Part shown: positions 1 through 64,000 of the stretch, piece after piece | Layout: the number at the start of each line of letters is the position of its first letter | How positions within the stretch are numbered: position 1 is the stretch's first letter | IMG/VR virus record: IMGVR_UViG_3300028558_000001 | Location: 96,001-160,000 of that record | Source of the DNA: a virus | Length of the DNA: 64,000 nt | Reading direction: 5' to 3' (one strand) | Notes under the pieces: model-generated | Database searches by the model: none | What the model was told of the DNA's origin: nothing | What the model saw: only the letters and a program-made list of their open reading frames with translations | Position numbers and translations under genes: made by a program

Positions 1-2
1 AT

Positions 3-293
3 GGCGCTCTCTATGAGACTGCTATGAACTGGACGAACATGTATCAGTGGCATGAAGACATTAACGTACATGCTAATGGATTTTATTCATTACTGTTACA
101 GGCAATCTCACAGGTACGTTCTGGGGATATGGCTACTCGTCTTAGAAGTCAGTCAGAAATGTCTAACATTATCTATGACTGGAATAACAGAAAATATCAG
201 TGGGAAGGTCTATTAAACAACCTTCTATCTACGGTAACTGATACGTCTCTAAATTATGATAATAAAGTAATAACATTTAACACAGGATCATAA
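3..293 (+). CDS. C-terminal part of a probable glycosyltransferase (5'-truncated by window edge)
   Basis: Frame open from position 3 (GALYETAMNWT...YDWNNRKYQWEGLL), resembling the C-terminus of GT-B enzymes of T4-like phages. Confidence 0.5.
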   Translation, partial: GALYETAMNWTNMYQWHEDINVHANGFYSLLLQAISQVRSGDMATRLRSQSEMSNIIYDWNNRKYQWEGLLNNLLSTVTDTSLNYDNKVITFNTGS

Positions 294-295
294 TT

Positions 296-709
296 TTGAG
301 TACAGTTTCAAATAATATTTTAAGTTTTCCAGTAAATGATAATCTTCCTTATACGCCTCCAAAGACGAGGGAACAAATTAGAGAGAACATTGATTTAATC
401 AGACAGATTCATGTTCAGGAAGCTCTTGAAATTGTTATGGAACTAATGTTTACCCATCTGCAATTAGCCGGGTTTAATATTGATGATGAGAATACTCCTT
501 CACAAAGAGAAGGCGCTTTCATCGCAGAATCCATTCGGTCAGTTCTCCTAAATATCTATGGGATTGATCATCCCTTCCAGAAGATTTGTGACAACATCTT
601 CGTTGAACGGAAAGATGGTTCTCTTGATATTGCTAAGGAAATTGCATTAGTTCTTAAGGAAGATAGTCCTGAACCTGAATTAGAATTAGAATTAGAAAAT
701 GAGGAATAA
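296..709 (+). CDS. hypothetical protein
   Basis: 137 aa ORF, TAATG coupling to rnh. Confidence 0.7.
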   Translation: MSTVSNNILSFPVNDNLPYTPPKTREQIRENIDLIRQIHVQEALEIVMELMFTHLQLAGFNIDDENTPSQREGAFIAESIRSVLLNIYGIDHPFQKICDNIFVERKDGSLDIAKEIALVLKEDSPEPELELELENEE

Positions 710-1572
710 TGATAATTATTGATATTAGTCAAACCATTATTAGTAATATAATGGTTTCTCCTGAAATGAAAGAATCAAAGAACCTAAATCTTGAAATGGT
801 TCGCAGTATGGTTCTAAAGACAATCAAATCATTCAATAATAAGTTTAAGAATGAGTATGGTAAGTTAGTTATTGCCGTCGATGCTGGTAATACATGGCGC
901 AGGGAATATTTTCCTTATTATAAAGTAAAGCGTCGTGAAGCACATGCAGAGTCAGTAATTGACTGGAAGAAAGTCTATGAAATTATCAGGATCATCAAGA
1001 ACGAATTGAAAGAAACCTTTCCTTATCCGGTGATTGAAGTTGAAGGAGCCGAAGCTGACGATGTTATTGCTTCTCTCTGTAAACATTTTGGTGAAGAAGG
1101 ATTTGGTGCTTCTGAAAAGATTTTGATCTTATCAAGAGACAAAGACTTTATCCAGCTACACAAGTATTCTAATGTGGATCAATTTGATCCTATTGGAGAC
1201 AAGTGGATTAGAAATATTGATCCAGAATTATATCTCAAAGAACATATCATCCGTGGTGATTCTGGAGATTCAATTCCAAACATCTTATCTGCTGATGATT
1301 GTTTTGCCTTAAAGATTAGGCAGAAGTCAATCATGACCAAGAAAGTTGATGTATGGCTAGGACAGGATTGGAAAGAATTCTGTGACGAAGATACATTGAA
1401 AAGAGTAGAAAGAAACACCACTCTTATTGATCTAACTAGAATTCCTCCAGCTATTGGGGTTAAGGTCATTGAAGAGTATTCCGCCCAACAAGGTAAACCC
1501 CGCAATAAGATTTTTAACTATATGATTAAGAATGGTTTAACAAGTCTTATGGATGACTTACAGGATTTTTAA
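709..1572 (+). CDS. rnh: T4-type RNase H (5'-3' exonuclease/flap endonuclease)
   Basis: IIIDIS, WRREYFPYYK, EADDVIA, SRDKDFIQL, GDSGDSIPN motifs. Confidence 0.95.
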   Translation: MIIIDISQTIISNIMVSPEMKESKNLNLEMVRSMVLKTIKSFNNKFKNEYGKLVIAVDAGNTWRREYFPYYKVKRREAHAESVIDWKKVYEIIRIIKNELKETFPYPVIEVEGAEADDVIASLCKHFGEEGFGASEKILILSRDKDFIQLHKYSNVDQFDPIGDKWIRNIDPELYLKEHIIRGDSGDSIPNILSADDCFALKIRQKSIMTKKVDVWLGQDWKEFCDEDTLKRVERNTTLIDLTRIPPAIGVKVIEEYSAQQGKPRNKIFNYMIKNGLTSLMDDLQDF

Positions 1573-1836
1573 ATGAATTTAGAAGAATTTTTAAAAAGAT
1601 ATACTGATGAAGTAGATACAGAAGATACTTTTAGATCACTGTTTCTTTCTGCTCAGTTAATGGAAGATTTAAAGGCAATTCAGGGTGTTGATGCTATTGA
1701 AGAGTTATATCAGATTATGAAGGTAGAGTTTACTGCTAAGGCTTCTTTAGAATTACTTACCGTAGATATGCTTGAATATATCTTAGAAAGAAAGAGAGAT
1801 AATGGTACAGAAGATAATCAACAGAACACTCAATAA
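1573..1836 (+). CDS. small protein carrying a gp23-like segment (DLKAIQGVDAIEEL)
   Basis: 17/37 aa identical to gp23 segment SIELAQDLKAIHGLDAETELANIIQGELLAEINRELV in this window. Confidence 0.75.
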   Translation: MNLEEFLKRYTDEVDTEDTFRSLFLSAQLMEDLKAIQGVDAIEELYQIMKVEFTAKASLELLTVDMLEYILERKRDNGTEDNQQNTQ

Positions 1837-2245
1837 TTTTTTTAATAGTGTTCAAGAAACCGAAATTGGTTCAGGAGTTAGATTTCCTATCAGAGCAACT
1901 ATTAAGTTGATTCTAGAAAATCAAGAATTGTTTTCTTTAAAGACAACAGCAGATGCACCAACATTTCTTTATAATGACCTTGCATATCTTGTTATGTCAA
2001 AGGCATTAAAAACTAAATTTGATTTATCTCAGACAATTGATGATAGGTTAATGAATCCAAAGCATTATGAAGATGATTATATAGATTTGGTAGTTAATGA
2101 GTTAGTATCCCTTATTAAAAGAGAAACAGAAGATGGTTCAATTTATATTATGTATGCACCAATCATTCTTGTGAAAGCTATTGATCCTGTTACCTATCAG
2201 CCTCAGATTGCATTTAAGACTAGATATGGTCTAGTAAAGAAGTGA
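1802..2245 (+). CDS. protein with a C-terminal gp23-like segment (DPVTYQPQIAFKTRYG)
   Basis: 18/28 aa identical to gp23 YVPLQMVRAVDPNTYQPKIGFKTRYGMV. Confidence 0.75.
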   Translation: MVQKIINRTLNNFFNSVQETEIGSGVRFPIRATIKLILENQELFSLKTTADAPTFLYNDLAYLVMSKALKTKFDLSQTIDDRLMNPKHYEDDYIDLVVNELVSLIKRETEDGSIYIMYAPIILVKAIDPVTYQPQIAFKTRYGLVKK

Positions 2246-2306
2246 TAACACAAGAAAGATTAAAAGAATTCGCTAATTTTTAATAAAAAAAGGAGTTACT
2301 ACCATT

Positions 2307-2765
2307 TTGCTATCAATTTCTGAAATTCTCGGCAAGTATGCCGAACTAAAGACCAAGGATGAAAAGATTGCTTGGTTACGTAAGAATGAATCATATGCTT
2401 TAAAGATGGTTCTCGTTGGTGCATATGATCCTAACGTTGTTTGGGATTTGCCAGAGGAAGACCCTAAGTATACTCCAAGTCCTTATCTAGATCAGGAGTC
2501 AATGCTCTATAAGGAAGCACGTAGATTTTATCTATTCACTCCTAATGGTAATCCAAACATTTCTAAGGAAAAGAAGATTTTACTTTTCACTCAGCTACTA
2601 GAAATGGTTACTCCGTCAGATGCTACTATGTTACTACATATGCGTGATAAGAAGTTACCATATGCTGGTCTAAATGCCAAGAGCATTAATGAGGCTTTCC
2701 CCGGTCTAATTCCAATGGTTGAATCATCTAAGGAAAAGAAGAAACTAGATTCTGAAACAACCTAA
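2307..2765 (+). CDS. conserved T4-like phage hypothetical protein
   Basis: ISEIL...WDLPE...LYKEARRFYLF...LLEM pattern typical of the gene found after rnh in environmental T4-like phages; AGGAG SD, TTG start. Confidence 0.7.
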   Translation: MLSISEILGKYAELKTKDEKIAWLRKNESYALKMVLVGAYDPNVVWDLPEEDPKYTPSPYLDQESMLYKEARRFYLFTPNGNPNISKEKKILLFTQLLEMVTPSDATMLLHMRDKKLPYAGLNAKSINEAFPGLIPMVESSKEKKKLDSETT

Positions 2766-2805
2766 TAAGATAAATATTAGGAGTTCAATTGAACGGAGTA
2801 AATTA

Positions 2806-3030
2806 TTGCCTACATATACTTTTTTGAATAAAGAGACTAATGAAGAATTTACTGACTTCATGAAGTGGAGTGATCTAGAACAATACTTATCAGACAATCC
2901 AAATTTACTATGTCTTCCATCTGCGCCTAGAATTGTTTCTGGGGTGGATACTAGACCTACAAATAATTTTAATGATCGTCTCAAAGATATTAAGAAATCA
3001 CATATGCATTCTACTGTTAAAACTTTCTGA
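2806..3030 (+). CDS. FmdB-like small protein (MPTYTF family)
   Basis: MPTYTF...GGAG SD; usual neighbour upstream of phoH. Confidence 0.65.
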   Translation: MPTYTFLNKETNEEFTDFMKWSDLEQYLSDNPNLLCLPSAPRIVSGVDTRPTNNFNDRLKDIKKSHMHSTVKTF

Positions 3031-3090
3031 TTGCATATTTTGTTGTCATTGAACTTAAATTCCCCAACAATACTAATAATAAAGGGTAAA

Positions 3091-3861
3091 ATGACCGATT
3101 TAGAAGAATCTGACCTTCCTCGTAGCAGGAAAGAACGTCGCCGCGCTCGTCGTGGAGGCAAAAGAAATCCCAATAATAACAATAATCAACCACAACCAAC
3201 TAAAGTTAATCTTGTATTAAAGACAGTTAATCCCTTAACTAAAAATCAAGATATTGCTTTTAAAGCCTATAGAGAAAAGCATTTATTACTTCATGGTTAT
3301 GCTGGTACAGGTAAAAGCTTCTTAGCTCTTTACTTTGCATTAAATGACGTATTAAATAATCAACTCTATGATAAAGTGATTATTATTAAATCGGCAGTTC
3401 AATCTAGAAATCAGGGTCATATGCCCGGAAATCAGGAACAAAAGCAAGCAGTCTTTGAGGCTCCATATCATTCCATTTGTTCAGATTTATTTGGACGCGG
3501 TGATGCATATGATGTTCTAAAGCAGAAGCGTATTGTTGAATTCACTACCACTTCATTCCTACGTGGTGAAACTCTTAATAATGCAGTAGTAATTCTAGAA
3601 GAAGTTCAGAATATGAACGATACTGAAATTAATACTTGTGTCACTAGATTAGGTGAAAATTCTAAGCTAATCATCAATGGTGACTTTAGACAGAATGATC
3701 TAGCTAATAGAAGAAATGAAGAATCAGGTATTGGTAAACTACTAGAAGTAGTAGATTATATGGGATGCTTCACCAAGATCGAAATGCAAATTGAAGATAT
3801 TGTTAGAAGTAAGTTAGTAAAAGACTGGATTGTTGCTCGTTCAAGAATTGGTCTAGTATAA
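3091..3861 (+). CDS. phoH: PhoH-family ATPase
   Basis: PLTKNQ, GYAGTGKSF Walker A, FLRGETLNNAVVILEEVQN, GDFRQND; ATG at 3091 preferred. Confidence 0.93.
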   Translation: MTDLEESDLPRSRKERRRARRGGKRNPNNNNNQPQPTKVNLVLKTVNPLTKNQDIAFKAYREKHLLLHGYAGTGKSFLALYFALNDVLNNQLYDKVIIIKSAVQSRNQGHMPGNQEQKQAVFEAPYHSICSDLFGRGDAYDVLKQKRIVEFTTTSFLRGETLNNAVVILEEVQNMNDTEINTCVTRLGENSKLIINGDFRQNDLANRRNEESGIGKLLEVVDYMGCFTKIEMQIEDIVRSKLVKDWIVARSRIGLV

Positions 3862-3862
3862 G

Positions 3863-4519
3863 GTGTTCAATCACTATTTGTTTCCGCGTACTGAAATCTC
3901 TGATCAGATAATAAATGATCAGAGATTTTATACAATACCGGATGGTCAAAAGTTCAAGTCAGTGACTACTCGTATTTCTGAATATTTAGAAAAGACTGGT
4001 GGACATGATTACCTTCATGCATGGCGAGAAGCCATTGGCGATGAAGAAGCCAATAAACAAATGGAGTTTGCCGCAGTACGCGGTTCAATTATTCATAACC
4101 TGTGCGAACAGTATGTTATGAATAATAAGTTTTGGAAGCGTGGAACTATGCCGTTCCACCTAGAAAGCTTCCTTCTACTTAAGAAAGAACTTGACAATCA
4201 CTTGACAATGGTTTATGGTATAGAATATCCGTTGTACTCTACTCGCCTAAAGACAGCCGGTAGGACTGATTTGATTGGTCAGTGGGATAAAGTGCCTTCA
4301 ATCATTGACTATAAAACGTCGAAAAAACTAAAAGAAGAAAAAAATATCTTAGGCTACTTTATTCAGAGCGCGTGTTATGCTATAATGCTCAATGAATTGA
4401 TCGGGACTAATATCAAGCAAGTTGTTATCCTTATAACAGTCGATCATGAACCAAACGCCCAAGTTTTTATTAAACCCGTTTCAGACTATAAGGATTTAGT
4501 CGAGGAAGTGTTTGGATAG
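3863..4519 (+). CDS. PD-(D/E)XK exonuclease
   Basis: SVTT, RGSIIHNLCE, AGRTDLI, IIDYKTS, YFIQSACY. Confidence 0.85.
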   Translation: MFNHYLFPRTEISDQIINDQRFYTIPDGQKFKSVTTRISEYLEKTGGHDYLHAWREAIGDEEANKQMEFAAVRGSIIHNLCEQYVMNNKFWKRGTMPFHLESFLLLKKELDNHLTMVYGIEYPLYSTRLKTAGRTDLIGQWDKVPSIIDYKTSKKLKEEKNILGYFIQSACYAIMLNELIGTNIKQVVILITVDHEPNAQVFIKPVSDYKDLVEEVFG

Positions 4520-4799
4520 GAATAAAATGTTACTTATATGGTACATGGCTTATATTGTATATTGGATTGGAAAATTCGAAACTAATTAATGGAGTTAATT
4601 ATGATTAAAACATTTGTGTATTCATTTCTAATGGTGATGGTATTATTAGTTACTATTTTTGGTTCATTTTTTGCATTTATTGGATTATGTGGTTTTGTAT
4701 TATCAATGCCGCTTTCACTTCTTGTTGGAACCATATTATCAGCAAGTTTTGATATTGCAGTAATTGTTACACTACTAGAACATTTAGAAGGATAAAATT

Positions 4800-5249
4800 A
4801 TGAGTGTTATTGAACGAATTCGAGCAGATCAATTAACTGCCCGAAAGGCAAAGGAATTACAAAAGGTTGCCATGCTTTCTACTCTACTTGGTGAAATCAC
4901 TAAGGTTGGTAAAGATAATGGAAATCGTGAAACAACTGAGGCAGAAGCAATTGCTGTAATTAAGAAGTTTGAAAAGAATGTTCTTGATACAATGTTGATT
5001 GTAGAAAAGACCAATCCTTCTAGGATCAAGGAATTTCTAGACGAAGCTTCCGTATATAATTCATATCTTCCACAACAATTATCAGATCAAGAACTAAATA
5101 AGATTATTGCTCTTTTCATTGTTGAGAATTCAACTATGGATATTGTTGTTCAAATGAAAGATATTATGGCTTTCTTGAAGAATGAATATGCTGGTCTTTA
5201 TGATGGTAAGTCAGCATCTACTATTGCAAATCAATTATTGAAAGGTTAA
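4800..5249 (+). CDS. GatB/YqeY domain protein
   Basis: ARKAKE...LLGEI...YLPQQLS...DGK. Confidence 0.85.
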   Translation: MSVIERIRADQLTARKAKELQKVAMLSTLLGEITKVGKDNGNRETTEAEAIAVIKKFEKNVLDTMLIVEKTNPSRIKEFLDEASVYNSYLPQQLSDQELNKIIALFIVENSTMDIVVQMKDIMAFLKNEYAGLYDGKSASTIANQLLKG

Positions 5250-5251
5250 AA

Positions 5252-5452
5252 ATGGATACTCAAAATGGTGGCTTAGGAGTACTAAGCGTATTAGGAATTA
5301 TTTTTATTGTACTTAAGTTGACTGGTGTTATTGCTTGGTCATGGTGGCTAGTTCTAGCTCCTATCTATATTCCTCTTGTTCTTTCTTTTATTGCTATTGG
5401 TTTGGGAATTTATGTAGTAACCCGAATTAAGAAGTATGGTAAGGACAGTTAA
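5252..5452 (+). CDS. small membrane protein (LKLTGVIAWSWWLVLAP family)
   Basis: two hydrophobic segments. Confidence 0.7.
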   Translation: MDTQNGGLGVLSVLGIIFIVLKLTGVIAWSWWLVLAPIYIPLVLSFIAIGLGIYVVTRIKKYGKDS

Positions 5453-5454
5453 TA

Positions 5455-6537
5455 TTGACAATAACAAGACAAGATTGTATCAGAGAAATACAAAATATTG
5501 TTAATGAATCTGGACTTGAGAATATTACTAGAGATTACTTTAGATTAAACGCAAGTATTTCAGAACGTGATTGGATTTCTCATTTCGGTAATTTCCCTGA
5601 GTTTAAAAGACAGGCTGGCCTAGTTCCTTCCCGTCATGCTCAGAAGATCATTACACAAACCGCTCGTCATGCATCAGTAGATACGCTTCGATCATTTAAT
5701 GTTGAGAAGTATGGATATGAAGGAAAGTATACTAGAGACTCATCTAAGGTTTACCAAACCGTTTTAGTTGCCTCTGATATTCATGATACCCATGCTGATC
5801 CTTTTTACATGCGAATGCTTATTGAAGCCGCTAAGCGAGTACAACCAGAACGTATTGTTCTGAATGGAGACATTTTTGATTTTCCAGAATTTTCAAAATA
5901 TACTGTTGATCCTAGAGAATACGATGTATTGGGCCGTATTAAATGTGTCCATTCATATCTAGAAGCTCTACGTGAAGCAGCACCAGATGCACAGATTGAC
6001 CTAAATTCAGGTAATCATGAACATCGTTTGCTAAAGCATCTTGCAGAAGCAACACCGGCATTGGTAAACCTTCTATCTGATCTACATGGATTTACTATCT
6101 CATCATTACTAGGATTAGATAAGTATGAGATTAATTTCATTTCCAAGGATGACTTATCTGTTTTCTCTGAAAAGGATATGAAGAATGAGTTGAAGAAGAA
6201 CTATGTTGTAATTAATAATCAACTTCTTTTCCATCATTTTCCAGAGGGACAGCAGTTAGGGATTCCCGGTAGTAACGGGCATAACCATAAATTCTTATCT
6301 ACTTCAAAATTTAATCCAGCATATGGTTCATATCATTGGATTCAAACAGGTTGTGGACATATTCGCCATGCAAATTATTGTGATGGAAATAAATGGAATA
6401 ATGGTTTCTTACTCTACCATATGAATACTGAAACTAAACGTTCTCAGCCTGAATATGTAGATTGTACAAATGACTTCTGTATGCTTGGTGGAGTATTATA
6501 CCAAAGAACAGATAGTGAAATGAATTATTACGTTTAA
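5455..6537 (+). CDS. calcineurin-like metallophosphoesterase with N-terminal homing-endonuclease-associated-repeat-like domain
   Basis: SDIH, NGDIFD, GNHE, HH, GHNH motifs; N-terminal HFGNFPEFKRQAGL. Confidence 0.8.
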   Translation: MTITRQDCIREIQNIVNESGLENITRDYFRLNASISERDWISHFGNFPEFKRQAGLVPSRHAQKIITQTARHASVDTLRSFNVEKYGYEGKYTRDSSKVYQTVLVASDIHDTHADPFYMRMLIEAAKRVQPERIVLNGDIFDFPEFSKYTVDPREYDVLGRIKCVHSYLEALREAAPDAQIDLNSGNHEHRLLKHLAEATPALVNLLSDLHGFTISSLLGLDKYEINFISKDDLSVFSEKDMKNELKKNYVVINNQLLFHHFPEGQQLGIPGSNGHNHKFLSTSKFNPAYGSYHWIQTGCGHIRHANYCDGNKWNNGFLLYHMNTETKRSQPEYVDCTNDFCMLGGVLYQRTDSEMNYYV

Positions 6538-6552
6538 GTAAAGGAAACTATA

Positions 6553-7116
6553 TTGTCTATTCCAGTTAATTATGGTAGTCTAACTGAAATCCAAATGCAG
6601 TTAGATGAACTTTCCTATATGGAAAATATTATCAAAGAAATGCCATCTGATGGTTTGATGGTAGAGTGGGGTTCTGGTGGATCGACAGTTCATTGGTTAA
6701 AGACCATGAAAGATGATCAAAGACTTATCAGCATTGAACATAATCCTACTTGGTATAAGAAGGTAGATGAAAATCTAACTGATCATTATGCAGAGGAAAA
6801 GAAGCGTCTAACGTATTATTATAAGAGAGAACAATATGGATTTGAGCATGGATATGCTTCTGTAATTGAAGAGCATCCATTTGGTACTGATCAATATTTA
6901 GTTCCTGATCTTGATATTATGAATGCTGACGTATTCTTTATTGATGGAATTGCCAGAGCAACCGTTGCTCTACTTGTTCTTGCCTTCTCTGCTAAGGAAG
7001 CTCCACCAATTTTCATTCATGATTATGTTGGCAGAGAAGCATGGTATCAATGGGCGGTCCAGTTCTACCCCAAGAAAGAAGTAGTCGGAAAGACATTGTT
7101 GAGACTATGGAAGTGA
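6553..7116 (+). CDS. class I SAM-dependent methyltransferase
   Basis: EWGSGGST, SIEHN, FFIDGIAR, IHDY. Confidence 0.75.
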   Translation: MSIPVNYGSLTEIQMQLDELSYMENIIKEMPSDGLMVEWGSGGSTVHWLKTMKDDQRLISIEHNPTWYKKVDENLTDHYAEEKKRLTYYYKREQYGFEHGYASVIEEHPFGTDQYLVPDLDIMNADVFFIDGIARATVALLVLAFSAKEAPPIFIHDYVGREAWYQWAVQFYPKKEVVGKTLLRLWK

Positions 7117-7122
7117 TGATAC

Positions 7123-7130
7123 TATAAATA
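7123..7130 (+). promoter_or_regulatory. T4 late promoter TATAAATA
   Basis: exact consensus 20 nt upstream of ORF 7151. Confidence 0.8.
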
Positions 7131-7150
7131 ATTATAAACGGAGTTTATAA

Positions 7151-7864
7151 TTGTTATCATTTAAGCGATTCATCCTAGAAAAGACCACACTTGAATATCA
7201 TGATGAACTAAACCCTTCATTGTGGTCAGGTTTTCGCTTAAAGAAAGCCGTTAGAAGTAAGTTACTTCAACTAGCCAGAGAATGGCAAACCTTCTCAAAA
7301 ATACCAGACAACATTGTAGTTGACATTATCTTTACTGGAGGTAATGCCAACTACAATTACACTCAAGTATCTGATATTGATGTTCACATTGTTATTGATA
7401 AAAATAATATGTTCCCTGACCGTGAATTTCTAGATGAATATCTAAAAGATAAAAAGTTATTATGGTCCCTCATGCGTCATAACCGAGTAAGAGGATACCA
7501 AGTAGAATTTTACGCTCAAGACCAAGACGATAACTTAGTAGCATCTGCCGTATACTCTTTGAGACATGATAAGTGGATCAAGAAACCAGTACATGGTAAG
7601 TATAACTTCGAAGACGAAGGACTAGAGAAGAAAGTACAAGAGTATCGCACACTAATTGATACTTTCATTGAAAAGGGGGTTGACGCGCAAGACTTTGAAG
7701 TGGTAAAATCTAAACTTAGAGAACTACGTGCCACTTCATTGACGACAGGAGACGAATACTCGGAAGGTAATCTTATTTTCAAATCATTACGAAATGAAGG
7801 TTATCTTGACAAAATCAATTCATATCTTAATTCTCTAAAAGACAGAGAACTAAGTTTAGATTAA
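7151..7864 (+). CDS. Pol-beta superfamily nucleotidyltransferase
   Basis: TGGNANYNY..SDIDVHI plus third acidic residue in VEFYAQD. Confidence 0.8.
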   Translation: MLSFKRFILEKTTLEYHDELNPSLWSGFRLKKAVRSKLLQLAREWQTFSKIPDNIVVDIIFTGGNANYNYTQVSDIDVHIVIDKNNMFPDREFLDEYLKDKKLLWSLMRHNRVRGYQVEFYAQDQDDNLVASAVYSLRHDKWIKKPVHGKYNFEDEGLEKKVQEYRTLIDTFIEKGVDAQDFEVVKSKLRELRATSLTTGDEYSEGNLIFKSLRNEGYLDKINSYLNSLKDRELSLD

Positions 7865-8043
7865 AAGGAATTTAATGTTCATAATTACCTATCTATTAAT
7901 AGGGGCTGCACTTGCCCTTTATTCACAACCCCAAGTTGAACGTCTCGCAACCGAAAATAACAAGCATGTGATCACGGCGCTTATCGTGGCTTTCTGGCTT
8001 CCAATGGTCATGCAAATAGTTATAATGAGGAGTAAAAAGGATA

Positions 8044-8307
8044 ATGATTGATATTGTAATTTATTCCAAGGATAATTGCACATATTGCGAACAGGCCAAG
8101 AATCTTCTAAAAATCAATGACTTAGAATTTCGGGAATTGAAATTAAATGAAGATTTTTCACGCGATGAGATTTTAGAACTATTTCCGACCGCCCGTACCT
8201 TTCCAATTATCGTGATTAATAACACGTACATTGGTGGATATTCACAGTTGACAACCGAAATGGAGCACGGTATAGATAATCTCGGTAAGACGGTGATTTT
8301 GGGCTGA
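8044..8307 (+). CDS. nrdC: glutaredoxin
   Basis: CTYC, TFPII, YIGGY. Confidence 0.9.
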   Translation: MIDIVIYSKDNCTYCEQAKNLLKINDLEFRELKLNEDFSRDEILELFPTARTFPIIVINNTYIGGYSQLTTEMEHGIDNLGKTVILG

Positions 8308-8395
8308 GTTAGCCCCTCCATCTTATCAATCACAATTATGTGAAATTATCTGTGGCCATAGAAAAACAAAATGTCCCACGGATGATAAAAATGGG

Positions 8396-8860
8396 ATGGT
8401 GGTTGTTATGATTAATACTATGAGTAAAAATGCCTATATTGCCAAGGATGCACATGTTTTTGGCAATGCAAAAGTGTTTGGTACATCTGTTATGAAAGAT
8501 AGTGCCGTTATTTCTGGCAATGTGAAACTATATGATGCTTGTCAAATTTACGATACTGCTCATATTTCAGGAGATATGAGAGTGGCGGGAACTGCCAAGA
8601 TTTATGGAAACACAAAACTATTTGGAGTTGGTCATATTCAAGGGGAAGCAGATATTTCCTCGTCAAATGATTGGCTTACTATGGTTTATGCCGGGAAGGT
8701 AATAACCATCTACAAGTCCCGCTGTGATACTGGCTTTGAAGTTAACCTTGATGGAGTCAATACTAATCTTGTTGAACTTTCCGTCTTGGTTTCTGATAAG
8801 GTGGCGCGATACCTTAACCAACTGGTTAAGGAGCGGAAGTGGGTCACTAAAAAGAAATGA
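8396..8860 (+). CDS. hexapeptide-repeat (left-handed beta-helix) protein
   Basis: DAHVFG NAKVFG-type repeats. Confidence 0.7.
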   Translation: MVVVMINTMSKNAYIAKDAHVFGNAKVFGTSVMKDSAVISGNVKLYDACQIYDTAHISGDMRVAGTAKIYGNTKLFGVGHIQGEADISSSNDWLTMVYAGKVITIYKSRCDTGFEVNLDGVNTNLVELSVLVSDKVARYLNQLVKERKWVTKKK

Positions 8861-8866
8861 ACCAGT

Positions 8867-8894
8867 GAAGGGGATAGAATGAACTATCCCCTTC
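8867..8894 (+). terminator. stem-loop GAAGGGGATAG/CTATCCCCTTC
   Basis: 11-bp perfect inverted repeat between genes. Confidence 0.55.
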
Positions 8895-8911
8895 TAAAGT
8901 AAGGATATATA

Positions 8912-9982
8912 ATGGCGAAGAATAAAAAGAATGCATCTGATTTAGCAGTTATTAATAAAAAATATTTCGGCTCTGAGCCTGTTAGTTTTGATTACTCTTA
9001 TGATGCAATGATGGGCGCATATACCTTTTATAATTATATGTGTGACCTTTCTGATGCTAGAGAATACTTAGTTAAATATCTTCTTGATAATCATCGCAGG
9101 GATGAAGCTAAATCAATCAATAGTCTCAAGGAATGCTGGATTCCGACCACGGCGGCATGGATCGCCCGCGTTATCTCCAATGGTAATGACGTTCCAGATA
9201 CTTCAATTGATTTTATGAATCGTAAAATCAAAGAAGCACTTTCTCATAAAATCGAAGATGAAGATAATCCCAAACCATCTGTACAATCATTTATCTCTGA
9301 TAAGAGCAATGATGTAATTGCTAATATCGAAGATATTATTGATTCTGGATATGACTCCTCATTTTCATATTATAACTATTTCAAGACTCATGAATTATCT
9401 GCCAATATCCTACGAAAAGTCAAGGACTATTATCTTCCCCTCCTAAATGAATATGAGAGCATTTCCGTTGACAGGGATTTGAAGGAAGGCTATCGGTTCC
9501 TTACGAAGAAGGACATTGCGATTCGAGTCGATTATCTCAAGAAGATGTTTTCTGATATTGATACCATTATCAATAACAAGAAGCAGATGCGTAAAAAGCC
9601 AGTACGTACTAAGACAGTCAAGAGTAAGAAAATAAACTTACTTGACTTCCAGTACATGAAGGAAGACGTAGGTAACAAATTAGTATCAGTTGATCCTAGT
9701 AAACTCATTGACAAGCGCGAAGTTTGGTTATATAATACAAAGTATAATGCATTGTCTGTCCTTTATTCTGATGAAGGTTTCTCTATCAAGGGAACTACAA
9801 TTCATAATATTACTGACAAGTCCGTGAGTAAAAAAATCGGAGCTTCGAAAACAAAGGTGTTGACTCGGGTCATGACAGACACTAAGGTACAGCTAAGGAA
9901 GTTGATGGGCGACATTAAGAGTGCCGCTCAAGAGGCAACGGGGCGTACAAATGAAAACGTTTTGATATTAAGAGTGTTTTGA
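8912..9982 (+). CDS. conserved T4-like hypothetical protein
   Basis: 356 aa; C-terminal LVSVDPSKL...WLYNTKY...FSIKGTTI...TGRTNENVLILRV pattern. Confidence 0.7.
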   Translation: MAKNKKNASDLAVINKKYFGSEPVSFDYSYDAMMGAYTFYNYMCDLSDAREYLVKYLLDNHRRDEAKSINSLKECWIPTTAAWIARVISNGNDVPDTSIDFMNRKIKEALSHKIEDEDNPKPSVQSFISDKSNDVIANIEDIIDSGYDSSFSYYNYFKTHELSANILRKVKDYYLPLLNEYESISVDRDLKEGYRFLTKKDIAIRVDYLKKMFSDIDTIINNKKQMRKKPVRTKTVKSKKINLLDFQYMKEDVGNKLVSVDPSKLIDKREVWLYNTKYNALSVLYSDEGFSIKGTTIHNITDKSVSKKIGASKTKVLTRVMTDTKVQLRKLMGDIKSAAQEATGRTNENVLILRVF

Positions 9983-9986
9983 ATAT

Positions 9987-10060
9987 GCGGGTATGGTATA
10001 TAGATTGTGCCTTGGGTTTCCAACCCAATGAAGGGGGTTTGAGTCCCTCTACCCGCTCCA
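9987..10060 (+). tRNA. tRNA-Gly(TCC)
   Basis: cloverleaf, loop TTTCCAA, encoded CCA. Confidence 0.85.
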
Positions 10061-10069
10061 ATTTCAATT

Positions 10070-10146
10070 GGTTCCGTAGCTCAGCAGGATAGAGCAACTG
10101 ACTTCTAATCAGTAGGTCGTAGGTTCGAGTCCTACCGGGATCGCCA
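10070..10146 (+). tRNA. tRNA-Arg(TCT)
   Basis: cloverleaf, loop CTTCTAA, CCA. Confidence 0.93.
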
Positions 10147-10154
10147 TTTAACAT

Positions 10155-10232
10155 GGACACTTAGCTCAGTTGGTTTAGAGCAACGGACTTTTAATCCGTG
10201 GGTCGAGGGTTCGAATCCCTCAGTGTCTACCA
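10155..10232 (+). tRNA. tRNA-Lys(TTT)
   Basis: cloverleaf, loop CTTTTAA, CCA. Confidence 0.93.
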
Positions 10233-10419
10233 TTTATGAAAGGAACTCATCATGTTTGGTTTGCTTTGTGAAGGATCAAATAGAGTAACCTGTGAACCTT
10301 GTACTTCTAACGATAAACTATCAATTGTCTATATGGATAGTTTTGGAGAAAGTATTGAAAAGATTTTTTGTGAACATTGTAAGGAACTAATAATTCCTAA
10401 AGAAAGTGGAGCGTGGTAA

Positions 10420-10749
10420 ATGGGACATTATGATGATTGTCGGGAAGCATATGCAGAAGTGAAAGCTGACGAGGCTAGGGGAACTACTACTTCCTTTCCA
10501 AAGAAAGCACCAGTTGTACCGCCAACGACTAAGAAGCCAAAAGTTATTAAAGATAATAAGTTTATGGTGCTTAGTCATAACCCAAACTATTATAGTTTTG
10601 CTATTGTTAGTAATGAACCAGTGGAATATGAAAAGGCACTTGATGTAGCTAGAGAATCTGCATCTAAAAATATTGGTTATGAATACATTGTTGTTGAATT
10701 TAAGTCTCTTGTTAAGCCTTTTATTAAAACAGATGTAGTAGAATTTTAA
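10420..10749 (+). CDS. hypothetical protein
   Basis: 109 aa ORF with GGAG SD. Confidence 0.65.
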   Translation: MGHYDDCREAYAEVKADEARGTTTSFPKKAPVVPPTTKKPKVIKDNKFMVLSHNPNYYSFAIVSNEPVEYEKALDVARESASKNIGYEYIVVEFKSLVKPFIKTDVVEF

Positions 10750-10870
10750 GAACATCTTGGTAAGATAAGTAAACGGAGGATGGGAAATGGGTATGTGGAT
10801 AGCAATCCCTGATACCCCACCGGCCAAGACTAGGGGGAGAGTGAAGCTGGCTCTCCCCCGGCGCTATTAT

Positions 10871-10946
10871 CGTCTTGTAGCTCAATTGGTTAGAGCAAGC
10901 ACCTTATAAGTGTTCGATCTGGGTTCAATTCCCGGCAGGACAACCA
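10871..10946 (+). tRNA. tRNA-Ile(TAT)
   Basis: AGCAC-CTTATAA-GTGTT anticodon arm, CCA. Confidence 0.85.
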
Positions 10947-10955
10947 ATATTTAAC

Positions 10956-11031
10956 GGGAGTGTAGCTCAATTGGTAGAGCCGGTCGCTCATAACGGCCTC
11001 GTTGTAGGTTCAAGTCCTGCCACTCCCACCA
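10956..11031 (+). tRNA. tRNA with CAT anticodon (Met or Ile2)
   Basis: loop CTCATAA, CCA. Confidence 0.9.
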
Positions 11032-11055
11032 TAAATATCCATACAAGGAGTATGT

Positions 11056-11508
11056 ATGGATATTTATATTACCGGAAAATCCCCCAAGATTACTAAACCA
11101 GAGATAAAGAAAGCAGTACGATTCTATGGATCGAAATTGCTCCGCTCTGATACTTATGATAAAATATACTTGGAAATCGCCTTGACCTCTCAGACAGATG
11201 GTTTTTATGGCTTTTGTGAGTGGATCGGAACTAATTACCGTCCCAAAGATTTTCTCATAACTCTTAACAATAGATTATGCAGAAAAACAACTCTCCAAAA
11301 TCTAGCACATGAAATGGTTCATCTTAGGCAGTATGCCACTAATCAACTATTTGATTATATGAATAATGATAATGTTAGATGGAAGAAATCATTATATGAT
11401 CAGGACGAAGTTAAATACATGGATCGTCCTTGGGAAATACAAGCTTATGAACTAGAAGATATATTATATGAACAATATGTAAAGGAATTTGATGACAACA
11501 TTACTTAA
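11056..11508 (+). CDS. zincin metallopeptidase-like protein
   Basis: LAHEMVHLRQ and PWEIQAY. Confidence 0.8.
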   Translation: MDIYITGKSPKITKPEIKKAVRFYGSKLLRSDTYDKIYLEIALTSQTDGFYGFCEWIGTNYRPKDFLITLNNRLCRKTTLQNLAHEMVHLRQYATNQLFDYMNNDNVRWKKSLYDQDEVKYMDRPWEIQAYELEDILYEQYVKEFDDNIT

Positions 11509-11734
11509 ACAGATAGAAATTAATACTCTAGCATTTGAAGATGATATTGAACGATTGGTTTCTAAAAAGAAGATGACTTATCTGGAAGCAGTTATTCATT
11601 GGACCGAATCAAAGGGGATTGAAGTTGAATACGCTGCAACCCTCATTAAAAAGGACAATGTAATGAAGTCCAAACTTAAGGCCGAAGCGGAAGACCTTAA
11701 TTATATCCATCGCGGAGCCACCTTACCGATTTGA
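11489..11734 (+). CDS. 33: late transcription co-activator gp33
   Basis: FEDDIE...YLEAVIH...KSKLKAEAEDLN...LPI; synteny with 59 and 32. Confidence 0.85.
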   Translation: MMTTLLKQIEINTLAFEDDIERLVSKKKMTYLEAVIHWTESKGIEVEYAATLIKKDNVMKSKLKAEAEDLNYIHRGATLPI

Positions 11735-11740
11735 GTTTAT

Positions 11741-12313
11741 ATGTCAGCACTAACCGTATACTCCGACTACCTAGCTTTAAAAAGACATTTCTCGGATGAG
11801 AAATTTGATTACTTCAAATACGCTAGATTACCTGTCACAGTTGACAGCCTAGAGAAGCGTAAAGATAAGTACTACTTTTTAAAACTCTCTAAAGATAGAG
11901 AGTATAAACACTTCCTAATTGCTAACTTTGTAAAAGATAAAGACTTCTGGATTGGCGATATGTCAAGTCAGGATCGGATTATTACGTTCCAAGAATGGAA
12001 TAAGAAAATCCAATCTCTATCGTATACATTTAGGAATGAGTTGGGAAACCTTGACGAAGACTTCAATTCGAACTTCGTAATCAAGAATAACCAACACCCC
12101 AACGTAGTAAAGTTGTACCTAAAACGAAAGATTTCTCTTGAAACCTTAGTAATACTGGTTGACATTACTAACACGTTCAACTATAATATGCGTAAGTTGG
12201 ATGATGTGATCTGGAAGGATGTTGCTTTCAAGATCAAGAAATATTATCCATTCTTATCTCGTTATTATGCTAAAGAAAAATTAAAGGAAGAAGTTAAAAA
12301 ATATTTCGATTAA
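11741..12313 (+). CDS. 59: helicase loader gp59
   Basis: YLALKRHF..FDYFKY, KRKDKYYF, ISLETLVIL. Confidence 0.9.
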   Translation: MSALTVYSDYLALKRHFSDEKFDYFKYARLPVTVDSLEKRKDKYYFLKLSKDREYKHFLIANFVKDKDFWIGDMSSQDRIITFQEWNKKIQSLSYTFRNELGNLDEDFNSNFVIKNNQHPNVVKLYLKRKISLETLVILVDITNTFNYNMRKLDDVIWKDVAFKIKKYYPFLSRYYAKEKLKEEVKKYFD

Positions 12314-12416
12314 TTTTTCTTATATGGTGTGTGAAAACAATAAATAATGATGAAGCTTTGGCTTCTATACAAACATACAGAATATAAACACACAAACATA
12401 TAGGATATACAAACAT

Positions 12417-13337
12417 ATGGTAAATTTTGCCCAATTAAAGAAGAACCGTCAGGCTAATTTCGATAAGCTAGTACAAGAGACGGAAAAGTTAGACTCCAAA
12501 CAATTCACCAAAGATGAACGTTTCTGGCAACCAACTGTAGATAAGTCTGGTTCTGGTTATGCTGTTTTCCGCTTTCTACCAGAATATGGTGAGGAAGATA
12601 CTCCATACGTCCGCGTATTCGAGCATGGCTTTAAGGGTCCAACGGGTCAGTGGTATATTGAGAATTCACTAACAACTCTAGGTAAGCCTGATCCACTATC
12701 AGAACTAAACTCTAAGTTATGGAATTCTACTGAGGATGACAACCATCCAAACCGTAAGCAAGCCCGCGATCAAAAGCGTAAGCTAACTTTTATCTCAAAC
12801 ATTTACATGATTTCTGATCCTGCAAATCCTGAGAATAACGGTAAGGTCTTCTTATATAAGTATGGTAAGAAAATCTTTGACAAGCTAAAGGCTAAGATGC
12901 AGCCTGAGTTTGCGGATGAAGTAAAGATCAATCCTTTCGATCTTTGGGATGGCGCTACGTTCCGTCTAAAGATTTCTAAGGTAGCCGGTTATCGTAACTA
13001 CGATAAGTCAGACTTCGATGCAGCCGCACCACTATTTGCGGATGATAAGAAGTTAGAGGAAGTCTATAACAAGATGTATCCTCTAGCTCCATTCATTGAT
13101 CCTTCAAACTTCAAGGATTACAATACTCTCAAGGCACGTCTAGACGTTGTTCTAGGTGCAACTTCTGGTAAGTCATCTGTTGCTTCAACATTTGACGAAG
13201 AGGATGATGAGACAATTCCTTTCGAAACAACTTCCAGAAATCGGAAGACCGAAGCGAAGTCTCATAAGACAAGAGATATTGCTGAGACTGATATTGAAGA
13301 TGACGATGCTTTCATGGCAAGTCTTCTTGCAGATTAA
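12417..13337 (+). CDS. 32: single-stranded DNA-binding protein gp32
   Basis: DERFWQP, GYAVFRFLP, WYIENSLTTLG, YGKKIFDK, acidic tail. Confidence 0.97.
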   Translation: MVNFAQLKKNRQANFDKLVQETEKLDSKQFTKDERFWQPTVDKSGSGYAVFRFLPEYGEEDTPYVRVFEHGFKGPTGQWYIENSLTTLGKPDPLSELNSKLWNSTEDDNHPNRKQARDQKRKLTFISNIYMISDPANPENNGKVFLYKYGKKIFDKLKAKMQPEFADEVKINPFDLWDGATFRLKISKVAGYRNYDKSDFDAAAPLFADDKKLEEVYNKMYPLAPFIDPSNFKDYNTLKARLDVVLGATSGKSSVASTFDEEDDETIPFETTSRNRKTEAKSHKTRDIAETDIEDDDAFMASLLAD

Positions 13338-13345
13338 GTAAATTA

Positions 13346-13370
13346 AAGGAGGGGAAATTTCCCCTCCTTT
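13346..13370 (+). terminator. Rho-independent terminator after gene 32
   Basis: AAGGAGGGG-aaattt-CCCCTCCTT followed by T-rich tract. Confidence 0.75.
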
Positions 13371-13386
13371 ATCTTATTATGAGTAC

Positions 13387-13415
13387 TTGACAGGTACGTT
13401 GAGTGCGTGTACTGT
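13387..13415 (+). promoter_or_regulatory. sigma70-like early promoter
   Basis: TTGACA-17 nt-TACTGT upstream of ORF 13456. Confidence 0.55.
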
Positions 13416-13455
13416 GATTGATACAGTGATTAATTCTAATTAATGGAGGTTTGTT

Positions 13456-13815
13456 ATGTTTAAAAAGTTTATGACTGCCGTGGCCGTATTTGGTTTGATG
13501 GCAATTACGAGTCCTGCCTTTGCAGAAGCAGCAGCAAAAACAAGTGAATGCACTGATCCAAAAAACTTTTCAGCCATGTTGGGTAGTAGTGGCTTCAAAC
13601 CTCTTATCATTGCAATGGACGTTGATAAGAATATGAACCAATTTGAGGTTCTAGTTAATAGTGAAACAAATGAAGTAATCGTTATCAATTATAATGTCAA
13701 TAAGCATGATGATCCCATCAGTAAAGTTTGTTTTACTGTATATGGGAATCATGTACATGTTGATAATGATGGACTTGCTTCCGTATACGACAAATACATG
13801 CCAACTCCTAAGTAA
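13456..13815 (+). CDS. exported hypothetical protein
   Basis: Sec signal peptide ending AFA; GGAGG SD. Confidence 0.75.
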   Translation: MFKKFMTAVAVFGLMAITSPAFAEAAAKTSECTDPKNFSAMLGSSGFKPLIIAMDVDKNMNQFEVLVNSETNEVIVINYNVNKHDDPISKVCFTVYGNHVHVDNDGLASVYDKYMPTPK

Positions 13816-16566
13816 TTAGGCAAAGCTTCCATAACCAGCGAACAACTTCTTTAGATGAGCGTCAGCGGGGGCAACTTCTGCGGTCTTTTCCTTTTTAGGA
13901 GTTGTTGTATCACTCTTGCTACTTCCAGTAGAAGTTTGGACACTAACCGATGAAGATGATGGAGTAGTTTTTGCTACTTCATTATCTGTAGATATATCGT
14001 CTAATTGTTTACCAGTAGATGGGTCTTGATCTAAAATAGTATTTTTAAATGTATTCTGATTATCAGCATTTAATGGGTCTATTCTAGATGCGTCTCTAAT
14101 ATCAGAATTCATTCTTCCACCAGAATCCCTCAACATTTCACCAACGCTTTTTCTCATTGGTGTTGGAGCGCCAATACTATTACCAAAAGTGTTCTGGTTA
14201 TCAGCACTAGTTAAATCATTATCAGTTGGAGTAATATTATATGGAGGTTTATATTCTACTTGTGAAGGAAGCGGAGTAGCTTCTTCTTCATTTAGTTGAC
14301 TTGGTGGACTTGGATTTGGATTTATACTAGTAGGTATATCTCTTTGACTCCAAGAAATAACTCGGTCCCTTACTTCCTCTGGAACTTTATTAAATTGACT
14401 TGGAGTCATTTTTTGAAGTTGTCTTAATGTAGGATCAGTTTTTAATGGCTTTTGTGGTATTGGTGACTTATAGACACGATCATCACCTTTATCAGAATCA
14501 AGAGAAGCTTTATCTGTTTTTACTACTGGTGCAGCATCTTTAGCTGGTGCATCATCTTTTTTAGCTGGAGCAGGTTCTTCTTTAGGTGTTAAATCAATTT
14601 TTCCTGCATCTTCTATTTTCATATTTTTTAAGTTATTATATAACTCTTCGGGATTAGTCCCTTGCTGAGCAGCCGCAGCCGCGACTTTCGCAAAGTACCC
14701 GCCATCATGTTCGCCACGAAATGATTTAATAAATTCTGCATATGATCTAGAATGTTGTGCTAGAGATACTAAGCTTTTCTGTGCTAAACTACCATACATT
14801 TGACGGTCATGTTCAGTTGCGCCTAACTCACCTTTACCACCATAACCCAATACAGGATCATTTGGATTTCTAAGCATTCTCTGACCTTGATCAATTAATT
14901 TATCAAGGTGTACTTTTTCTGCATCTGATAACTTATCATAATTTTGCTTTTTAAAGTTTTCCCAATACCCCTTTGTAATTTGAATTGGACCATATGCTGA
15001 TGATGATCTTCCCCCATTTTGAGAAGGTGTGACCCTTGTTCTGATGAATCTATTTTCATCAGTTATAGCCCCTGCATTTCCAGTCTCGGCTTTCATAATA
15101 GAACGCATCATTGTATCGGCAGGGGAGCTTACGAATGGACTCTTTGTATTAGGGCTACTTCTATTGTCAGGAGTGGCGTCACCACCACTCTGCTTTTCTC
15201 TCATTCTAGCAGAATAAGCATCTGATTCTTTATTAAATGCATCTTCATCATGAACTTTATCGCCCATACCAAATGCCTTTAACATAGAATCAGCATTTTT
15301 ACCGGCATTAACTCCAGTAGTTGCATTGTTAAATGCATTGCCTAACATTGCACCGCCAAGACCAAGCGCCCCGGCAATACCAAGTACAGTAGCTAATTTA
15401 GATTTAAACTCTTGGAATTTAGTTTCTAGATTTTTCTCACTTTTAGAAACCTTAACAGGCTTACCATCTGCCTCAGTAATATTATGTAGAAGTCTTTCAA
15501 CCTTTTCTTCTGTTTCAGCAATACGTTCTAGGAACTTGTTAGTGATCTTAGCTTCTTTAGGAAGTTCTTGTGCTTCTTTATCTAAGTCTTGTTCTTCGAG
15601 CTTATGAACAATATCTCCATTTGGCTTAATATAAAAATTAGCACTATCAGGACGCATACCATTTGTATTACGGAAGCCAGCCGCCGCAGAAAAACCACCA
15701 GATGATGTAGGCTTTCCAGCAAGAAATTGCTCACGCTCTTTCATTACTTCCTGCATTGTTTTATTATTTTCTTCCAAAACTTTTGCTAGTTTTGTATTTT
15801 CAGTTTTTCTAACAGCTTCAATAAGATCATTTGGCTTAGAACGTTTTACTTCTATATCACGATCTTCTTTTTCGTGTTCTACTCTTCTTTTAGTATTTTT
15901 AGCTACTTGCTGTTTTTGAACTAATTTTGCAACATTATATTGATAATCAGCTTCATCACTGGCTTTATTTAATGCAGTTAATTTGTCTCTATAAGCTTTA
16001 GTATTAAAAGCTCCTTTAATGCCTTTATGTTCTCTACGATGCTCAGAGATTTTTAATTTAGCTGATTTTCTATCAACGTCCATTTTCTGAACGGTTTCAT
16101 ATAAGTCAGATGTTTTGATTCTATCAGCAGCAGCTTCTTCACGTCTTTTAGCGTCTAGTGCTTCTCTAGCTTTTCTGTCTTGTTCTGCTTGTGCATCAAC
16201 TACTTTTTTTATTTCAGCATTACTAAGCTTCGAAGCAGCCGTAGCAGCAGCTTCTAGGTCTCTGATTTTTCTATCAAATGCCTTTTCCATAGCATCAATT
16301 TCTGCTTGGAATTTTTTGCGAGCGTTTTCATCGGCTCTCTGAGCCTTTTCATGAAGGTCTCTTAATTGTCTTTGGGCTGTAGCTAATTGATTATTGAGAG
16401 AACCTAAGTGTCTTTTCTGTTGTTCTTGTTCTCTATCTTGACGGTCAGCTTCACGTTTAGCTTTACGAGCATTAGCATCCATTGCTTTATATACATCTGG
16501 AAATGCTCTCTTTACAAGAAAATTAAAAGGATCGAATCCTGAGTTATTATTTTTATTATCACTCAT
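13816..16566 (-). CDS. baseplate hub / tape measure-like protein with lysozyme-like domain
   Basis: long coiled coil; IMKAETG...SSAYGPIQITKGYW; downstream of gp26/gp51; late promoter. Confidence 0.7.
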   Translation of the reverse strand: MSDNKNNNSGFDPFNFLVKRAFPDVYKAMDANARKAKREADRQDREQEQQKRHLGSLNNQLATAQRQLRDLHEKAQRADENARKKFQAEIDAMEKAFDRKIRDLEAAATAASKLSNAEIKKVVDAQAEQDRKAREALDAKRREEAAADRIKTSDLYETVQKMDVDRKSAKLKISEHRREHKGIKGAFNTKAYRDKLTALNKASDEADYQYNVAKLVQKQQVAKNTKRRVEHEKEDRDIEVKRSKPNDLIEAVRKTENTKLAKVLEENNKTMQEVMKEREQFLAGKPTSSGGFSAAAGFRNTNGMRPDSANFYIKPNGDIVHKLEEQDLDKEAQELPKEAKITNKFLERIAETEEKVERLLHNITEADGKPVKVSKSEKNLETKFQEFKSKLATVLGIAGALGLGGAMLGNAFNNATTGVNAGKNADSMLKAFGMGDKVHDEDAFNKESDAYSARMREKQSGGDATPDNRSSPNTKSPFVSSPADTMMRSIMKAETGNAGAITDENRFIRTRVTPSQNGGRSSSAYGPIQITKGYWENFKKQNYDKLSDAEKVHLDKLIDQGQRMLRNPNDPVLGYGGKGELGATEHDRQMYGSLAQKSLVSLAQHSRSYAEFIKSFRGEHDGGYFAKVAAAAAQQGTNPEELYNNLKNMKIEDAGKIDLTPKEEPAPAKKDDAPAKDAAPVVKTDKASLDSDKGDDRVYKSPIPQKPLKTDPTLRQLQKMTPSQFNKVPEEVRDRVISWSQRDIPTSINPNPSPPSQLNEEEATPLPSQVEYKPPYNITPTDNDLTSADNQNTFGNSIGAPTPMRKSVGEMLRDSGGRMNSDIRDASRIDPLNADNQNTFKNTILDQDPSTGKQLDDISTDNEVAKTTPSSSSVSVQTSTGSSKSDTTTPKKEKTAEVAPADAHLKKLFAGYGSFA

Positions 16567-16600
16567 CTATTGGTTGCTTTCTTTCCTTTTAGTTTTCTTT

Positions 16601-16608
16601 TATTTATA
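16601..16608 (-). promoter_or_regulatory. T4 late promoter TATAAATA
   Basis: exact consensus on minus strand upstream of 16566 start. Confidence 0.75.
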
Positions 16609-16785
16609 TTATTTTGCTGCTTTTTTCCGCCTATCTTCTATTTCTCTCATGGTATTGACTACCATCTGTACATTAATGTCTCGTTCAAAGGGGAACCTGT
16701 TTTCCTGTTCCTCTATGTCCCATCCGTGATGTTGTTTCATTGAATATTCAGTAGTATAATAGTTGCTTAGACTATTATAGCTCAT
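16609..16785 (-). CDS. 51: baseplate hub assembly protein gp51 (58 aa, absent from ORF track)
   Basis: MSYNSLSNYYTTEYSMKQHHGWDIEEQENRFPFERDINV matches the NYY...MQHH...E.ENM.P.ER pattern; ATGA overlap with gp26. Confidence 0.75.
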   Translation of the reverse strand: MSYNSLSNYYTTEYSMKQHHGWDIEEQENRFPFERDINVQMVVNTMREIEDRRKKAAK

Positions 16786-17498
16786 AGAAAGTAAAAAAAA
16801 TCCATAAATGTTGTTAATTCAATTTTACGATCAGTGTCTAGTGAATTCTTATACTTAATGACATGTTCAATGTTTGGAAGATTATTTAGGAAGGTCTGAA
16901 TCTTTTCAAATGCCTTGGCATCTAGATTTTCTTCGATCCATGTAACTACTTCTTCCTTTGGATATGAAGAAGGATCATAAACTGTATCGCCTTCATAAAT
17001 TTTATCAATTGTATTGATAATTAATTCAAATAATGATTCATTAACATCAGTTAAGTTAAGAAACTCTTTATCTTCATATAGAGAAGCGGCAGGATATTTT
17101 AGAGTTACAACAATGTCTTTTGTTACCTGAATCTTCTTATCGACGGTCTCAGGAAAATTGACGTGTAACTCGTCTAGAGGAATTTCAAAGTTATAAACTT
17201 TGTCGTCCATATTGTCCTTGAAGGCAGCTTTGATTTTATTGTTTACGGATGCGGCATATAGCTTGAGATAGATATACTCAAGATCGAAAATAGCGATATT
17301 GTCAACGTTAAAGTCAGTATCAATAGCGCAGTTGTTGACGATCTGCTTTACAGCTAATAGAACATCTGACACATTACCGGCAGTCTTGGCAATGAGAAGA
17401 ATCTTCTCTTCCTTAACTAGGAATGGTCTGAACTTTGCTTTCTTTTTTGTTGAGGGAATATCAATATTAAAAATAGGATGTTTAATCTTAGGAAGCAT
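16782..17498 (-). CDS. 26: baseplate hub subunit gp26
   Basis: MLPKI..P...IPST...FRPFLVKEEKILLIA, FDLEYIYL, terminal DFF. Confidence 0.9.
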   Translation of the reverse strand: MLPKIKHPIFNIDIPSTKKKAKFRPFLVKEEKILLIAKTAGNVSDVLLAVKQIVNNCAIDTDFNVDNIAIFDLEYIYLKLYAASVNNKIKAAFKDNMDDKVYNFEIPLDELHVNFPETVDKKIQVTKDIVVTLKYPAASLYEDKEFLNLTDVNESLFELIINTIDKIYEGDTVYDPSSYPKEEVVTWIEENLDAKAFEKIQTFLNNLPNIEHVIKYKNSLDTDRKIELTTFMDFFYFL

Positions 17499-17516
17499 TA
17501 AATAGAAACTCCAATA

Positions 17517-18092
17517 TTATGTTAATTGCAAACTCCAAGTAAAGTAGGAAATGCCTACAGTTACTTTCATTAAATTAGAACCATTTTCCCAACTTAAAGG
17601 TATTTCTTCTAAGTATGTAGGAAACGCCTTATTTAATGTATGGGTCATGACTGGATTTCCCTCATTTTCAAAAGTCTTAATTGTTATACTAGTTGTATAA
17701 TTGTCTTTATATGCTAATTGAAATGAAGGGATTCCTCCATTATTTATAGTAGAAAATTGAATTATATAGTTTAACCACCCATAAAAGAAGTTGTATATTT
17801 CTCCATTGGCGTCTGAAATAAAGGATATTGTACTATCAGTATATGTTATATTATATGGCATCTTCTGTGCTGGACCGATACCATAAATTAGGTTATCTCC
17901 AGTCTGTATTTTTAATCCCGGTAAAGCAGTATCACATGCCCTAAACGTCATTAGCTTAGCTAGATCAGATGATCCCATTGTAGAAATTTTACCTAACGCC
18001 GCATTAACAGGAATGGACACTTCAAATTTGTTATTTTGAAGTGTTCCATAATTTCCTATATTTTGTTTAAATGCGTTAACGTCAAACGCCAT
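17517..18092 (-). CDS. baseplate/tail tube initiator-like protein (gp54/gp48 type)
   Basis: NKFEV, LPG, KMPY, AFPT; start at ATG 18092 (TAATG overlap). Confidence 0.7.
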   Translation of the reverse strand: MAFDVNAFKQNIGNYGTLQNNKFEVSIPVNAALGKISTMGSSDLAKLMTFRACDTALPGLKIQTGDNLIYGIGPAQKMPYNITYTDSTISFISDANGEIYNFFYGWLNYIIQFSTINNGGIPSFQLAYKDNYTTSITIKTFENEGNPVMTHTLNKAFPTYLEEIPLSWENGSNLMKVTVGISYFTWSLQLT

Positions 18093-18544
18093 TAAGGATG
18101 AACTTTCTGTACTAATGTTATAGCGGTATAACCATATTGACCGATCCACATTAATACAGCACCGCCACCAACAGCTAACCAAATATATTTTGTTAGGGAA
18201 TCAAGCTTGCTACCAAGAGAATCAATTTTAGTAGATAATACTTTAATGTCTTCATCTTTCTCGGTTAACTTCTTTTCTACGGTTGCGTAATGATCCTTGA
18301 GCTTATTATCTAGTTCTGTACGGCTTTTATCGAGTGAGTCTCTATAATTATTATTGTTCTGTTCGTGATATGCCAAACGCTGTTCGTGAACTGCTAATAG
18401 ATTAGTTACATTAGATGAAACCTCAGTTAACTTATCTATCGTAATATCCATCTTTTCAACTAGAATAGATATTTGTGCCATGTTTTTTTGAAGCTCCGAT
18501 ACGTCGTCTCGTATTTTTTCTACACGTTCTACTGACACGATCAT
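18092..18544 (-). CDS. coiled-coil protein with C-terminal membrane anchor
   Basis: LAVHEQRL motif, C-terminal hydrophobic helix. Confidence 0.65.
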   Translation of the reverse strand: MIVSVERVEKIRDDVSELQKNMAQISILVEKMDITIDKLTEVSSNVTNLLAVHEQRLAYHEQNNNNYRDSLDKSRTELDNKLKDHYATVEKKLTEKDEDIKVLSTKIDSLGSKLDSLTKYIWLAVGGGAVLMWIGQYGYTAITLVQKVHP

Positions 18545-18728
18545 GCCCCTTTTCTTTTTATGATAGAGTAAAGAGGCTTCTTTTTCTTACGGGTGTCTTT
18601 TCCGGGTTCTGCTTGATTTGGAAGGTTAGGATTATTTACACCAATGCCAGCAACGTTTCCGCCGCCCGCACAATTTGTAGGAGTTCCATCCTCCGCTATT
18701 GTTTTTATTTTTGACATTCCATTTCCCT

Positions 18729-19115
18729 TTATATTTTTCTTAATATGTCTATAATGCCAACGTCCATAGGGACGGCGGCGGTTTCTATATGTACGCCCTT
18801 AATATTATAAACATATTCTGGTAAAATATTTAGAGTTAAGAGAAACGGTTTAATTAACTCTAAATATTTTTCCATTTTTAAAAATATAATTCTACACAAC
18901 GCCTCTGGACCGAAAACATTATTTAGGATAATAAGGTGATTTAGAACTAGACGTTCATCTATTAAACCACTTGTCTTATACTTAGTTAGTGTTTTCTTTA
19001 TGTATTTAATGCGTTTTAAATCATCAAGAAATTCTTCTGTTGAATGACAATGAATATTATCATATTTGTTTGCACAGTATAGAATGAAGTTATCGTCATT
19101 CAATTCAGGTATCAT
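18729..19115 (-). CDS. conserved T4-like hypothetical protein
   Basis: LNDDNF..Y...EF.DDLKRIKYIK...RLVLNHLIILNNVFG. Confidence 0.75.
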   Translation of the reverse strand: MIPELNDDNFILYCANKYDNIHCHSTEEFLDDLKRIKYIKKTLTKYKTSGLIDERLVLNHLIILNNVFGPEALCRIIFLKMEKYLELIKPFLLTLNILPEYVYNIKGVHIETAAVPMDVGIIDILRKI

Positions 19116-19119
19116 TTAC

Positions 19120-19407
19120 TTAAAATGCTCCTAGAGCTACTCTCTTTAATACATTGTTGGCTACTGCCACATAGAGATAATTTAAATCCATAAAAATAGA
19201 CCCCTGTGAAACAGTGATTGAACTGTTCGCAGGGGTATTAGCAACATTAATTGAATTAGCAGTAGTATAGATATTACTAATTGATATTGTTTCTAACGCA
19301 GGGTTAGAAGGGTTAGCGAGTGAGACTAGAACTAGTCTGTCACTCGTCCCTGCTGTGTTAGCAATTGGTAATTGTGAAAATTTTATAGTATTAGTATTCG
19401 CGCTCAT
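19120..19407 (-). CDS. putative virion structural protein
   Basis: IKFSQLP...DLNYLYVAVANNVLKRVAL fibre-type motif. Confidence 0.55.
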   Translation of the reverse strand: MSANTNTIKFSQLPIANTAGTSDRLVLVSLANPSNPALETISISNIYTTANSINVANTPANSSITVSQGSIFMDLNYLYVAVANNVLKRVALGAF

Positions 19408-19420
19408 GCTACTTTATTCC

Positions 19421-19969
19421 TTATGGAACGTTAGCTGTAGCTTGAATTGTTCCTGCTGCAACTAGTGTTTCATACTGTTTACGTCCTGCGCGACCACCAA
19501 ATGTTAGTGAAAATGCTGCTAGAGTACCGTTTGCTGTACCGCCTGTTGAGTTGGCTACAACTGCTGTTTCAGTACCAAGGAATCCAGAAGATGAACTTGT
19601 TAGTGTAACAGTATTAATAGTACCATTTGCATAGGTAGTAATAGCGCCTAGGGCAGGAGCATTGTTTGTATCATATGATACAACCTTAGCAATGTCTAGA
19701 TTTGAATAACCAGAACCACCATTAGTTACAGTAAACTTAGTGACTGGACCAGTGCCAGTACGGACTAGAACCCAACCATCATGGGACATTTTAAATCCAT
19801 TATTATTTGCTGTAGTTGAATTTGCTGGAAATACACCTACAACTTGGTTCTGTGTAAATGCATCTAGATTTGTATTAGAATACAAAGTATTACCACGCGC
19901 TTTGCTCGTAGCTAGAATGTGATACTTAGGTGCTGAGTTAGCGTTTGCTGTGTTTCCCCAAAGAGACAT
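19421..19969 (-). CDS. putative virion structural protein (MSLWG...HxGW...ETLVA family)
   Basis: motifs plus GGSGY repeat; N/T/A-rich. Confidence 0.65.
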   Translation of the reverse strand: MSLWGNTANANSAPKYHILATSKARGNTLYSNTNLDAFTQNQVVGVFPANSTTANNNGFKMSHDGWVLVRTGTGPVTKFTVTNGGSGYSNLDIAKVVSYDTNNAPALGAITTYANGTINTVTLTSSSSGFLGTETAVVANSTGGTANGTLAAFSLTFGGRAGRKQYETLVAAGTIQATANVP

Positions 19970-20319
19970 TATTGATTTCCTTCTGTGTTGTTGATTATTT
20001 TGTCGAAATGAGCAATTTCTGAATCAGAAAAAGTCACATCAATATTTTCACGTACAGAAGATTTCTTCTTTGGCTTTACGGACTTTTCTTTCTTTTCTTT
20101 GTCCTGTAAATTATCATCGTCTTTTTCTTCATTTCCGTCCCCATCGACACCATTAATTTTTGGGTCGGTTTCGACTTCTGTTTTTTCCGTTGGCTTCGTC
20201 TTAACGTCGCCTTCGTCTTTTTCTTCTTTATCAGTATCTTTAGCTTCTACTATCTTAGCGATAGTATTTAGAAAATCTTTTGATACCAATTCTCTAATAT
20301 CTGTAATAAAAATAGACAT
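19969..20319 (-). CDS. charged hypothetical protein (possible prohead core-type)
   Basis: D/E/K-rich, late-promoter-like AATAAATA upstream. Confidence 0.5.
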   Translation of the reverse strand: MSIFITDIRELVSKDFLNTIAKIVEAKDTDKEEKDEGDVKTKPTEKTEVETDPKINGVDGDGNEEKDDDNLQDKEKKEKSVKPKKKSSVRENIDVTFSDSEIAHFDKIINNTEGNQ

Positions 20320-20381
20320 TTGTTTCCCTATATAATAAAAACTATATTTATTATATTTATTGGAATCAAATGCCTATTAAA

Positions 20382-20579
20382 TTAAATAGCAATCTGTTTG
20401 AGGATTTTTCTTGCAGTACCGGGAGCTAGGTTTCCTTCATGTCTTGGGAGGGCGACAATTATACAAAACTCAGGATGAGAGTAGATTTCATGCGGGCCAC
20501 TGTTTCGTTTCAGGGACCATCCCTTTTTATAGAGAAGGGTTTTCATTTCTGATCGGGAGAATTGAATATTAGTTTTCAT
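20382..20579 (-). CDS. hicA: HicA-family toxin-like protein
   Basis: GWSLKRNSGPHEIYSHP...LPRH..NLAPGTARKILKQ. Confidence 0.8.
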   Translation of the reverse strand: MKTNIQFSRSEMKTLLYKKGWSLKRNSGPHEIYSHPEFCIIVALPRHEGNLAPGTARKILKQIAI

Positions 20580-21730
20580 ATCAATTCTCCGTGGAAGGTA
20601 AGCCTTCGACGGTAAAGAACTTTGGAATCCAACCTTCAAATGCCTTACCATCCTTTAGGTTAGAAAGAACTTTGTTTGCGGCAGAATATGTAGGGAAGTT
20701 ACCAAACATGATTTCAGAAGTCTTTTCATAGATAGCGAACTTGTTCTGATTAGTAGTTCTTAACTCATATACGTTTGTTAGGTTGTCCATCATTCGTCTT
20801 CCCCTGAACGAAAATAAGTATCGGATTCTTTAATCTTATTATAAAGATTTACGATTTCTGTTTGAGTAGAATCATGTATATCTGATAACCAATTAATAAG
20901 TTTATTTCTCTTCTCTACTAAAAGCTGTATTCTCTGATACTCTGCTTCCCTTCGTGTAGCAAAGGTATTAGCGAAAGGGATATAATAACGATTTTCTAAT
21001 TCATCGCCAACTAGGTATTCCTTAGCTTCATATTCTGTTCTAAGCACTTCGTATTTATATAAATCGTAAGTAACATCTGCTATAAACCATACTGTAGACA
21101 TGCTATTCTCCTAGTTTAAGTGGATTGTGGGTGGATCGTAGAGAAGTATTCCGGTTTCATTTTCGAACTTTTCTTTATTATCTTCTGGAAGATAGATTGA
21201 TGCTTGTACATACGACCTTTTAAAGTTTCTATTGAAACAATATAGATCGTTCAACCTTCCTCCATTTGTCATCAAAGAAAAACAGAATTCACCAAGAACT
21301 TTCTTTGATAACGATAATTTCTTACCGTCCTGACCAGCATCAGGAGTTACGTAATTCTTACCATTACAAATATGAATTTTTTCAAACATATTGTACTGTT
21401 CACGAAATAACTGAAAAATTCTGGTAATCTTATCAGAGGTAGCTTTCTTTTTATTAAGATAGTCTTTAACCATCATGGTAATATCCATATCATTCAAGTC
21501 TGGTTCAAGAATATCGAATAACGCATCCCACATATTAAAATATTCCTTAAATCTATTTACCAATGATGCACCACGTTTACTATTAGTATCAAATTAGTGA
21601 CAATGTATACCAATACAATTCCACTTCTTATTAAAGCAACTTTATCGGATTCTGAATGGGAATGAGGCAAAGCCTTGTCTCCAAGGGCTTTGCTCCAATA
21701 ATACCATATATTATCAATCATACGTTATTC

Positions 21731-23161
21731 CTATGAGAAATTATCAAATAGACTTTTGTTGAATTTACCTTTCTTCCTAGAACGGTCATTATCCTGTTCT
21801 CCAAAGAAAGTAGAATCCATAACAGGTCTATCGTCCTGAATTACTCCATCCCCATCAACGAGCAAGTTCTGGGCTGAGTCGTCTACATTGTAGAGACGCA
21901 TCTTAGACTTGTCAACTCCGACTACGAACTTATTATGTAGATCAAGAGAACCAAATCTATTTTTCAATTGCTTGAATACTAATTGTCCGAGTTTTCTAAG
22001 TTCTTCATTCTCGATAATGCCAAGCATGAAGTCTACCGTAAATGGAAGACCAGCAGATTCGGAAGTATCGGCAAGTGTAGGATCGGAGGATGACATGCCC
22101 TGTCTATTATACTGAGTACCAGAAATAATAGGAACATTTGCTTCTACTGCAAGACCACGTAATTCTTCTGCAATAGCTTTAATGTAGGAATATGAGTTAA
22201 CCGTTCCGCCCATCTTAATTCTAGATGAACAACAAATATTGATATAGTCAATATAGATAACATCTGGAATGAACTTCTTTTTAATCTTTAGTTCGTTTAG
22301 AAGATAACGGAAATGGGAAGCCCCGGCTGATCCAGTTGGATATTCTTTGATAATAAGTTTGCCGGTTGTTTTCTTCTTAACTCTGGCGATCTTCTTGTTA
22401 TACATTTCCTCTGGAATAGTTCCCATTTCGTCAAGAGGAATGTCGAGAAGGTTCGCGTCAATACGTTCTGCAATTCTTTCTTCTGCCATTTCAAGTGTGA
22501 TGTATAGGACGTTCCTACCATCCATTAGATTTGTAGCGGCCATGTGACACATAGCGCCGGTTTTAAACACGCCAGTACCGCCTAGAAGTACTGAGAGGGA
22601 CTTGCGAGGCAATCCGCCCTTTGTGATCTTGTTTAGATAATCAATATCGAATGGAATACGTTCTTCGATCTTATGATAGAATTCATATCTCTGATTAAAA
22701 TCTTCTAAGAAGTCATGTCCGATATTGGTATCAAAAGAAACTGCTAGGGCGTCTTGGAGAATGCCGGGAATGGCATCCTTAGTTAATGTTGACTTCTCCT
22801 TTTCATTTAAAATTTTAATTGATGAATGAATAGCATTATAGATAGATTTGTCCTGACAGAATGTTTCTGTTTGATCAAATAGCCAGTCTGTTGACGTTTT
22901 CTCGTCAAGCGAGAAGTTGGCGATCTTATCTTTGATTTCTTCAAATTGATCATCTGAAATCTTACTTGAATTTGATAGGTCAATGGCTAGTGATTCCTGT
23001 GATGGGAATGAGCCGTACTTGTTAACGTATGTATCAATTAGTTCAAATAAAACTTTGTCTTGATAGTCTGAGAAGTATTCTGTTTTGAGGAAGGGGAAAA
23101 TCTTTCTAGAATATGTTTCATTTAGTATTAGATTAGAAAAAATGATATTCTCGAAACTCAA
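21731..23161 (-). CDS. 41: replicative helicase gp41
   Basis: GGTGVFKT, ITLEMAEERIAERIDAN, IIKEYPT, QLKNRFG. Confidence 0.97.
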   Translation of the reverse strand: MSFENIIFSNLILNETYSRKIFPFLKTEYFSDYQDKVLFELIDTYVNKYGSFPSQESLAIDLSNSSKISDDQFEEIKDKIANFSLDEKTSTDWLFDQTETFCQDKSIYNAIHSSIKILNEKEKSTLTKDAIPGILQDALAVSFDTNIGHDFLEDFNQRYEFYHKIEERIPFDIDYLNKITKGGLPRKSLSVLLGGTGVFKTGAMCHMAATNLMDGRNVLYITLEMAEERIAERIDANLLDIPLDEMGTIPEEMYNKKIARVKKKTTGKLIIKEYPTGSAGASHFRYLLNELKIKKKFIPDVIYIDYINICCSSRIKMGGTVNSYSYIKAIAEELRGLAVEANVPIISGTQYNRQGMSSSDPTLADTSESAGLPFTVDFMLGIIENEELRKLGQLVFKQLKNRFGSLDLHNKFVVGVDKSKMRLYNVDDSAQNLLVDGDGVIQDDRPVMDSTFFGEQDNDRSRKKGKFNKSLFDNFS

Positions 23162-23432
23162 TTATTATCCTTCGTATGGTTGTTGTGGGATTGACTTAAT
23201 TACCAGATTGATTGTTTTTACTTGATGTTCAATCGTAGAATTAATATAAGCTACCGCTTCTTCCTTTGAAGAAAACTGGTGATATGTGGCGTTGTTTGTC
23301 ACAACGCCACTATCTGGATGCTCGGAGATAATTCTAAAATTAGTCTTAAAGTCATATAGAACGTAGTCGAAAACAACGTACCACGTTAAGGCTAATTCAT
23401 TACTCATAATATATCACTCCTTCAAGTAATTG

Positions 23433-24536
23433 TCAATGCAACATTTGCTTTCCTGTAGACCAATCTGGATCGGAGTCAGTATCAATTTCGTAGTCGGTTG
23501 GTTCAGACTCATAAGTATCATTATGAGAATTAACTAACTTGAACTTGTCAGATACGAACTTCGTAAACTTTGGATTGGCTAGAATATCATCCCAAAACTC
23601 GGCTGTATTTGTCGCACTTTCGCGAAGACTTGGTTCTGAGACAACCCCATCTTCATCTACCTTGGCGTACCAACCAACTTTAGGTTTAACAACAATTCCG
23701 CAGTCAAGAGCTAGATCAAGTAGACCAGAATACTTCTGAATTCCCTTGTCATAAAGAACTTGGAATGGTAACTTGGAACGTTCCTTGACGAAACGGGACT
23801 TCTCTACATTGAGAGTAAAGTTCCAACCGACAATATCAGTTCCTACTTTTTCTTGTGCCTTAGAGATAATGAAAGCCTGATTGGCAGAATACATTAGTCC
23901 AGTACCACCAGAAATAATGGTTTTGCCATACATCTTCATTTCTTCATAAGTGTGACAGATAGCAATACAAGGAACGTCCTTGGCTACGAGAGAGGGTGTT
24001 ACCATACGGAACAGTCCCTTCATAACCTTTGCTCTTTGCATTTCTGCCTTGCTCTCACCATCTAGAGCATCTTCTAGTTCCTTAAGAGAAGCAGTATTGC
24101 CTACTGAGTCAATTAGGAAGATTACCTTATCTCCACGATTGATTTCCTTTAACTGCTTAACAATATCGTACTTAAGCATTTCAAGATGTTCAATCGGAAC
24201 GTGCATAACACGTTTCGGATCAATGCCCTGAGATTCTAGATATTTTGGAGTAATTCCACCTTCTGAGTCATAGAAGATACAGACAGCATCTTCATACTTG
24301 CTTAAATAAGCTCTGACACATACTAGTGAGATATTTGTTTTGAATGTCTTACTTGGACCGGCAATGAGGGTTAGACCAGAAGATAGTCCACCATCAACTT
24401 CACCTGAGAACGCAATATTAACGATTGGAATATCGGTAGCAATTACGTCTTTATCATTAAAAAATTCGGATTCATCTAAGACAGAAGCAAATTTTGTTGG
24501 AGAGTTTTTTAATAGCCTCTGCATAAGTTTATTCAT
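23433..24536 (-). CDS. uvsX: RecA-like recombinase UvsX
   Basis: AGPSKTFKT, YDSEGG, IDSVGN, EKSRFVKE. Confidence 0.95.
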   Translation of the reverse strand: MNKLMQRLLKNSPTKFASVLDESEFFNDKDVIATDIPIVNIAFSGEVDGGLSSGLTLIAGPSKTFKTNISLVCVRAYLSKYEDAVCIFYDSEGGITPKYLESQGIDPKRVMHVPIEHLEMLKYDIVKQLKEINRGDKVIFLIDSVGNTASLKELEDALDGESKAEMQRAKVMKGLFRMVTPSLVAKDVPCIAICHTYEEMKMYGKTIISGGTGLMYSANQAFIISKAQEKVGTDIVGWNFTLNVEKSRFVKERSKLPFQVLYDKGIQKYSGLLDLALDCGIVVKPKVGWYAKVDEDGVVSEPSLRESATNTAEFWDDILANPKFTKFVSDKFKLVNSHNDTYESEPTDYEIDTDSDPDWSTGKQMLH

Positions 24537-24600
24537 TTAGTTTCCTTTTGTTATGAGTTTATTGTAGTTAATGTCCGTTCTCACGCGGACATACTATTTA

Positions 24601-25035
24601 TCAAACATCATAACCAAAACTCATCTTTGTCCTTTCTTTTAATGGCATACCTAACCATGTAAATTCATCAGAATCGTTACCCTCTAGAATATCTAGAAAT
24701 CTAGCTGGCAACTTGACATTATCTAAGTCCATAGTTTCTTTGAATAGTGGAGCAATTTCTTCTGGAGTATAACCAGCAAGACCGCATCCAATTTCTGTAA
24801 CCATAAAAGTAAAGACTCCATGAATTTTGGCGTCTTTGATAAATTCGTTTACATAGACTTTGATCTTATCTAGGTCTAGTGTTTTTAGTTTTCTATCTTT
24901 AGTTGGAATTGCATAGGAATAGCCTTGAATTCCTACGCCCTGACCAATGATAGCGCCATGATTTTTATAGGCGAACAGAGCGGCACCCGCGCCATGTCTA
25001 CCAGCTTCGTTAGAACCGAATACGAAAATGTTCAT
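24601..25035 (-). CDS. phage protein of the IFVFGSN..G.HG.GAA family (macro-like)
   Basis: IFVFGSNEAGRHGAGAA, YAIPT, TEIGCGLAG. Confidence 0.75.
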   Translation of the reverse strand: MNIFVFGSNEAGRHGAGAALFAYKNHGAIIGQGVGIQGYSYAIPTKDRKLKTLDLDKIKVYVNEFIKDAKIHGVFTFMVTEIGCGLAGYTPEEIAPLFKETMDLDNVKLPARFLDILEGNDSDEFTWLGMPLKERTKMSFGYDV

Positions 25036-25382
25036 GATTAATCCGTTGTGGTTGGAGTTGCCAAAGGTACTGCTTGATAGTGATCAAATAAACTACTCAT
25101 ATCATATTCAATATATTGTACTCCATGAGTTTCTTGGGGGATTTCAACAGTATATTCAGAACTTAAATTCCTAGCTCCTTCCTGTACTGTAGTACGAACA
25201 TATTCAATTGGTGGGGAATATTCATACTGGAGAGTAGCGCCACCACAGGGATTCTGCCCTGTTGGAAAAGGTTCACTAGTTTCCGTTACTTCGTCTACCC
25301 AAGCTATATTATATTTCTTTATTGGTGGCTCTATTACAGAATATTCAACTAATGGGTGTTTAAACATAATATTCTCCTTTTG

Positions 25383-27893
25383 TTACCAACCTAGATCAAA
25401 TATGTCGTCTAAAGTAGCTGACTTATTTGGTTCCCATCCTACTGCTTTAAGAATAGTTGTGATTGGTGTTAGATAGTTCTTCTCAAACTGACGTTGATAA
25501 TCAATATATTGATCTAACCCTAATTCTTCTGGAAGCTCATCCACTACAGAAATAACTTCACTAAATGTAGGATTAGGCATTTTAAGATAAGTAATTCTGA
25601 TCTTATCTTCACTCTTAACCAAAGGTAGTTTTTTATCAAGTTTTTTCTTGACTAGAAAATCATTATAGACTAATGCCCCTTTGACATGATAAGGAGAACC
25701 TTTAAGATAGATGTTAGAAGAAGACTGATAACCTTTTAGATTATTAGCTGTGCCGGGAGTTGAAATATCTTTAAATGATTTGGTAAAGAAGTCTTTCTTT
25801 ACTTCCTCAATATATTTGACAACAGTATCCTCATCTGTTGTCATAATAAGTTTAATAGACTTCTTCAAATAATCTTTACAAATCATAGGTGTAGAAGACC
25901 TATTTGTTTCTAGTCCAACAGTTTTTAACTTAGGCTCGTCATAAGTAATTCCTTTGGAATTCATTACACTAAGAGCGTAGTGCTTCTTACCTGTCCAGAT
26001 TGCACGATCAGCAATATTCTCTCGCGCCATCCGAATCTTGTTTTTATAAGAATTCATGTAGACATGAAGTTCTTCAAAGGCGTCCTTAATGACCTTATCA
26101 AGATGGTTATTATAGAACTTCTCAAGGGCTTTGACAATCTCTTTTTTGTCAGTAATGCCAAGTTTTTTGACTAGAGCCTCAAGTGTAAAGTAGCAAGAAT
26201 CGGTATCTCCACCGACTAGATAATCTACGTCTACCGTCTTGAGAACTTTGTTTAGATACTTGTTGATCCTGTCTGCTACCCACCGTACTGCTAACTGACC
26301 AGAGAGCGTTACAGCTTCCGCCAGATCGACAGAATACCAACGACAATACTTGTTTGACAACATTCCATAGAAAGCGTTAATAGCGATCTTTAGTGCCATC
26401 TGCATAGCATCTAGGGAAGCCATCTTGTTCTTTGTCTCTAAGTCAATCTCTTTCCCGTTTGTTTCTTTCTCTAGTTTCTCTAACTGATCCTGATAGAAAG
26501 CTCTCTTATCGAAGAATGATTCCATGATTTCTGCCATAAATCCTTTGTTACCTTTAGAGAAGCAACAAAGATTTCCAGCAACAGACATATCATTAGCATC
26601 AATCTGACCGCGATGAACTTCTAGCGCACCATCAAGTAACTGATCAATAGTTAGTCTACCAATTTTTCCTAAGAATGATTCAGGAGAAATATTATAACTC
26701 ATAATCTGATGTGGATAACTTGATTTAATATCAACTGACAAAAGCCAGTGATACATTCCCGGTTCAGTTTCCTTAACGAAACCTCCTTCAAATGGGCGCA
26801 TGATTTCGGGCATGTCAAACTTGGGAATGACTTGATTCTTATCACCAAGAATATGATGAATACCAACATCCCAAGGCTTCACGGTTCCAAAAGCGTCTTT
26901 ATAATTACATTTATAAAGATAAGCTAGAGAGAATGCAACATTAAGAAATCCTAGCTTGGCGTCAAGCATATCGACTAGAACAACGTCATGAATATTATAA
27001 TCAATAAACAATTCAAAATTCTTTTCATATAGATCATTTAGATTTTTATAACCCAATGTTCTATAATCAATCTTGTTCTCGTTTAATTCAACTGATACGA
27101 TATAATCTAGAGAATATGATTCTTGGTTCTTAAATGAGAACTTCTTATATAGAGCCATATAATCTAGGACAGCTACACCAGCAATATCCCATACCTGATT
27201 TTCATCACCGAACTTGCCAGCTACCTCGTGTGACTCAAGAAGACCCCAAGGAGACATGCGCTTGGCAGCTTCTTCTGATAATACAAGACTGATACGATTG
27301 ATTAGAAATGGAATATCGTATGTTTCAATATTCCATCCGGTAACTACATCTGGATCAAGCATTTGCCAGATTTCAAGGAATTTATATAGTAATTCCTTTT
27401 CATCTTTACAAAGGTAGTAGAAGATATTATCTTCCTTTACTTTGTAATACTTTGTTCCAATGATATATGTCTTGCCATCTTTTCTTAATGTGATAGCCGT
27501 GATAGGTACTGGAGTGTTACGAACATCAATTGGACCATCAATCCAATTTTCAATATCCAATGAAACAACAGAAATAAGGGAACGGTCAAAATGAACCTCT
27601 CCCTTAAATTCATCATTAATATAAAGATATTCGAAATTTGTTAAACCAAAGTAATCAAAACCAGAAGTATCTTTATTTTCCCATAGATACTTTTTGGCAG
27701 AAGAAATAGAATCAAACTCTTTCTTATAGACGTGCTTTCCTTCTACGGTAGTATAACCAGTAGGCTTATTTGATGGAAGAAAGATATATGGTTCATAATT
27801 GAACTTCTCTTGAATTCTTTTACCATTCTGAATACCACGATATAAAATCTTACCCTTATGTACTCGACAGTTTGTATAAAATGTATTATTCAT
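25383..27893 (-). CDS. 43: family B DNA polymerase gp43
   Basis: SLDIE exo I, DIKSSYP, KIAINAFYG, GDTDS. Confidence 0.97.
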   Translation of the reverse strand: MNNTFYTNCRVHKGKILYRGIQNGKRIQEKFNYEPYIFLPSNKPTGYTTVEGKHVYKKEFDSISSAKKYLWENKDTSGFDYFGLTNFEYLYINDEFKGEVHFDRSLISVVSLDIENWIDGPIDVRNTPVPITAITLRKDGKTYIIGTKYYKVKEDNIFYYLCKDEKELLYKFLEIWQMLDPDVVTGWNIETYDIPFLINRISLVLSEEAAKRMSPWGLLESHEVAGKFGDENQVWDIAGVAVLDYMALYKKFSFKNQESYSLDYIVSVELNENKIDYRTLGYKNLNDLYEKNFELFIDYNIHDVVLVDMLDAKLGFLNVAFSLAYLYKCNYKDAFGTVKPWDVGIHHILGDKNQVIPKFDMPEIMRPFEGGFVKETEPGMYHWLLSVDIKSSYPHQIMSYNISPESFLGKIGRLTIDQLLDGALEVHRGQIDANDMSVAGNLCCFSKGNKGFMAEIMESFFDKRAFYQDQLEKLEKETNGKEIDLETKNKMASLDAMQMALKIAINAFYGMLSNKYCRWYSVDLAEAVTLSGQLAVRWVADRINKYLNKVLKTVDVDYLVGGDTDSCYFTLEALVKKLGITDKKEIVKALEKFYNNHLDKVIKDAFEELHVYMNSYKNKIRMARENIADRAIWTGKKHYALSVMNSKGITYDEPKLKTVGLETNRSSTPMICKDYLKKSIKLIMTTDEDTVVKYIEEVKKDFFTKSFKDISTPGTANNLKGYQSSSNIYLKGSPYHVKGALVYNDFLVKKKLDKKLPLVKSEDKIRITYLKMPNPTFSEVISVVDELPEELGLDQYIDYQRQFEKNYLTPITTILKAVGWEPNKSATLDDIFDLGW

Positions 27894-28170
27894 GATTTCC
27901 TTAGTGTAGTGTTACGGTTTTGTCAATATATTCTTGTGGCATAACGTATAGTGAACTTTCTACACTATCATAAAGATAGACTGGAGTCAACCCTGCATTT
28001 TCATAAATCAGTCCCTTGGCAAACGCTCGCCCGTAACCAGTGTCAAGACCAGCTTTATACATAGCCGTGATGATCGAATACGTTGGAATTACCTGTACAT
28101 CATCAAGGTTAAATTCTTTTGCCATTTTAGTTCCTTTCAATAAATAGTATTATATAACCAAGGAGTATTT

Positions 28171-28539
28171 ATGTTAGCGTTTTTATTAAGTCCACTAGGA
28201 AAAATTGCTATGTATGTTGTGGCAGGACTTACAGCAATTACCATTGTTTGGGGAGCCGTGGCCTACCACGATAGCCAAGTCAAACAAATGGCTACATACG
28301 AATATAACCAGAAGCAGCTTGAACAGACTGTTAAAGATCAGGCCGACCAGATCAGTAAGCTTCGACAAACAGATGTTGACCAGCAAGCAATTGTTGATGC
28401 TGTTTCCCAAAAGAACAATGATCTAAATCAAAAAACTGATGCTATTAATAATTACATTTCAAATCAACCAGCAGATAAGAATGCTGTTTCTCCAATTATT
28501 ATTGATACTCTAAACAAGTTAAAGGTATTACAACAATGA
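28171..28539 (+). CDS. i-spanin (Rz-like)
   Basis: N-terminal TM plus coiled coil; AATAAATA late promoter at 28139; overlaps lipoprotein gene. Confidence 0.7.
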   Translation: MLAFLLSPLGKIAMYVVAGLTAITIVWGAVAYHDSQVKQMATYEYNQKQLEQTVKDQADQISKLRQTDVDQQAIVDAVSQKNNDLNQKTDAINNYISNQPADKNAVSPIIIDTLNKLKVLQQ

Positions 28540-28811
28540 AGAAACTTTTTATTCTACCAATCCTTTTAATGCTAGGTGCATGTGATCCTACTGGTGGTCA
28601 AGTAATAAGAGCTAATAGCTATATTGTTATCTCACCGCCAGCAGAATTATATAACTGTCCTGTTGTGCGCGTTCCTGATACCAAAGGATTGACAAATCAA
28701 GATGTTGCTAGATTTATTCTACAACAATATAAGGCAAATGTCACATGCTATAATAGCTTAATGGCTATCAAGAAATACGCAGATCAGGTTAAGAAAATCT
28801 ATACAAATTAA
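28536..28811 (+). CDS. o-spanin (Rz1-like lipoprotein)
   Basis: lipobox LGAC, PPAELYNCP. Confidence 0.72.
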   Translation: MKKLFILPILLMLGACDPTGGQVIRANSYIVISPPAELYNCPVVRVPDTKGLTNQDVARFILQQYKANVTCYNSLMAIKKYADQVKKIYTN

Positions 28812-30469
28812 CCAGCCTCACTCAATGGTTCATATCGAATAATATAAAAAGAAGTCCCTACATAATAGCCGACTTCCCACATATTCAATTCAATATTATA
28901 ACGTTTTGTTAATTTCTGTTCCATTAGTCTACCCCTATTAATGGTTTTCCAACTAAAGTAAAATTCTTGTAGAGAGACGAAAGCCTCTCTACAAATCGTT
29001 TGGCGTCTATAAACGAATCAAATCTAATTCTCTTTTCGATTAGAAAGTTTCTATTGACAGCCGACTTAATGTTATATGAAACTGTTACTGACATTATCGG
29101 CTCCTTTTCTTTTTAAAACTAATCCACCAAATCATGAAGTTTAGCAGAAGTTAAAATAGATGTTAGGCATCTTGGTAGAATGGCTGGCTTGAAACGAGAA
29201 ATATCGAATCCTTGTGGGTCTCTTTTTCTATTAATTTCATCTACCACAACTATAAAACCAGAAATAGACCTTTCCCATATCTCAATTGACCTAACAGTAT
29301 AAAGACTTCCTTTTTTCAATCCATCTAAATCATCATCATATTTAATATGCTTTAATTGACATGATGTAGGATTATCATCAATACAAATGATAAAAGCTCC
29401 GGGTTGAGTCATTGCTGAAATCATTATTAAAGCCCTTTCTCTCCTAGCTCAGTTTTACAATACAAGTCTAGAGCAGTTAACACGTCTATATAGGATGAAT
29501 ATGGACCAATCTTATTTCCCCACGTTTCATCCCAAAAGTAGAAATCTTCTCCATCCTGCAAAACAACTTTATCTAAAAAGTCTTGCTCGTAATGTCGCAT
29601 CCAAAGCTTATTGGTAATATTTGACACCATACATACTCCTGAGCACGTCAATTGTAATATCCTGCTTGTAGTACGAATCTACGAACATTTTGATTTCATC
29701 ATCTAGGAAATCATAATGGTCATAGTTGGTCAGACCTTCCGTAAAATCTTCAAAGTCCTCTTCGCTCAGCATTTCCCTCATTATGTCTTTGTAAGTGTCC
29801 TGATAGCTTCTTCTGCCATTACGGAAATGGTCTAGATAAATTAATACGCACATTCTAATTCCAACTCCTTATTTCACCAAAATAACTGCGAATCAATCGC
29901 TTAGTTATTTGATATGCCACATTATGGACTAATTCAAGCAACCTGCGCCATCGAAATTACACAATTATCCACAGTGTCTTTTATGTCACTGTAAAATGGT
30001 TTAATACCAATTTGTGGAGGATTGCTTAAATTACGAGCATGTCAACGACTTGACCAGATGCATTAACAGCCCGTATCCTGCAACCGGGATGGGACCGGGA
30101 AGCCGATTGCATTGCCTGTAGGATTCGCTGAGAATTATTCAGGGTAGACGACGATGTTCGCCAAACTCCTGACTTATCTTGATATTGAATTTGAATCATA
30201 TTAGTCTCCTTTCTCAAATACCCAATATTCAGAACATAGGTCACAAAGATCAAAGAAGGGAAGACGACGAATCTCTTTACAGTCTGGTAGATCAAACCAA
30301 AGGGAATGAAGGCGCTGGTATAGAGAACGATGGTCTTGATAAACTAACTCTTCGTTAGCAGCATTATCATCAAAATTAATATCAAAGCTTTTTGCATAGC
30401 CCTTTAGATGCGGCAAAATCGCCCTAGCGGCGATCCACCAATCTTCTTTGTTCTTTATGTCCATTTTCC

Positions 30470-30961
30470 TCACCCTTTGCGGTTAAATCGAATTACTTCG
30501 ATTTCATTAATTCCCTCTGATTCTTGGGGATATTCATAACTATACCGCATCCGCTTCTGAACGTCAAGTGGAATATTTTTTCCGGGGCGGGAATTTAAGT
30601 TGATTTCTAAATCTTCGCCAGAGATTTCAAAAACAACTGCCTTAATATAGTGAGTATTCCGTAACTTGTCAATTGTCTTTTTTCTAGACTTTGGGGAAAG
30701 ATTCGTCCGATCTACAACAACGTTAACGCGCAAATCTACGGCGTAGTCGATACAGCTATTGAAATGACCTTCTGCGTCCTTAATGAAATCTTTAAACACG
30801 TCAGAATACGTTAGGCCATTCCGAAGGGCGATATAGTCAATATAATCATCAGAGGAAGCCTGAACATAAAAATCAGGGAGGGAAGCCCTATATGTTGACT
30901 TTCCAGAACCCGGCATTCCAATCAATAATAAAGCTACTGGTTTAACAGTTAAATCTGCCAC
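30470..30961 (-). CDS. P-loop kinase (polynucleotide kinase / AAA_33-like)
   Basis: GMPGSGKST, SSDD, VVDRTNL...R. Confidence 0.8.
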   Translation of the reverse strand: MADLTVKPVALLLIGMPGSGKSTYRASLPDFYVQASSDDYIDYIALRNGLTYSDVFKDFIKDAEGHFNSCIDYAVDLRVNVVVDRTNLSPKSRKKTIDKLRNTHYIKAVVFEISGEDLEINLNSRPGKNIPLDVQKRMRYSYEYPQESEGINEIEVIRFNRKG

Positions 30962-31172
30962 TTAAAAATCCTTTCAAAGATATTTGCTTTCTCAAATAGT
31001 TTTCTTTCTGATCCACATTTACTGAATTGAAAAATAGGATTAGTCTCAACATCACAATATCCTACAATGACATGTGATTGAGAAGTAACAATAGTATTAC
31101 CACATTTATCAAATCTACCAGAGAATGGAGAAATCACTGATTTAAAACAAAACTTACATTCACGACACGTCA

Positions 31173-31715
31173 TTAAACTTCTCCCAATACTTCATCAAGA
31201 ATATCATCATATGTGAAAAGGCTTTGATAATTAGCCAGATTATAAACTTTAATTCCCCTCAGAGAGGCAATAGAAATAGCCATACCAGTTCCCCCGGTAT
31301 CTCTAGTTCTTTGGGAATCATGCTCACAACCATCTTTCGTATAACATATAACAAATCGCGAGGGGGAAGTCAAGTCAAATCCCAATACTTGATAGACATT
31401 CCGAGCCATTAATTTCTTAGCGGCTCCTGATAATCTATCCCATACAGGATGATGTTTAGATGCAATCTCCATAGCGCCCATAGACACTACTTGAAACTGT
31501 GATTTGTTTCCATTAAAATTCTTCCAAGGTAGAAAAATTTCCTTATTGCTACTTCCTCTTTCAAAGGCGGTATCCGCACCATCTGCGCCACCAGAACGAA
31601 GGGTAAACCCATGATGGTTTAATTCCTTGGCAATTTTAGTCATTTGTCTTAGGATACGATCAGGAGTTTCCCTTGACCCAATACCAGTATAAGGAAGATA
31701 CATATTACTCTCCAA
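31173..31715 (-). CDS. SLOG/DprA-like nucleotide-binding protein
   Basis: YTGIGSRETP, LRSGGADGAD, GGTGMAI. Confidence 0.8.
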   Translation of the reverse strand: MESNMYLPYTGIGSRETPDRILRQMTKIAKELNHHGFTLRSGGADGADTAFERGSSNKEIFLPWKNFNGNKSQFQVVSMGAMEIASKHHPVWDRLSGAAKKLMARNVYQVLGFDLTSPSRFVICYTKDGCEHDSQRTRDTGGTGMAISIASLRGIKVYNLANYQSLFTYDDILDEVLGEV

Positions 31716-31847
31716 TTAAATTAGTAATAATAACTTTCCAATCATAGCCACTTGCGATTCCTTCATTAGTTACATATCCATCATAACCAATGCGTTTGGC
31801 GATAGTTAGCGCCTTCATAGCTGTTTTAAAATTACCAAATATGTACA

Positions 31848-32108
31848 TTACTTCTTTTCCTTGTATTTGATAATCATAATCAACCAAATTAGGTTAGTCC
31901 CGAACATAACAATTGCGGCGGAAGCCGACCAGTATTGGTGTAGAGTTGGATAATAGAAGCAATTCCAAAGTCCCCATATTGTAAAGAAGATTGGACTAAT
32001 CCAATGAACTCCAACAATAAGCTTCTTTGAGAATGCTTCAAGTAATGTAGGAACAAGGAATACTGCTCCAAGTAATTCTAGGGCAGCATTGATTTGATCG
32101 GAAGTCAT
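31848..32108 (-). CDS. three-TM membrane protein (PQ-loop-like)
   Basis: three hydrophobic helices. Confidence 0.5.
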   Translation of the reverse strand: MTSDQINAALELLGAVFLVPTLLEAFSKKLIVGVHWISPIFFTIWGLWNCFYYPTLHQYWSASAAIVMFGTNLIWLIMIIKYKEKK

Positions 32109-32256
32109 TTAAGCTTCTCTATTAGAGTGAGATAATTACCATATGCCATAACGCCCATTAAAATAGTGAAAAACAGATTTAGTAGTGAATTAGCTAATAG
32201 GCAAGCAGCTAGATTAGCTCCAGCTAAAAACATATCAACCATAATCCAAAATAGTT

Positions 32257-32667
32257 CTATAGGCATTCCACGGTTCCTTCCTCAGTTGTGTAGTAAATAG
32301 TTTTGATATTAAAAGCTGCGAGAGCGCGAGTGCATCCCTCACAAGGTTTGACCATCCCATAACCGAATGGAGAATGCTTATTCAGTTTCTTGGCTCTGGC
32401 TATATAGATAGTGGATTTAGACAAATCAGAAACACTAATACGCTTAAGAGCCTTCACGATAGCATCGTTCTCGGCATGAAGAATGATGGAATCAGGGTGT
32501 TTGCAAAACCTTTTCTGAAAGGGATGAGTCTTATTTTTATTACGACCAATCGAAATGATTTTGTTTTTAAAAACAATTGCAGCCGTGATACGAGCGCCGC
32601 AAACAGGCACCATTTCAGATGCCTCATCAAAAAGAAGGTCCATAACGGATTGATTATAGGAAGCCAT
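32257..32667 (-). CDS. zinc-dependent cytidine/dCMP deaminase family protein
   Basis: HAE and KPCEGC motifs. Confidence 0.85.
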   Translation of the reverse strand: MASYNQSVMDLLFDEASEMVPVCGARITAAIVFKNKIISIGRNKNKTHPFQKRFCKHPDSIILHAENDAIVKALKRISVSDLSKSTIYIARAKKLNKHSPFGYGMVKPCEGCTRALAAFNIKTIYYTTEEGTVECL

Positions 32668-33182
32668 TTTGCGCCTCCTATCAATACATTACTTTTTGGG
32701 AATCCTTTGTTGGAGGGTCATTATCTTTGATAACGATTTCGGAAAACGGCGACAAGTAGGATTTATTGAATACCAATTCATTCCAAGAAAACATTCCAAA
32801 AACTCTCCATATATGTGAAGGGGTACGCCTTTCGATGTACCCCTTCTAGGTGATTCTACTCAGACCGTCAACCAGACAGTCACGGTCTTGTGAACATTAT
32901 TTAGAGAAAGAAGTGCCAGACTGCTAGAACTAGAACTACTACGACACCAACACCAGCAGCCAAGACTTCTAAATTAGTGAGCTTAACTCCCTTAGCAGAA
33001 GCAGCGGCGATAACCGTATCCTCTACCTTAGTTGCAACTGTAGAAACCGCTTCTCCAACGGCTGGAGCTTTGGAGACTACATTTGCTGCTACTGTCTTGA
33101 CAGTATCCTCTACTGAGGTTGTGACTGCGATAACTGTATTTGCTAACTTTGACTTTGACTTTGCCATTTAATTTTCCTTTAA

Positions 33183-33317
33183 TTATGGACGGCCTTGGCC
33201 GCGATATGGTTTGAAACTTCTCTTCTTGCTCTTATTCTTAGGGCGAGAATTAGGTGAATCTCCATCAGAAGTCTTACGATGACTCTGTGAATTTAACTTC
33301 TTTGTCTGTGCTGCCAT
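33183..33317 (-). CDS. small basic protein (KPYRGQG family, 44 aa, absent from ORF track)
   Basis: MAAQTKK...RKTSDG...NKSKKRSFKPYRGQGRP. Confidence 0.6.
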   Translation of the reverse strand: MAAQTKKLNSQSHRKTSDGDSPNSRPKNKSKKRSFKPYRGQGRP

Positions 33318-33667
33318 TATTTAGTTTCCTTTCGATCTTTATTAGAATACTTGATTGATTCATATCTTGGACGCATACATTGATTTCTTACATCATCATA
33401 AAAATCTTGTAATGGACCCTTTACTTTATATGCAAGTCGTCCACCAAAATAAACATATGCATATTCATAATCATTAATTACTACTACATATGACGTAGTA
33501 ATTGCTTGTCCACCAATGCCGCCAAATCCTAAAGTAGTGTCAGAAAAAGCTTGAGGGAACATAGTTACCGTTACATCATAATATGTCATGTTTCGGTTTT
33601 CAGGTTGTTCAAAATAATGTAGTAATGCATTTTCTAAACATACTTTAGGATCAATCATAATCTAACC

Positions 33668-34348
33668 TTACTTAAATGTGACTAGTGGATACTGCTTTAG
33701 TTCTTCTCTCTTGTACCAAGGAACAGGATTGATTGCAGATGCAATAATCTTATTACCAATATCTGGTTCAACGAAATGATGAAATTCAAACTTATTATGA
33801 AATGTTTCTAAATCTTTAGCTGAAACCAAGGAAGGACGATGGACGACCTGAAAATAGATTTCGTGTGGATTAAGGTTAGCAGCCATGTTCTTCCCGGCTA
33901 CCATTGCAGCATGAGTTGCTTGAACCATTGCATATTCTGGTGAAACTGTTTCAGTATCGACAAAAATATAGCAATAGTGGCGGTCTAACTTGTTTACATC
34001 GTAGTTATAGAGAGCTATAACTAGCTCTCTATATTTTTCAAATTCTTCTGGTGTATCGAAGAAATCTTGTGCCGGAACACCAAAGATAACATGCTTTTCT
34101 CCGTCCTTCCAAGTAACATACTTATTAAGTATATATAAAGCATGTTCAAGAGCCTGATATGGCTTTGCACCGCTGTTTAACTTATTTGGATTACGGATTG
34201 GCGTAAATGCCTTTGATAAGAAGATTTTAGTTAGTTCAAACTTATCTTCTGTCTTAGCGGAGAGAGCCTTGACGATGCAGTAATTAACAACATCAATAGC
34301 AACCATGTTATTGTTTAGGGTCTTCCAGATTGTCTTATAGTTTTTCAT
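33668..34348 (-). CDS. peptidyl-tRNA hydrolase type 2-like protein with N-terminal extension
   Basis: C-terminal YIFV...PEYAMVQATHAA...FVEPDIGNKIIASA resembles the Pth2 Q..HA and D motifs. Confidence 0.6.
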   Translation of the reverse strand: MKNYKTIWKTLNNNMVAIDVVNYCIVKALSAKTEDKFELTKIFLSKAFTPIRNPNKLNSGAKPYQALEHALYILNKYVTWKDGEKHVIFGVPAQDFFDTPEEFEKYRELVIALYNYDVNKLDRHYCYIFVDTETVSPEYAMVQATHAAMVAGKNMAANLNPHEIYFQVVHRPSLVSAKDLETFHNKFEFHHFVEPDIGNKIIASAINPVPWYKREELKQYPLVTFK

Positions 34349-34402
34349 TTTAATTTTCCTTTTGATCGTTTTACATTGAGTTTATAAATTTATTCCACTT
34401 GA

Positions 34403-34456
34403 TCAGAAGGGAGGGCCGGTACTAAGCTAGAATAAGATAATTTCCTTATAATTCAT
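34403..34456 (-). promoter_or_regulatory. leader ORF MNYKEIILF-amber-LSTGPPF-opal with anti-SD segment
   Basis: AAAGGA SD, ATG 34456, TAG 34429-34427, TGA 34405-34403; CCTTCTGATC (34410-34401) pairs with GATCAAAAGG (34367-34358). Confidence 0.6.
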
Positions 34457-34461
34457 TTGCT

Positions 34462-34653
34462 TTATCCTTTCTTTACTTCGAAGGGTTTATAGGTTGTTTC
34501 GATAGTTTTTACTAACCTACCTGAACCATTACATGCTTTACATGGTTCAGTATGTGTTTCATAGTCATTCTTATGGTAATCAACAAGCTCATCCCATTGA
34601 ATGACTCCTTCACCAGAACATTTTACACATAGAATTAATTCTACTTTCTTCAT
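34462..34653 (-). CDS. small DnaJ-type zinc-finger protein
   Basis: CVKCSGEG...CKACNGSG. Confidence 0.7.
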   Translation of the reverse strand: MKKVELILCVKCSGEGVIQWDELVDYHKNDYETHTEPCKACNGSGRLVKTIETTYKPFEVKKG

Positions 34654-34874
34654 TACATCATCACCTATTATTTATAGTAAATGAAGGTTCTTTTACGGGT
34701 GAAACCTACAATATCCCTAAAGGTTCTTTCTGTAAGAAGGTGAATCCTATAATATCCTCGTTTAGTTCGGAACTTGACTAAATGCAACCTATGGTTAGGA
34801 TTTATCGAGTCTCTCAGCACTTTATTGTCATTCACAGGAAGTAACCATTTAATTTTCCTGTTAGTTCCGAATTC

Positions 34875-34950
34875 TGGCGGCGGCGAGGGGGATCGAACCC
34901 CTGACCAAGAATTTTAGAGATTCCTGCTCTACCATCTGAGCTACGCCGCC
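34875..34950 (-). tRNA. amber suppressor tRNA (anticodon CTA)
   Basis: GGCGGCG/CGCCGCC acceptor, GGAAT-CTCTAAA-ATTCT anticodon arm, TTCGATC T-loop, G73, CCA. Confidence 0.9.
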
Positions 34951-35279
34951 TAAACTTTAATTATTACAGATATAAACTCTGGACTTATGAGCATGACTAG
35001 TTTTAATAGCTGATGCCCTGAATTCATTTGTTGGAGTTAATGTACCAAAACGAATTAGTGAATTAATTGCAGCACCCCATGAATTATAATGCTTTGGTGG
35101 AGCATAGCCAGCACCTAGATATAAGATACGAATATCTTCTCCAGTAATAGATGCTCCAGAAGATACATTATTCTCAATATACTCTCTTAGAGTAACTACC
35201 CATGACTTATTGTTTTCATTGATAGTATTTAAAATCTGTTCCTTTAAAATCTGACCTTCACTTTGCATTATATTACCTT

Positions 35280-35792
35280 TCACTTAAAGAATGAGTCTGA
35301 GATTGACTGTAGACGCTTTGAAGACCAAGCATATACTGTATCAAAGATAATTCGAATTGGATCGTTTAGGAGGGTCCATGCGGCTGAGAAAGGCCATAGG
35401 GAGAACCATGTGAGAAGTTCTGACTTCCACTCAGACACCTTAAATGGGATACTCTTTGAGCTTCCATTATAGTAATAGCGATTTCCTACATCTTTACCAT
35501 TCCAAAGAGCTTTATCATTTGATGCACGATGAGCAACGAAAGCCCACTTGACATACATGTAAACAAAACCAACTAGGAAATAAGCACCAGTAATCCAGAT
35601 AGCCTTGAGTGGATCATTTACGATAAATGATAGTGGCTGGTAGCTTGAGAACAACTGGAAACCAGTTAGTAAACCACCAATAATAAAACCAGCAAGAACA
35701 CCATGATTGTTCTCAGCTAGGGCGGCGAACAGACCGAAGGCAAGTAAAGCTAAAGGCCAGAGTAGCCATGAAGCAAAAATAAAATCTAACAT
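35280..35792 (-). CDS. multi-pass membrane protein
   Basis: several TM helices, WPFS..W motif. Confidence 0.7.
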   Translation of the reverse strand: MLDFIFASWLLWPLALLAFGLFAALAENNHGVLAGFIIGGLLTGFQLFSSYQPLSFIVNDPLKAIWITGAYFLVGFVYMYVKWAFVAHRASNDKALWNGKDVGNRYYYNGSSKSIPFKVSEWKSELLTWFSLWPFSAAWTLLNDPIRIIFDTVYAWSSKRLQSISDSFFK

Positions 35793-36686
35793 AATTTAAT
35801 CTCCTTATGAGTTTTGAGAATCAAGTTCTTTCCTAATCCATCGCATGAATAGCATTGCTTTATCTTCAATAAAGATAAAGAATGTCGCATCGCCAGTATC
35901 AGAAACAGGTACGCGGAAAACAAGGCCATTCTGGCACTGGTAATATAGTTCTTCCTTACGATAATAAAGGAAGAATACGTTACCCTTTACACAGTCTTTA
36001 AGATCATACTTAGTCATTATTAACTCCTAAAATATTTGTTATCAACAACAGGAGTAAAATAATTAAGTGCTGTTGGATGATTGTTGGCCGCTGCTTGGAG
36101 CGAAGCAATTTCTTTAAGTAAGACTGCTTCAATAGTTTGAAGATGAGAGATAATCCTTTGAAACCTATTATAGGTATCAATGTCAGTTACCGTAGTTGTG
36201 GCAATCTGCTCTCTTTCCGATCTAACCCAAGTAATAACTTCATTTAAGTCTTCTGTCATAACAATCCTTTAACATCATAGAAGTAAAACCCAAGATGAAT
36301 AGTAACACGCCGATACTATCCAAGTCAAGCATTTTTAATCCTCTTACATAAAGTTTTAGCATACTCAGTTGTGAAATTTGGTTTAATAGCTAGTTTTGCA
36401 ATCCACGGTTGGGGATTGTTACATTCTAGAGAATTAGAGAACTCTGGACTTTCATACATCATTAAATTTGCTGATTCTGTACAATCATTTGGAGAAGTAC
36501 CTAAAGAACAAATTAATACAATCACTTTAAACATTATCTAGTCCTTTCATAAGTTATCATAGTAGGATTCCCGATTCTCCACCTACTCTAATATGTTTCT
36601 ATACTTCACAGTATAGAAACTCTCAGGGAGAGCTAGTACCGCATATTGTGCTTTTTGTTGATCGTCTACTTACACTATATGATAAT

Positions 36687-36764
36687 TGGCAGGGGAATAC
36701 GGATTCGAACCGTAGATCGGAGTTTTGGAGACTCCTGCTTTAGGCCAGACTAAGCTATACCCCA
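36687..36764 (-). tRNA. tRNA-Trp(CCA)
   Basis: GGAGT-CTCCAAA-ACTCC, CCA end. Confidence 0.88.
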
Positions 36765-37286
36765 TCAATAACTTATTTAACTAACTGTGCGTACTTAAAC
36801 TTACTTGTTACGTTTTCAATTTCCATTGGAATGAAGTAAACTTCATAACTATCAAATACACGACAGAAATTAAATATATCAAGATAATACTGATCTTCGG
36901 GCCATCCTAAAACAGTATCACAAAGCCAATCATATAAAATTGAATATTCATCATAATCATCTTCATTGACTTCATCAAAAGCACTAATAGATTCAGTTAG
37001 GTATTCATTCTTTACAAAAGGTGAAAGAACATCTTTATATTTATCATAAAGTTCTTTTACAGTAGTATCTAATAAATGGGAATTAACTCCATTATTACCT
37101 AGGCCGGGATCATCCCAATTATTCTTTGATTTAAACTTTGATGCTAATTCAATAAGAAAAATAACATCAGCTTCCTCTAATCCAGAAATAACTTGTGTTT
37201 TACATGCATCTAAATCATTTTCCCAAGTCTTGATATGTAACTGATAACCAGCAGGAATATTCATGTCACTTCCTTTCATAATAAAA

Positions 37287-37363
37287 TGGTTGTTCTAACT
37301 GGATTTGAACCAATATCTAACGATTATCAATCGCTTGCTCTAACCAGATTGAGCTATAGAACA
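37287..37363 (-). tRNA. tRNA-Ile(GAT)
   Basis: AGCGA-TTGATAA-TCGTT, CCA. Confidence 0.88.
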
Positions 37364-37651
37364 TTAACCGTACATCTTTTTTAAACGTTCATACACTGGA
37401 TCAAGTATATATTCTGGAAAATCTTTAAGAAATCGTTCCATACAGGAGGGGATGGAAGTAAAGTTTAAACATAATCCTACATCAGAAGTAACAGCAAAAT
37501 TAAAGTTTTCTAAACTAATATTAACTGCACCATAATAATATAAACTAACTATTAGATTACCTAGTTTATCTCTACTTTCAGCATCATTCTTAATTCCAGT
37601 ATAAATTTTATATGTTTGAAAATCAAATAAACTCATATCATATCCTTAAAA

Positions 37652-37727
37652 TGGTAGAGAATGACGGAATCGAACCGCCTCAATAGAAGGGTGTAAACCT
37701 ACTGCCGTCCCATCTGGCTCATTCTCC
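37652..37727 (-). tRNA. tRNA-Val(TAC)
   Basis: loop TTTACAC, CCA; one mismatch in anticodon stem. Confidence 0.78.
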
Positions 37728-37902
37728 TTATTCTTTACTGCCATACATGAAAAGTCCCATCTGGATATTTTATCGCAAATGATGCTTGTCCTGCATGGTC
37801 TTCGACAAATTTAAGAGCTTCTTCTAAAGAATCAAATACACATTCTTTAGAACCGCCTTGACCCTGTGATACCCATAACTCATACATAATTTATCCTTAA
37901 TA

Positions 37903-37990
37903 TGGCGGAAGATATAGGATTCGAACCTATGGAACCAGAAGGTTCGCTTCTTTAGCAAAGAAGTGGTTTAAACCGCTCACCCAATCTCCC
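37903..37990 (-). tRNA. tRNA-Ser(GCT)
   Basis: CTTCT-TTGCTAA-AGAAG, long variable arm, GCCA. Confidence 0.9.
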
Positions 37991-37995
37991 ATAAC

Positions 37996-38070
37996 TGGAA
38001 CTAATGTCAGGATTTGAACCTAACCTAACTGATCCACAATCAGTTGTGCTGACCACTACACTACACTAGC
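37996..38070 (-). tRNA. tRNA-His(GTG)
   Basis: ACTGA-TTGTGGA-TCAGT, CCA. Confidence 0.85.
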
Positions 38071-38076
38071 AAATAT

Positions 38077-38172
38077 TGGCCAACCAAATTAACGTCTAGC
38101 TTACTTATTCAGTTCTCTTTCAAACCTACTACAAGAGCGGCTTGCGGCCTTTGTCTCGTTAATCTAGTAGAC
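38077..38172 (-). ncRNA. putative structured ncRNA ending in CCA
   Basis: about 16-bp terminal stem plus internal hairpins between tRNA-Ser and tRNA-His. Confidence 0.5.
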
Positions 38173-38264
38173 TGGCGGATAGGGTAGGATTCGAACCCAC
38201 GGAACCCTTTCAGGTTCGACGGTTTTCAAGACCGTTGCAATAATCCAGACTCTGCCACCTATCC
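38173..38264 (-). tRNA. tRNA-Ser(TGA)
   Basis: ACGGT-CTTGAAA-ACCGT, long variable arm, GCCA. Confidence 0.92.
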
Positions 38265-38435
38265 AATTCTTTTAACTCTTACTTAAAATACAACCTTAAC
38301 AAAACTAATTACAATCACCATAAAGATAACACCAGAAAGAAATCCTGCCGGTGCCGCCCCAAGAGGACTAGATGGACCAAGAAAATGCTCAATACTAACA
38401 ATAGTTTCCATCACATAATTCCTTTCATAACAAAA

Positions 38436-38511
38436 TGGTGCTGCGAAACGGATTCGAACCGATATTCTCCTGAGTGAAAGTCAGGTTTCCTAGCCATTAG
38501 AAGACCGCAGC
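38436..38511 (-). tRNA. tRNA-Glu(TTC)
   Basis: CCTGA-CTTTCAC-TCAGG, CCA. Confidence 0.88.
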
Positions 38512-38517
38512 AATTCT

Positions 38518-38868
38518 TTAATTCAAAACTTCAATCTTTAGATTACCAACTCCATCAAAACCAAGAGCCTTTCGGCCACCATAGGTTAGATCAAGTTCAA
38601 CGCCTTTTCGAAACGGACCACGATCTAGAACCGTTACTTGGAGTGTACGGCCATTCCGCACATTTGTCAACAGCAACTTGGTCCCAAACGGGAAGTGTTT
38701 ATGGGCTGCAATATGTGGATCATAAGCATTAAATGCTTTACCCGAAGCAGTACGATGAGAGCAACCATCCCCGATACCGTACCACGTTGCCTTACCATAA
38801 TAAACTCTATTGGCATATGCCGGTGAAGTTAAAAGAAGCGATAAAGCAATTATTAGAATGTTCTTCAT
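38518..38868 (-). CDS. RlpA-like (double-psi beta-barrel) lytic transglycosylase
   Basis: signal peptide, GKATWYG, TASG, AAHKHFPFGT, VLDRGPF, LDLT. Confidence 0.88.
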   Translation of the reverse strand: MKNILIIALSLLLTSPAYANRVYYGKATWYGIGDGCSHRTASGKAFNAYDPHIAAHKHFPFGTKLLLTNVRNGRTLQVTVLDRGPFRKGVELDLTYGGRKALGFDGVGNLKIEVLN

Positions 38869-38937
38869 TTGAAAAACTCCTTGTTAAAGGGAGTTGACTG
38901 TTCCTCTTACCATCGAGTCACAGACAATCCTGTTAAA

Positions 38938-39077
38938 TGGTCAAGTGTGATAGGGATCGAACCTATATTTCCTCTAGTTAAACGTTGTCATATATTCCGG
39001 TTTCAAACAACGATGTTACTAACCATTGGAACTCCCGTTCTTTCGGCGGGGGTGTTTTCCATTTCACCACACACTTA
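38938..39077 (-). ncRNA. tRNA-like RNA (140 nt) with large insert replacing the anticodon arm
   Basis: TAAGTGTG/CACACTTG acceptor + ACCA, D arm GGTG..CACC, T arm ATAGG-TTCGATC-CCTAT. Confidence 0.65.
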
Positions 39078-39082
39078 TTTGT

Positions 39083-39153
39083 ATCGGCATCCTATCAATT
39101 AGACGACTCGGGGGATTGTCCCCCAAGACTGGATTTGAACCAGTATCTCCGAT
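39083..39153 (-). ncRNA. circularly permuted tRNA-like module (YrlA-type topology)
   Basis: order ATCGG, T arm, acceptor 3' strand, loop, acceptor 5' strand, D arm, CCGAT. Confidence 0.65.
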
Positions 39154-39183
39154 TCTTTTGATACCAAGTTTCCTTGGTATAAA

Positions 39184-39259
39184 TGGTGGACCTGACAGGA
39201 ATCGAACCCGCGACCTAGTGCTTGCAAAGCACCCGCTCTCCCTACTGAGCTACAAGCCC
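39184..39259 (-). tRNA. tRNA-Ala(TGC)
   Basis: loop TTTGCAA, G3.U70, CCA. Confidence 0.92.
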
Positions 39260-39477
39260 TTAATCTTCGTAACGTATATCTTTAGAAGTAAATGTTAGAT
39301 TAAAACTCTTATCTCCATTACCAACAAAAGATAACATTCTGTAACCTTGTAAGTGCATTTCAGCAATCATCTTGTTTGCCTCAAATTCACTCTTTACTTT
39401 TTTACTAATTATACCCAACTTACGGAGATAATCATATATCATTTGTTCATGTTTCATAATATATCTCCGTAATAAAT

Positions 39478-39555
39478 TGGTCGGGAAAGCAGGATTCGAA
39501 CCTGCGACCTCACCGTTCCAAACGGCACACGCTGACCTGACTGCGCTATTTCCCG
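39478..39555 (-). tRNA. tRNA-Pro(TGG)
   Basis: CGGGAAA acceptor, loop TTTGGAA, CCA. Confidence 0.9.
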
Positions 39556-39993
39556 TATTCTTTAATAGTACTTATAACTCTCAGAAGGATTTTCTGATTT
39601 CAGAATTCTACCTTCCTCAATCTTTTTTCTTGCATCATTAATACAACTTTCTGTAAAAGAAAAAAGATAATCACATGGTCTAGTCATTTCCTCAGAAGTT
39701 TTTGGCAATGCTTCTAAAAATAACTTTAGATTAGCAATAGCAACTTCAATATCTTCCTCGGCAGAATTAGAACCGATATTCATTGCGAAATAACCCATAT
39801 CATCCTCCAAATATAACATGAAGGTTTCCAATCTGTCTGAGCATACAGTCCACCTACAAACCTCTATCCTCTTTAAACTGCGCCCCGTCCTCTTACCCTT
39901 AGACAACCCTATTAGAAGCATTTATAAACCTTGCTGCTTCTAACATCATCGGACCTTGATAGATGTACTTACCAAGGCGTGGGGCTTATAAAC

Positions 39994-40069
39994 TGGTGCT
40001 GGTTGTCGGAATTGAACTGACGACCTACTGCTTACAAGGCAGTTGCTCTACCTACTGAGCTAAACCAGC
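39994..40069 (-). tRNA. tRNA-Thr(TGT)
   Basis: ACTGC-CTTGTAA-GCAGT, CCA. Confidence 0.92.
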
Positions 40070-40520
40070 TAAACCATTCATAAATTCATTTAACATACCA
40101 GAATGTTCAAATGGCATTCTAATAACCTTTCCATCTGGAAATATTCTAGAATGACTATTTTCTTTTTTAATATGAACACATGGACCATTTGACATATCAG
40201 GAAATGTACTCTCTACCTGATACCATCCATCATCAATATATTCAGCTAAAACTTTTAATTGAATAGCATTAAACATAAAATTACCTATTAATCTATTTAT
40301 GGTTCAAATTAGCACATATCTTACCATTGACAATTTAAATGCATCAATTCTTCTTAATTTATCTTGATCATAATCATAAACTACAATATCGCCACAATCT
40401 GCATATAAATCTACATCAACTACAAGTAAAGTATTTTTCGATCCATCAGCGGGAACATACTTCTGTTCCACCTTGATATTATATTTTTCATAATCATACA
40501 TAACAAAATACTTTCAAAAT

Positions 40521-40594
40521 TGGTTCTCCCCCAAGGATTCGAACCTCGATTGTCTGAGTCAAAGTCAGAAGTCCTACCATTGAACGAAGGGAGA
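40521..40594 (-). tRNA. tRNA-Gln(TTG)
   Basis: TCTGA-CTTTGAC-TCAGA, CCA. Confidence 0.9.
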
Positions 40595-40595
40595 A

Positions 40596-40678
40596 TGGTG
40601 CGAGTAGAGGGACTTGAACCCCCACGGTTGCCCGCCAGATTCTAAGTCTGGTGCGTCTGCCAATTTCGCCATACTCGC
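40596..40678 (-). tRNA. tRNA-Leu(TAG)
   Basis: CCAGA-CTTAGAA-TCTGG, variable arm, ACCA. Confidence 0.92.
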
Positions 40679-40687
40679 ATATTCTAT

Positions 40688-40945
40688 TTATTCTAAAATA
40701 ACTAGGACTTCCTTTTCACGACATACAGTATATGTAATATCGGCTTCCTTAAAAGTGTAATACGTTAGTGGAGATAGAAGAACCTTATCTGATACCTTAA
40801 CAATCTCTACAGTATTACCTACTTCTACAACAGTACCAGTAATCTTATTTGTCTTAACAGTACCAGTGTAAATACCAGAAGCCGTAGTATCCTTAACTTC
40901 ATCTACTACAACTAAGACAACATCATTTAAAGCTTTTAGTGACAA
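40688..40945 (-). CDS. GroES-like co-chaperonin
   Basis: LKALNDVVLV...TTASGIY...GTVVEVG...VKVSDKVL...EKEVLVIL. Confidence 0.85.
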   Translation of the reverse strand: MSLKALNDVVLVVVDEVKDTTASGIYTGTVKTNKITGTVVEVGNTVEIVKVSDKVLLSPLTYYTFKEADITYTVCREKEVLVILE

Positions 40946-41386
40946 TTTATTTTCCTTTTTATTAAAGTAATTTCCCGGCGATAAAAGCCAGAAACACGGC
41001 GACGGGAGTTAGAGCGACAAGAGTGAAAGCAGCCTTGTCCTTATTTAAAATGTCTCCACGTTGAAGGAATTCTTGGAATACTGCACCCTGCACCCCAATC
41101 CAGAATGTAATAAGTAATGATGCAATTAGAAAGATAACAGCTAAAAATACGATCAAAATTTAATAACTCCCTACAGAAAAGATATGAATAACAAAAGATG
41201 CAAAACCCATTACTGCACCCCACATAATTGTTATAAGACTAACTAACGTAATATCTTCATCCTGATCAAATTTACTAAATGAAGTAACTACCATAGAACC
41301 AAAGAACATAAGCATACCAATTAAAATAATTATAAGAGAAATCTTTAATACAATATAGTCCACGACATTTCCTTTTCATAACAAAA

Positions 41387-41461
41387 TGGCACTCCATATC
41401 GGACTCGAACCGATGTTTTTTCCCTGAGAAGGAAGTGTACTTGCCGCTATACGAATGGAGT
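41387..41461 (-). tRNA. tRNA-Glu(CTC)
   Basis: loop TTCTCAG, GCCA. Confidence 0.8.
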
Positions 41462-41466
41462 TAAAC

Positions 41467-41543
41467 TGGCACATCATGTTGGATTCGCACCAACGTCTGC
41501 TTCCTGAGAGGGAAACTGTACTTGACTGCTATACGAATGATGT
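41467..41543 (-). tRNA. atypical tRNA-Glu(CTC)-like paralog (8-nt anticodon loop)
   Basis: GTTTC-CCTCTCAG-GAAGC; T-loop TGCGAAT; GCCA. Confidence 0.65.
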
Positions 41544-41778
41544 AATTCTTTAATTCTTGTTTCTAAGATCAGCTTTAGACCAATCAAATGGATAAGGCTC
41601 ACTATATAACAGTGAAACAATCTGATATGTTTGTATTGAGGATAATGGTTTCAAATCTTTTAGAAACTTCTCATCCGCACCATTTTCCTTGGCCCAATTA
41701 ACGGCTATAGATTTCATTCCTTTTTCTACAATATCTAAAAGCCTTAAATCTACCATAACAATTCCTTTTAAACCAAAT

Positions 41779-41863
41779 TGGTGCGGGTAGAGGGACTTGA
41801 ACCCACACTCCTTGCGGAACTCGATTTTGAGTCGAGCGCGTCTACCAATTCCACCATACCCGC
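41779..41863 (-). tRNA. tRNA-Leu(CAA)
   Basis: CTCGA-CTCAAAA-TCGAG, variable arm, ACCA. Confidence 0.92.
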
Positions 41864-42097
41864 TTTTTACTGTGCCGTCAAGGCGAATTCTTAAATCGTT
41901 CTTCTAATTTGGATACATACCTAAGCAACACAAGAACGACTAGATTGATTGCAGTTAAGTATAGCACAATCGTTGTAAGCTGTCCACACGCATAAGTGAA
42001 TAAAATGAAGGACAGTGCAACTAAAACCCATGAAGTATATTTCATAACTAACCTCTGGATGAATGGGGAAGGTAATCACACCTTCCCCATTATTATA

Positions 42098-42550
42098 TTA
42101 GCGGAGGAAGGTAACTAGAGTGGCGTCGGTAAACGAACCGTTGGTATCGTTTAGCTGACCACGAATGACGTTGCCGAACTGAGGATGACCGACAACACCA
42201 TCCTTACAATAACCATCAAACTCATTGGTCTTAATGATGGTAATTGAGAAAGGCTTTAGAGCCGCTGGATTGCCTACAACTGACTTATAGACATTGGCAC
42301 CAACAATGGTCCACTTGTCACAAGTTAGAGTTAGTTCCTCACTAGTTGCGTTCATAACTGCAACATATGGAGTGCCAACAAGAGTGCCTAGCTGGAGATA
42401 ACGAGCTTCCATTGCCGCCCACTGAGCGGGCGGAAGACCAGTGACAGGATCATTTGGATTTGTAGTAAGATTTAGTTGCTGAGCGGTAGCGACCTCGGCA
42501 GAACCAAACATAGTTAGAAGAACAGCAGCAACCTTAAAAAACTTATTCAT
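42098..42550 (-). CDS. exported hypothetical protein
   Basis: signal peptide; AGGAG SD; hairpin terminator at about 42063-42090. Confidence 0.7.
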   Translation of the reverse strand: MNKFFKVAAVLLTMFGSAEVATAQQLNLTTNPNDPVTGLPPAQWAAMEARYLQLGTLVGTPYVAVMNATSEELTLTCDKWTIVGANVYKSVVGNPAALKPFSITIIKTNEFDGYCKDGVVGHPQFGNVIRGQLNDTNGSFTDATLVTFLR

Positions 42551-42588
42551 ATTATAACTCTCCTAGTTTTTGTTAAAAGATATTGGTT

Positions 42589-42662
42589 TGGAGTTGTGAG
42601 AGGGAATTGAACCCCCGTAGGTGGATTTGCAGTCCACCGCCTAACCGCTCGACCACCACAAC
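42589..42662 (-). tRNA. tRNA-Cys(GCA)
   Basis: GTGGA-CTGCAAA-TCCAC, U73, CCA. Confidence 0.9.
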
Positions 42663-42674
42663 TTCGATTTTTGT

Positions 42675-42703
42675 ATTATACTCACTCGTTACTTTCGTGT
42701 CAA
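42675..42703 (-). promoter_or_regulatory. consensus sigma70 promoter driving the tRNA cluster
   Basis: TTGACA-17 nt-TATAAT, 12 nt upstream of tRNA-Cys. Confidence 0.85.
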
Positions 42704-42721
42704 CCCACTATTTCAACTTTT

Positions 42722-43096
42722 TCACAGAACGGCCAAAGCAATTAGAAGGTAACACACTTGATGTAAGAATTGGTCTACTCCTAGAAGATACCAAAACTCA
42801 GAATTTTTGTCGGGGCTATACTTGTAATGCTTGTTTATGTTCATCTTTGAATAATCAATCAGATAATGAGCAACAAACTCAGCAAAAGCAATTAGAAACA
42901 CCAACGCGACATTGTGATTGAATATGATTAGAATTGCAATTGTTATTACTGCATGTTTAAGAGAATGGATAATCCCGCCGGGATGACCAAACGTTCCCTT
43001 ATTTCTCCACTCATATTCAGGTTGCCATAGAAAGTCAATAACCAAATGTTTCAATTGTAGTAGAAACAGAACTAGAAAACACTGAATAACCATCAT
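42722..43096 (-). CDS. DUF3307-like membrane protein
   Basis: KHLVIDFLWQ, HSLKH, HYLIDY.K, GVDQFLH. Confidence 0.75.
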   Translation of the reverse strand: MMVIQCFLVLFLLQLKHLVIDFLWQPEYEWRNKGTFGHPGGIIHSLKHAVITIAILIIFNHNVALVFLIAFAEFVAHYLIDYSKMNINKHYKYSPDKNSEFWYLLGVDQFLHQVCYLLIALAVL

Positions 43097-43164
43097 AACT
43101 TCCATTATGTGGACGACCCTTCCGGTATATTCTAATACCGGAAGAATCATATGTTGTAGGTGAA

Positions 43165-43689
43165 TCACTTACCGAATGGAACCGGAATAAGTGTGATGGG
43201 GAAGGGAGAGACAATTACCTTTGGTTCTAGATAAACTGCCTTATCTTTCTTATCAGAAGGATCGAGACACATTACCCAAGTACCATCAGATGATGCGGGC
43301 GAGAAAAGTCCATTTGGATCGGCTTGTGGAATTGCTAGATAAGCATAATTTCCCCCACGAGCAAAATCAGAAACCTTCTGAGGATTGGTATATTGAGTCG
43401 AAGCAGGGAAACCATAACCAATCGAATCACAGACCTTGAAAAGCTGACCAGTCTGTTCTGCTACAATATAAGTAGTAGTAGAAATACCTTGGTCACGAAG
43501 TTCAATGATTGCCTTGAGAGTACGCTTCTCAAAGAAGTTAGTAATGGCAGGAAGACCGACTTGCTGTACAGCTTCGCGGGACATTTGTTCCTGCTGCCGA
43601 TTCATAATCTGGTCGGAAGTAGCAGGTCTAGTATCATCACAACCAGCAAGAAGTGTAAGGACAGGAAGTGCAAATAAAATCTTTTTCAT
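43165..43689 (-). CDS. lipoprotein
   Basis: lipobox LAGC; CDSIGYG.P..TQYTNP, PQADPNGLF. Confidence 0.75.
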   Translation of the reverse strand: MKKILFALPVLTLLAGCDDTRPATSDQIMNRQQEQMSREAVQQVGLPAITNFFEKRTLKAIIELRDQGISTTTYIVAEQTGQLFKVCDSIGYGFPASTQYTNPQKVSDFARGGNYAYLAIPQADPNGLFSPASSDGTWVMCLDPSDKKDKAVYLEPKVIVSPFPITLIPVPFGK

Positions 43690-43690
43690 A

Positions 43691-44014
43691 TCAATTCCCT
43701 GAAATGAGTTGTTCACGGAAGGAAAGAATATCAGCGGTCAGAGCGGACTCAGGTAGACCATTGATCTGGTGAAGGGCAAAGGAGCGAATAGCGGCCTTCT
43801 TCTCAGGAGTAGCGCCAATATATTCCATGCGAAGTTCACCAATCTGGCGGCGCTGACCTTCAACATAACTCTGACTCTGTTCAGTAGTCTCACGGCGAAG
43901 CTGCTCATACTTTGGAGCAAAATAACGCTGCATGATAAGATCATAGTCAGTGATAACCCAACCAATACCAAACACCAGCGCAATTGCTGAAACAGAACCT
44001 AGTACAACTTTCAT
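43691..44014 (-). CDS. membrane-anchored hypothetical protein
   Basis: N-terminal TM; RRETTEQSQSYVEG. Confidence 0.65.
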   Translation of the reverse strand: MKVVLGSVSAIALVFGIGWVITDYDLIMQRYFAPKYEQLRRETTEQSQSYVEGQRRQIGELRMEYIGATPEKKAAIRSFALHQINGLPESALTADILSFREQLISGN

Positions 44015-44109
44015 AAAATATTCTCCACTTTGTTTGAAACCTAATTTATGGGGCGGTGAATGTTTCCGCCGCGCCAATGTTTGTCTTATAGCCTTCCTGA
44101 TTTTTCCCG

Positions 44110-44952
44110 TCAATAACTTTTTACGGGATCAGGACAAAAATTTTCAAGACCGGGAAATGGATTTGGCTTTAAAGGTGCGACTGGCTTTAAAGTGATTCCC
44201 CTCTGCCTGAGTCCTGTAGCATCGTCGTAATAGAATGTAAAGGACTCAGAATGAGCATCCACGAATTCATTATCTACTGTTTTAGTTTTGAATGCAACAT
44301 CAGAACCAAATTCAGTACCAAGAGAAGCAGTAGCAACTGGAATAGATGCGGTTGCACTATTCATAGTCGCAGTTGCCATAGCAGAGGAATTACATCCTGT
44401 TAGATTACTGGCAATATTAGCAATTCCCTTAGTTCTAGGCATTGAAGAATCATAAGCTGTTGCGGAAGTTGTAAATGTAGCTAACTGTCCAGAAGGAATT
44501 CCACCAGTTAATTCCCAATTAGGATCGTTACCTAGAATACCATATGGATACCGTGGAACATAATTATTGATCTTAACTACTTCATCAAATACAAGACAGC
44601 CGATAACCCCAATGTTCTGAATTTCTCCAGATACATTTTGCTGATTATATGATTCTTTAATTGATGAGAAAGTAAATGCGGCGGCTGTACCTTGATCACG
44701 CTTAAAACCGGGAATAGCCATCTGTGAATATGGTTTAATAACATATCCCCGCTTCCAGTCACGATTTCCTGTGATGACGTTTAAACCATCTACAGATACA
44801 ACAATTTTCTTGGTGAGATAAGAATTGTTCTTGAAAACAATTTCATATTGTGAGCCTTTGCGGCCTTCAATAAACGTGTCGCCCTCATGGGAATATTCTG
44901 TAATTTTGCGACCGTTAATAGTTACGAAAAATTCGTATTGTGATTTTAACAT
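44110..44952 (-). CDS. conserved hypothetical protein (SVDGLNV...IPGF...GVIG family)
   Basis: 280 aa, AGGAG SD. Confidence 0.7.
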   Translation of the reverse strand: MLKSQYEFFVTINGRKITEYSHEGDTFIEGRKGSQYEIVFKNNSYLTKKIVVSVDGLNVITGNRDWKRGYVIKPYSQMAIPGFKRDQGTAAAFTFSSIKESYNQQNVSGEIQNIGVIGCLVFDEVVKINNYVPRYPYGILGNDPNWELTGGIPSGQLATFTTSATAYDSSMPRTKGIANIASNLTGCNSSAMATATMNSATASIPVATASLGTEFGSDVAFKTKTVDNEFVDAHSESFTFYYDDATGLRQRGITLKPVAPLKPNPFPGLENFCPDPVKSY

Positions 44953-45646
44953 TTTTGTTTCTCCTACTTGAGACTACGTTTTAATACTTGAGCCTACTTG
45001 CTCAACTTTTGTAACCACATGTTACAAAACTATTTATGTAGCTGTATTAGCTACCTTATTCTTTTCCTCATATTCTTTTCTGAGTTTAAATACTTCTGCG
45101 GATGGTGGAACCAATGGAGGCATACCGGGACCATCCCAAATAAAATTAGGCATAACTCTACGAACTAACTCTATTCTTGTATTAGATGATTCCGTCATTC
45201 TCGACTACTCCTAAATCAGCTAACTTATCATCATAATTATTTGAAATAGTATAATGATTAATGTTTGCAGGAATAGCACGATGCTCGGCTAGAATATCTC
45301 TAATAAGATAAATCTGATCACAGACATAACGAATGGTGTTTCTTACAACCTCATCATTATTACCTTCATATAGATCATATAGAGCACCTTCTAGATTTGA
45401 ATCTACTGAATAATCAACATAATACTTATCTCCATTCTCATCATCCCTGATCTGTTCAGGAGGAAACAAGATAGAAGAAATCTTCTCTAACTTTAGCTGA
45501 TCTTTTGTTTTTGGATTCTTCTTAAAGAAATTGAACATTCTCACTCCATAATTATTGTTTCATCTTACGACCTTATTAAAGTGCTAACCTCCGAAACCAT
45601 AAATAGACTTATTTTCATAGCTATTTATGGTTTCGGAGTGCTTATG

Positions 45647-45720
45647 TTGCGGGGGCGGGATTTGAACCCGCGACCGTCTGCTTATGAGGCAGCTTAGCTA
45701 CCGGGCTGCTACACCCCGCA
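45647..45720 (-). tRNA. tRNA-Met(CAT), initiator-like, CCA not encoded
   Basis: TGCGGGG acceptor, GCAGCCCGGTAGCT D arm, loop CTCATAA. Confidence 0.85.
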
Positions 45721-45734
45721 AAACCTTTATAAAC

Positions 45735-45809
45735 TGGCTGGAGAGGAAGGATTCGAACCTCCGACCAAGAAGTTAACAGCTTCCTGCTCTACCACTGAGC
45801 TACACTCCA
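45735..45809 (-). tRNA. tRNA-Asn(GTT)
   Basis: GGAAG-CTGTTAA-CTTCT, GCCA. Confidence 0.92.
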
Positions 45810-45818
45810 TTAAGCTCT

Positions 45819-46238
45819 TTACTTCTTATTAAACCACTTATTCCCAACAGTATATTTGGAAACAAGATTGTATTCATTCTTTTCCTCATGAGAGAGAACT
45901 TTTATTTTAGACATAGGAACCCTATCAGGGAATTTGTCTGGATTTACAATTTCTACCAGATTCCACTCTTCGAGTAAAGAGGCAATCGTGTTAATTCTAG
46001 CGCGATCTTCCTCAGTAAAATTAGCTTCCTTCCCGTCAAGTATAAAAAATTCTAGGAAAGATAGTATATAGTATTTTCCCTGCTTGTGCAAGATGTGTGC
46101 TGACTGATATAGCGTTTTATTTTTACGGGACGCGATACCAATTCTTGTAAGTGTTTCCTTGATAATTAGAAAATCAGATGGATCATTTAGCTTTACTTCA
46201 AGAAATGAGCTAATTAACTCCTGTTGATTATTTATCAT
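45819..46238 (-). CDS. regA: translational repressor RegA
   Basis: FLEVKL..P.DFL..KETLTRIGIAS...LYQSAHILHKQGKYYI. Confidence 0.93.
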   Translation of the reverse strand: MINNQQELISSFLEVKLNDPSDFLIIKETLTRIGIASRKNKTLYQSAHILHKQGKYYILSFLEFFILDGKEANFTEEDRARINTIASLLEEWNLVEIVNPDKFPDRVPMSKIKVLSHEEKNEYNLVSKYTVGNKWFNKK

Positions 46239-46275
46239 TATTTGTTCACCTTTCTTAATTATTTCTATAATATAT

Positions 46276-46626
46276 TTATCCGCCCAAATTAGTGATCTTT
46301 TTAATCTCTTCAATATCAGTTTCGGATAAGACTTTCAAAGCTTCTAGGGCTTTGTTTTCAGACAACTCATAATATCTCATTATAAGTTCAAGATTATCAT
46401 ACTTCTCTTTCTTATGCCATTTAGTGAAACGCTTACGAGGGCGGATGGAATTAAAAAGGTAATTATAGTGACTTTGATTATCAACTCTATATTGATTTAA
46501 TTCTGCCGCATAAAGTAAAGTATCAGGAAAGTATGATAAATGTCGGGTGACTACGAACTGAGAGTAATCTGAGGAAACTTCAATTTCCTCATGTTTGTTG
46601 ATGCTTTCTATATATTGAAAGGTCAT
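46276..46626 (-). CDS. 62: clamp loader small subunit gp62
   Basis: LSYFPDTLLYAAELN, NSIRPRKRF.KW.K. Confidence 0.9.
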   Translation of the reverse strand: MTFQYIESINKHEEIEVSSDYSQFVVTRHLSYFPDTLLYAAELNQYRVDNQSHYNYLFNSIRPRKRFTKWHKKEKYDNLELIMRYYELSENKALEALKVLSETDIEEIKKITNLGG

Positions 46627-46660
46627 GTCAAAACCACCAATCTTCTTTTCTGAGATTCAC

Positions 46661-47596
46661 TCATTTTTTGAATTCACTGTCTACCATAATCTCAATGAGA
46701 CACGCCACTAGATTAATCTCTTGATCGACCACGAAAGCAGCCTGATATTCATACTTAGCTAATGTAAGAATAACAAGAGGAACGGCAGAAGGAGTGAATA
46801 CGTCAGTTGCCGTATCGAAAATCTTTCTGAAAATTACTGATACGTCTGAATCAATATTTTCAGATACCCACTTCCTGACATTTGAGAAGGACTTATCAGA
46901 CATGAAGCCATAAAGTTCATTAATTGAAATATCTTTGATAGCTGCTAAGATACCAGAGTCGATTGGACCTCTTTTAGAATATGCATGAAGTTCATTTACT
47001 GCCCTACGGAAATCAGGAAAAAACTTCGCTATTAATTTGGCCACAACCGCTTTATCATAAGTAACATTCTCAGTATCTAGAATGTGGATTGCTCTCTTAT
47101 AGTATTGGGTTAGAATACTCTTTGCTTCATCCTTATTGATCTTGAATTCAATAGTAGCACAACGAGAATGAATTGGGGCAATGATCTTCTTGGAATTATT
47201 TGAAGTTAAGATAAAGGTACAGTTGTCAGAATACTCTTCCATGAAGGCTTTAAGACCGTCCTGCATTTGTGGAGTCATTCTTTCAGCTTCGTCAATAATA
47301 ACAGCTTTTCTTGCTCCTGTAAAGGATAAAGATGAGACGAACTGTTGTACATCGTAACGAAGTTTATCGACGCCGTTATCAAGTGAACCATTAATAAAGT
47401 AAATGTCATACTCTAGTTCATTTAATAGTGCGTAGGCTACAGAAGTCTTCCCAATCCCTGCGGAACCATTAAAGATGAGACTAGGAAGACTACCTGAATT
47501 AACCATACCTTCTAAAGTAGCCTTTAGATCAGATGTAAGAATACAGTCAGCAATAGTATGTGGACGGTACTTTTCTGTCCATAAAAACTTTTTCAT
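46661..47596 (-). CDS. 44: clamp loader large subunit gp44
   Basis: WTEKYRP, GSAGIGKT, IIDEAE, IHSRC, FPDFRR. Confidence 0.95.
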   Translation of the reverse strand: MKKFLWTEKYRPHTIADCILTSDLKATLEGMVNSGSLPSLIFNGSAGIGKTSVAYALLNELEYDIYFINGSLDNGVDKLRYDVQQFVSSLSFTGARKAVIIDEAERMTPQMQDGLKAFMEEYSDNCTFILTSNNSKKIIAPIHSRCATIEFKINKDEAKSILTQYYKRAIHILDTENVTYDKAVVAKLIAKFFPDFRRAVNELHAYSKRGPIDSGILAAIKDISINELYGFMSDKSFSNVRKWVSENIDSDVSVIFRKIFDTATDVFTPSAVPLVILTLAKYEYQAAFVVDQEINLVACLIEIMVDSEFKK

Positions 47597-47614
47597 AATA
47601 TATTACCCTTTCAA

Positions 47615-48295
47615 TTATAGAATAGAATTTGTTTCCGCAATATTATAGTAAATGATACTGTCACTAACAAACTTCACTAAAATAGCTCCCTTGCTTGTCT
47701 TATACAGACAAACATTATAGGTATCTGTCAATAGCTTAAGATTTTCTACTGTTAGAATGATTCTAAACTTCTTATCAGTCTCATCGACAATTACCGAATA
47801 AGTATTATCGGAAGGGTTTTCTGAATTAATACCCTGAATTGAGACGTTCTTTCCATCACCAATGATAGCAATTTCTGGTGAGCGAAGGATTGAAGTTCCC
47901 TTAAGGATACCAACTAACTGCTTGTCAGTCAAGTTAAAACTTACAAGTGGCTCGCCAAAATCATTCTTTTCGGACGCAGGAGGAACGCGAATATTTGACG
48001 GATCACAGAAAGTATAGTTTACGGAACGAGTACCTTCCGTGATTGTACAATAGTTATCTAGGATAGCGATTTCTGGTGTATCAAAGATTGATAGAATTGA
48101 TAGAAACTTTGCTAGATCATAAATCGCAAAAGCTGAATCAAATTCTTCCTTAACAGTAGCATATGCCATAACTGTCTTTGATGGGGAAATCGTCGCTACG
48201 GTAGAACCTTCACGAAAATAGATTGAAGGATTGATATGTGCAAAATTCTTAAGAACTGAAATAGTCTTAGGATCAAATGTTAAAGTCTGAGTCAT
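47615..48295 (-). CDS. 45: sliding clamp gp45
   Basis: TISVLKNFAHINPS, FAIYDL..FL; synteny. Confidence 0.92.
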   Translation of the reverse strand: MTQTLTFDPKTISVLKNFAHINPSIYFREGSTVATISPSKTVMAYATVKEEFDSAFAIYDLAKFLSILSIFDTPEIAILDNYCTITEGTRSVNYTFCDPSNIRVPPASEKNDFGEPLVSFNLTDKQLVGILKGTSILRSPEIAIIGDGKNVSIQGINSENPSDNTYSVIVDETDKKFRIILTVENLKLLTDTYNVCLYKTSKGAILVKFVSDSIIYYNIAETNSIL

Positions 48296-48339
48296 TAATT
48301 ACCTTTCATAGTTTATAAAAGAAGGGGAGATTCCCCTTC

Positions 48340-49194
48340 TTACTTTTTCTTCTTGTTCTTTGCGAGCATGGATGGATCGACTGTTGCTGAGACTCCTAGA
48401 GAAGCAATATCAGATAGTGTTCCACCAAAGGTCATTGAACCTGTATGGTTTAGACCGATCCAAGGACAGAACCAAGTCTTCAAACCAATTTCCCAACACT
48501 TCTGATTAAACCAATAATCTTCTGATAGGTAACGCTTGGTTTTAGGATCAATTTCAGCTTGGAAAAACTGAGTGATTTCGCGGGAACCATCAAAATGTTC
48601 TGTGCGAGCATGATCAGGAAGATACTTGTATTGAGGGAATGCGTCAGCAAACTTATCAAGAGTACTCTTACGAATCATCATGAAACCAGTACCAGCTTCT
48701 AGAACTTCGAATGGTTCTCCTAGGGAGAATGATCCACCACCATTCTTGGGATTGAAGACATAATCACCAACGAACTTACTTAGTTCTTCTGGATTCTCGT
48801 CAGCTAGTCCCTTATCTACTGCTACCTTAATCTTTTCCCAAGAAATACACTTCTTAGGATATGGCGCAGCTAGAATATCATATTCAGACTCATCGGTCTG
48901 CAACGCAAGCATTGCAATTACGTCATTGGCATTAAAGCCAATATCTGAGTCGATGAATAGAGCATGAGTATAACCGGAACGAAGGAATTCGTCAATAGCA
49001 TAATTCCTTGCGCGAGTGATTAATGACTCATTATATAGGAAGTATGGACGCATTTCAATCCCATACTGAGTACAGAGGATTGAGAGGTTCATCATTCCGG
49101 CAGTATAATTGCCGTGACAGACACCCCCATACATAGGGGTCAATACCATTAACTTACGCTTTTGTAACTCTTCTGCGGTAGTTTTAATTTCCAA
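48340..49194 (-). CDS. GT-A-like glycosyltransferase family protein
   Basis: TPMYGG, NESLITRARN, FIDSD (DxD), GTGFMMI, YLSEDY; likely TTG start at 49194. Confidence 0.7.
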   Translation of the reverse strand: MEIKTTAEELQKRKLMVLTPMYGGVCHGNYTAGMMNLSILCTQYGIEMRPYFLYNESLITRARNYAIDEFLRSGYTHALFIDSDIGFNANDVIAMLALQTDESEYDILAAPYPKKCISWEKIKVAVDKGLADENPEELSKFVGDYVFNPKNGGGSFSLGEPFEVLEAGTGFMMIRKSTLDKFADAFPQYKYLPDHARTEHFDGSREITQFFQAEIDPKTKRYLSEDYWFNQKCWEIGLKTWFCPWIGLNHTGSMTFGGTLSDIASLGVSATVDPSMLAKNKKKK

Positions 49195-49834
49195 CGTTTC
49201 CTGCCTTTCTCTTTGTTCTTTTCTTTGCAACTGGTGCTGGTTCTGTGGTTTCTACTACTGGCTGTTCTGATGGAACTTCCAAGTATTGATCCCTGAAATC
49301 AGTTAGATTTACATAACTAGACCAATCAGTAGGTTCTTTTTCTAGAATTTCAAAGCTTGGTTCTGCTTCATGAATTTCTAGAGGATCAATATCAGGAACT
49401 TCTTCTACTCCTACTGGAGCATTAAGATCAATGTTCTTCATGATAGTAGAAATTAGTTCTTCTTCCGCCTTAATAGATTCATCATTAACATCAAAGAGGT
49501 TCTTGTAAATGTCTAGAATGTCTCTCTTTTCAGGAAGCTGTTTATTGGTAACTTTTTTTGAATTAACATTATTTTTAGATAGTCTGTTAATTTCTCTATT
49601 AGAGAACCAGATGATTTTCTCTAAGTCGTAGATTGCATCTACTCCGGGCTTTTCCCCAATACGATAGATTGCTTTCAAAATATTACCCTGTGCAAAATTC
49701 ATATTACGATATTCAATTAAATCCTGAATATCGGTAGCATCTTCTGGAAGTTTATAATATGCTGATGAACTTCCAGTTAAATCATCTTTACCAATAGTAA
49801 AATGTTTTGTCATTATTATCCTCTTCAAATCCAA
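49184..49834 (-). CDS. DUF3310-like protein
   Basis: MNFAQGNILKAIYRIGEK...DLEKIIWF. Confidence 0.6.
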   Translation of the reverse strand: MDLKRIIMTKHFTIGKDDLTGSSSAYYKLPEDATDIQDLIEYRNMNFAQGNILKAIYRIGEKPGVDAIYDLEKIIWFSNREINRLSKNNVNSKKVTNKQLPEKRDILDIYKNLFDVNDESIKAEEELISTIMKNIDLNAPVGVEEVPDIDPLEIHEAEPSFEILEKEPTDWSSYVNLTDFRDQYLEVPSEQPVVETTEPAPVAKKRTKRKAGNVGN

Positions 49835-50421
49835 TCAAGTTGTGATGGGCCAGTATGGGCCCAATCCCAAATAAACCATGCAAAAGCAATCATTGATGTT
49901 TCTTTTTTGCCTTCATAATCAAATCTATGCATTCGTGGTAATCTAGATGAGAACACTAGGCATTTAGAAAATGGAAGGTCTTTAAATAAAGGACGGCGAG
50001 TAGACCCTTCAAGGAAGGTTAACTTTTGAAGGATTGCTACTTTACCATTCTGTGGTTTTGTTAGTTCTAATCCTCTTTCAACAAACTTTCCTGAGATACC
50101 TCTAGGAATATTGAATGGAGGATTTGTTATGACAGCATCTAAGTCTAAATTATTATAAAAATTAGTTGTTAGAAAGTCATGGCCGGGAACTCCATATCCC
50201 CAATCATTTAAATCAGTTGAGTAAACGGTATAACAATATTCATCTAGGATAGATGAAATAGCACCATTACCACAAGCTGGTTCTGCTACAATTGGACCAA
50301 ACTTTTCGTAATCTAGTAGTTTGGTGACTGCAATTCTTGGGGAAGGATAGAATTCACCCTTTGGTTTATCCGTACCATGACCGATATACGAATGGGCTGT
50401 CTTTGTATTATTTATAGCCAT
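49825..50421 (-). CDS. DNA amino-methyltransferase (N6-adenine/N4-cytosine)
   Basis: EFYPSP, EPACGNG, ITNPPF. Confidence 0.85.
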   Translation of the reverse strand: MAINNTKTAHSYIGHGTDKPKGEFYPSPRIAVTKLLDYEKFGPIVAEPACGNGAISSILDEYCYTVYSTDLNDWGYGVPGHDFLTTNFYNNLDLDAVITNPPFNIPRGISGKFVERGLELTKPQNGKVAILQKLTFLEGSTRRPLFKDLPFSKCLVFSSRLPRMHRFDYEGKKETSMIAFAWFIWDWAHTGPSQLDWI

Positions 50422-50963
50422 TATACCTCACTCCAATGATTATTACAACGACTTTCGTAAATATCTGACGATCCAAGTAAAATTCTTTCGTCATTCTTTA
50501 CTTTCTTGAAAGTCTTTGATGCTGGAGCGCCGCAAATAGAACAGACTGCTTTTAGCTTATGGATTTCATCTGCCATTGCTGATAATATCGCAGTATTATC
50601 AAACACAAATCCATTGGTATCCATATCCAATCCAACAGCAATAACATCATTATTGTTCTGTAATAATGAATATACCCAATCAACTACATCAACATCAAAA
50701 AATTGAACTTCATCAAGAACAATTAGATTTCCTTCTCCATCAATTTCAGGAAACTCAATTCCAACATTATGTGCCATGACAGATAGTCCATCATGACTCA
50801 CAACCTCGTCTAATGAGTACCTAACATCTTTAGTTGGCTTGAAAACACATACTTTACGACCAATATGCTTATTCCAGAGAACGTTCTTTAGAAGAGAAGT
50901 AGTCTTTCCAGAAAACATTGGTCCAATGAATAATTCTAACTTACCGTATTTTCTAAAATTCAT
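50421..50963 (-). CDS. tk: thymidine kinase
   Basis: GPMFSGKTT, DEVQFF, GLDMD, CSIC...YESRC. Confidence 0.93.
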   Translation of the reverse strand: MNFRKYGKLELFIGPMFSGKTTSLLKNVLWNKHIGRKVCVFKPTKDVRYSLDEVVSHDGLSVMAHNVGIEFPEIDGEGNLIVLDEVQFFDVDVVDWVYSLLQNNNDVIAVGLDMDTNGFVFDNTAILSAMADEIHKLKAVCSICGAPASKTFKKVKNDERILLGSSDIYESRCNNHWSEV

Positions 50964-51502
50964 TGTTCTCTTTTTCTTTTAAGTTCAAAATAACGCTCTA
51001 GAAAGGCAGTCTTGGCTTCTCTATGATTATAGAAATGAAGCTTAATATGTGGCTTCTCAATACCAGTAAGAAAGTCAAAGTCATCAAAATTATTGATAAC
51101 CAATTCCTTTTCCAAATAAAACATTTGCGTATCAGCGTACTTTACTGCTTTTGGTAATGGAAACTGTAATCCAAATCTCCTACACATATCCTTTTCAATA
51201 TTAAGTTCAATTACTTTATATTCAGGAAGTAGCTGTTTAAGTGGAGTACTTACATCACCAATAACAAACTCTGTAGCATCATGCATAAGACCATCCATAG
51301 CTAATTCTTCTGAAACTAGATATGATACATGGATTGCATGTTCGGCTACTGAGTAGAAATTATCTCCCTGACCAGTAAAACGACAGATTTTAGATAATGC
51401 ATTAGCTACGTCATAGACTGTAAAATCTGCGTTCTCTGGTTCTAGAAAATTAAAATATGAACCATTATTCAACGAAATTGTTGGTTCTAGTGTTGTTAAC
51501 AT
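50960..51502 (-). CDS. HD-domain 5'-deoxynucleotidase (YfdR-like)
   Basis: ALSKICRFTG, YSVAEH, MHDATE..IGD..TPLK. Confidence 0.85.
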   Translation of the reverse strand: MLTTLEPTISLNNGSYFNFLEPENADFTVYDVANALSKICRFTGQGDNFYSVAEHAIHVSYLVSEELAMDGLMHDATEFVIGDVSTPLKQLLPEYKVIELNIEKDMCRRFGLQFPLPKAVKYADTQMFYLEKELVINNFDDFDFLTGIEKPHIKLHFYNHREAKTAFLERYFELKRKREQ

Positions 51503-51517
51503 TATATATCCTTTATG

Positions 51518-51895
51518 TTAAAACTTCTTCCCGCCTGTAGCCTCGCGGTTCTCTAGCTTATGGTCGGCTCTCTGCTTGTTGTATTCATTCTTCTCAGAGA
51601 TTGCACCAGCTAGATCAAAGCCTTCTCTACCAGCATAATCAAAGATACGAATCATTGCATCTGCTAGTTCAACTTCAACACCATTACGATGAGGTAGATG
51701 ATCATCATTGCCGCCCTTACGAGCATACTCTAGTGCTTCTGATAACTCAGAATGGATTAGGGCAATGATAGTACCGTCTTCGCGTGGCTTCTTGTGCCAT
51801 CCTGCATTAAAGGCGGTCTGATATAACTTACGCTGTACAGATGCAATCGCATCAATCTCATTTTGTGTAATAACTAAATCTTCGTTCAATTTCAC
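51518..51895 (-). CDS. MazG-like NTP pyrophosphohydrolase
   Basis: IALIHSELSEALE...EVELADAMIRIFD. Confidence 0.85.
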   Translation of the reverse strand: MKLNEDLVITQNEIDAIASVQRKLYQTAFNAGWHKKPREDGTIIALIHSELSEALEYARKGGNDDHLPHRNGVEVELADAMIRIFDYAGREGFDLAGAISEKNEYNKQRADHKLENREATGGKKF

Positions 51896-52356
51896 TTTCC
51901 TTTCTTTTTCAAAGCCTTTTCGCGATGATAGCGATTGGCGCGAGCATAAAATACAACACCATCTAGATTATCCATTAATTGCTGGAAGATTCTAGAAGTC
52001 AAACCTGTGAATGTTTTAGAATAAGTTTGTCCATCTGGACCTTCAAAACGAACACGAATTTCATGGTATCGTCTAACCTTACATGTGATACCGGGATTAG
52101 AAGCACAAACCTCATCTAATACAACGGTATTATCGTCAGACATATGAACAATACGTGGATTGAAACATACGAATGATTCTGGATATGATCTAAGAGCAAT
52201 TACTCGGTATTCATTACCGCATTGATTGGCAGATACCCCATAATAATTGGTATCTTCAATAGAAGCTAATAAATCCTTGGCAAATGCTTCTGATAAATCA
52301 AAATCAGTAAAAACCCACTTCCTTGTAGGAATGGTCAACTTATTCTCAATTTTCAT
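51892..52356 (-). CDS. peptide deformylase-like protein with degenerate active site
   Basis: GVSANQCG, FNPRIV, EVCAS, QQLMDNLDG in place of QHExDHLDG. Confidence 0.8.
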   Translation of the reverse strand: MKIENKLTIPTRKWVFTDFDLSEAFAKDLLASIEDTNYYGVSANQCGNEYRVIALRSYPESFVCFNPRIVHMSDDNTVVLDEVCASNPGITCKVRRYHEIRVRFEGPDGQTYSKTFTGLTSRIFQQLMDNLDGVVFYARANRYHREKALKKKGK

Positions 52357-52613
52357 TATTAGTCCCTTGTCATTTTAATATAAGGATGATTAGAGTATCC
52401 AGAGTAATCCCAATTGGGCTGATATTCTATCACTCTTAATTCATTGATACCTTTAGAAGTATCAAAATAAGGATTGCTCTTTATCAAAGCAATCATTTCT
52501 TCTATCTTTTCTTGAGAATCATATATACCGATTATTTTTTCACCATATGTTAGGAGAATACCATTATGGTCTGTATTATTCTTCAATACTAATACATATA
52601 ACATTATATTTCC

Positions 52614-54314
52614 TTATCTAAGGATAGAGAATCCCTTTACTTTTTCAAATTCAATTGCAGGGAAGATGTTTTCAAGCCCTCGCGCATTGTGAGTAATAAT
52701 AAAGCAATTTGAGTTGTTTGTCAACCCCTTTATTATCTCTACGAAACTTTCTACTCCCTCACCGTCAAGTGAACCATCCAATACTTCATCGAAGATCATG
52801 AGATTCGTGGATACTGAATTTCTCATCTTGGCTACTTCTCTAAAAGCAAATAGTATTGCCAAGTCGATACGCATCTTTTCTCCCTGAGAGAATGAAGCAT
52901 ATGAGAATGTATCTCTATATCGTGACTTGATTGTTTCATTAAAGTTTTCGTCAAGTTCAAACTGACATAGGAAATTGAAGCTTAATAGATAGTCATTAAT
53001 TAGTTTATTAAGAACAGGAATAAACTGCTTAATAATTCTAGCTTTAATACCAGTATCTTTTAGAAGGATAGAAGCATTCCCAAGCAAATTGCGATCATTA
53101 AAAACACTATCGTATCTATCGTTAAGGACCGAAAGTTCATCTTGATATTCCTTAATTAATTCTTCTGCATTTCCAATATTGAGATTAGTTAATTTCTTAA
53201 TATCATTTTGTAATGAAATTATGTAGTCATTGGCAGATGCTATTTTAGACTTTGTAGAAGCCAATGAAGTCTTTAATCCATTAGCTGCCTTTTCCATATC
53301 AGAACAACGATTATATTCTTCTGATAAAATATCATACTTTTCAATTAGAACAGCTAGACCATCTTCTTTAGACTCGATAGCTGCCTTCTTTGTTGTAATT
53401 TCAGAAGTCTTAAATTCAATGTCAATATCTTGTTGACACGTTGGACAGGTATCGTTCTTCTCATAGAATGATATTTCTGTTCTATAGTTCTTAATTAATG
53501 TTTCTACTTGACTTTTAACAGCAGATAGCTTTTGAAGCTTGGCATTAATCTCTTTGAAATTTGGGATACCTACATCTTCGATCTGCCTAGTTAGAAGCTT
53601 TACTTGAAGTTGTAACTCTTCAATCTTATTTTCTGTATCATTAATTAAAGCTGTTTTCTCTTTAATAAGAATTTCATTATTGATTTTGGCGTTAGCGATA
53701 TGTGTATGCTGAGACTTGATATTTGCCTGAACAACCTTACGATCTGTCTCAATAGATTCTAGTGCCGTCTTATTATCTGAAATCTTTGTCTTTAATAGAG
53801 CATTCATTACTGAGAACACTTCTAGGTCAAGAATATCTTCAATGACCGATCTACGTGGAGCAGCCTTTAATTCCATGAAAGGAACATATGAAGCTGATCC
53901 AAGAATGACTACTTGGACGAAAGTCTCATAATCTACCTTGAGGATTTGGTTCTCTAGAATCTTTTGATAGTCTTTTTTATCGGCAGGAGGATTCTTAAGG
54001 ACTCCATTCTCATACACTTCAAACTTAATAGGGGCAATTCCTCTAATAACTTTGTATTGTATAGAACCAATATCAAACTCAAGCTCAACGACACAATCTT
54101 TCTTATTGATTGAATTAACAATCTGAGCAAGATTAATGTTTCTGAAAGGCTTCTTAAATAGAGCAAAGGTAATTGGATCGAGAAGGCCGGATGACTTACC
54201 GGCACCGTTCTTACCAGAAATAGTTGTTACCTGAGAACGATCTAATTCAATTTCAGTCCAATTATTACCAAAACCAATAAAGTTCTTATAACGTACTTTA
54301 CGAAAAATTATCAT
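52614..54314 (-). CDS. 46: recombination endonuclease ATPase subunit gp46
   Basis: GKNGAGKS, CPTC zinc hook, FSQGEKMRIDL, FDEVLD. Confidence 0.96.
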   Translation of the reverse strand: MIIFRKVRYKNFIGFGNNWTEIELDRSQVTTISGKNGAGKSSGLLDPITFALFKKPFRNINLAQIVNSINKKDCVVELEFDIGSIQYKVIRGIAPIKFEVYENGVLKNPPADKKDYQKILENQILKVDYETFVQVVILGSASYVPFMELKAAPRRSVIEDILDLEVFSVMNALLKTKISDNKTALESIETDRKVVQANIKSQHTHIANAKINNEILIKEKTALINDTENKIEELQLQVKLLTRQIEDVGIPNFKEINAKLQKLSAVKSQVETLIKNYRTEISFYEKNDTCPTCQQDIDIEFKTSEITTKKAAIESKEDGLAVLIEKYDILSEEYNRCSDMEKAANGLKTSLASTKSKIASANDYIISLQNDIKKLTNLNIGNAEELIKEYQDELSVLNDRYDSVFNDRNLLGNASILLKDTGIKARIIKQFIPVLNKLINDYLLSFNFLCQFELDENFNETIKSRYRDTFSYASFSQGEKMRIDLAILFAFREVAKMRNSVSTNLMIFDEVLDGSLDGEGVESFVEIIKGLTNNSNCFIITHNARGLENIFPAIEFEKVKGFSILR

Positions 54315-54540
54315 TGTTACCTTTACTTAGGATAAACATCATAGTTATCGGCCAAATATGTAGCCAACTGGTCATAGGTATGAAAGTCAGTAGCATGATG
54401 ATTTTCAACGAGATAATTACAAATCAAATATGCACCAGTACCAACATTAAAATTCTTTTCTAGATAATCAACAAAGAAATCAATACAATTTAAATGTTCT
54501 TCATACTTATATTGTGCTTGATGCAAATAATGTAAATCTT

Positions 54541-55182
54541 TCATTTTATACCTCTTTTAATTCTTCCACGGTTCCAAGTATCATCTGGTGCTGTTTTTGA
54601 AAACTTTTCTTCAAAACCATTATTCCACCACATTACCCCGTCTTTTCTTTCTCTCAATATATTTTTAACTTCTTCTGAATGTTTCTTACCATAACTAGAT
54701 TCACTTATCTTCTGTCTGGTTTCTTCTGAACGACATTTACTAAATTGAGGGTGATTTTCACCAGAATTTAATTTGCTTAGTTTTTGTTTAGTCTCATCTG
54801 AGCGTATTTTACCTTTATTGGCTTTACTGATATTAGCTGCTCTATTCGGAGCAGCCGATATTTTCTGACCCACTGTCAATAACTTATTAGGATCAGAAGA
54901 CCAATGACCAACAGTAACATGTAAATTAAAATATCTAATTCTAACTTCTTCTGGTTTAATCATATTAAGATAACGCTGTTCTTCTAAAAATAATTCCTGT
55001 CGGTTAGTATACACTCGTTTTATGATACGTCTTTTAAAATCTTCTGGTCTTCTTCGATAGGTATTTCTCATCCAGTTAGAAGAACAAATATACCCGTCAT
55101 CTTCTGTTCCCCAATGGCAACCTACATAATATCTTTTATCACGCTTATCAAACCAAATATAGACAAAACCATATTTTTCCAT
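54541..55182 (-). mobile_element. free-standing GIY-YIG (Seg-like) homing endonuclease with NUMOD3 repeats
   Basis: GFVYIW...YYVGCH; RSDETKQKLS / RSEETRQKIS / HSEEVK repeats; between genes 46 and 47. Confidence 0.85.
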
Positions 55183-55223
55183 AAATACCTCCTGTTAAAG
55201 AAGTATTTATGGTTTTGTATGTC

Positions 55224-56279
55224 TCAGAACTTTCCCATCTGATTCATGGCATTGGTGAATAAGTCGCCCATCAAAGTTTTCATACCAATTTTGTCGATTG
55301 GATCATCTAGCTCGTCAATGTAATGAGTGATGATAGAAAGAGTGCTTTCCAGTTCGATATTCTCGATGGAATCAAATAGCACGATCTTTGAGGCTTCTGG
55401 AATTATAGTATAGTCACATGTTCCGGCATTGTCAAGCTCGGCCACAAATTCATCAAATTTAGATTGACTCTGTTTATTCTTAGGATTTACCTTAAGAATC
55501 ATTCCCTCATATGCTTTTAAATCAATTTCTTGATCTTCGTCATAATCAACGATAGCATACATCTTGAATGGATTTTCAATGAATTCCAATTCTCTCGATT
55601 CAGTATCGAAAATATGAAATCCCCTTGGATCATTATAATCAGCCCAAGTGAACTCATAAGGAGCGCCAAGATACTCAATATTGGAATTACGAGACTTAGT
55701 ATGATAATGGCCTGAAAAAACCCTATCGAATTTCTTATAGACGTTGGCACTTTCGCCATGCTGTGATACAATTCCTTTGTAAAATTCAAAACCAGCTAAC
55801 TCAAGATGGCCGTAGACTACTTGTGCATCTGTAGCTTTAATTAGATTATAGGTATCATTTCTATTTTCTTCACAAATCCAAGGAACAAGCAGCATTTTTA
55901 AATTATCGAATACTACTTCTGTTGCTGTTTCATATAAATTAAATGGGTACTTGACGTTCTCAGAATGAAAGAGAACGTCAAGTGAATTTGGCTTTATGGT
56001 GCGAGAATGAAACTGATCATGATTGCCCATAATAAAATGGGCGTCAATACCCATATTAAGAATTGGATCGAGAAACGTCTTATGGAGCGAATCCGCCGCA
56101 AGATAGTTGATGAATTTACGAGAGTCAACTAAATCTCCACCATGAATGAGGGTCGTTACCCCGCGCTCCTTGAGGGCAGGGAAGAACACCTTATCATAAA
56201 ATTTACGAAAGTAATCAAGAAAAATTGGGGAGGCCGATTTGACTCCCCAATGTGTATCATTTATTAAAGCAATTTTCAA
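55224..56279 (-). CDS. 47: recombination endonuclease subunit gp47
   Basis: NDTHWG, GDLVD, GNHD, GHLE, SGHYH. Confidence 0.95.
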   Translation of the reverse strand: MKIALINDTHWGVKSASPIFLDYFRKFYDKVFFPALKERGVTTLIHGGDLVDSRKFINYLAADSLHKTFLDPILNMGIDAHFIMGNHDQFHSRTIKPNSLDVLFHSENVKYPFNLYETATEVVFDNLKMLLVPWICEENRNDTYNLIKATDAQVVYGHLELAGFEFYKGIVSQHGESANVYKKFDRVFSGHYHTKSRNSNIEYLGAPYEFTWADYNDPRGFHIFDTESRELEFIENPFKMYAIVDYDEDQEIDLKAYEGMILKVNPKNKQSQSKFDEFVAELDNAGTCDYTIIPEASKIVLFDSIENIELESTLSIITHYIDELDDPIDKIGMKTLMGDLFTNAMNQMGKF

Positions 56280-56621
56280 TTTGATTCCTTATTCAATAGG
56301 AGGGATAGCGATAGCTTCCTCTAATTTCTTTTTAAAATATTCAATATCATCCCAAATGATTGCCTCTTCTGGCGTAGGAAGAGTTGTTACAAATGAACCT
56401 TTATCTTTTTCAGTAGGAAGCCATTCATTCACACACATTATTTCTTCCTTGAAGGTGATTTTGTAAATATACTATTTTTCTCAGCCTGTGTCAAGGCGCT
56501 TTGGCAATATTCAATAATAGCCTCAAGACGAATCTGATAATTGTAGTATTCGTTCTGGTTGATGGGCTTGGCGTTAATCTTCTGTGCTAGATCAACTACG
56601 ATCTGCGGAATTAAATGGTCG

Positions 56622-57182
56622 TTATTCATCTACTACTTCCTCTACTGTTAGTTTCTTATTTTTCTTGGCTTTGACTTGATCTTCTATTCTTTTTTCATAA
56701 TCACTGATAACAGAATAGTGATAATCCTGATTGAATGTAACATTCTTATCATGGGATAACATATTTTCATTAATTAAATCAATCTGATGCATCATATCAA
56801 AATTCTTATGCTTAACATAATGCTGCTTCATTTCTTTCTCTGCTCGATTGACGAAAGCGTTCCAAGCAATCTGAGTAAAGTAAGCGAATGGGTTCTGTGT
56901 TTCATGACCAATATCGAAGTTACCGATCTTCTCAATACATTTTTCGATTGCATCTGAAATCATTTCCTGCTTATAATCGTCAGTATAGGCGTAGAAGCGG
57001 GAATGTTTCGTTAGCTTATTGGAAATTTGTATGATACACTCTCCAATATAGTTCATGACCTTATATGGTACTTCCTCTCCTGCCCTAGTAGCCTTCTGAT
57101 ATTCCACTAGATTCTCGTAGAAAGTACGGCCATTGATGTAGTTCTTATTGGTTCTTGGCTTATTACTTCGTGTACGTTTCAT
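56622..57182 (-). CDS. 55: late sigma factor gp55
   Basis: YIGECI, EMISDAIE, NPFAYFTQIAWNAF. Confidence 0.93.
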   Translation of the reverse strand: MKRTRSNKPRTNKNYINGRTFYENLVEYQKATRAGEEVPYKVMNYIGECIIQISNKLTKHSRFYAYTDDYKQEMISDAIEKCIEKIGNFDIGHETQNPFAYFTQIAWNAFVNRAEKEMKQHYVKHKNFDMMHQIDLINENMLSHDKNVTFNQDYHYSVISDYEKRIEDQVKAKKNKKLTVEEVVDE

Positions 57183-57220
57183 ATTACCTCTAAAAATGTT
57201 ATAAAAATTGTAAAAAGGAC

Positions 57221-57249
57221 TTGACATGTCTTTAAAAACTTGTTATAAT
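57221..57249 (+). promoter_or_regulatory. consensus sigma70 promoter, antisense to flanking genes
   Basis: TTGACA-17 nt-TATAAT in the gp55-uvsW intergenic region. Confidence 0.7.
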
Positions 57250-57427
57250 CCATATGTCTTTAGGAAGATAGTAACTGTTTTTAGCCACTTAAAAGTCCTA
57301 ACAGTTAACCCATAGAAAATAGTCAACGAAGTTCTTTCCGAATGAAATGAGGAAAGTCACAAAAATAAGACTAGTGTTTTTATTACTAGTCTTAAGGAGA
57401 AAACCATATTGGTATAACTATTTATGG

Positions 57428-58858
57428 TTATTTCAACTCTTTTGTGAAAAGCTGGTATTCAAAGCCTTCTTCGTTATACATCTTGATACGTTCAATGAAA
57501 TGTTGAAGCGTATAGTTTTTGTATTTCTTATAAGAAAAATCATCTGATAGATCAACTAATAGACATGATAACTTTTCTTTGCTCATTCTGAGACCTCTAC
57601 CAATTGATTGTAGAGTTTTAATTCTAGCTTTAGATGGCGATGTAAAGACCATATTATGGATTTTCTTAATAGAAATACCAGTAGTAAAAACATCAGATGC
57701 AATAACAATAACATCATCTTCTGCTTCTAGGATAGCTTTAATAGCATCCCGTTCCTCGTCCTCAACGTCTCCTGATACATAATATACTTTACGATCAGGT
57801 GCATGTTCTTTAAGAAGTTCATAAAGTGGAATACCATGCTTTTCTTTATATCTAAAGAGAACTAGAGTATTTCCTTTAAGGGAAAGGATAAGGTTCTTGA
57901 TAAAAATGTTTCGTCTAGGATGCTGTAGGATAAAGTCTAATTCTTGAGGATAATCAAGTTTACGACAAGCTTTCCTATCGGCTTCTGGATAACGAAGGGT
58001 AATTGCTTTGATTTTAATATCGGCTGCAAATCCTTGGTCAATCAGTTCTCTTGTTGTAATACCCCTAGAGATAATACCAAATAGACCCTTTAACTGCATT
58101 TCAGAAGTTTTAGAATCCTTTAGCGTTCCCGTTAGTCCGAAACGATATTTTGCATATGGTAGATTAGAAATTATCTTTGATAGAACAACAGCGTCAGCAG
58201 AATGTACTTCATCTACAATTACTAGGTCAAATTGATCAAACCAATCTTGATCTTTAATAAACTGAATTGTCTGCCAAGTTAGGGTAATGATCTGTGCTTT
58301 GGAATTCTTATCAGAAGAAACATATTTATTTGCTTCATATCCATAAGAATCAAAGTCTCCATATACCTGAGTGATAAGGCCGGTTAGTGGAGTAATGATC
58401 AGTGTCTTTAGATTATAATATCTAATAAGATAATACATCAACATAGTTTTACCTGATGACGTAGCAGATAAAGTAATGTTACGAGAACTGTTTACTGACT
58501 CTACGAAAGACTGTACTTGATATTCTCTAATATCGAATTCAGATGGAATATTAAGAGACTTGATAAATTCAATAGCTTCGTCTCTCGTTATCTTAGGTTC
58601 ATCGTCTTTTTCGAAGGCATATGTATAATCTCGTTCTTCACAGAACTTAATTAAATCTTCTTTAAGACCGACTGGAATGGTGTGTTCTTTGAGGTTGACA
58701 AGTTTAATCTTACCATCCCACCATCCCTTTTTAAACTTAGGATTCCATTTATAATTCTCGGCAAAGAAAGAAAAGCAGTCATTAAGTTCCATAAGGACAG
58801 ACCGCTCACAATTAATTCTATATATAGATTCGTTTAGTTTTATGAATTCAATATGCAT
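57428..58858 (-). CDS. uvsW: SF2 helicase UvsW
   Basis: WDGKIKL, SATSSGKT, DEVH, GLTGT, QSIGRGLR. Confidence 0.95.
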   Translation of the reverse strand: MHIEFIKLNESIYRINCERSVLMELNDCFSFFAENYKWNPKFKKGWWDGKIKLVNLKEHTIPVGLKEDLIKFCEERDYTYAFEKDDEPKITRDEAIEFIKSLNIPSEFDIREYQVQSFVESVNSSRNITLSATSSGKTMLMYYLIRYYNLKTLIITPLTGLITQVYGDFDSYGYEANKYVSSDKNSKAQIITLTWQTIQFIKDQDWFDQFDLVIVDEVHSADAVVLSKIISNLPYAKYRFGLTGTLKDSKTSEMQLKGLFGIISRGITTRELIDQGFAADIKIKAITLRYPEADRKACRKLDYPQELDFILQHPRRNIFIKNLILSLKGNTLVLFRYKEKHGIPLYELLKEHAPDRKVYYVSGDVEDEERDAIKAILEAEDDVIVIASDVFTTGISIKKIHNMVFTSPSKARIKTLQSIGRGLRMSKEKLSCLLVDLSDDFSYKKYKNYTLQHFIERIKMYNEEGFEYQLFTKELK

Positions 58859-59289
58859 TAGCCGCCACTAGACCATTTTAAGAATTCCCTAGCATTAGTG
58901 ATATGGAAGCTTCTATTGCTAATTTCTTTTAGAATTGATGATAGCAGATCAACTAATTCGTCTTGCGCTGAAACTTTCAATACCATCTTGATAACATCTT
59001 GGTCAGAATTAACATAGTCCATTCCCATTGTTTTAATGATAGTTCCTGTTAGGATAGGCCAACCGCGAGCAGTAGTCTCATTAGTTGAACCTTTGGTGTA
59101 ATACTCATATTTTTCATTCTTGAGTTTCTTTAGATCAGTTTCCCATTTAAGAGATTTTAACTTCTCAGCTACATAGAATCTCTTATACTTTGCATGGAGT
59201 GATACAGACTTACGGCTTTCTTCTGCTAGATCAGTAATATCTAACTCTGAATCGACGGTCCATAGGTCTAGAATTTCATCAAACGTCAT
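58858..59289 (-). CDS. uvsY: recombination mediator UvsY
   Basis: W..DS..D...L..ES...LHAKY; RSFHITNAREF; synteny. Confidence 0.88.
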   Translation of the reverse strand: MTFDEILDLWTVDSELDITDLAEESRKSVSLHAKYKRFYVAEKLKSLKWETDLKKLKNEKYEYYTKGSTNETTARGWPILTGTIIKTMGMDYVNSDQDVIKMVLKVSAQDELVDLLSSILKEISNRSFHITNAREFLKWSSGG

Positions 59290-59298
59290 TTATAATCC

Positions 59299-59820
59299 TT
59301 AGCTTTTTGTAATAATGTAATCTGTATATTTGAAAACGGCGGTAGTACTTAGATAGTTAATATCATTAACTGTTGTATCGAAGTCTAATTGTGATAGGCC
59401 AACTGGATATGCATCACGATATGTAATGTTATAACTTGGATTTTTATTGGAATCTACTACAATTACTGTAATATCTGATTTAATACCAAGTCCAGAAAAC
59501 ATGCTTTGATGTTCAATGCCATAATATTCTGTAGGGCTTTCATGAGCGGCAATCGCTAGAATCCAGTTAAATATTTCAAACCAAGAACTTAGGTCTTCTG
59601 ATACCTTATAACGAATACGTAAATCTTCCCATTTCATGTGATCGCCAACTTCTGGCAATCCCATCATGGGAGTGGCATACTCCGTGGGGGTTAGGGCAAT
59701 TCCCGGTAGGTTAATCTTCTGAATAAACCAATCTACGTTTGGACACCTTTTAATTGTCATAGCGAAATTAACAGGAGAAAGCATAGATTGGGTAGATGGA
59801 TTCTGATCCAAAGCAGTCAT
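59299..59820 (-). CDS. 3: tail completion / sheath stabiliser gp3
   Basis: LSPVNF...P.VDWFIQKINLPGI, DAYPVGLS. Confidence 0.85.
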   Translation of the reverse strand: MTALDQNPSTQSMLSPVNFAMTIKRCPNVDWFIQKINLPGIALTPTEYATPMMGLPEVGDHMKWEDLRIRYKVSEDLSSWFEIFNWILAIAAHESPTEYYGIEHQSMFSGLGIKSDITVIVVDSNKNPSYNITYRDAYPVGLSQLDFDTTVNDINYLSTTAVFKYTDYIITKS

Positions 59821-59919
59821 AGGAGTCCTTTTATTTTTATAAGTATATAGTATTTATTAACGTTTGTCAACAGCTTAAATAGTAAATAAGCAGTATTTTC
59901 TCAATTTAAAGGTAAAGGA

Positions 59920-60669
59920 ATGTCAGATAAAAAGTTTTTTATCTATATCATAGGGTCAACTCATCAACTTAGACAACCATATGATACTTGTTATATGTAT
60001 TACGGCGACAATATGGAAGTCGAATGGAATAGATGTTCTAATGCAGATTCTAAAATTGGACGTTATATTAGAATGAATAATTTGAGCTTTGATAAAAACT
60101 TCATGGTCATTCATTTTGGTAGTTTCGATCAATGCCGTGAAATATACAAACAGAATAGACCAGTTCATGGATTGGGTTTAAATGATGAAGCTGATGAAGA
60201 ACATTACAAAAAGAAAGTGTCTAACTGGAAAGCCCCAACTAAAAAGCCTTGGGAAATGACCAGAGAGGAATATAAGGCATGGGAAAAGAGACAGTCTGGA
60301 GAAAATCTAGGTAAAGGAAAGGGATTTAACTTTAAAGGACAATTGAATCCCAATGCCGTTATCTGGAAGATAACTGATCCAGAGGGAAATGAAACTATCA
60401 TTGAAGGTGGAATCAGAAATTACTGTAATGAACATAATATATCTGAATTTACATTAAAGGATCATCTAGGAGACGTTATTCAGGAACCAAACTATAGTTC
60501 TGATAACGGTCAATGTAATGGATATATCCCTAAGAGCGAAGAATTACATAAAAGAAGGCTTAATACGGTAGGATTTAAACTTGAACGCTTGACTCCGAAG
60601 AAGTTTAGGTATAGAAAGGACTGGCAAAGAGATTTGGGGATAAGGGTTTATAAGAACCTTCGTCCATAA
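59920..60669 (+). CDS. homing-endonuclease-derived protein (degenerate GIY-YIG-like N-terminus, NUMOD-like C-terminus)
   Basis: FFIYII...YMYYG; NPNAVIWKITDPEG...IRNYCNEHNI. Confidence 0.45.
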   Translation: MSDKKFFIYIIGSTHQLRQPYDTCYMYYGDNMEVEWNRCSNADSKIGRYIRMNNLSFDKNFMVIHFGSFDQCREIYKQNRPVHGLGLNDEADEEHYKKKVSNWKAPTKKPWEMTREEYKAWEKRQSGENLGKGKGFNFKGQLNPNAVIWKITDPEGNETIIEGGIRNYCNEHNISEFTLKDHLGDVIQEPNYSSDNGQCNGYIPKSEELHKRRLNTVGFKLERLTPKKFRYRKDWQRDLGIRVYKNLRP

Positions 60670-60690
60670 ACGTTATGAAAGGAAGTAATA

Positions 60691-61221
60691 ATGGCAGACA
60701 TATGGTTTATTTCAGATACCCATTTCGGGCATCGAAACATTCTAACATTTAAAGAAGAAGACGGACGCCCTGTTCGCGGTCAATTTTCTACAGTTGAAGA
60801 AATGAACGAACATATGATTAATGAATGGAACAAGCTTGTTAAACCTCAAGACAAGGTTTACCACCTTGGCGATGTTGGTTTTGGATCATTCATTAATGAT
60901 GGTATTCTTTATCGTCTTACTGGAAAAAAGAGACTTGTTCTTGGAAATCATGATGATAGGTATCTCAAGAACAATGAGTTTACCAAGCATTTTGATAAGA
61001 TTATGCTTTGGAGAGTATTCAAGGGATTTGATTTTATCTGTACTCACGTTCCCCTAAGAGAAGATCAGTTTAGGGATGGGTGTACATTTAATGTTCATGG
61101 TCATATCCATACACGCCCTCTTGCTTCTAAAAATCATGCGGCTGTCTGTGTAGAGTTGACTGATTACCGTCCACTTCATCTAGACGAAGTTATGCAGAAG
61201 ATCAAGGAAACTAGACAATAA
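60691..61221 (+). CDS. calcineurin-like metallophosphoesterase
   Basis: SDTHFGH, YHLGD, GNHD, THVP, VHGHIH. Confidence 0.88.
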   Translation: MADIWFISDTHFGHRNILTFKEEDGRPVRGQFSTVEEMNEHMINEWNKLVKPQDKVYHLGDVGFGSFINDGILYRLTGKKRLVLGNHDDRYLKNNEFTKHFDKIMLWRVFKGFDFICTHVPLREDQFRDGCTFNVHGHIHTRPLASKNHAAVCVELTDYRPLHLDEVMQKIKETRQ

Positions 61222-61250
61222 AAAAGGGAGGCTAAATGCCTCCCTAATTT
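61221..61250. terminator. terminator hairpin between convergent genes (after gene 23)
   Basis: AGGGAGGC-taaat-GCCTCCCT with A-tract (U-tract on minus strand). Confidence 0.8.
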
Positions 61251-61269
61251 GTTTCTTAATGTGAATAGA

Positions 61270-62625
61270 TCACATAAGATGCTGCACCATAACTCTACGA
61301 TAGTAGAGATTTGAGTCTTGTACTAGAGCGCCTGAACCAACGGTTAGACCCTGAGCGAATGGGTTGGCTACCATGCCGTAACGAGTCTTGAAACCAATCT
61401 TTGGCTGATAGGTGTTTGGATCAACTGCACGGACCATCTGTAGTGGAACGTATGGGCAGTAGAATAGACCAGCATCATACTGATTGCCGCCCTTTAGACC
61501 TAGGGTTAGATAGTTGCCAGTTGTATATGGATCAATATAGACCTTAATACGACCGTTTAGAAGACCAGCAAAAGTATTACCAGTATCATCAACGCCTAGC
61601 TTGATAGCTAGTTCTGGAGTATAATCTAGTAGTTCGGCCATGTTTAGAGCAGAAGCCACGTCTGATGAACAGATCATGATGTTGCCCTTACCACGTCTGG
61701 TTGTCTTAGCGATCTGGTTAGCTTCACGCTCGATCTGATAGACTAGACCCTTGAACTTTTCAACTGACCAACGACCATTTGAGTCAACGTCTAGATCGAA
61801 GAAACCAGCAGTTGTGGTATCGGTCTGAGCGCCGGGAACGGCTGTGATGTTAATTGTACGAACTAGTTCGCGGTTAATTTCAGCTAGAAGTTCGCCCTGA
61901 ATAATATTGGCTAGTTCTGTTTCAGCATCAAGACCGTGAATTGCCTTTAAGTCTTGTGCTAGTTCGATTGAATAAGAACCCTGTAGCCCGCGTGAACCGG
62001 CTGTTACAGTTGTCTTTTCAATGTCGAAAGCGACTTCTGGGAATACAGAGTTACCTGATCCTAGACCTTCGGCCTGTGCTGTTGAGATTGAACGACCATA
62101 GTTGTATAGTGCTGCACCAGAGTTGTTAGAAACTGATGGAGTAGTACCAACCTGACCACCACCTAGAACGGAAGTATTTGCAGTACCAACGTTTGCACCA
62201 GCAAATGAAGTGAAAGCAGTATTAACTTCGTTATAGAAGTTTTCTGGACCAGTCTGTGAAGCATAGCGTGAACGCATTGCGAAGATGATACCAGTTGGGC
62301 CAGTCATTGGCTGGACGCCAGCAATATCATAAGCAATTAGGTTAGGCATTGCTCTACGAACTAGAGAAATTAGAATTGGATCGAAGGTGTCGATAGCACC
62401 GGAACCGGCTGTTGATGAAGATGTACCCATTGAGTTGGTTGGTGCGCCTTCGAATAGTGTCTGGCGTGAACCAGCAGAAGAAGCGGAACCTAGCTCACGG
62501 ACCATGTTCTCAAGAACAGTAGCCGTTACGAACTTGCGGTGATTATCCTTAATCTCGGGCATTTCGTCGTGCTCTAGAATTGGATTCCACTTATTAAAAA
62601 GGTCTTCTTTTAGATACTGTTGCAT
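61270..62625 (-). CDS. 23: major capsid protein gp23
   Basis: LISLVRRAMPNLIAYDIAGVQPMTGPTG, DLKAIHGLDAE, GFKTRYG. Confidence 0.98.
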   Translation of the reverse strand: MQQYLKEDLFNKWNPILEHDEMPEIKDNHRKFVTATVLENMVRELGSASSAGSRQTLFEGAPTNSMGTSSSTAGSGAIDTFDPILISLVRRAMPNLIAYDIAGVQPMTGPTGIIFAMRSRYASQTGPENFYNEVNTAFTSFAGANVGTANTSVLGGGQVGTTPSVSNNSGAALYNYGRSISTAQAEGLGSGNSVFPEVAFDIEKTTVTAGSRGLQGSYSIELAQDLKAIHGLDAETELANIIQGELLAEINRELVRTINITAVPGAQTDTTTAGFFDLDVDSNGRWSVEKFKGLVYQIEREANQIAKTTRRGKGNIMICSSDVASALNMAELLDYTPELAIKLGVDDTGNTFAGLLNGRIKVYIDPYTTGNYLTLGLKGGNQYDAGLFYCPYVPLQMVRAVDPNTYQPKIGFKTRYGMVANPFAQGLTVGSGALVQDSNLYYRRVMVQHLM

Positions 62626-62685
62626 TTTTGTAAAAACTCCTAGTTGTAATTTCTTTTATATATTTATGGTTTTGTTATTTTTAAC

Positions 62686-63813
62686 TTATTTACTTCTCTT
62701 GATAGCTCTTGCTAACTGAGCAATTGTAGGATCAATGTACTTTGTTCCCTCAGTAATTGTCTGTTCCTCAACTGTATCAGATGTAAGTGCTGTATCGCTC
62801 TTAGTATTCTTGGAGAAATAATTCTCCTTAACTACTAATAGCTTTGCCTTATATGTATCAAGATCAGTAAATTCGATACCTTCGGCTAGGGTTCTGAACT
62901 TCTCAAGCTGAGTTAAAGTTAGACCTTCTTTAATGTCATCAAATACTTCATTCTTAGCAGCTTCTTCTAGAACCTTAGTTAGCTCAATATTTTCGTTAAC
63001 AAGGTCATTATACTTAGCTTCTAGTTTTTCTTTTTCTGAAACTACAGAGGTAAGTACATCAATCTTGTCTTCTGGAATATCAATATAATGTTCTTCGAAT
63101 AGACCTTTTAGACCATCAATAAATCCACTCATCATTTCATTACGTAAAGTAGATTCTACGGCAACTTGATTATCCTCAAGCCACTTCTCAGCAACGTAAT
63201 CTAGATAATCATTTAGATTTTCTGTTAGTGCTGTTTCGATTTCTTCGACTGCTTCTGCTAGAGAAACTTCATAAGCTTCCTCTAGGCGAACTGTTTCTTC
63301 TGTAATTTTTAGAGAAACAGCAGCATCAAATAGGGTTGAAGCCTTTGACTTAAATTCTTCTGTGAATTCTGTACCAGCAAAGATTGTATCCATATCTTCC
63401 TTAACAGCGGCAGAAGGCTTAGCCTTAATTGAAGCTGCATTTGAAGAAGCATTAGCTGAACCGGGAAGCTTCTCTGTCTCTTTACCAATCTGAGCAATCA
63501 TTTCATTATAATGATTGATTACGTCTGTGGTTGATCTAGCAGCTAGATTATGCATAATAGCTTTCAAAGCATCTAGCTTTGACTTTGGATCGGAATTTGA
63601 AGAATCAGCGGACGCATGAGTCTTAAGGGTTTCAGCAGCAGTTGTTTCAGTTACTTCTGTCTTGTCTTCAAATGATTCAGTTAGTTCTTCTTTTGAAACT
63701 TCTTCCTTTGAACCATCTTCCCACTCTAGTACGATTGAGGACTCTTTAACTTCTACTACTGTGGCTTTCTTGCCTTCATCTTCAAGAATGTCGCCAATTT
63801 TAAAATTTAGCAT
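62686..63813 (-). CDS. 22: prohead core scaffold protein gp22
   Basis: EEFKSKASTLFDAAV, YLDYVAEKWLEDN, LFEEHYIDIPEDK. Confidence 0.93.
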   Translation of the reverse strand: MLNFKIGDILEDEGKKATVVEVKESSIVLEWEDGSKEEVSKEELTESFEDKTEVTETTAAETLKTHASADSSNSDPKSKLDALKAIMHNLAARSTTDVINHYNEMIAQIGKETEKLPGSANASSNAASIKAKPSAAVKEDMDTIFAGTEFTEEFKSKASTLFDAAVSLKITEETVRLEEAYEVSLAEAVEEIETALTENLNDYLDYVAEKWLEDNQVAVESTLRNEMMSGFIDGLKGLFEEHYIDIPEDKIDVLTSVVSEKEKLEAKYNDLVNENIELTKVLEEAAKNEVFDDIKEGLTLTQLEKFRTLAEGIEFTDLDTYKAKLLVVKENYFSKNTKSDTALTSDTVEEQTITEGTKYIDPTIAQLARAIKRSK

Positions 63814-63890
63814 ATTTACCTACTCCAATATATTATGAGAAAATCTTTTAATTATTTATTGTTTTTATACGTTTATGTGCCTATCAGGTA

Positions 63891-63998
63891 TTACTGATAG
63901 AACCCATGAATAACACCAGCTTCAATAGTATTACCGGCACCAAAAGAAGGAACGTTTAGAGTAATAGCAGTATTGATAGCAGAAGCAGGAATTGGTGG
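63891..63998 (-). CDS. 3' end of a gene truncated by the window edge
   Basis: open frame PPIPASAINTAITLNVPSFGAGNTIEAGVIHGFYQ-stop. Confidence 0.5.
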   Translation of the reverse strand, partial: PPIPASAINTAITLNVPSFGAGNTIEAGVIHGFYQ

Positions 63999-64000
63999 CA

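Follow-up and report, generated by a model that had tools for sequence, protein, structure and literature searches.

A probable free-standing, domain-deleted homologue of the T4-type major capsid protein among the replication genes of an uncultured T4-like phage

In HK97-type shells, the A-domain closes the capsomer and forms its centre, and the E-loop and P-domain make the subunit and capsomer contacts. In T4-like phages, the major capsid protein gp23 and the vertex protein gp24 (PF07068; PDB 1YUE, 7VRT, 5VF3) are 450–520 residues long, and gp23 is encoded in the head module and is universal. Other HK97-fold proteins have been described. Ccm of SaPIbov5 (PDB 7RWZ) is a satellite-encoded protein that has the full HK97 fold and co-assembles into small capsids as a second, non-canonical protein beside the main capsid protein, and encapsulins, which retain the A-domain and form shells, use the fold outside the virion. 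Virion proteins are also read by host defence. Lit responds to the Gol segment of gp23, and the Gol peptide alone is enough to activate it (PMC3014915). Host receptors of the STAND/Avs type detect capsid, portal-adaptor and tail proteins by their conserved core folds, and truncated targets in which the core fold is kept still activate the Avs proteins (bioRxiv 10.64898/2026.01.04.697583).

In the present study, we analysed a window of 64,000 nucleotides, namely bases 96001–160000 of a 176,660-bp IMG/VR record that has direct terminal repeats and is rated complete; the G+C content is 37%. The genome contains only one full-length Gp23 match, which was used as the reference for all comparisons. 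This gp23 shares 60–65% identity with gp23 of Stenotrophomonas phage DLP6, the Sinorhizobium phiM12 group and Methylophilales phage Melnitz, and because of this kinship the phage was taken to be an uncultured, non-enteric T4-like myovirus. When gp23 was compared with the whole 176-kb genome by tblastn, exactly three extra matches were obtained at E ≤1e-3, namely the adjacent ORF1 and ORF2 behind the RNase H gene and a 54-aa ORF elsewhere in the window. The features are as follows.

709..1572, + strand: rnh, T4-type RNase H, the conserved upstream gene (Pfam 5_3_exonuc_N 70.5 bits, RNaseH_C 46.7 bits)
1573..1836, + strand: ORF1, 87 aa, orphan protein, predicted helical (codon usage, Shine-Dalgarno, open frame)
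1648..1758, + strand: ORF1 aa 26–62, likeness to the gp23 spine helix, gp23 aa 219–255 (BLASTP, tblastn, hhalign)
1802..2245, + strand: ORF2, 147 aa, mini-gp23, a free-standing HK97-fold capsid-protein homologue predicted to lack the A-domain and the insertion domain (Pfam, hhalign, AlphaFold, structural match)
1982..2125, + strand: ORF2 aa 61–108, E-loop return strand and kinked spine helix, corresponding to gp23 aa 204–253 (hhalign, model)
2135..2239, + strand: ORF2 aa 112–146, C-terminal P-domain beta-hairpin with an FKTRYG-type motif, corresponding to gp23 aa 386–420 (BLASTP, hhalign)
2307..2765, + strand: DUF6433 gene, the conserved downstream neighbour (Pfam DUF6433 80.8 bits)
45034..45198, − strand: third gp23-like mini-ORF, 54 aa, with likeness to gp23 aa 86–129, the conserved N-terminal motif (BLASTP, tblastn, codon usage)
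61270..62625, − strand: gp23, full-length major capsid protein, 451 aa (Pfam Gp23 459.9 bits, whole profile)

Like T4 gp23 and gp24, ORF2 has a homologous E-loop return strand, spine helix and C-terminal P-domain hairpin. It differs from them in its length of 147 residues, in the absence of the A-domain and the insertion domain, and in its patchy occurrence among replication genes. The ORF2 model resembles Ccm (Z 5.1), but ORF2 lacks the A-domain and is phage-encoded, and the likeness is known from structure alone. The model also resembles encapsulins (Z 6.1–6.7), with which ORF2 shares no sequence similarity. In the classic Gol/Lit system, host defence reads a small and strongly conserved stretch of gp23 by itself (PMC3014915), and the 54-aa ORF copies the conserved N-terminal gp23 motif. 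Gol is part of gp23 and activates defence; the mini-ORFs are free-standing. A free-standing, domain-deleted capsid-protein gene of such kind is undescribed in the full-text literature searched. We conclude that ORF2 is very probably a working gene for a free-standing, domain-deleted T4-type major capsid paralogue, belonging to a rare, unnamed family of 150–240 residues in variable replication and recombination slots of uncultured T4-like phages, and that ORF1 is a separate, lineage-specific 229-nt insertion encoding an orphan helical protein with a copy of the spine-helix motif.

Sequence and predicted fold of ORF2

The sequence-only reading of this DNA had noted that the end of ORF2 resembles gp23. 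This was confirmed by pairwise BLASTP, in which ORF2 aa 112–145 and gp23 386–419 were identical at 20 of 34 positions (E 1e-12), and by Pfam PF07068 Gp23, which scored 26.9 bits against a cut-off of 24.4, with only profile positions 311–350 of 376 covered. The same reading had seen no similarity in the flanking residues. For ORF2, such similarity was present at the profile level: when the profile of the ORF2 family was aligned with the gp23 profile by hhalign, ORF2 61–146 lay on gp23 204–420 (99.7%, E 1.3e-25). The alignment contained one long gap, which corresponded to the ~130-residue A-domain (gp23 ~256–385). Since this domain is missing in ORF2, the hairpin comes directly after the spine helix. 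The earlier view that each of the two genes carries a different piece of gp23 thus had to be revised: ORF2 alone has the E-loop strand, the spine helix and the hairpin, and ORF1 repeats the spine-helix segment.

The AlphaFold model of ORF2, which was based on a 14-sequence alignment, had a pLDDT of 89.7 and a pTM of 0.83. The model contained a strand at residues 65–74, helices at 75–84 and 89–110, and no A-domain. When it was compared with 48,161 solved chains, the best match was T4 gp24 (1yue_A; Z 8.7 over 126 of the 147 residues, rmsd 3.3 Å), whose P-domain topology is that of the model, followed by about 45 HK97-fold capsid or encapsulin chains. A full-chain structural aligner was needed here; Foldseek against the PDB found only a hairpin of 33–36 residues in T4 gp23 (E 0.09). 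Against BFVD, Foldseek returned one 138-residue protein (E 1.4e-4); its other matches were weak and fell on small proteins of large phages that are uncharacterised. The profile gap, the model and the T4 gp24 match thus showed that the predicted fold of ORF2 retains the N-terminal helices, the E-loop stub, the spine helix and the P-domain beta-sheet and no longer has the A-domain or the insertion domain.

ORF2 also departs from its full-length relatives in other respects. The spine-helix signature of gp23 was degenerate in ORF2 and in its closest relative (P0004) when alignments and profiles were compared, and no cleaved N-terminal propeptide region was recognisable in ORF2. The full-length HK97 fold including the A-domain, as expected of a Pfam Gp23 protein, is absent from the model. 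Vertex paralogues of the gp24 type have about 400 residues or more and adjoin gp23, and the earlier judgement that these genes are too short for such a protein held; ORF2 has 147 residues and lies at a distant locus. To our knowledge, ORF2 is the smallest natural derivative of the HK97 fold.

Locus and relatives of ORF2

P0004 (149 aa) was identified as the closest relative of ORF2, with 46% identity over the full length, when 1.84 billion cluster representatives were searched exhaustively with HMMER. About a dozen further proteins of 167–237 aa aligned over most of ORF2, and not over its tail alone. In total, about 14 clusters of relatives with 150–240 residues were found, and 14/14 matched Pfam Gp23. 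In the less diverged members, nothing separates the E-loop return strand and the spine-helix signature from the C-terminal hairpin motif that follows; the contiguous arrangement of these three elements characterises the family and is present in ORF2. The family invariants (Y118, P120, P134, K139 and R141 in ORF2 numbering) all lie within the C-terminal capsid motif, which was the best conserved part, so the preferential conservation of the motif that the mimicry idea had anticipated was observed among the ORF2 homologues. The N-termini are highly variable across the family. Members of one sub-clade (P0009–P0011 and P0020) carry twin-arginine-type export signals, with a Pfam TAT_signal match at E 0.008 in one of them, and other members have a CxxC near the N-terminus. 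The P-loop motif is kept in most members, and its D-P-x-T part is lost in P0004. One further candidate, L071, was rejected as a member and is an ordinary gp23. Word-index profile scans and IMG/VR scans with family members were dominated by the C-terminal motif of gp23. In deposited phages, tblastn with three members against 50,697 records matched full-length gp23 genes only, and no mini-gp23 was found.

The gene order around the relatives was then compared with that in the window. In the contig that encodes P0004 (L011), rnh (73% identical) is followed at a TAATG junction by the P0004 gene, which starts at the same Met, and then by the DUF6433 gene (77% identical). In a more distant contig (L013; rnh 40% identical), rnh is followed directly by the DUF6433 homologue, a 75-aa gene and phoH, and ORF2 is absent. 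Because L011 lacks ORF1 and L013 lacks both ORFs, ORF2 and ORF1 were interpreted as nested insertions at the rnh/DUF6433 junction. Elsewhere, a family member lies before a clamp-loader gene (L015) or between a gp55-like gene and gp47/46-like genes (L016). The informative contexts (the window, L011, L015 and L016) were all in the T4-like replication and recombination cluster and none in the head module; a further five contigs were either too short or gave no information on context. The location of the locus in the replication-gene cluster behind RNase H, about 59 kb from the head genes, agreed with the sequence-only reading and was supported by the Pfam matches of 709–1572 and by the coordinates. 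A gp23 is expected in the head morphogenesis module of every T4-like phage, whereas ORF2 lies behind rnh, and its patchy distribution therefore indicated that it is not a shell subunit of the usual kind.

The codon usage of ORF2 was gene-like in its own frame. Between ORF2 and P0004, dN was 0.55, against 0.19 for both neighbours; dS was saturated for rnh and ORF2, so the comparison was made on dN alone. Thus dN is raised, but with dS saturated neutrality is not indicated. The frameshifts or neutral decay that would mark a dying duplicate were not seen in the relative of ORF2, since P0004 is intact at 149 aa with the same start. Scans for TATAAATA, promoters and terminators near ORF1 and ORF2 returned nothing above chance, and neither a terminator nor a T4 late-promoter motif was found there. 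Gene order, and gene order only, suggests that ORF2 may be expressed early.

ORF1, the origin of the gp23 likeness and other small copies of virion proteins

ORF1 starts at the base after the TAA stop of rnh and overlaps ORF2 by 35 nt, with ORF2 in the +1 frame relative to it. Bases 1573–1801 (229 nt) form an insertion that is absent from L011, the closest relative, in which the ORF2 homologue comes directly after rnh, and both junctions of the insertion show TAA(A)TG-type microhomology. The gp23-like segment reported previously was reproduced: ORF1 aa 26–62 and gp23 219–255 shared 17 of 37 residues (pairwise BLASTP, E 3e-7). The likeness was also detected when the genome was searched with gp23 by tblastn (E 1e-3) and when ORF1 was aligned to the gp23 profile by hhalign (E 3e-5). 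Comparison with gp23 by profile and structure bore out the capsid kinship along ORF2, with the T4 gp24 match of its model, and for ORF1 in the spine-helix region only. This segment is a better copy of the spine-helix signature than the degenerate one in ORF2 and P0004, which is suggestive at most.

Beyond this likeness, ORF1 stands alone. No Pfam Gp23 match was obtained. Among 5.8 billion proteins, in the size range of 47–153 aa, ORF1 found only itself, and no homologue was found in IMG/VR. In deposited phages, 218 weak tblastn matches lay nearly all in gp23 genes, with database-wide E-values of 0.3–1. Conservation of the two ORFs as a pair, which had been put forward as worth examining by tBLASTn, was thus seen in one half only: an ORF2 homologue exists in L011, but ORF1 is absent there, and neither occurs in deposited phages beyond the gp23 genes. 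A 'nucleotide kinase' PHROG assignment of ORF1 reached E 0.006 only, was otherwise unsupported and was rejected. The single-sequence AlphaFold model of ORF1 consisted entirely of helices, with a pLDDT of 49.

We nevertheless think that the ORF1 protein is putatively expressed, because its codon-usage score of 0.42 bits per codon falls within the range of real genes (0.37 ± 0.18) and above every off-frame window, because an open frame of 87 codons would arise with a chance of only ~0.2% given the base composition, and because AGGA lies 7 nt before the ATG. The alternative, which concerns ORF1 only, is that the 229-nt insert is recombination filler that is open by chance, with the gp23-like stretch as a functionless, fading relic. 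The lack of a homologue anywhere, the absence of the insert from L011, the low-confidence fold, the weak database-wide E-values of the gp23 likeness and the microhomology at both junctions would all fit such filler. The improbable open frame and the codon usage of a real gene argue against it, as do the good Shine-Dalgarno sequence and a start that abuts the rnh stop; in addition, the motif has been kept despite far divergence from all known gp23s, which is unlike neutral decay. On balance, we consider filler possible but not probable.

The pieces had been attributed to the phage's own capsid protein, and this attribution did not stand. At the DNA level, the reported match of 27/30 at 1666–1695 was contained in a core match of 29/32 between 1664–1695 and 61924–61955 on the minus strand. 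However, the own gp23 ranked only 3–7 among more than 100 gp23s in its closeness to the ORF1 and ORF2 motifs. In the ORF1 motif, 10 of 17 identical residues used the same codon, against 7.4 expected from codon bias (P 0.13). An 8-codon core shared 7/8 codons, which is nominally high (P 0.013), but the core was picked post hoc. In the ORF2 motif, 10 of the 20 identical residues used the same codon and 10 a synonymous codon, against 9.4 identities expected (P 0.47). The synonymous differences that had been taken as a sign of protein-level selection were therefore real, but the codon identity was no more than codon bias predicts. A recent DNA copy of the own gp23, or gene conversion from it, was thus unsupported, as codon bias predicts the identities and the own gp23 is not the best match. 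The motifs resemble the gp23 family consensus rather than the own gp23 specifically. Since the own gp23 is not the closest and the codon identities are as bias predicts, the ORF1 and ORF2 motifs are regarded as old, diverged members of the gp23 superfamily.

We also considered whether ORF1 and ORF2 are two halves of a decaying or frameshifted partial gp23 duplicate, or are joined by a +1-frameshift readthrough in the 35-nt overlap. The relative frame of the two ORFs would suit such a split, and in a fused product the two motifs would be spaced by ~162 residues, close to the 167 in gp23. This explanation was largely refuted and is very improbable: the L011 homologue starts at the same Met right after rnh with ORF1 absent, ORF2 alone spans gp23 204–420 in the profile and folds confidently in prediction, and the family is intact in 14 clusters. 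Moreover, both ORFs have gene-like codon usage, each in its own frame, and the raised dN, with dS saturated, does not indicate neutrality. A fused ORF1–ORF2 reading, in which the pair would copy the C-terminal half of gp23 collinearly, was rejected, as ORF1 is absent from L011 with the Met of ORF2 kept, and ORF2 covers gp23 204–420 by itself. The earlier opinion that the ORFs are intact and gene-like, and not decaying copies, was therefore upheld by the codon usage of both and by the intact ORF2 homologue in L011.

Small copies of virion proteins were also found elsewhere in the genome. The 54-aa ORF shared 17 of 44 residues with gp23 (pairwise BLASTP, E 7e-9; tblastn against the genome, E 5e-4). 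Its Pfam Gp23 score of 17.6 bits is below the cut-off, its codon usage is gene-like, and no database-wide match was obtained in deposited phages. A PHROGs scan of this ORF returned the major head protein family alone. T4 gp61.1 (phrog_1823) was rejected as a relative, since BLASTP gave no alignment with the 54-aa ORF, and gp61.1 against the own gp23 reached E 1.4. The N-terminal gp23 motif of the 54-aa ORF presumably overlaps Gol. In an all-against-all comparison of the ORFs of the genome, a 92-aa ORF was identified as a copy of the C-terminal domain of the tail sheath, with 93% coverage against deposited sheath genes. Next to this sheath ORF, tblastn with gp23 detected no gp23-like stretch at E <10. 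A segment of the portal protein is also represented.

56289–56438: portal-segment mini-copy, 49 aa (Pfam Portal_T4 23.4 bits, cut-off 22.9)

This portal-like ORF lies in a gp55-like/gp47-like slot, the same slot that mini-gp23 occupies in L016.

Possible functions of mini-gp23

We tentatively propose that ORF2 acts as a soluble mimic of unassembled gp23 and antagonises a host sensor, most likely a capsid-sensing immune receptor. Mini-gp23 would be made alongside the replication genes. It would be unable to polymerise and would expose the same conserved surface, formed by the P-domain and the spine helix, as gp23 before assembly. A host factor that reads this face, most likely a capsid-sensing immune receptor, would then be occupied by mini-gp23 and receive no activating signal. 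ORF1, the 54-aa ORF with the N-terminal gp23 motif, the portal-like ORF and the sheath-domain ORF may be further members of such a panel of mimics. The accessory, nested nature of the ORF2 and ORF1 insertions and the occurrence of the family in replication and recombination slots are consistent with mimicry, as are the tight arrangement of ORF1, whose start abuts the rnh stop and whose end overlaps the ORF2 start, the fast evolution of ORF2 (dN 0.55 vs 0.19) with variable N-termini in the family, and the presence in one genome of mini-copies of the gp23 N-motif, a portal segment and the sheath C-terminal domain. However, the known capsid sensors are turned on by binding their targets, truncated targets and the Gol peptide included, and an early mimic could therefore trigger defence instead of blocking it. 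Few late proteins are as abundant as gp23, and a mimic would have to bind very tightly to work by simple titration. The sub-clade with twin-arginine signals would be placed outside the cytoplasm, away from gp23 and from cytoplasmic sensors, P0004 lacks the D-P-x-T part of the P-loop, and the early timing comes from gene order only, with promoter-like sites not above chance. ORF1, for its part, has no homologue at all against which selection on it could be gauged. The broader form of the proposal is unlikely, namely that a panel of small early proteins copying virion cores (the gp23 P-domain, spine helix and N-terminal motif, the portal segment and the sheath C-terminal domain) serves as non-activating antagonists of receptors that sense the core phage proteome.

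Nearly as likely as mimicry of unassembled gp23 is interference with, or regulation of, assembly. Mini-gp23 may bind gp23 or the scaffold through the contacts of its E-loop stub and P-domain and act as a cap or dominant-negative subunit, since without the A-domain it would be unable to complete a capsomer. Its effect would be either to set the timing of head formation in the phage itself or to ruin the capsids made by a T4-like competitor during co-infection, and tails and portals would be affected in the same manner by the sheath and portal mini-ORFs. What ORF2 keeps are the parts through which subunits and capsomers touch one another in HK97-fold shells, and the P-loop motif is retained in most family members. 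The patchy spread, variable slots and fast evolution fit phage competition as well as they fit anti-defence, a real free-standing sheath C-terminal domain is present in the genome, and the capsid homologue Ccm of SaPIbov5 (PDB 7rwz), which was among the structural matches, is a precedent for redirecting assembly. On the other hand, the phage's own heads would be poisoned too unless its gp23 were resistant, of which there is no sign, and the shared motif shows no special fit to the own gp23; the genes are also placed with replication genes and not with head genes, and the export-signal sub-clade is a misfit. A complex prediction of gp23 (78–451) with ORF2, which was run without controls, gave a score of 0.00 and carries no weight for or against binding. 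It is doubtful, by comparison with these two readings, that the P-domain module was recruited for a non-capsid task, for example as a small binding protein or a membrane- or periplasm-associated protein, with the gp23-like motifs serving as the folding core. Such recruitment would agree with the family invariants (Y, P, P, F, K and R of the C-terminal hairpin) being core-strand residues, with the poor conservation of the gp23 spine-helix signature in ORF2 and P0004, and with the diverse locations suggested by twin-arginine-type signals in one sub-clade and N-terminal CxxC motifs in others; HK97-fold proteins are used outside viruses, and encapsulins were among the structural matches. It would leave unexplained, however, both the mini-copies of the gp23 N-motif, spine helix, portal and sheath in the same genome and the fact that all known members occur in T4-like phages with gp23.

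Bacterial immune receptors read phages chiefly through their major capsid, portal and tail proteins. If the panel proposal were true, it would represent a general counter-defence by protein mimicry against sensors of structural proteins. Mini-gp23 itself is a concrete candidate, either for a counter-measure that works by protein mimicry or for a weapon aimed at rival phages, and it is of interest for how far the HK97 fold can be trimmed and stay stable.

Short ORFs resembling segments of the portal and sheath proteins

Two short ORFs were found to resemble parts of the phage's own full-length portal and tail-sheath proteins. These ORFs and the neighbours of the portal-segment ORF are as follows:

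Genome 87663-87941 (L020:664-942, a stretch outside the window), minus strand: sheath-domain ORF, 92 aa, about 8 kb before the window
Window 56289-56438, minus strand: portal-segment ORF, 49 aa, resembling portal aa 317-363
Window 55224-56279: gp47-like phosphoesterase gene, flanking the portal-segment ORF on one side
Window 56622-57227: gp55-like gene, flanking it on the other

The 92-aa ORF encodes the C-terminal domain of a tail sheath as a free-standing protein. This ORF aligned with residues 620-676 of the 708-aa sheath protein of this phage (E 5e-8); by tblastn, the sheath genes of deposited phages covered 93% of it (E 4e-7). The 49-aa ORF was identical to the phage's own portal protein at 18 of 47 positions (portal aa 317-363), and its Pfam Portal_T4 score of 23.4 bits exceeded the cut-off of 22.9. 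In another phage (locus L016), the slot of this ORF is occupied by a mini-gp23, a member of the A-domain-deleted gp23 family.

Paralogues and an ORF beside gp23

The following genes were compared:

Window 17517-18182 (genome 113517-114182), minus strand: 221-aa protein
Genome 167479-168126, minus strand: 215-aa protein, whose gene lies between those for the portal and the sheath
Genome 62420-63142 and window 54541-55182, both minus strand: paralogue pair
Window 59920-60669, plus strand: 249-aa ORF adjoining gp23, on the opposite strand

The 221-aa and 215-aa proteins shared 25% identity over 196 residues (E 9e-12), and the former is probably a tail-tube paralogue. The proteins of the pair were 70% identical over their first 102 residues (E 8e-56) but divergent beyond, and they form a modular paralogue pair. 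The 249-aa ORF had no Pfam match, and its N-terminus, judged by eye only, looks like that of a homing endonuclease.

N-terminal motifs in the mini-gp23 family and a 54-aa ORF resembling the gp23 N-terminal motif

Four mini-gp23 proteins (P0009, P0010, P0011, and P0020, from L012 and other loci) formed one sub-clade with putative N-terminal twin-arginine-type signal peptides. These peptides combine an RR-x-F/L-L motif with a hydrophobic segment and an A-x-A site. A CxxC motif was observed N-terminal to the conserved domain in P0006, P0008, and P0016.

Window 45034-45198, minus strand: 54-aa ORF resembling gp23 aa 86-129

This ORF, which showed gene-like codon usage, was identical to gp23 at 17 of 44 positions (genome-wide tblastn, E 5e-4). 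Its neighbours are small unknown genes. By BLASTP, it was unrelated to T4 gp61.1. The copied gp23 segment is a conserved N-terminal motif, which the Gol region of T4 gp23 presumably overlaps; in T4, the Gol region triggers the Lit protease.

What the first reader, a model, noticed from the sequence alone, without database searches (positions are those of the whole stretch)
33668..34950. Amber-suppressor tRNA + amber-containing leader peptide + Pth2-like gene: candidate read-through-sensing translational attenuator
Seen (minus strand): a complete tRNA with CUA anticodon at 34950-34875. About 420 nt downstream is a leader with its own SD (AAAGGA): ATG AAT TAT AAG GAA ATT ATC TTA TTC TAG CTT AGT ACC GGC CCT CCC TTC TGA (MNYKEIILF*LSTGPPF*). 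The read-through part ends in CCUUCUGAUC, which pairs 9/10 with GAUCAAAAGG covering the SD of the next gene, a Pth2-like protein. Established: Gly-Pro-Pro slows ribosomes, and leader-ORF attenuators work by ribosome position opening an anti-SD helix. Inference: a ribosome that reads through UAG reaches and stalls on GPP, melts the anti-SD and switches on peptidyl-tRNA hydrolase. This would be a sensor of suppressor activity or RF1 limitation in a phage that is not otherwise recoded.
Basis: partly seen in the sequence, partly recalled or inferred. Interest (0 to 1): 0.9.

Follow-up and report, generated by a model that had tools for sequence, protein, structure and literature searches.

The report
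Phage switch gated by stop readthrough
A 177-kb phage that uses the normal genetic code carries a tRNA that reads the stop codon UAG, and a tiny leader gene containing a UAG that probably must be read through before a downstream tRNA-hydrolase-like gene can be translated; the design recurs in over 50 related phage loci and gives such unexplained suppressor tRNAs a concrete target, but no experiment has tested it.

Summary
Observation confirmed. A CUA tRNA lies 419 nt upstream of an SD-led leader (9 codons, TAG, then L-S-T-G-P-P-F, TGA). Its last codons pair 9/10 with the SD region of a Pth2-fold gene (Z 12.9 to P. horikoshii Pth2). The genome is standard-code.

Of 56 homologous loci with enough upstream DNA, 55 have an in-frame stop 2-13 codons before Pro-Pro (mostly RGPP/TGPP/RAPP), then an SD-covering hairpin; controls 26/1021. 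The leader stop matches the neighbouring tRNA anticodon: 34 TAG/CUA, 3 TGA/UCA, no mismatch, at least two independent switches. Ten cultured phages gate the same protein family differently, by an amber at codons 2-4, and all carry CUA tRNAs.

Best reading: a readthrough-gated translational attenuator that reports the suppressor-to-release-factor ratio and induces a probable ribosome-rescue hydrolase.

Limits: nothing was tested experimentally; this window's helix is weak; its motif lacks the Arg of RAPP peptides; the Pth2 catalytic Lys is replaced, so hydrolase activity is unproven. I found no published description. This scan noted the same design earlier in at least 12 other genomes.

The parts
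34875..34950 (-). tRNA gene with CUA anticodon (amber suppressor type), 76 nt, encoded CCA, G73 discriminator; not a pyrrolysine tRNA (ARAGORN names it by anticodon only)
34462..34653 (-). 63-aa CxxC...CxxCxGxG zinc-finger-like ORF between tRNA and leader; its last codons supply the leader SD; a similar ORF precedes the leader in L004 but not in most homologues, so accessory
34465..34470 (-). Shine-Dalgarno of the leader
   Evidence: an SD-ATG precedes the leader in all five close homologues whose contig reaches it
34403..34456 (-). Leader ORF: 9 codons, in-frame TAG, 7 further codons ending T-G-P-P-F, TGA
34427..34429 (-). Gating amber codon (TAG in 51 of 55 homologous leaders, TGA in the 4 whose tRNA is UCA)
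34409..34420 (-). T-G-P-P pause motif (family: RGPP 17, TGPP 9, RAPP 6, IGPP 4, RDPP 3, HGPP 3), kept with synonymous codon changes
34401..34410 (-). 5' (anti-SD) arm of the attenuator helix, starting within the second Pro codon
34358..34367 (-). 3' arm of the helix, overlapping the SD (about 34361-34357) of the Pth2-like gene
33668..34348 (-). 226-aa protein: N-terminal all-helical domain (1-120, no assigned fold) plus C-terminal Pth2-fold domain (121-223) with invariant Q143 and H146 and near-invariant E194 and D196

Best explanation
This is a translational attenuator whose input is stop-codon readthrough by the phage's own suppressor tRNA. Shown from sequence: the parts, their order and their co-variation. 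Inferred mechanism: a ribosome starts on the leader and reaches UAG. If RF1 wins, it terminates upstream of the hairpin, and the SD of the Pth2-like gene stays paired (OFF). If the charged CUA tRNA wins, the ribosome runs on to the Pro-Pro motif, pauses there or at the stop just behind it, occupies the anti-SD arm and frees the SD (ON). Output therefore tracks the ratio of charged suppressor tRNA to release factor; leaders with two stops would sharpen the threshold. Least certain step: the output protein most likely recycles peptidyl-tRNA from ribosomes that failed to terminate, working with the phage tmRNA found next to many homologues. Confidence in the gate alone is about 0.85; the value given covers gate plus rescue purpose.
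For: Leader conserved in 55/56 loci against 26/1021 controls. Stop matches anticodon 34 TAG/CUA, 3 TGA/UCA, 0 mismatches; opal forms are rejected as one clade, AU p=0.01, and their contigs use TGA as an ordinary stop. Pro and Gly codons vary synonymously while the frame to ATG and stop is kept. PP-to-ATG distance is even over three frames (17/20/18), so the leader is not a fused N-terminus. Computed cost of opening the start region: median 8.6 kcal/mol with a ribosome at the stop, 2.1 at PP; 4.5 and 0.6 in this window. The cost falls when the P site passes from -4 to -2 codons before the first Pro, and the shortest natural spacing (2 codons) puts the terminating P site at -4 (depends on an assumed +13 footprint). 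Anti-SD arms pair better with their own SD region than with another locus's (10 or more of 12 pairs: 77% against 20%). Ten cultured phages gate the same family by an in-frame amber at codons 2-4 and carry CUA tRNAs. RGPP/RAPP are proven arrest motifs upstream of regulated genes (PMC12992588). tmRNA lies within 5 kb in 22 of 52 loci. Phage PTH2 has been proposed for ribosome rescue (PMC7824862), and SsrA copes with suppressor-caused readthrough (title of Ueda 2002 in the reference list of PMC8012679).
Against: No expression, ribosome or enzyme data. The window's helix is weak (-7.6 kcal/mol, z 0.16), and pair covariation among the six closest relatives does not exceed shuffles. The window has TGPP, not the Arg-containing arrest motif. 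The position of the Pth2 catalytic Lys is Q or Y, and the loop bearing the catalytic Thr is shortened (residue roles from my own knowledge of archaeal Pth2). This genome has no tmRNA and no release-factor gene. A freshwater clade has the Pth2-like gene ungated behind a leaderless promoter while still carrying CUA tRNAs, so gating is dispensable.
Confidence: 0.55

Rival explanations
1. Same gate, different purpose: a homeostat on suppression. The Pth2-fold protein acts on the suppressor tRNA itself (for example deacylating it) or otherwise lowers readthrough, so the loop is negative feedback that caps amber suppression, analogous to RF2 autoregulation.
For: The gene is switched on by exactly the activity it would limit. 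It sits beside the suppressor tRNA in both architectures. The active site departs from canonical Pth2, which allows a changed substrate.
Against: RaK2, K64-1 and Hallingskeid keep an ungated gene with no canonical CUA tRNA, so the protein seems useful without a suppressor; these negatives are soft because pseudo-tRNAs remain. Suppressor acceptor stems are heterogeneous, offering no shared recognition element beyond the anticodon loop.
Confidence: 0.17
2. Same gate used as a timer or self-check rather than a stress sensor: the gene is translated only once the phage's own tRNA has been transcribed, matured and charged (and is intact), which delays a protein that is harmful early or in a host that destroys phage tRNAs.
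For: Recoded phages are proposed to time late genes with suppressor tRNAs (10.1101/2021.08.26.457843). The simple in-frame amber form at codons 2-4 needs nothing more than this.
Against: tRNA and gene appear co-oriented in one block in most leader loci, so a timer would have little delay. Double stops in 14 of 52 leaders fit threshold sensing better. Ungated versions exist.
Confidence: 0.15
3. The leader works without readthrough: the terminating ribosome or plain RNA structure sets expression, the Pro-Pro codons are only the anti-SD sequence, and the tRNA is a neighbour by linkage.
For: CCU codons are complementary to SD sequences, and the second Pro codon is part of the helix. The window's helix is weak.
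Against: It does not explain the stop/anticodon switches, the kept reading frame through the stop, the Arg/Gly preference before PP with synonymous variation, helix starts up to 13 codons past the stop, or the in-frame amber form in cultured phages.
Confidence: 0.08
4. Relic or early stage of TAG recoding (code 15): the ambers are ordinary sense codons of a recoded or recoding phage.
For: Suppressor tRNAs mark recoded phages and are proposed to precede recoding.
Against: No coverage gain specific to TAG in this genome or in the homologous loci. No other convincing amber-interrupted gene in the genome. The amber is confined to one conserved regulatory position.
Confidence: 0.03

Closest known systems
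RAPP/RGPP arrest-peptide attenuators (ApdA, ApdP, ApcA, SecM RAGP; Streptomyces peptides in PMC12992588)
   Same: Upstream ORF ending in an x-x-Pro-Pro motif placed to control a downstream gene; 26 of 55 homologous leaders have RGPP, RAPP or RDPP.
   Different: Here access to the motif is gated by an in-frame stop codon and a dedicated tRNA, not released by pulling force. The peptides are very short, with no signal or membrane segment. This window has TGPP.
ermC/cat-type leader-peptide translational attenuation (own knowledge)
   Same: Ribosome position on a leader opens an SD-sequestering helix.
   Different: The input is stop-codon readthrough, not an antibiotic or metabolite, and the sensor includes a trans-acting tRNA gene.
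prfB (RF2) autoregulation by +1 frameshift at an in-frame UGA (own knowledge)
   Same: Competition between release factor and recoding at an early stop sets expression of a translation-related gene; the in-frame amber form in cultured phages is logically the same.
   Different: Readthrough by a cognate suppressor tRNA rather than frameshifting; senses UAG/RF1 mostly; phage-borne; the output is a Pth2-fold protein, not a release factor.
Stop-codon-recoded phages with suppressor tRNAs (code 15/4; Borges et al., 10.1101/2021.08.26.457843)
   Same: Phage-encoded suppressor tRNA, host-charged, proposed as a regulatory switch.
   Different: This genome is not recoded; one conserved stop in a leader is the only target found.
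Suppressor tRNAs of standard-code jumbo phages such as XacN1 (PMC5852040)
   Same: CUA tRNAs in a standard-code phage.
   Different: That paper states it could not identify target genes. XacN1 ORF364, a Pth2-like homologue, has SD-ATG-AAG-TAG in frame just upstream of its annotated start.
Pth2 peptidyl-tRNA hydrolases (PF01981; P. horikoshii 1wn2, A. fulgidus 3erj) and phage PTH2 (PMC7824862)
   Same: Fold of residues 121-223 (Z 12.9, rmsd 2.1, 103 aligned); conserved Q-x-x-H and the Asp of the second motif.
   Different: Extra N-terminal helical domain (a separate gene in some relatives); Lys replaced by Q/Y; Thr loop shortened; below Pfam threshold.

Membership tests
Leader-peptide translational attenuator | Translatable leader ORF with its own SD upstream of the regulated gene | tested here: met
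   in five relatives the upstream gene's own stop serves instead of a separate leader start
Leader-peptide translational attenuator | Helix sequestering the downstream SD whose 5' arm lies under the paused ribosome | tested here: met
   Family level. Weak in this window alone
Leader-peptide translational attenuator | Downstream translation depends on ribosome position on the leader | not testable with these tools
   needs reporter, toeprint or Ribo-seq
RAPP/RGPP arrest peptides | R-[AG]-P-P motif | tested here: not met
   window has T-G-P-P; met in 23 of 55 homologues
RAPP/RGPP arrest peptides | EF-P-refractory arrest | not testable with these tools
   property defined in PMC12992588
Nonsense suppressor tRNA | Intact cloverleaf with CUA anticodon and CCA end | tested here: met
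Nonsense suppressor tRNA | Aminoacylated and decodes UAG | not testable with these tools
   only indirect: stop/anticodon covariation; acceptor stems too varied to name the amino acid
Pyrrolysine system | tRNA-Pyl-specific cloverleaf with PylRS/pylBCD | tested here: inconclusive
   the tRNA aligns as an ordinary 76-nt tRNA; pyl genes were not searched by profile, none was evident among ORFs of 200 aa or more
Stop-codon-recoded phage (code 15) | Many genes interrupted by TAG, coding density rises when TAG is read | tested here: not met
Pth2 (PF01981) | Pth2 fold | tested here: met
   profile hit to a solved Pth2 E 8e-4
Pth2 (PF01981) | Pfam gathering score | tested here: not met
   no hit for the query; 11 of 132 homologues hit weakly, best E 6e-4
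Pth2 (PF01981) | Catalytic Lys, Asp, Thr (roles from own knowledge) | tested here: not met
   Asp kept in 125/132; Lys column Q 76 / Y 45; Thr loop shortened; judged on a sequence alignment only
Pth2 (PF01981) | Peptidyl-tRNA hydrolase activity | not testable with these tools
   needs enzyme assay

The most novel reading that the evidence does not exclude
The suppressor tRNA is kept mainly as a sentinel: a dedicated tRNA whose competition with the host release factor at one engineered stop codon measures termination capacity during infection (for example when a host defence or drug removes RF1 or RF2), with swappable stop/anticodon pairs and double stops to tune the threshold. The induced protein would be a new class of Pth2-fold rescue or release enzyme with an altered active site.
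Probability: 0.35. Interest if true: 0.93.

Novelty: new variant of a known kind. Interest (0 to 1): 0.84.

Why it matters
Suppressor tRNAs in standard-code phages are an open puzzle: the XacN1 paper states that no target could be found (PMC5852040). This module supplies a conserved target in two architectures, one of them in cultured phages where annotation truncated or missed the gene because of the early amber. It would be a natural attenuator whose input is stop-codon readthrough by a dedicated tRNA, a design I found no paper on in nine library searches. It offers a selective reason to acquire a suppressor tRNA before genome-wide recoding, and it is directly testable with small reporters and lab-grown phages.

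Tried and rejected
Pfam and PHROGs scans of the query gave no family. Direct tblastn of the query against cultured phages and a single-sequence IMG/VR scan found nothing. The 132-row alignment was too divergent for pattern scans, so sub-alignments were used. Rfam has no family for the leader or helix. Single-sequence folding of the window is not better than shuffles. My first pair count was mis-registered by one column (discarded); the corrected count shows 83% pairing but no covariation above shuffles in six rows. The promoter/terminator scan was at chance level, so the transcript is undefined. No RNA holder was listed. The N-terminal domain found only generic helical matches, Z 5.5 or less; it was not folded alone. 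No tmRNA or release-factor gene in this genome. A genome-wide search for other SD-ATG-short-TAG-long ORFs gave no convincing second target (not checked by homology). The GTDB scan gave two hits, both in MAG contigs that may be phage. A loose DNA pattern for CUA tRNAs was noisy, so candidates were confirmed with ARAGORN. The primary Pth2 structure paper was not held, so catalytic residue roles rest on my own knowledge. The relaxed detector chose a wrong-frame PP in L007; I corrected it to TAG. L028 and L029 were added to the leader class because they had leaders; without them the count is 53/54.

Full report
Setting. The window is part of a complete 176,660-bp phage record with direct terminal repeats, GC 37%, with 24 tRNA genes. 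Its major capsid protein is T4-type, nearest to DLP6 and phiM12-like phages at 62-65%. Runs that hold the DNA are rhizosphere metagenomes. The code is standard: TAG ends 8 of 189 genes, and reading TAG through adds no more ORF coverage than reading TGA through.

Observation. The CUA tRNA is an ordinary 76-nt tRNA. The leader has nine codons, TAG, seven more codons ending T-G-P-P-F, and TGA. Its last ten bases pair 9/10 with the stretch that holds the SD of the 226-aa ORF. That helix is in the predicted structure but is no stronger than shuffles, so one genome alone proves nothing. Contigs from two runs cover the TAG with no differences; one of them is probably the source.

The protein. No Pfam or PHROG hit. 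It has six close homologues at 59-79% and 216 distant ones. The model is confident (pLDDT 96.5). Residues 121-223 match solved Pth2 structures (Foldseek E 6e-4; Z 12.9, rmsd 2.1) and phage proteins named peptidyl-tRNA hydrolase. Q143 and H146 are invariant and E194 and D196 nearly so in 132 rows. The column of the Pth2 catalytic Lys holds Q or Y, and the loop with the catalytic Thr is shortened (residue roles are my own knowledge). It therefore works like a Pth2 at fold level but is not shown to be a member with the same chemistry. The N-terminal helical domain has no assigned fold, and in some relatives it is a separate upstream gene.

Conservation of the leader. All six close homologues have TAG followed in frame by T-G-P-P, with different codons and leader lengths. 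I then collected loci from viral and metagenome contigs. Among 59 distinct loci of this class, three are cut off upstream. Of the other 56, 55 have an in-frame stop 2-13 codons before Pro-Pro, with PP 55-85 nt before the start codon. Two of these loci were included because they had leaders; without them it is 53/54. The same detector fires on 26 of 1021 other genes, 6 with TAG; a stricter version needing SD-ATG fires on 6 of 1016. The four-residue motif is RGPP 17, TGPP 9, RAPP 6, IGPP 4, RDPP 3, HGPP 3 and a few others; all four Pro and all four Gly codons occur. RAPP and RGPP are experimentally shown arrest motifs and are strongly avoided in proteomes (PMC12992588). The PP-to-ATG distance is spread evenly over the three frames, so the leader is not an extension of the protein.

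Link to the tRNA. After collapsing duplicates (52 loci), 34 have a TAG leader with a CUA tRNA within 3 kb upstream, 3 have a TGA leader with a UCA tRNA, and none is mismatched (nominal Fisher p 1e-4; relatives are not independent). Twelve contigs are too short to tell, and three more have CUA-type genes at lower thresholds. The three opal forms are rejected as one clade (AU p 0.01; one is a long branch; two of them cannot be separated, p 0.10), so at least two joint switches occurred. Opal and amber loci use their stop codons normally elsewhere. Fourteen leaders carry a second identical stop a few codons earlier. The tRNA bodies vary widely in acceptor stem and discriminator, which suggests that the inserted amino acid does not matter; I cannot name it.

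The helix. Across loci a hairpin starts at or just after the second Pro codon and closes over the SD. With a ribosome modelled at the stop, opening the start region costs a median 8.6 kcal/mol; with it at PP, 2.1; lower by more than 1 in 45 of 55; in this window 4.5 and 0.6. A scan of ribosome position shows the cost dropping between P-site codons -4 and -2 relative to the first Pro, and the shortest natural spacing leaves the terminating ribosome at -4. This rests on an assumed footprint. Arms pair better with their own SD region than with another locus's. Strict pair covariation in the six closest rows is not significant.

A second architecture. More distant homologues in cultured phages have no leader but an amber at codons 2-4 of the gene itself: XacN1, Xoo-sp13, RAS14, BF, GAP32, Arash, ME3, RsoM2USA, Myrna, fHe-Yen9-03 and ScoobyDoobyDoo. 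Counting the two mycobacteriophages, where the first codon is a GTG of less certain use, as one case gives ten. All carry CUA tRNAs. RaK2, K64-1 and Hallingskeid have no amber and no canonical CUA tRNA, though odd tRNA-like elements remain. A freshwater clade has an ungated gene and still carries CUA tRNAs. So gating implies a suppressor in every case I could check, but not the reverse.

Mechanism. Shown: anatomy, conservation and covariation. Inferred with about 0.85 confidence: termination at UAG leaves the gene OFF, and readthrough brings the ribosome to the Pro-Pro or the stop behind it, where it holds the anti-SD arm and turns the gene ON. In this window the motif is TGPP, probably an EF-P-sensitive pause rather than a hard arrest (own knowledge), and termination at the final UGA lies on the same arm. 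The sign of the circuit matters: shortage of Pth would sequester tRNA and lower readthrough, so this is not a sensor of Pth shortage. It responds to high suppression or low release factor. I favour induction of a rescue hydrolase, given the tmRNA next to 22 of 52 loci, the proposed rescue role of phage PTH2 (PMC7824862) and retention of the gene in phages without a suppressor. A homeostat on the suppressor and a timer remain open.

Comparison and novelty. It works like ermC- or RAPP-type attenuators in its output stage and like prfB autoregulation in its input logic. It is not a recoded phage, not shown to be a pyrrolysine system, and in this window not a RAPP peptide. Nine searches of the paper library found no description; most subscription papers are not searched. 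The XacN1 paper reports finding no target for its suppressor tRNAs, and Borges et al. treat such tRNAs in standard-code phages as precursors of recoding. Earlier agents of this scan reached the same reading on at least 12 other genomes; I looked these up after my own analysis, and they are not independent evidence.

Verdict. A real, conserved regulatory module: new variant of a known kind, interest 0.84. The gate is well supported by comparative evidence; the enzyme activity and physiological trigger are untested.

Noticed in passing
window 41467-41543 (-): tRNA-like gene that ARAGORN cannot assign (irregular anticodon arm, CCA end), next to tRNA-Glu(CUC); possibly a pseudo-tRNA or decoy.
   Followed up: no
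L009 2530-3390, L010, L011 (XacN1, Xoo-sp13, RAS14): The amber-gated Pth2-like domain is fused to an N-terminal domain with an HD-type motif; the annotated starts lie downstream of the amber.
   Followed up: partly
L189, L194, L283 (Serratia BF, RsoM2USA, fHe-Yen9-03): The Pth2-like gene is unannotated in these GenBank records, and truncated in GAP32, Arash and ME3, because of the early in-frame TAG.
   Followed up: yes
L195, L284 (mycobacteriophages Myrna, ScoobyDoobyDoo): The annotated GTG start of the peptidyl-tRNA hydrolase gene is preceded by GTG-TAG in frame just after a promoter-like site or SD; a CUA tRNA follows the gene (annotated tRNA-Ser in Myrna).
   Followed up: partly
L191 2801-2875 (Salmonella phage Arash): A tRNA annotated as Phe has a CUA anticodon by ARAGORN.
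   Followed up: yes
L033-L074 freshwater clade; L270, L271, L273: Single-domain homologues start right after a sigma-70-like promoter with no leader and no amber, yet several of these genomes carry CUA tRNAs with unusual D arms, sometimes two.
   Followed up: partly
L091 about 8560-9090, L197: Pth2-like genes with two in-frame TAG codons, one at codon 3 and one mid-gene: a double gate or local recoding.
   Followed up: no
L083 9960-9990: The only SD-less ATG upstream of the Pth2-like frame is out of frame by one base before the TAG; possible frameshift variant or assembly error, with a CUA tRNA 225 nt upstream.
   Followed up: no
L124: The one N-domain homologue with full upstream DNA and no leader also has no suppressor tRNA within the 10.7-kb locus.
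   Followed up: partly
L015, L017, L018, L020, L028, L036, L068, L069, L073 and others: A phage tmRNA gene, called in permuted form by ARAGORN, lies directly beside the tRNA-leader-Pth2 block.
   Followed up: partly
L280 (Erwinia phage Hallingskeid 49276-49358) and L277 (RaK2 195541-195616): tRNA-like elements with enlarged anticodon loops that contain a CTA triplet; possibly decayed suppressors.
   Followed up: no
window 61270-62625 (-): T4-type major capsid gene, closest to Stenotrophomonas phage DLP6 (65%) and Sinorhizobium phiM12/phiN3 (62%); holders of the DNA are rhizosphere metagenomes; host not determined.
   Followed up: partly
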